From contig JANOTL010000151.1 in assembly GCA_031416315.1 (NCBI GenBank), forward strand, positions 1 through 15,063: 15,063 bases of DNA, written 5' to 3'. The notes below the pieces were generated by a model. The model did no database searches and was not told the origin of the DNA. It saw nothing but the letters and a program-made list of their open reading frames with translations. This DNA comes from Pseudomonadota bacterium (GTDB taxonomy: Bacteria; Bdellovibrionota_B; Oligoflexia; Oligoflexales; CAIYRB01). Below are positions 1 through 15,063 of this stretch, piece by piece. Both the position numbers and the translations under genes were made by a program. Every line of letters begins with the position of its first letter. Position 1 is the first letter of the stretch.

Positions 1-131
1 GTGTTGGTGCGTTAAGGTTAAATCATAGTCGGGTTTATGTCGTATATACTTTTTTTTTTTGGACTCCTGCTTTGTTTTTGTTCCCCGGAGTTTAAACCTT
101 TGTTTTTTCTGCCACCCCCCCCCCCCCCCCC
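1..131. other. Low-complexity AT-rich end with homopolymer runs; probable sequencing/assembly artefact
   Basis: T11 at 50-60, further T runs, C17 at 115-131, and composition unlike the rest of the window. Poly-C at a 5' end matches poly-G no-signal tails of two-colour Illumina reads on the opposite strand. Confidence 0.65.
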
Positions 132-132
132 T

Positions 133-148
133 AACTAAGGCCTTAGTT
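133..148. promoter_or_regulatory. Palindromic operator 1 (AACTAAGGCCTTAGTT), likely BlaI-family binding site
   Basis: Perfect 16-bp palindrome just upstream of a BlaI-family gene; ACTA-N6-TAGT geometry like BlaI/MecI operators. Confidence 0.8.
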
Positions 149-175
149 GCATCCAACTAAGATCTTAGTTACAGT
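147..175 (+). promoter_or_regulatory. Sigma70-type promoter for the blaI-M56 operon (leaderless)
   Basis: TTGCAT (147-152) - 17 bp - TACAGT (170-175); ATG at 182 follows a 6-nt gap; no Shine-Dalgarno. Confidence 0.7.
155..170. promoter_or_regulatory. Palindromic operator 2 (AACTAAGATCTTAGTT), likely BlaI-family binding site
   Basis: Perfect 16-bp palindrome matching operator 1 at 14/16 positions, 22 bp downstream of it, filling the -35/-10 spacer. Confidence 0.8.
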
Positions 176-181
176 CATCCC

Positions 182-562
182 ATGAAGAAAAAAGCCGTCA
201 CCCTGACCGAAGCCGAGCTCGAGCTCATGACCATTCTCTGGCGCGTCGGCGAAGCGACGGTCCGCCAAGTGATGGGCGAACTGCCCTCAGACCGCGCCCT
301 CGCCTACACCTCCGTGTCGACGATCCTGCGCATCCTCGAGGGCAAGAAGATCGTCGCGACCCGCAAAGAAGGGCAGGCTCACTTCTATGCGCCGCTCCTC
401 GAGAAGTCCGAGTACGAGCGCACGAGCCTCGAGCGGCTCGTCACCACCGTTTTTGACGGCGAGGCGTCGGCCCTCGTTGCGCGCCTGATCGACACCGAGT
501 CACTCGATAAAGCCGAGCTCGACCGCCTCCGCAAGCTCCTCGACGAAAGGCTCGCGCCATGA
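182..562 (+). CDS. BlaI/MecI/CopY family transcriptional repressor
   Basis: LTEAELELMTILW...TVRQV...LAYTSVSTILRILEGK...FYAPLL...FDGEASALVARLI pattern of the penicillinase-repressor family; ATGA overlap with an M56 gene. Confidence 0.95.
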   Translation: MKKKAVTLTEAELELMTILWRVGEATVRQVMGELPSDRALAYTSVSTILRILEGKKIVATRKEGQAHFYAPLLEKSEYERTSLERLVTTVFDGEASALVARLIDTESLDKAELDRLRKLLDERLAP

Positions 563-2187
563 CGCTCGCCGCGTATCTCGGCGCGCACGTCGCGCTTGCG
601 TGCGCTTGGCTGGCGTTCCGCGCTTGGCTGGCGCTCGTCGAGCTGTCCAAGGACGGCTTTCGCATCGCGTGGAGGACGCGCGTGGCCGTGGGCCGCGGTC
701 TCCTCGTCGCGAGTCTGCTCGCCGTCCCCTTCGCGGCGCTTTTGCCGCGCCATCGAGCGCTCCAGGGAGCGACGCGGATCTGGGCCCTCGTCGTGAAAGA
801 GGTCAGTCCGGCTGCGACCAAGCCGGGGGCGGTCGACCTGGAAACGGGAAAGCGGCTCGCGCTCGCCAAAGCCGAGCCGACCCTCGCGGCACGCGCCGAG
901 CTGTTCGGCGGCCTCGCCCTTGCCGGCGCCGCCACGGTGGAGATCGTCCTCTTCGGCCTCGGCATTTACCGCATCCGTCGCCTCCTGCGCCGCGGCTTGG
1001 CGTTGCGCCGCATCGGACGGGTCGCCGTCTTTGCGCAAGCGGACCCCGCCGTGCCGTTCGCGCTGTGGACACCGCGCTCGGCGCTGATTTCCCTGCCCCA
1101 GGCGATGGCGGCCGAGCCGGGCGCGCTGGCGCTGGCCCTGCGCCACGAAGGCCAACATCACCGCCACGGCGACCCCGCCTGGCTCTGGGCTTTGGCGCTA
1201 TTGGCGCCGCTCTTCCCCTTGAATCCCTTCACGAGGCTCTGGCGCAAGACGTTCCAGGACCTTCATGAGTTGGCTTGCGACGAAGCGCTGCTCGGCCGGG
1301 CGCGCCTCGATCCGCAAGCCTACGGGCACTGTCTCGTCTCGGTCGCCGAGGCAGCGCTCCTGGCCCGTGCCCTTCCGCCTGGTACGGCGGGAATGGCGGC
1401 GGATCCGTGCGACCCCAATCGCTCCAAACACTTACTTTCTAGGAGAATCGCGATGTTTCCGCGTCATCTCATGCTCGGCGAAAGTCCCCGTGCCGCGGCC
1501 CGCGCCGCGCGCCGGGCCCTCGCCGGCGCCGTCCTGCTCGTCGGCTGTCTCGGCTCCTTGGCTTATGCGGCGCAAGGCGCCAGGCCGCGTCCGCCGCTCA
1601 CCCTCGAAGAAACCCGCGAGATCGTGCGCGGCATCGAGGTGAGCGCCGACTTTCCCCTCGCCGTGAACGATGCCGTCCTCTCTCGACTCAACCGCGCCGT
1701 CACCGACCCGCAGCGGGCGGCGTTCGTGAAGGCCTCGCTCGAACGGATGGAGCTCTACCGGCCGCTCATCGAGCCGGAGCTCGCCCGCCTCGGCTTTCCG
1801 AAGGCGATCCTCGCGGTCCCCCTCGTCGAGTCGGGGTATCAGAATTTGCCGCAGCAGGTCGTCGGCGCCGGCATTTGGCAGTTCATCCAGCGGACCGCGC
1901 GGCGCTACGGGCTGCGCGTGGATGCCGAGGTCGACGAACGCTTGGACGTCGAGAAGGAGACCGACGCGGCGATGCGCCTCCTCGGCGACGACAAGCGCAT
2001 GTTCGGCGGCGACTGGCTCCTGGCGCTCGCGGCGTACAATCAAGGCGAAGCGCACGTCCAGAAGGCGATCCGCGACGGCGGCGCGCGTAATGCCTGGGAG
2101 CTCGTCGAAGCCGGGCTCCTGAACGACTACATTGCTTACGTGACGGCCGGGGCGATCTTGATCCACCGCCCGGACCTCTTGGAATGA
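559..2187 (+). CDS. BlaR1-like M56 metallopeptidase fused to a C-terminal MltD-like lytic transglycosylase (SLT) domain
   Basis: N-terminal hydrophobic segments, HEGQH zinc motif followed by HGD, ELACDE, RRI motif and a last hydrophobic segment; then SLT motifs VES, AGIWQF, YGL...DERLD, ALAAYNQGE. Confidence 0.92.
   Translation: MTLAAYLGAHVALACAWLAFRAWLALVELSKDGFRIAWRTRVAVGRGLLVASLLAVPFAALLPRHRALQGATRIWALVVKEVSPAATKPGAVDLETGKRLALAKAEPTLAARAELFGGLALAGAATVEIVLFGLGIYRIRRLLRRGLALRRIGRVAVFAQADPAVPFALWTPRSALISLPQAMAAEPGALALALRHEGQHHRHGDPAWLWALALLAPLFPLNPFTRLWRKTFQDLHELACDEALLGRARLDPQAYGHCLVSVAEAALLARALPPGTAGMAADPCDPNRSKHLLSRRIAMFPRHLMLGESPRAAARAARRALAGAVLLVGCLGSLAYAAQGARPRPPLTLEETREIVRGIEVSADFPLAVNDAVLSRLNRAVTDPQRAAFVKASLERMELYRPLIEPELARLGFPKAILAVPLVESGYQNLPQQVVGAGIWQFIQRTARRYGLRVDAEVDERLDVEKETDAAMRLLGDDKRMFGGDWLLALAAYNQGEAHVQKAIRDGGARNAWELVEAGLLNDYIAYVTAGAILIHRPDLLE
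1441..1455 (+). promoter_or_regulatory. Putative internal ribosome-binding site and in-frame ATG (Met299) within the M56-SLT gene
   Basis: AGGAG (1441-1445), 7 nt, ATG (1453-1455) in frame; codons TTA CTT TCT AGG AGA are atypical for this GC-rich gene; a signal-peptide-like segment follows. Confidence 0.55.
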
Positions 2188-2207
2188 GCTGATCGGAACC
2201 GATCGGA

Positions 2208-2249
2208 TCGGGGCGGTGGGCGTCTTCTTCGGCGCTCGCCGCTACCCGA
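2208..2249 (+). terminator. GC-rich hairpin between convergent genes; possible terminator or RNA-stabilising stem
   Basis: GCGGTGGGCGTC (2213-2224) pairs with GGCGCTCGCCGC (2231-2242) including G-U pairs, loop TTCTTC; extended by TCGGG/CCCGA. No U-tract. Confidence 0.45.
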
Positions 2250-2253
2250 CGAC

Positions 2254-2511
2254 TTAGAGCGGCGCGACCAACTGGAATCCGACCCCGTAAACGGCACGGA
2301 GCGTCACGCGGCTGTGCAGGTCCAGTAAAGACTTCCGAATGACGAGGACCTGCTGGTCCAGCGCGTTGCTCGAGACGGCCGCGCCTTTCCAAGCGCGCTC
2401 GACGAGGTCTTGCCGCTCGATGACCGCGCCCTGGGCCTGGACCATCGACTCGAGCACGACGTAAGGAACCGGCGCCAAGACGATCTGTCGAGCCGCACAG
2501 CTGACGACCCA
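2254..2511 (-). pseudogene. 3' fragment: OmpR/PhoB-type winged-helix DNA-binding domain without receiver domain
   Basis: VVSCAARQIVLAPVPYVVLESMVQAQGAVIERQDLVERAW...NALDQQVLVIRKSL...RAVYGVGFQL fits Trans_reg_C; in-frame stop at 2527-2529 upstream; no convincing start or SD. Confidence 0.7.
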
Positions 2512-2708
2512 TCTTCCTGAACGGCGTCAGCACGTCGGACTCGGTCTCGGAGATCTCGGGCCGCGGCGTCGGCATGAGCGCGGTCGAGGCCGCCGTCCGC
2601 GACGCCGGCGGCACGCTCGACGTCACGACCAAGCGTGGCGAAGGCACGAAGGTCACGATCTCCGTCCCGAAGGGCGTCCGCCCGAGTCACGGGAAGCTCG
2701 CCGCCTAA
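2511..2708 (+). pseudogene. 3' fragment of a CheA-like histidine kinase (HATPase C-terminal part); absent from the ORF track
   Basis: Manual translation IFLNGVSTSDSVSEISGRGVGMSAVEAAVRDAGGTLDVTTKRGEGTKVTISVP...GKLAA*: CheA F-box/G2 signature (IF-G-ST...SGRGVGM, GxGT); in-frame TGA at 2502-2504; no CheW domain. Confidence 0.85.
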
Positions 2709-2711
2709 TCG

Positions 2712-2740
2712 TTGAACCCAGGCCGTCGACCGACTACATT
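2712..2740 (+). promoter_or_regulatory. Sigma70-type promoter for the PAP2 gene
   Basis: TTGAAC (2712-2717) - 17 bp - TACATT (2735-2740), upstream of a purine-rich SD and ATG 2784. Confidence 0.55.
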
Positions 2741-2783
2741 GACGGGATCGGCGGCCTCGGCGGTGCTCGTGCGGGAGGGGGAG

Positions 2784-3539
2784 ATGCGGTTCGATATTGT
2801 GGTGCTCACCCTCCTGTTCGCCGCCGAGGCGAAGGCCCGCGAGGTCGATTGGCCCCGTGAGCTCGCCTTCGACGCCGCTCTCGGCGCCGCCACGCTCGGC
2901 GTCGCCGCGATCGCCGCCGATTCGAACGGCGTCGAGCGCGGGAAATTTCCGACACAAAGGGCCGACGACAAAGTGCATCAGACGCTGCACGGCGACGACA
3001 CCGGGCCCGCGCCGACGCCGAAGGAGAAAAGGTGGCGGCAGGCGTCCGACGTCTCCGTCATCGGCATCTCGGTCGCGCCGGCGGCGATCGCTCTCATCGA
3101 CGACTCGCCGGAGACGGCGGGCAAAGTGCTCACCGTCGCGCACACGCTCCTGCTCGAGAATTTCATCGTCACCGGCATCAAGACCTCGGTGCGCCGGCCG
3201 CGGCCGAAGCCGAACGCGTACCCGAGCGTCCCGGCGAAGGGGGACGACACCCTGTCCTTTCCGTCGGGTCACTCGTCGGCAGCGTTCGCGGGCGCGACGC
3301 TCTTCGCCCGGCTTTTCCCTGAGGCCTCGCTGGCGGCGAAGCTCGGCGCTTTCGGCGTCGCGGGGATGACGGCTTTGGCGCGGATCGAGGGCGACAAGCA
3401 CTTTTTCACCGACACCGCCGTGGGCGCGCTGATCGGCGCCGGGACGGCGCTAGGGGTGACGGCTTGGCACCGGGACGACGGCGCGGCCGTGGCCTTGCTC
3501 GTCGTCGAGAACGGGCTTGGGGTCACGCTCGCTCTGTGA
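2784..3539 (+). CDS. PAP2 superfamily phosphatase, probably exported or membrane-bound
   Basis: Motifs KTSVRRPRP, SFPSGH, ARIEGDKHFFTD; start moved to ATG 2784 (SD GGAGGGGGAG, signal-peptide-like N-terminus). Confidence 0.9.
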   Translation: MRFDIVVLTLLFAAEAKAREVDWPRELAFDAALGAATLGVAAIAADSNGVERGKFPTQRADDKVHQTLHGDDTGPAPTPKEKRWRQASDVSVIGISVAPAAIALIDDSPETAGKVLTVAHTLLLENFIVTGIKTSVRRPRPKPNAYPSVPAKGDDTLSFPSGHSSAAFAGATLFARLFPEASLAAKLGAFGVAGMTALARIEGDKHFFTDTAVGALIGAGTALGVTAWHRDDGAAVALLVVENGLGVTLAL

Positions 3540-4859
3540 CGCCAGGTGCCGCGCGAAGAGGCGCATCACCAAGAGGTGCACTCGAGCCTGCGTTTGCCGG
3601 TAGATCCACCACGGTAGGCGCGGCCGGAAGTCGAGAACCGCGGCGATCAGCTCGCGCCGGCCGGGGACGTCGCGGAACTCCAGACGACCGCGGGCGTTGC
3701 CTTTGATCTTGCGCAGGAGGAGGCCGCCGGTGAGGTAGTAGAGCTGCCGGGTTCGGCTGCTGCGTTCCTTGCTGTAGGTGAGCTCGAGAAGCTTCCAGCG
3801 CCAAAGGCGGAAGGCGAGCGAGCCTTCCGCGTCCGTATCGACCTGGAGAAAGGGCCGCATCAGGCGCGGCACCCAGCGCACGTACTCCGCCGCGATTTCC
3901 GCGATCGTATGACCGGGGGGTTGCGGCAAGCGCTGCACGGAGGTCACCGCGGAGTCGGCGAGCACTGCGGCGGGCAGGCGCGGCCGGACGGGGCGGGAGA
4001 CCTCCACCAAGGCTTCGCGCACGGCCGCGTCGAACGATTGCGGCCGCATGTCGTAACGCTCGAACAAGCGCGCATCACGAGCGACCATGTCGTGGCGCAG
4101 GCTCTCGATCAAAGGATAAACGAGGTTGCGCGGGGTCTGCGTCACGGTGCTGACCCAGAGCCGGGACAAGCCCGCCGAAAGCATCGGCACCTCGATGAAC
4201 CGGCGCCGCAAGCCGAGGACGCGCGCCACGTGCCTCAACATGACCCAATACGGCAAGACGTCTCCCGAGCCGACGTCGTAGGCGCCCGGCGGCAGCTCCG
4301 GGTCGTCGACGACGCGGACCATGAGGCGGACCACATCGCTCAAGGCGATGGGCTCGCAGCGGTTGCGGGTCCAGCGCGGGCACAGCATCACGGGAAGGCG
4401 GCGCACCAGCTTCTCGAGGATGCAGAAAGAGGAGCTAGCGCGCCCGATGACGAGGCCCGCGCGCAGCGTGACGACCGGCACGCCGTGGCTCGCGAGCACA
4501 CGCTCCACTTCCAGGCGGCTTTCGAGGTGCTCGGAAAGCGGCGCGTCGGGGATCAGCCCACCGAGATAGACGATCCGCTTGACGCCCTTCAATTTCGCGG
4601 CGCGCGCGAAATTGTCGGCGATGATCAGATCGAGATCGGCGAACGAGCCCTGCGTCAGCCGGCTCGGCGGCATCATCGAGTGCACCAGGTAGATCGCGAC
4701 GTCGATGCCTTCGAGCGCGCGCTCGGCCTCGAGGAGGCTGAAGAGATTGCAGGGGAAGGGTCCGCGCCGCGAGAGCGGGACCACGTCATGGTGCCCTGCC
4801 AGCTCGGCCGTCACCGCGCGCCCGATGAAGCCGGCGGCGCCCGCGATCGCGACCTTCAA
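3450..4859 (-). CDS. Atypical SDR / NAD(P)-binding epimerase-like protein (YbjT-like) with extra C-terminal domain
   Basis: KVAIAGAAGFIG Rossmann motif, AIYLVHSM, IVYLGGL, HLESRLEVE, LRAGLVIG; TTG at 4859 overlaps the upstream TGA (TTGA). Confidence 0.88.
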   Translation of the reverse strand: MKVAIAGAAGFIGRAVTAELAGHHDVVPLSRRGPFPCNLFSLLEAERALEGIDVAIYLVHSMMPPSRLTQGSFADLDLIIADNFARAAKLKGVKRIVYLGGLIPDAPLSEHLESRLEVERVLASHGVPVVTLRAGLVIGRASSSFCILEKLVRRLPVMLCPRWTRNRCEPIALSDVVRLMVRVVDDPELPPGAYDVGSGDVLPYWVMLRHVARVLGLRRRFIEVPMLSAGLSRLWVSTVTQTPRNLVYPLIESLRHDMVARDARLFERYDMRPQSFDAAVREALVEVSRPVRPRLPAAVLADSAVTSVQRLPQPPGHTIAEIAAEYVRWVPRLMRPFLQVDTDAEGSLAFRLWRWKLLELTYSKERSSRTRQLYYLTGGLLLRKIKGNARGRLEFRDVPGRRELIAAVLDFRPRLPWWIYRQTQARVHLLVMRLFARHLASQSERDPKPVLDDEQGHGRAVVPVPSRHP

Positions 4860-5605
4860 GACAGGACTTCGCGGCGCGCACGCAGGTAAGCGCTGCGCAC
4901 GTCGAACGGAAGGTCCAGCTGCTCGAGGTGCTCGTACAGGCAGACGAGGCCGGCGCCAAAAGCGAAGAACTCGCTCGGGATTCGCGCCTTCGCGGCCTTG
5001 GCGCTGGTGAAGAGCTGGTGGAAGGTGGCGCGGAACTCGCTCAGGCGAAACCGGACCGCGTCCTGGCTGTCGCCGAAATGCGTCAGGAGCACGTCTCGCC
5101 CCGAAGCCAGGCCGAGATCGGCCAGCGTCTCGTCGAATTGTGCGCCTCGGCTGAGATAGAAGCCGTCGTACATCGCCCGGATGCGCGCCAGAAACACGGG
5201 CTCCCAGCGGACCAACAAGGCGGACGGCCGCCATTCCAGCTGGTCCCCGTTCTCACGAAAGCGCGCGTGGCGTAGATCCAGCAGGGCGGAATCGAGCGTG
5301 AGGAGTTGGCGAAAGTAGAGCTCGAGGACAGCGTCCCCGCGCTTTTGCGCGGAGACGGTCGACGGCAGTATCTTGTCCCCCCGCGGCGGCTCCTCGCGCT
5401 GGAGGACGATAGGTAAGCCCGCGTCCTTGATCAAAGATTCCGTCGCCGCGCAGGCTTGATCGAAGCCCTTGCGGCTGACGTAGCTGCGCGTCATCTCGCC
5501 GATGCGCGCGGCGATGCCAAAGGGCGAGACGGTCTCGAAGAACGCGGGCGAGAGGTACGAGCCCAGCTCCTTCCAGTCACTGCCTCGCAGAATTTTATCC
5601 AGCAT
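4856..5605 (-). CDS. Hypothetical protein (weak resemblance to a degenerate ABC1/UbiB-like C-lobe)
   Basis: SD-like GAGGAGCGGAG before ATG, natural-looking composition, tightly packed between folE and the SDR gene. Family assignment uncertain. Confidence 0.8.
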   Translation of the reverse strand: MLDKILRGSDWKELGSYLSPAFFETVSPFGIAARIGEMTRSYVSRKGFDQACAATESLIKDAGLPIVLQREEPPRGDKILPSTVSAQKRGDAVLELYFRQLLTLDSALLDLRHARFRENGDQLEWRPSALLVRWEPVFLARIRAMYDGFYLSRGAQFDETLADLGLASGRDVLLTHFGDSQDAVRFRLSEFRATFHQLFTSAKAAKARIPSEFFAFGAGLVCLYEHLEQLDLPFDVRSAYLRARREVLS

Positions 5606-5614
5606 CTCCGCTCC

Positions 5615-6202
5615 TCATTCGATCGCGGCCCAGAGGCGACGCCGCTCGTCGTCGGAAAGGGTCTCGCCCCCGATCAGATATTCCGTCGCCGTCACGCTAC
5701 TTTGCTTCTGCACGCCGCGCATGCGCATGCACATGTGCTCGGCGGTCACACGCACGACGACGGCCCGTGGCGCGACCGCTTCGCGGATGCCTTCGGCGAC
5801 TTGTCGCGTCAGACGCTCCTGGACTTGCAAGCGCCGTGCAAAGAGGTCGACGATGCGCGGGACCTTCGACAGCCCGAGGATCGAGGCGCCCGGATAGTAG
5901 GCGACGCTCGCCTTGCCCCAGAACGGCAGGACGTGATGCTCACAGAGACTGTGGAACTCGAGATCGCGAACGGCGATCAGACCTCCGCCTTCGGCGGCGA
6001 ATACGCCTTCGCCGATGGCGTCGCGCACGGTGAGGCGATATCCGGAGCAGAGCTCGGTGAACGCTTTCGCGAAGCGCTCGGGCGTGCGGACGAGGCCCTC
6101 GCGGGCAACGTCTTCGCCAACAGCGGCGAGGAGCTCGAGGCCTGCCTTCTGCAGCCGAAATTTTGGGGTCGGGGTGGGGTCTTGGTCGTCACGGAGCAGC
6201 AT
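5615..6202 (-). CDS. folE: GTP cyclohydrolase I
   Basis: TPERFAKA, SLCEHHVLPF, GLSKVPRIVDLFARRLQVQERLT, HMCMRMRGV motifs; SD GAGGGA. Confidence 0.97.
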   Translation of the reverse strand: MLLRDDQDPTPTPKFRLQKAGLELLAAVGEDVAREGLVRTPERFAKAFTELCSGYRLTVRDAIGEGVFAAEGGGLIAVRDLEFHSLCEHHVLPFWGKASVAYYPGASILGLSKVPRIVDLFARRLQVQERLTRQVAEGIREAVAPRAVVVRVTAEHMCMRMRGVQKQSSVTATEYLIGGETLSDDERRRLWAAIE

Positions 6203-6217
6203 GGCCTAATCCCTCAC

Positions 6218-6291
6218 GATTGTGTATCGGACTTGTATCACAAAAAGTTAGACAAGATCCATACGTCACGATAGGATGTTGTAGGACTTTG
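6218..6291. promoter_or_regulatory. Divergent promoter/operator region between folE and the MerR-B12 regulator
   Basis: AT-rich; TGTATC at 6223 and 6234 (11-bp period); CTTGT..ACAAG inverted repeat 6232-6256; TAGACA (6249-6254) - 17 bp - TAGGAT (6272-6277) on +; TAGGAnnTTG tandem at 6272 and 6282. Confidence 0.65.
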
Positions 6292-6301
6292 GGGAACCTT
6301 T

Positions 6302-7249
6302 TTGAAATTAGGTAGTTACACCGTTCAGGCAGCCGCAGCGCGGGCTGGCATCTCCACCCACACGCTGCGGGCTTGGGAGGCACGTTACCGGGCGGTCGAA
6401 CCGGAGCGAGCCCCGTCGGGGCACCGACGCTATGGCGAGCACGACGTCGAGCGCCTGCAAAAGATCGCGGCGCTCGTGCGTTGCGGCCATGCGGTCGGCG
6501 AGGTCGCCGGCCTCGCGGACATAGCGCTCGACCGGCTCTTCCAGACGGAGCCGCAGCGCGCCAGCCGCCGCCTGCCGCTCGACGCCTCGCCCGGCATCCG
6601 CGCCCGCGCCGACTCCCTGATGCAGGCGATCGAGACGTTCGACATCGCGCGCGTGACGATGCACGTGAAATGGCTCCGCGCCGCGCTCGGCGTCCGCGCC
6701 TTCGTGCTCGGCGTGGCCGTGCCTCTGTTCGCACGGCTCGGTGAGCTCGTCGCGGCCTCTTCGCTCGACGTCTGCCAGGAGCACGCGTTGTCCGCCGTGA
6801 TGCGCGACCAGCTGGGCGACATGTCGCATTCGTTGCAGGCGCTTTCCTGCGGCGAGGTGCCGGAAACGACGGTCGTCTTCGCGGCGCCGGAAGACGATCT
6901 GCACGAGTTCGGCATCCTCCTCGGCGCGGCGCTCGCGAGCGTCCACGGGCTCGGCGTTTACTACGCCGGGGCCAATTTGCCGGCCAAAAACCTAGCCGCC
7001 GCCGTGGCAGCGGTCCGCGCGCCTCTCGTCGTGCTCGGCAACGCGCCCGTGCCGGCGACCGAGCGGCGCATCGCCTTCGCGGACTACTTGGCGCAGCTCG
7101 ACGGGCTTTTGCCGCCAACGGTCGACCTCGTTGTCGGCGGGGCCGGCGACCGGCCGCGCACGAGCTTGGATAGCCACCGCACATTCGCGTACGTCAACGC
7201 GCTGGACGAGCTCGACCACCTGTTGGAGACGCGATCTAGAAAAGGTTGA
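6302..7249 (+). CDS. MerR-family regulator with cobalamin-binding domain (CarH/CarA/LitR-like)
   Basis: MerR HTH (TLRAWEARY...SGHRRY), helical bundle with EH motif (QEHALS), B12 motif DLHEFG, YYAGANLP; TTG start with GGGGAA SD. Confidence 0.92.
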   Translation: MKLGSYTVQAAAARAGISTHTLRAWEARYRAVEPERAPSGHRRYGEHDVERLQKIAALVRCGHAVGEVAGLADIALDRLFQTEPQRASRRLPLDASPGIRARADSLMQAIETFDIARVTMHVKWLRAALGVRAFVLGVAVPLFARLGELVAASSLDVCQEHALSAVMRDQLGDMSHSLQALSCGEVPETTVVFAAPEDDLHEFGILLGAALASVHGLGVYYAGANLPAKNLAAAVAAVRAPLVVLGNAPVPATERRIAFADYLAQLDGLLPPTVDLVVGGAGDRPRTSLDSHRTFAYVNALDELDHLLETRSRKG

Positions 7250-7793
7250 CCGCTGCCGTATCGGACTCGCTCGGCAACCCGGGGATCACCTTGCGGATCA
7301 GGTTGCGCTCTTCGACCATCGTCGCGCACTCGAGCAAAGTCGTGCCGAAGGCGACGAGGTCGAGACTTGCCGTCGCGGAGCCGGCGAGGCGCTCGCGCTC
7401 GATGGACCAGGCGGCGATCATCCGGACGATGTTGTCCATCATCTGCGTGACGCGGTCCTGGAATTGCAGGGTCTGCACGATCGGGTCGATGAAAGACTGG
7501 ACCTCGCTGTGGTCGGCGGCCAGCTTCTTCAGGCCGGCGATCAAGTTGGTCGCCGCCTTACCCTCGACGGCAAAGGCGGCCGCCATGCGGACCGCATCGA
7601 CGGCGTCCACGGCCTCCTTCGACATGCTGGAGACGCGCGCGGCTTCCTTGGTCAGGAAGTCGAGGATCGTGAGGATCTGCCGCGTCGCATTCTCCGAGGC
7701 CTCGGCGCACCAGCGCATGGACTCGGTGCTGAACTCCATCAGATCGTCGAGAAGCTGCTGGATCGCCATGCTCTTGCTCGCGCTGAGCGCCAT
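7236..7793 (-). CDS. Helical chemotaxis-related protein with CheZ-like QFQDxxxQ motif
   Basis: IVQTLQFQDRVTQMMDNI motif, helical composition, SD GGGGA; paralogous motif in the adjacent gene. Confidence 0.7.
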   Translation of the reverse strand: MALSASKSMAIQQLLDDLMEFSTESMRWCAEASENATRQILTILDFLTKEAARVSSMSKEAVDAVDAVRMAAAFAVEGKAATNLIAGLKKLAADHSEVQSFIDPIVQTLQFQDRVTQMMDNIVRMIAAWSIERERLAGSATASLDLVAFGTTLLECATMVEERNLIRKVIPGLPSESDTAAVNLF

Positions 7794-7812
7794 CGCGGGT
7801 CCCCGTCGTGAA

Positions 7813-8466
7813 TTAGAGGTCGAACAGGACCATGTCGGCGACGTCCGAGTCCGGCGGGGGCTCGCTCCTCATCAGGATGCGGTAGGCCGAGGCGCGCTCC
7901 GCGACGGAGGTCGTCATCTGCGCGATCTCGAGCGTCATGACCTCGAGGTCCATCGCCTCGGGGTTCTGGAGCTGATCGATGGTCAGGCTCCAGGCTTGCT
8001 CGATGTGATCGAGGCGCTGGCGCAAGGAGTCCTCGAACTGCATGTTGGAGAGAATCGGCACGAGCTTCTCGCGGATGCCGGCATCCATGCGAATGATGGC
8101 CTCGAGCTCTTTCTGCACGCCGGAGAAGCTGAGGCGAGCCCTGGCGGCGGCCTCCTCCTCCATGATGACGATGTTCGACTCCTCGACGCCGTCCTCGACC
8201 TGCGCGGCGACTTGGTCGAAGATGTCGTCGACGTTGCGATTGACCGAGAGCGTGCCGGCCTGGGCCTCGGCGCCGGTCGTGTAGAGCTGGTGGAAGTTGA
8301 CCAGCGCCTGACGCGCGGAGCTGGCGACGTAAGTCGAGGCGCGCTGCAGGATCATCTGCGAGGCCTGCCCGGCGACCGTGGTCACCTCGGCCTTCATGGC
8401 CGCGAGAACTTGCAGAAAGACGTCGTCGAGCTCCCGCACTTTCTGCGGCGGTTTCCCGTCGGCCAT
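7813..8466 (-). CDS. Helical chemotaxis-related protein with CheZ-like QFEDxxxQ motif
   Basis: ILSNMQFEDSLRQRLDHI motif; start set at ATG 8466 with SD GAGGTG 6 nt upstream; acidic C-tail ending VLFDL. Confidence 0.7.
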   Translation of the reverse strand: MADGKPPQKVRELDDVFLQVLAAMKAEVTTVAGQASQMILQRASTYVASSARQALVNFHQLYTTGAEAQAGTLSVNRNVDDIFDQVAAQVEDGVEESNIVIMEEEAAARARLSFSGVQKELEAIIRMDAGIREKLVPILSNMQFEDSLRQRLDHIEQAWSLTIDQLQNPEAMDLEVMTLEIAQMTTSVAERASAYRILMRSEPPPDSDVADMVLFDL

Positions 8467-8476
8467 GTCCAACACC

Positions 8477-8992
8477 TCAGGCGCGAGTGGCAGGCACGTT
8501 CACCGGATTGCGGCCGGAGGGGTTTCTGGCCTCTTCCGTGATCCGATCCTGCAGGGTCATCAGACCGGCGAGCACGGCTTCCGGGGTCGGCGGGCAGCCG
8601 GCGACGTAGATGTCGACCGGGATGATGCGGTCGACGCCTTGGAGAACATGGTAAGCGCGGTAAAAGCCGCCGCTCGAGGCGCAGGCGCCCATGGCCATCA
8701 CCCACTTGGGCTCGGCCATCTGCTCGTAGACCTTTTTGATCACGGGCGCCATCTTCTCGGTGATGGTGCCGGCGACGATCATCAGGTCGGCCTGACGGGG
8801 GGAGAAGCGCACGGCCTCGGCGCCGAAGCGCGCGATGTCGTACTTCGGGCCGACGACCGACATGTACTCGACGCCGCAGCAGGCGGTGCCGAAGGGGTAC
8901 GGCCAGAGCGAGTTCTTCCGGCCCCAGGCCACGAACTCGCGGAACTTGGTCAGGAAGAACGTATTCTCGAGGCCGTCCATCGGATTCTTCAT
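8477..8992 (-). CDS. nuoB: NADH-quinone oxidoreductase subunit B (no other nuo genes adjacent)
   Basis: [47 protein letters not shown]; all four N2-cluster cysteines present. Confidence 0.95.
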
Positions 8993-8996
8993 CGCT

Positions 8997-9491
8997 TCAC
9001 CGTCTTTGACTTGGGGCCCGACACTCTTTCATCGCGAAGGCCATCATCGGCAGGGCCGAAGAAAGGCTTTGTCCGTGCGACCGCTTGGCGACGAGGTCAG
9101 CCAGGATTATGCCAGAAAGACTGGCGCTGATCGCAGCGGAAATTTCGCTCCAGGCGTCCCGCGAGCTGCACTGGTGCTCGAGGACGCAGCCGGCGCCGCC
9201 CTCGAGGCACTGGACGGGCTGGAAGCTGTCCTCGACGGCCGTGAAGATCTCCAAGACCGAGACGCGGTCGGCGGGGGTGCTGAGGCGGTAGCCGCCCCCA
9301 CGGCCGCGGGTGGAAGCGATGAGGCCCGCCTCGCGCAGCCGCGAGAGGACGTGGTCCATGTAGTCGAGCGGGATGCCCTGGCGCTTCGAGATGTCGGTGC
9401 GTTGCGCGACCGCGCCGGTCCCGGTGGGATCGCGCTCGGCCAGATCCATGAGGATCTTCAACGCATAACGACTCTTCGAAGTGATGTTCAT
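8997..9491 (-). CDS. Rrf2 family (IscR-like) transcriptional regulator with three Fe-S cysteines
   Basis: SKSRYAL...[38 protein letters not shown]-x6-C-x5-C ([15 protein letters not shown]); ATGA overlap with the upstream gene. Confidence 0.95.
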
Positions 9492-9910
9492 TCGTGCACC
9501 GGGATCACGTCCACGATTTGGTCCTGCCCGAACTTGTCCTGCAGCTGCCCCAGAACGCCGTTGAGGAGCGTGATCGTGGACGAGGGGCAGCCCTGACAGC
9601 CGCCGCCGAGGCGGATGTGGGTCTGGCCGGCCTCATAGGCCTCCAGCCGGGCGAAGCCGGAGTGCAGGGCGAGCATGTCGGAGACCTCGCCCTCGAGGAA
9701 GAGGGCGATGTCCTTGGCGAGACCCGTGAACCGGTCGCTCGTCTTCGGCTCGGCGAACGCGCCGTCGTCGTCCATGCCGAGGAGCTTCCTCATCTCGTCC
9801 TCGGCTTCGTCCTTGGTCAGGCCGTGCGAGACTTTGCCGGAGGGGACGTGCTGGGCCATGAAGCTGCCGTCGACCTTTTTGCTGATCACGACGGATTGCA
9901 GATCGCTCAT
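9488..9910 (-). CDS. NifU C-terminal (CxxC) domain protein with HicB-like N-terminal domain
   Basis: Start at ATG 9910 (ATGA overlap); C-terminal IRLGGGCQGCPSSTITL is a NifU domain; N-terminus VVISKKVDGSFMAQ..SHGLTKDEAEDEM resembles the HicB N-domain. Confidence 0.85.
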   Translation of the reverse strand: MSDLQSVVISKKVDGSFMAQHVPSGKVSHGLTKDEAEDEMRKLLGMDDDGAFAEPKTSDRFTGLAKDIALFLEGEVSDMLALHSGFARLEAYEAGQTHIRLGGGCQGCPSSTITLLNGVLGQLQDKFGQDQIVDVIPVHE

Positions 9911-10482
9911 AGCGCGACGACCTCGAGGTAGGGGTTGTATTCGGTGCGCAGAATGCCTTCGATGGCCTGGAGCGTCCCCATCATCGAAGAAGGGCAGCCG
10001 CCGCAGGCGCCTTGGTAACGGATGGTCAGGATGTTGCCCTCGAGCTCGAGGATCTCGACGTCGCCGCCGTCGGCCTGGAGCCCGGGCCGAATGGTGCGAT
10101 CCAGGATCTCCTCGATGGTGACGACGTCGGGGGGAAGGAGCGCGCGGTCTTGCGCCGTCTTCGCGGCGGACGCGCCCGCGAGCGCGTCTTCGAAGGCGGG
10201 ATCGTGGAGTGGCAGGAGGGTCTCGACGACGTTGGTCACCGCCGCTTCGAGGATGTCCCAGTCGGAGCCGCCGTTCTGCGTGATCGTCGCGACGTTCTCG
10301 AAGAGGTGCACCTGCGTGACGTTCGCCAGCCGCAGGAGCGCGGCGGCGAGCGGCACGTGCGCGCACTCGTGCTCGTCGGTGTAGGAGATCTTCCCCTCGC
10401 GCTTCAGGTCCATGCTGGTGATGAACTTGCGGGCGTTGGGGTTCGGCGTCTGCTGGATTTTGATTCTGATCAAGGAAGTCAT
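9907..10482 (-). CDS. Nfu1/NifU-like Fe-S carrier (Nfu_N + NifU domains)
   Basis: QTPNPNARKF N-domain; IRPGLQADGGDVE...YQGACGGCPSS; start at ATG 10482 overlapping the sufU stop. Confidence 0.95.
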   Translation of the reverse strand: MTSLIRIKIQQTPNPNARKFITSMDLKREGKISYTDEHECAHVPLAAALLRLANVTQVHLFENVATITQNGGSDWDILEAAVTNVVETLLPLHDPAFEDALAGASAAKTAQDRALLPPDVVTIEEILDRTIRPGLQADGGDVEILELEGNILTIRYQGACGGCPSSMMGTLQAIEGILRTEYNPYLEVVAL

Positions 10483-10937
10483 TCGGTGGACACCGTTTGG
10501 CTGCGGTCGAGCGCGCCGTTCATCGTATGCCAGGAAAGCGCCGCGCACTTCACGCGGGCAGGATACTGCCAGATGCCGGAGAAAATCTTGAGCTTGCCCA
10601 GCTGATGCGGCTCGGTGTCCGGATTCAGCTCGCCGAGCAGGAGCTTATGGAACTCGGTGAAGATCGTCTTCGCCTCGTCGACCGTCTTGCCAGTGAGCGT
10701 GACGGTCATCATCGAGGCGGACGCCTTGCTGATGGCGCAGCCGGAGCCCTCGAAGCCGACTTTCTCGATCTTCCCCGCGAAGTCGACGGTGAGATAGATC
10801 CAGAGGTGATCGCCGCACAATGGGTTGAAGCCTTCGGCCGTGTGCGTCGCGCCTTCGAGCTTGCCGAAGTTCTTGGGCTTCTTGTTGTGCTCCAGAATGA
10901 CCTGTTGGTAGAGGTCGGCCTGGACGTTGGTCGTCAT
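10479..10937 (-). CDS. sufU: SUF system SufU sulfur-transfer/scaffold protein
   Basis: LYQQVILEHNKKPKNFG, NPLCGD, GCAISKASAS, RVKCA; insertion before the third Cys and no LPPVK, so SufU rather than IscU. Confidence 0.95.
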   Translation of the reverse strand: MTTNVQADLYQQVILEHNKKPKNFGKLEGATHTAEGFNPLCGDHLWIYLTVDFAGKIEKVGFEGSGCAISKASASMMTVTLTGKTVDEAKTIFTEFHKLLLGELNPDTEPHQLGKLKIFSGIWQYPARVKCAALSWHTMNGALDRSQTVSTE

Positions 10938-12172
10938 GCGAAGATCTTCTGCGCCTTGCGGATCGCCTCGACGAGGGCGTCCACTTCGGCCTTGGTGTTG
11001 TACAGGGAGAAGGAAGCGCGCGCCGTCGCCGGCACGCCGAAACGGGCCATGAGCGGCTGGGTGCAGTGATGCCCCGCGCGAATGGCGACGCCCTCGGCAT
11101 CCAGGAGCGAGCCGATGTCGTGTGGATGCACGTCGTCGAGGAAGAAGCCGCAGATCGCGGTCTTTTTCTTGGCCGTGCCGATCAAGCGGAGGCCGGGGAT
11201 CTCGCGGAGGCGCTCGGTCGCATAGGCGAGGAGCTCCTGCTCCCAGGCGTTGATCGCCTCGAGGCCCACGGAGTTGACGTAGTCGATGGCCGCGCCGAGG
11301 CCGATGACGCCGCCGATGTTCGGGGTGCCCGCCTCGAATTTCACCGGCAGGCCGGCGTAAGTGGTCTTCTCGAACGTGACGGAGCGGATCATGTCGCCGC
11401 CGCCGAAGACGGGCGGCATCTTCTCGAGGAGCGCCCTTTTACCGTAGAGGACGCCGGTCCCCGTCGGGCCGAAGAGCTTGTGCGCCGAGAAGGCGAGGAA
11501 GTCGACGTCGAGCGCTTGCACGTCGAGCGGCACGTGCGCGACGGCCTGCGCGCAGTCCATGAACACTACGGCTTCCGGCGCGTGGGCGCGGACGAGGCGG
11601 ATCAGCTCGGCGGCGGGGTTCACCGTGCCGAGGGCGTTGGAGATGTAGACGAAGGAGACGATCTTCGTGCGCGGCGAGAGGAGCTTCTGGAATTCTTCGA
11701 GGATGATTTCGCCGCTGTCGTCGACAGGAGCGACCTTCAGCTTCGTGCCGCGCTCTTCCCCCAGCATCTGCCACGGCACGATGTTGGAGTGATGCTCCAT
11801 GTGCGTAATCAGGACTTCGTCGCCGTCCTTCAGGAAGGTGCCGTAGCTCTTCGCGACGAGGTTGACGCTCGCCGTGGTGCCGGAGGTCAGGACGATCTCG
11901 GCGTTTTCCTTGGCGTTGAGGAAGAGGCGGATCTTGGCGCGCGCCTCTTCGTACTGGCGCGTCGCGACTTCCGACAGAAAGTGCACGCCGCGGTGGACGT
12001 TGGCGGCGCCGAGGAGAAAGTGCTTCTCGACGGCCTCGACGACCGAGCGCGCCTTCAGCGTCGTGGCGGCGCTGTCGAGGTAGACCAGGGGTTTTCCGCG
12101 CGCCAAAGTGCCGAGCGCCGGGAAATCGGCGCGCACCTTGAAGACGTCCCACTTATTCGGGGCCCCGTTCAT
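10934..12172 (-). CDS. sufS: Cysteine desulfurase SufS
   Basis: LVYLDSAATT, EHHSNIVPWQ, FSAHKLFGPTG, FEAGTP, RAGHHC (class II); start at ATG 12172 overlapping the sufD stop. Confidence 0.97.
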   Translation of the reverse strand: MNGAPNKWDVFKVRADFPALGTLARGKPLVYLDSAATTLKARSVVEAVEKHFLLGAANVHRGVHFLSEVATRQYEEARAKIRLFLNAKENAEIVLTSGTTASVNLVAKSYGTFLKDGDEVLITHMEHHSNIVPWQMLGEERGTKLKVAPVDDSGEIILEEFQKLLSPRTKIVSFVYISNALGTVNPAAELIRLVRAHAPEAVVFMDCAQAVAHVPLDVQALDVDFLAFSAHKLFGPTGTGVLYGKRALLEKMPPVFGGGDMIRSVTFEKTTYAGLPVKFEAGTPNIGGVIGLGAAIDYVNSVGLEAINAWEQELLAYATERLREIPGLRLIGTAKKKTAICGFFLDDVHPHDIGSLLDAEGVAIRAGHHCTQPLMARFGVPATARASFSLYNTKAEVDALVEAIRKAQKIFA

Positions 12173-13572
12173 TTGGGCAAAAGTTTCCGAAAGCGTTCGC
12201 GATGAAAAGGCATGGGAAAGCGTAGCAGCACCTCGTCGGCAAAGCCCAGAGCCAGGATCCGCACCGCGACGTCGCGGGGGATGGCGCGGCTCTGGAGATA
12301 GAAGATCTGGTCCTGGTCGAGCGGGCCGACGGCGGCGCCGTGGGCGCACTTGACGTCGTCGGCGTCGATCTCGAGCTGGGGTTTCGTGTCGATCTCGCAC
12401 TCGGAGCTCAGCAACAAATTCTTGTTGAGCTGGTGCGCCGCGGTCTTCTGCGCGTCCTGGCGGACGAAGACCTTGCCGTTGAAGACGGCGCGGGACTGGT
12501 CCTCGAGAATGCCCTTGTAGAGCTGGCTCGAGACGGTGTGGGGGACGCGGTGGTCGACGGTCGTGTGGTTGTCGACGTGGCGCTTGCCGTTCACGAGGTA
12601 GAAGCCGTCGAGGACGACCTCGGCGCCTTCGCCGTTGAGCGCGACGTCGAGGTCGTTACGGGTGACCTTGCCGCCGTGCGTGAGCGCATAGGTGGTGAGC
12701 TTCGCGTCGCGGGAGAGCTGGGCGCGGGTCGAGGCGACGTGGAAACCGTGCTCCGAATCTTGCTGGATCTTCGCGTGGGTCAGGTGCGCGCCGGCGGCGA
12801 GGTCGAGCTCGGTGACGCCGCAAACCAGCGTGCGGGCGCCGGGCGCGGAGACGTGGGTCTCGAGAACCGTGGCCTCCGCGAGCTCGCCCAGGCGGACGAC
12901 GACGCGGGGGAAGCGGGCGACGCCGCCGGTTGCGGCGATGTGGACGATATGCAGCGGCTTCTCGAGCTTCACCTTGCGGTCGATCTCGATCAAGAGGCCG
13001 GCGTCGAGAAAGGCCATGTTCAGCGCTTCGAAGGCGCGAGACCCGGCGAGGGCGGCGGCGAAGCGCGGCTCCAAGACCTCGACGCGCGTGGCGACGGCGT
13101 CGGTCAGCGGGGTGACGCGGACGCCTTCGGGCAGCGCGCCGAGCTTGGACCAGGCGGTCGAGAGGAGGCCGTCGTCGAAGACGATCGTGTGCTCGTCGGC
13201 CTGGAGCAAGGACTCCAGGGTGGCGGCGGAGAACAGGGCCGCGGCGCGCGCGTCGCCGGCGGCGACTCCGGAGGCGGCGGCGGATTTGGCGGCGTCTAAG
13301 GTCGAGACGCCGAGGCCGGCGAGGACGGCGGCGCCGGAATGAGCGTGGGCCCAAGGCGCCTCGTCCAAGCCGCGGAGCGAGGTGTATTTCCACTCTTCCT
13401 CCGAGCGCGTCGGAATCCCGAGGGTGGAGAAGCGGGCAAACGCGTCGCGGCGCAAGCGCGCGAGCCATGCCGGCTCGGCGGCGCGCATCTTCGCGAAGGC
13501 GGCGAAGGTCGCGTCAAGGCCGGCGAGCTTCGGGCCGAGGGTCACCGCGGGATTAGTTAAGGAGCCAGTCAT
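12169..13572 (-). CDS. sufD: Fe-S cluster assembly protein SufD
   Basis: EEWKYT, FNGKVFV, NKNLLLS, DTKPQLEIDADDVKCAHGA, FYLQSRAI. Confidence 0.96.
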   Translation of the reverse strand: MTGSLTNPAVTLGPKLAGLDATFAAFAKMRAAEPAWLARLRRDAFARFSTLGIPTRSEEEWKYTSLRGLDEAPWAHAHSGAAVLAGLGVSTLDAAKSAAASGVAAGDARAAALFSAATLESLLQADEHTIVFDDGLLSTAWSKLGALPEGVRVTPLTDAVATRVEVLEPRFAAALAGSRAFEALNMAFLDAGLLIEIDRKVKLEKPLHIVHIAATGGVARFPRVVVRLGELAEATVLETHVSAPGARTLVCGVTELDLAAGAHLTHAKIQQDSEHGFHVASTRAQLSRDAKLTTYALTHGGKVTRNDLDVALNGEGAEVVLDGFYLVNGKRHVDNHTTVDHRVPHTVSSQLYKGILEDQSRAVFNGKVFVRQDAQKTAAHQLNKNLLLSSECEIDTKPQLEIDADDVKCAHGAAVGPLDQDQIFYLQSRAIPRDVAVRILALGFADEVLLRFPMPFHRERFRKLLPK

Positions 13573-14311
13573 AGCCCCTTTCCTCGATCTCGAGCGCCAG
13601 CGACTTGTCGCCGGTCTTGATGATCTTGCCGCCGTGCAGCACGTGCACGAAGTCGGGAACGATGTAGTTCAGGATGCGCTGGTAGTGGGTGATCAAGACG
13701 ACCGCGTTGTCCGCGGTGCGCAGCTTGTTCACGCCTTCGGAGACGACGCGGAGGGAGTCGACGTCGAGACCGGAGTCGGTCTCGTCGAGGATGGCCAAGC
13801 GCGGATTCAGGACGGCCATCTGGAGGATCTCGTTCCTTTTCTTCTCGCCGCCGGAGAAGTCGACGTTCACCTGCCGGTCGATGAACTTCTCGTCCATGCC
13901 GAGGAAACGCGCCTTGGCGCGGATCAAGTCGTCGAAGTCCAGGGCGTCCATCTCCTCCACGCCCTGGTGGCGACAGATGGCGTTGAAGGAGGCGCGCAGG
14001 AATTCGCTGTTGGCGACGCCCGGAATCTCCACCGGGTACTGGAAAGCGAGGAAGACGCCTTCGCGGGCGCGCTGGTCGGCGGAGAGCTCGAGGAGGGACT
14101 TCTGCTTGAAGTTGACCTCGAGCTGGACGGAGCCGCGAGTGACCTCGTAATCCGGATGGCCGGCGATCACCTTCGAGAGGGTGCTCTTGCCGGAGCCGTT
14201 CGGGCCCATGATGGCGTGGACCTCGTTCTCTTTGACCTCGAGGGTGAGGCCCTTGAGAATCTCGGCGCCGGAGGCGCCGACCTTGGCGTGCAGGTCTTTG
14301 ATCGTGAGCAT
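13553..14311 (-). CDS. sufC: Fe-S cluster assembly ATPase SufC
   Basis: Walker A GPNGSGKST, FLAFQYPVEIPGV, FSGGEKKRNEILQ, LDETDSGLD, ITHYQRIL. Confidence 0.98.
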   Translation of the reverse strand: MLTIKDLHAKVGASGAEILKGLTLEVKENEVHAIMGPNGSGKSTLSKVIAGHPDYEVTRGSVQLEVNFKQKSLLELSADQRAREGVFLAFQYPVEIPGVANSEFLRASFNAICRHQGVEEMDALDFDDLIRAKARFLGMDEKFIDRQVNVDFSGGEKKRNEILQMAVLNPRLAILDETDSGLDVDSLRVVSEGVNKLRTADNAVVLITHYQRILNYIVPDFVHVLHGGKIIKTGDKSLALEIEERGYDWLLN

Positions 14312-15063
14312 TTAGCCGACGCTTCCTTCTAGCTTCATTTCCAGGAGCTTCACCGCCTCGACCGAGAACTCGAGCGGCAGCTCCTTGAAGACTTCCTTGC
14401 AGAAGCCGTTCAGAAGGAGGCTCACGGCGCCCTCGTCGTCGATGCCGCGCGATTTCAGATAGAAGATCTGCTCGGCGTTGATCTTGGACGTGGTCGCCTC
14501 GTGCTCGACGGTGGCGGTCTGATTCTTCACTTCGATGTAGGGATAAGTGTTGGCGTGGCAGCGGTCGCCGACGAGCATCGAGTCGCACTGCGAGTAATTG
14601 CGCGCGTTGTCGGCCGAGGGCAGGATCTTGACTTGACCACGGTAACTGTTCACCGACTCGTCGGCGGAGATGCCCTTCGAGACGATCTTGCTCGTGGTGT
14701 TCTTGCCGATATGCACCATCTTGGTGCCGGTGTCGGCCTGCATCTTATGGTTGGTCAGCGCGACGGAGTAGAATTCGCCGCGCGAGTCGTCGCCCTTCAG
14801 AATGACGCTCGGATATTTCCAGGTGATGGCGGAGCCCGTCTCCACCTGGGTCCAAGAGATCTTCGACTTGCGGCCGGCGCAGAGGCCGCGCTTGGTGACG
14901 AAGTTGTAGATGCCGCCCTTGCCGTCCTTGTCGCCGGCGTACCAGTTCTGCACGGTCGAGTACTTGATCTCGGCTTCGTCGTGGGCGACGAGCTCGACGA
15001 TCGCGGCGTGGAGTTGGTTCTCGTCCCTTTGCGGCGCCGTGCAGCCTTCGAGGTAGCTGACGT
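14312..15063 (-). CDS. sufB: Fe-S cluster assembly protein SufB (5' end beyond the window)
   Basis: Frame open to the window edge: [28 protein letters not shown]...[41 protein letters not shown]. Confidence 0.98.

Follow-up and report, generated by a model that had tools for sequence, protein, structure and literature searches.

Evidence for a conserved internal translation start within an M56 peptidase-transglycosylase fusion gene and other M56 genes

The blaI-M56-SLT operon and its internal start signal

The window, by which we mean the whole stretch of 15,063 nucleotides that was analysed (contig JANOTL010000151.1), has at its start a two-gene operon (182-2187) in which a blaI repressor gene is followed by a gene fusing an M56 peptidase to an SLT (transglycosylase) domain. 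The features of the operon are the following.

133..148, no strand: operator-like palindrome 1, AACTAAG-GC-CTTAGTT, likely a BlaI site (predicted)
147..175, + strand: promoter-like TTGCAT-17 nt-TACAGT, overlapping both palindromes
155..170, no strand: operator-like palindrome 2, AACTAAG-AT-CTTAGTT, 22 bp after palindrome 1
182..562, + strand: BlaI/MecI/CopY-family repressor, 126 aa (PF03965, E 8.6e-31)
559..2187, + strand: full-length M56 peptidase-SLT fusion, 542 aa (PF05569, PF01464)
1144..1281, + strand: protease core H196-E197-x-x-H200, E237, D241, invariant in 49 sequences
1426..1440, + strand: A/U-rich, weakly folded stretch before the internal Shine-Dalgarno sequence; about 95% of equal windows of the gene fold more stably
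1441..1445, + strand: internal Shine-Dalgarno (SD) sequence AGGAG, in the codons of R295-R296
1453..2187, + strand: predicted nested product, 244 aa, an export/anchor helix plus an MltD-like SLT domain without LysM
1516..1569, + strand: hydrophobic segment ending A-Y-A, residues 320-337 (model helix 310-340, hydropathy scan)
1798..2103, + strand: SLT catalytic domain (PF01464, residues 414-515, E 2.7e-20)

In the genome of the window (G000, 93% complete), exact ACTAA-N4-TTAGT boxes occur at the blaI-M56-SLT operon only. Tandem boxes were found in 109 of the 122 upstream regions of homologous loci, and these palindromes are likely the BlaI operator of the M56-SLT subfamily. Besides 8-nt spacers, 9-nt spacers occur between boxes, and a search for single boxes covered both. 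The TTG/TAnnnT layout of the window recurs in 71 of the 109 tandem-box loci; a consensus promoter scan found none, the TTGCAT-17 nt-TACAGT element scoring below its threshold. The blaI gene of the window has no SD and its transcript may be nearly leaderless. The window begins at a contig end, 132 bp before the operator, and a divergent gene of G000 may lie beyond it. Poly-T and poly-C runs are present near this end (51-60 and 114-130). A search of sequencing runs listed no RNA run with this sequence. A contig from one of four DNA runs matches the window from 145 to 2300 without differences, the run being possibly the source of the assembly and not independent of it. Since this contig starts at 145, the first 130 bases of the window may be of poor quality.

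The blaI stop codon overlaps the ATG of the fusion gene (ATGA), as in 83 of 102 homologues. The fusion is an M56 member, BlaIR-like in its working and not a canonical BlaR1. Its PF05569 match scores 40.6 bits (cut-off 31), and 48 full-length homologues carry both the M56 and the SLT domain. Residues H196, E197, H200, E237, D241, R296 and the SLT residue Glu424 are invariant in the 49 aligned proteins; Glu424 (codon at 1828) is likely the catalytic Glu of the SLT domain. In the AlphaFold model (pLDDT 90), a helix spanning residues 286-306 holds R295-R296 and Met299, and is followed by a long helix (310-340) and then by the SLT domain. Sequence and model agree in predicting that segment 320-337 is the last transmembrane helix of the fusion, and it is also the predicted signal peptide of the short form. 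By analogy with BlaR1, the fusion would act as a sensor protease that cleaves BlaI after a signal.

A Foldseek search with the model retrieved Pseudomonas aeruginosa MltD-bulgecin complexes and S. aureus BlaR1. Canonical MltD has C-terminal LysM domains. The P. aeruginosa enzyme, solved in complex with bulgecin A (PDB 8RHE, 8RHF, and 8RHI), is the closest solved relative of the SLT domain (8RHE, E 5e-35), the fold agrees, and the MltD motifs ES, GxWxF, and AYNxG are retained in the predicted SLT domain of the fusion. Unlike in MltD, this domain is fused to M56, no LysM match was found, and the protein ends 27 residues past the SLT match.

The original prediction had proposed a gene within this gene, started by an AGGAG 7 nt before an in-frame ATG at 1453. 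This signal is indeed there: from 1426 the DNA reads AAACACTTACTTTCT AGGAG AATCGCG ATG, the spacer after AGGAG is 7 nt and the ATG encodes Met299 of the 542-aa ORF 559-2187. The turn to AT-rich DNA was confirmed as well (GC 0.50 at 1411-1470 vs about 0.7 around it), and the five codons described as rare for the gene are rare genome-wide (TTA 0.8%, CTT 6.8%, TCT 3.5%, AGG 3.0%, and AGA 1.2%, shares calculated from 1,959 long ORFs that were selected by a crude GC3 filter). Arg-Arg pairs of the genome spell GGAG in 33 of 4,618 cases, and AGGAG stands ahead of 66 of 17,860 internal Met codons. The ordinary first-ATG starts of this genome have a GGAG spacer peak at 6-7 nt. The anti-SD sequence used for the SD calls is one that we assumed; the 16S tail is absent from the assembly. 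A hairpin of -9 kcal/mol in the mRNA of the window can pair part of the internal SD, and this counts against initiation. The internal ORF 1453-2187 holds the full PF01464 match, as expected from the claim that a 244-aa product would carry the whole SLT domain.

Conservation of the SD and Met in M56 genes

Two scans gave a homologue set of 160 loci. With the window included, 157 loci were long enough to align and 149 were non-redundant; 4 of the 161 loci were too short, and duplicates were removed at 97, 70, and 60% identity. L298 (not an M56 frame), L319 (from the unpublished genome G559), and L339 (outside the motif regex) were also left out. By record title, most of the homologues come from Bdellovibrionales and Oligoflexia, and some others from Acidobacteriota, Steroidobacteraceae, and Desulfosarcina.

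The nucleotide comparison suggested with the prediction gave a result far above chance. Of 141 homologues, 129 spell GGAG with the codons of the Arg-Arg pair, when 7.8 would be expected from each gene's own Arg codon use, as do 69 of 77 homologues below 60% identity (4.4 expected). In the same proteins, GGAG was present in only 2 of 42 cases of the control motif RR[IVLFM]G and 24 of 424 of all other Arg-Arg pairs. The bias persists in genes of 70% GC that have 1-6 AGR codons vs 40-50 other Arg codons. The Met is kept at R+3 or R+4 in 107 of 120 homologues, so that the pattern named as contrary to the prediction, homologues with ordinary CGN codons and no Met, is not what the family shows. Most of the Met-less homologues do use CGN codons, and a Met-less clade (L078, L106, L112, L131, L143, L146, and L151) has ordinary codons such as CGC CGG. 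Two loci have TTG (L001) or GTG (L135) in the Met slot and retain AGG AGA, and two others (L051 and L293) have Trp-Arg (TGG AGA) in place of Arg-Arg and retain GGAG. The M56-transpeptidase and M56-M23 fusions of the homologue set carry the same signal. Counting a Met as near the motif if it lies within R-4 to R+7, an SD core was found in 102 of the 110 homologues with such a Met (11.4 expected) vs 2 of the 10 without it (1.2 expected), and ahead of 69 of 1,336 other internal Met codons, which is below expectation. We discounted the observation that the internal SD is stronger than that of the gene's first start in 90 of 102 genes, a biased figure because the genes were picked for their internal SD.

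Genome searches and plasmid records gave 126 further M56 genes after filtering. Here too the SD core goes with the Met: it is present in 49 of 68 genes with a Met near the motif (11.9 expected), in 4 of 58 genes without one (7.2 expected), and at 69 of 1,277 other Met codons (85 expected). The remaining 19 of the 68 have the Met without an SD core, so a Met here is also acceptable to the protein itself. Five of the 49 SD-positive genes (four SLT and one transpeptidase) fall in the wider clade of the homologue set. The 49, out of the 126 genes sampled, are found in Pseudomonadota, Acidobacteriota, Bacillota, and the phylum of the window, and the domains behind their internal start are TonB_C (11 of 49), transpeptidase, NAGPA, HEAT, TPR, and unknown ones. 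The internal start is thus common but not universal in M56 genes.

In both sets the residues that carry the SD are mostly RR (118), then KE (6), GD (5), GR (3), RS (3), WR, LE, and others, and the position of the SD shifts along with that of the Met. Over 151 genes, the spacer from GGAG to ATG is mainly 7 nt (55 genes) or 10 nt (69 genes); the latter, in 69 of the 151, exceeds the 6-7 nt peak of the window's genome and counts against initiation. In 16 independent tree pairs differing in the Met, the SD follows the Met in 9.3, opposes it in 0.2, and stays the same in 6.5 (FastTree tree with the motif columns excluded; median p 0.004, range 0.001-0.07). Compared with synonymous controls, the site is less folded in SD-positive genes (z +0.69 and +1.02) and not in SD-less genes (-0.14). 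GC3 is lowered on both sides of the Met in SD-positive genes, as at gene starts, over about 8 codons after it. The sequences thus show selection for the internal SD, for the Met, and for weak folding of the mRNA.

These data bear on two explanations that do not involve initiation. It has been suggested, though this is contested, that SD-like stretches within genes slow down ribosomes, and the SD-like sequence with its rare Arg codons might program a pause before the last membrane helix, the Met being only a hydrophobic residue of the helix. The tandem AGG/AGA is rare in this genome and the site does precede a topologically important last helix. A pause, however, needs no Met, yet the SD and the Met co-vary; the SD keeps step with the Met when the register changes and frequently consists of codons that are not rare, the ATG can be swapped for TTG or GTG in the Met slot, and SD-less M56 proteins share the same helix. 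We regard a pause as quite improbable. An internal promoter, or a frameshift stimulated by the SD, could also lie behind the conserved nucleotides, and TACTTT occurs in the A/T-rich patch of the window just upstream of the SD. Against a promoter, TAnnnT is enriched in no 10-nt bin of the 120 nt upstream in 151 genes, and the consensus scan found no promoter-like site within the gene. Against a frameshift, the counts of out-of-frame stops (105 vs 95 expected and 55 vs 78) and of slippery sites (13 vs 10) gave no enrichment. Both seem barely credible to us. On these comparisons, we consider internal initiation at 1453, inside the M56-SLT gene, to be very probable.

Fusions of M56 to a transpeptidase (PF00905) at L046, L124, L125, and L177 have an internal SD and Met and could yield a free penicillin-binding or class D-like domain. 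M56-glycosyltransferase-51 fusions (PF00912) were seen at L168 and L235, with no internal SD or Met. L164 and L341 have a second Met (NENMKEKLL and EKTMKSKYL), surrounded by A-rich sequence and immediately ahead of the last membrane helix, which may be a shifted or SD-independent internal start. No M56-SLT relative was found in viral contigs, and a search of plasmid DNA with the L215 stretch gave no match.

Relation to BlaR1 and possible routes to a free enzyme

The BlaI-BlaR1/MecI-MecR1 systems of S. aureus (PDB 8EXP-8EXT) share with the window a BlaI-family repressor and the HExxH...E zinc site. D241 and R296 of the fusion correspond to Asp246 and Arg294 of BlaR1. Both proteins have an amphipathic helix, then the last membrane helix with a signal-peptidase-like site after it, and an outside domain related to a cell-wall enzyme, which is SLT in the fusion instead of the C-terminal penicillin-binding transpeptidase domain of BlaR1. 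The gene order of the window, blaI and then the sensor, also differs from that of S. aureus. At the motif, S. aureus blaR1 reads AAA AGA AGA TTA ATT AAT, with neither SD nor Met. Unlike in canonical BlaR1/MecR1 systems, a separate divergent effector gene is absent from the homologous loci, the view in G000 being limited by the contig end.

According to PMC9834060, BlaR1 cuts itself at Ser283/Phe284. Helices 9 and 10 are domain-swapped, so that the active-site residue Arg294 acts in trans, and the proposed purpose of the self-cut is maturation and turnover rather than signalling. The self-cut aligns about 14 residues upstream of the Met299 equivalent, R296 aligns with Arg294, and Met299 stands three residues beyond it. 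The suggestion that the same effector fragment might arise by translation as well as by autocleavage did not hold, since the autocleavage fragment keeps Arg294 and the internal product starts after it. The two routes could give an identical protein only in its mature state, once signal peptidase has acted.

The same source, in the part available, describes cutting of full-length BlaR1 at the equivalent place by the S. aureus signal peptidase, which sheds the sensor (PMC9834060). A free SLT domain could therefore arise without internal initiation, and the SD and ATG could be the relic of a once separate transglycosylase gene, the free enzyme being made only by proteolysis of the fusion. Short SLT proteins of 235-245 aa with the same N-terminus are indeed present in the protein set (244-aa query), but almost all of them come from contigs of 1-4 kb and may be gene calls on fragments, and they were left out of the counts. 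A relic also does not explain why synonymous sites are fixed between genes less than 60% identical, or why the SD lies inside the M56 active-site helix and not in a linker. No stop was found at the M56/SLT junction in the 157 loci long enough to align, with a search pattern that favoured fused forms. We hold the relic to be highly improbable.

The signal-peptide look that the prediction had noted in the short form stood in part. The basic n-region, which is long (about 21 residues), the h-region, and A335-Y-A337 are all there, but they do not argue for the start. Regions n, h, and c with AxA occur in 76% of SD-positive family members and equally in SD-negative genes, and the AxA fractions from the hydropathy scan were 0.76 and 0.53 in SD-positive vs 0.88 and 0.46 in SD-negative genes. 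SD-negative genes share the basic-hydrophobic-AxA pattern because it is that of the last transmembrane helix of every M56 protein, and we rejected signal-peptide features as evidence for the internal start.

Separate effector genes and the predicted role of the short form

No conserved neighbour was found for the 104 complete SLT-length fusions within flanks of 1.5 kb (78 downstream and 71 upstream), the largest neighbour cluster being six loci with an acyltransferase-3 gene. This gene adjoins 7 of 18 SD-negative loci and none of the 131 SD-positive loci, 67 of which have long flanks on either side; it is often directly behind the operator or divergent from it; because six of the 7 cases form one clade, the contrast amounts to about two events. 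The acyltransferase-3 genes (PF01757) lie at L078:2140-3318, L106:2275-3459, and L131:2227-3414 and at L092, L112, L146, and L151, all start-less loci, and are a candidate envelope O-acylation response. A class A beta-lactamase-like gene (PF13354) was also observed at L151:2590-3450, directly after the SD-negative M56-SLT gene. In G062, which is SD-positive, another operator pair directly precedes a gene for a polysaccharide deacetylase (PF01522, L118:2670-3578 and L332:2848-3828), which is likely a further member of the regulon, so the nested product would not always be the sole output.

Six canonical BlaR1/MecR1-type genes (L224, L225, L226, which is truncated, L227, L232, and L336) have neither SD nor Met. 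Five of them adjoin an annotated bla, mec, or PBP gene, and none is annotated for L225 within 4 kb. The blaI-M56-X operons of Bacillus (L223, L337, and L338) and Clostridium (L228) have both SD and Met. The distribution fits a short form that stands in for a separate effector gene.

In the mechanism that we propose, which is modelled on BlaR1, the SLT domain of the intact fusion would bind a signal from the cell wall, and this would activate the zinc protease; as a guess, the signal might be a piece of glycan, or else bulgecin or another inhibitor of transglycosylases. The active protease would then cut BlaI and derepress the operon. Translation would begin at 559, where it is coupled to that of blaI, and also at 1453. 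Neither the protease nor the active-site Arg would be part of the short form, its last membrane helix would serve as signal peptide, and removal of this peptide at A337/A338 would give a free enzyme. A single gene would in this way replace the blaR1 and blaZ pair. The original prediction of one locus making both a sensor-protease fusion and a 244-aa exported transglycosylase is supported by the conservation of the SD (129/141) and of the Met (107/120).

Internal initiation could also be real with the short form acting as a regulator that damps induction and not as the effector. A free copy of the sensing domain could soak up the signal, or an anchored form could fill the swapped-helix site without bringing the active-site Arg; a dominant-negative or decoy role is possible because the internal product has no equivalent of Arg294. 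Such a role would suit the many C-terminal domains, unrelated to one another, that are found behind this internal start, and Arg294 of BlaR1 works in trans according to PMC9834060, the short form starting just after that Arg. On the other hand, a pure regulator would leave most SD-positive modules without a visible output, the catalytic Glu of the SLT domain does not vary, the start was lost where a separate gene was gained (in about two events), and the internal start before TonB_C yields a normal-looking TonB. We think a regulator rather unlikely. Given initiation, the effector role of the short form is reasonably likely from these sequence patterns, and for the reading as a whole, in which internal initiation makes a co-induced exported MltD-like enzyme that is the output of the module, we put the chances slightly above even.

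In-frame internal starts that give two products are known from lambda S105/S107 and CopA(Z), and Cas11b is reportedly another proteoform of this kind. A review (PMC13515050) adds CheA(L)/CheA(S) and CcmM58/35, with two products per ORF, and contains no occurrence of BlaR or M56. What sets the M56 case apart is that codons of active-site residues spell the SD, that the short form would move to another compartment, and that a single signalling family has this layout repeatedly, ahead of C-terminal domains of many unrelated kinds.

The non-canonical BlaIR system CenIR of Clostridioides difficile is, as here, a two-gene blaI-M56 operon without a beta-lactam-binding domain (PMC13492132, from the part available). 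The same text counts about 15,000 M56 proteins in 254 architectures, about 6% of them with a transpeptidase domain, and treats the C-terminal domains purely as sensors; none of the terms 'internal', 'start codon', 'Shine', and 'ribosome binding' occurs in it. We found no report of an internal start in M56/BlaR genes in full text, in a literature with few subscription journals and with supplementary ribosome-profiling tables outside its scope. We give even chances to the broader idea that in a large share of the approximately 15,000 M56/BlaR-like proteins the sensing domain doubles as the effector, by means of a ribosome binding site on the active-site helix. If this is true, cutting of the repressor would lead to release of this domain as a free envelope protein, for example a transglycosylase, a transpeptidase, or TonB. 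The output of many orphan two-gene BlaIR operons would thereby be accounted for, and the pair of canonical BlaR1 and blaZ would represent this design in split form. The nested start would be a direct and testable answer to what many such operons produce, and DNA alone would predict which systems are self-contained (SD-positive) and which use a separate effector (SD-negative). Genes annotated as 'M56 family metallopeptidase' would then hide unannotated exported enzymes, including putative transpeptidase-family domains.

Downstream of the operon, two short convergent fragments at 2281-2708, which seem to resemble the DNA-binding tail of a response regulator (- strand) and the ATPase tail of a histidine kinase (+ strand), are possibly remnants or a mis-join. 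They are followed by genes for a PAP2 phosphatase (2784-3539), GTP cyclohydrolase I (5615-6202), and a MerR/B12-binding (CarH-like) regulator (6302-7249). The - strand from 8477 to 15061 presumably carries a suf Fe-S cluster operon (sufB, C, D, S, U-like, NifU-like, and an Rrf2 regulator) and then a nuoB-like gene.
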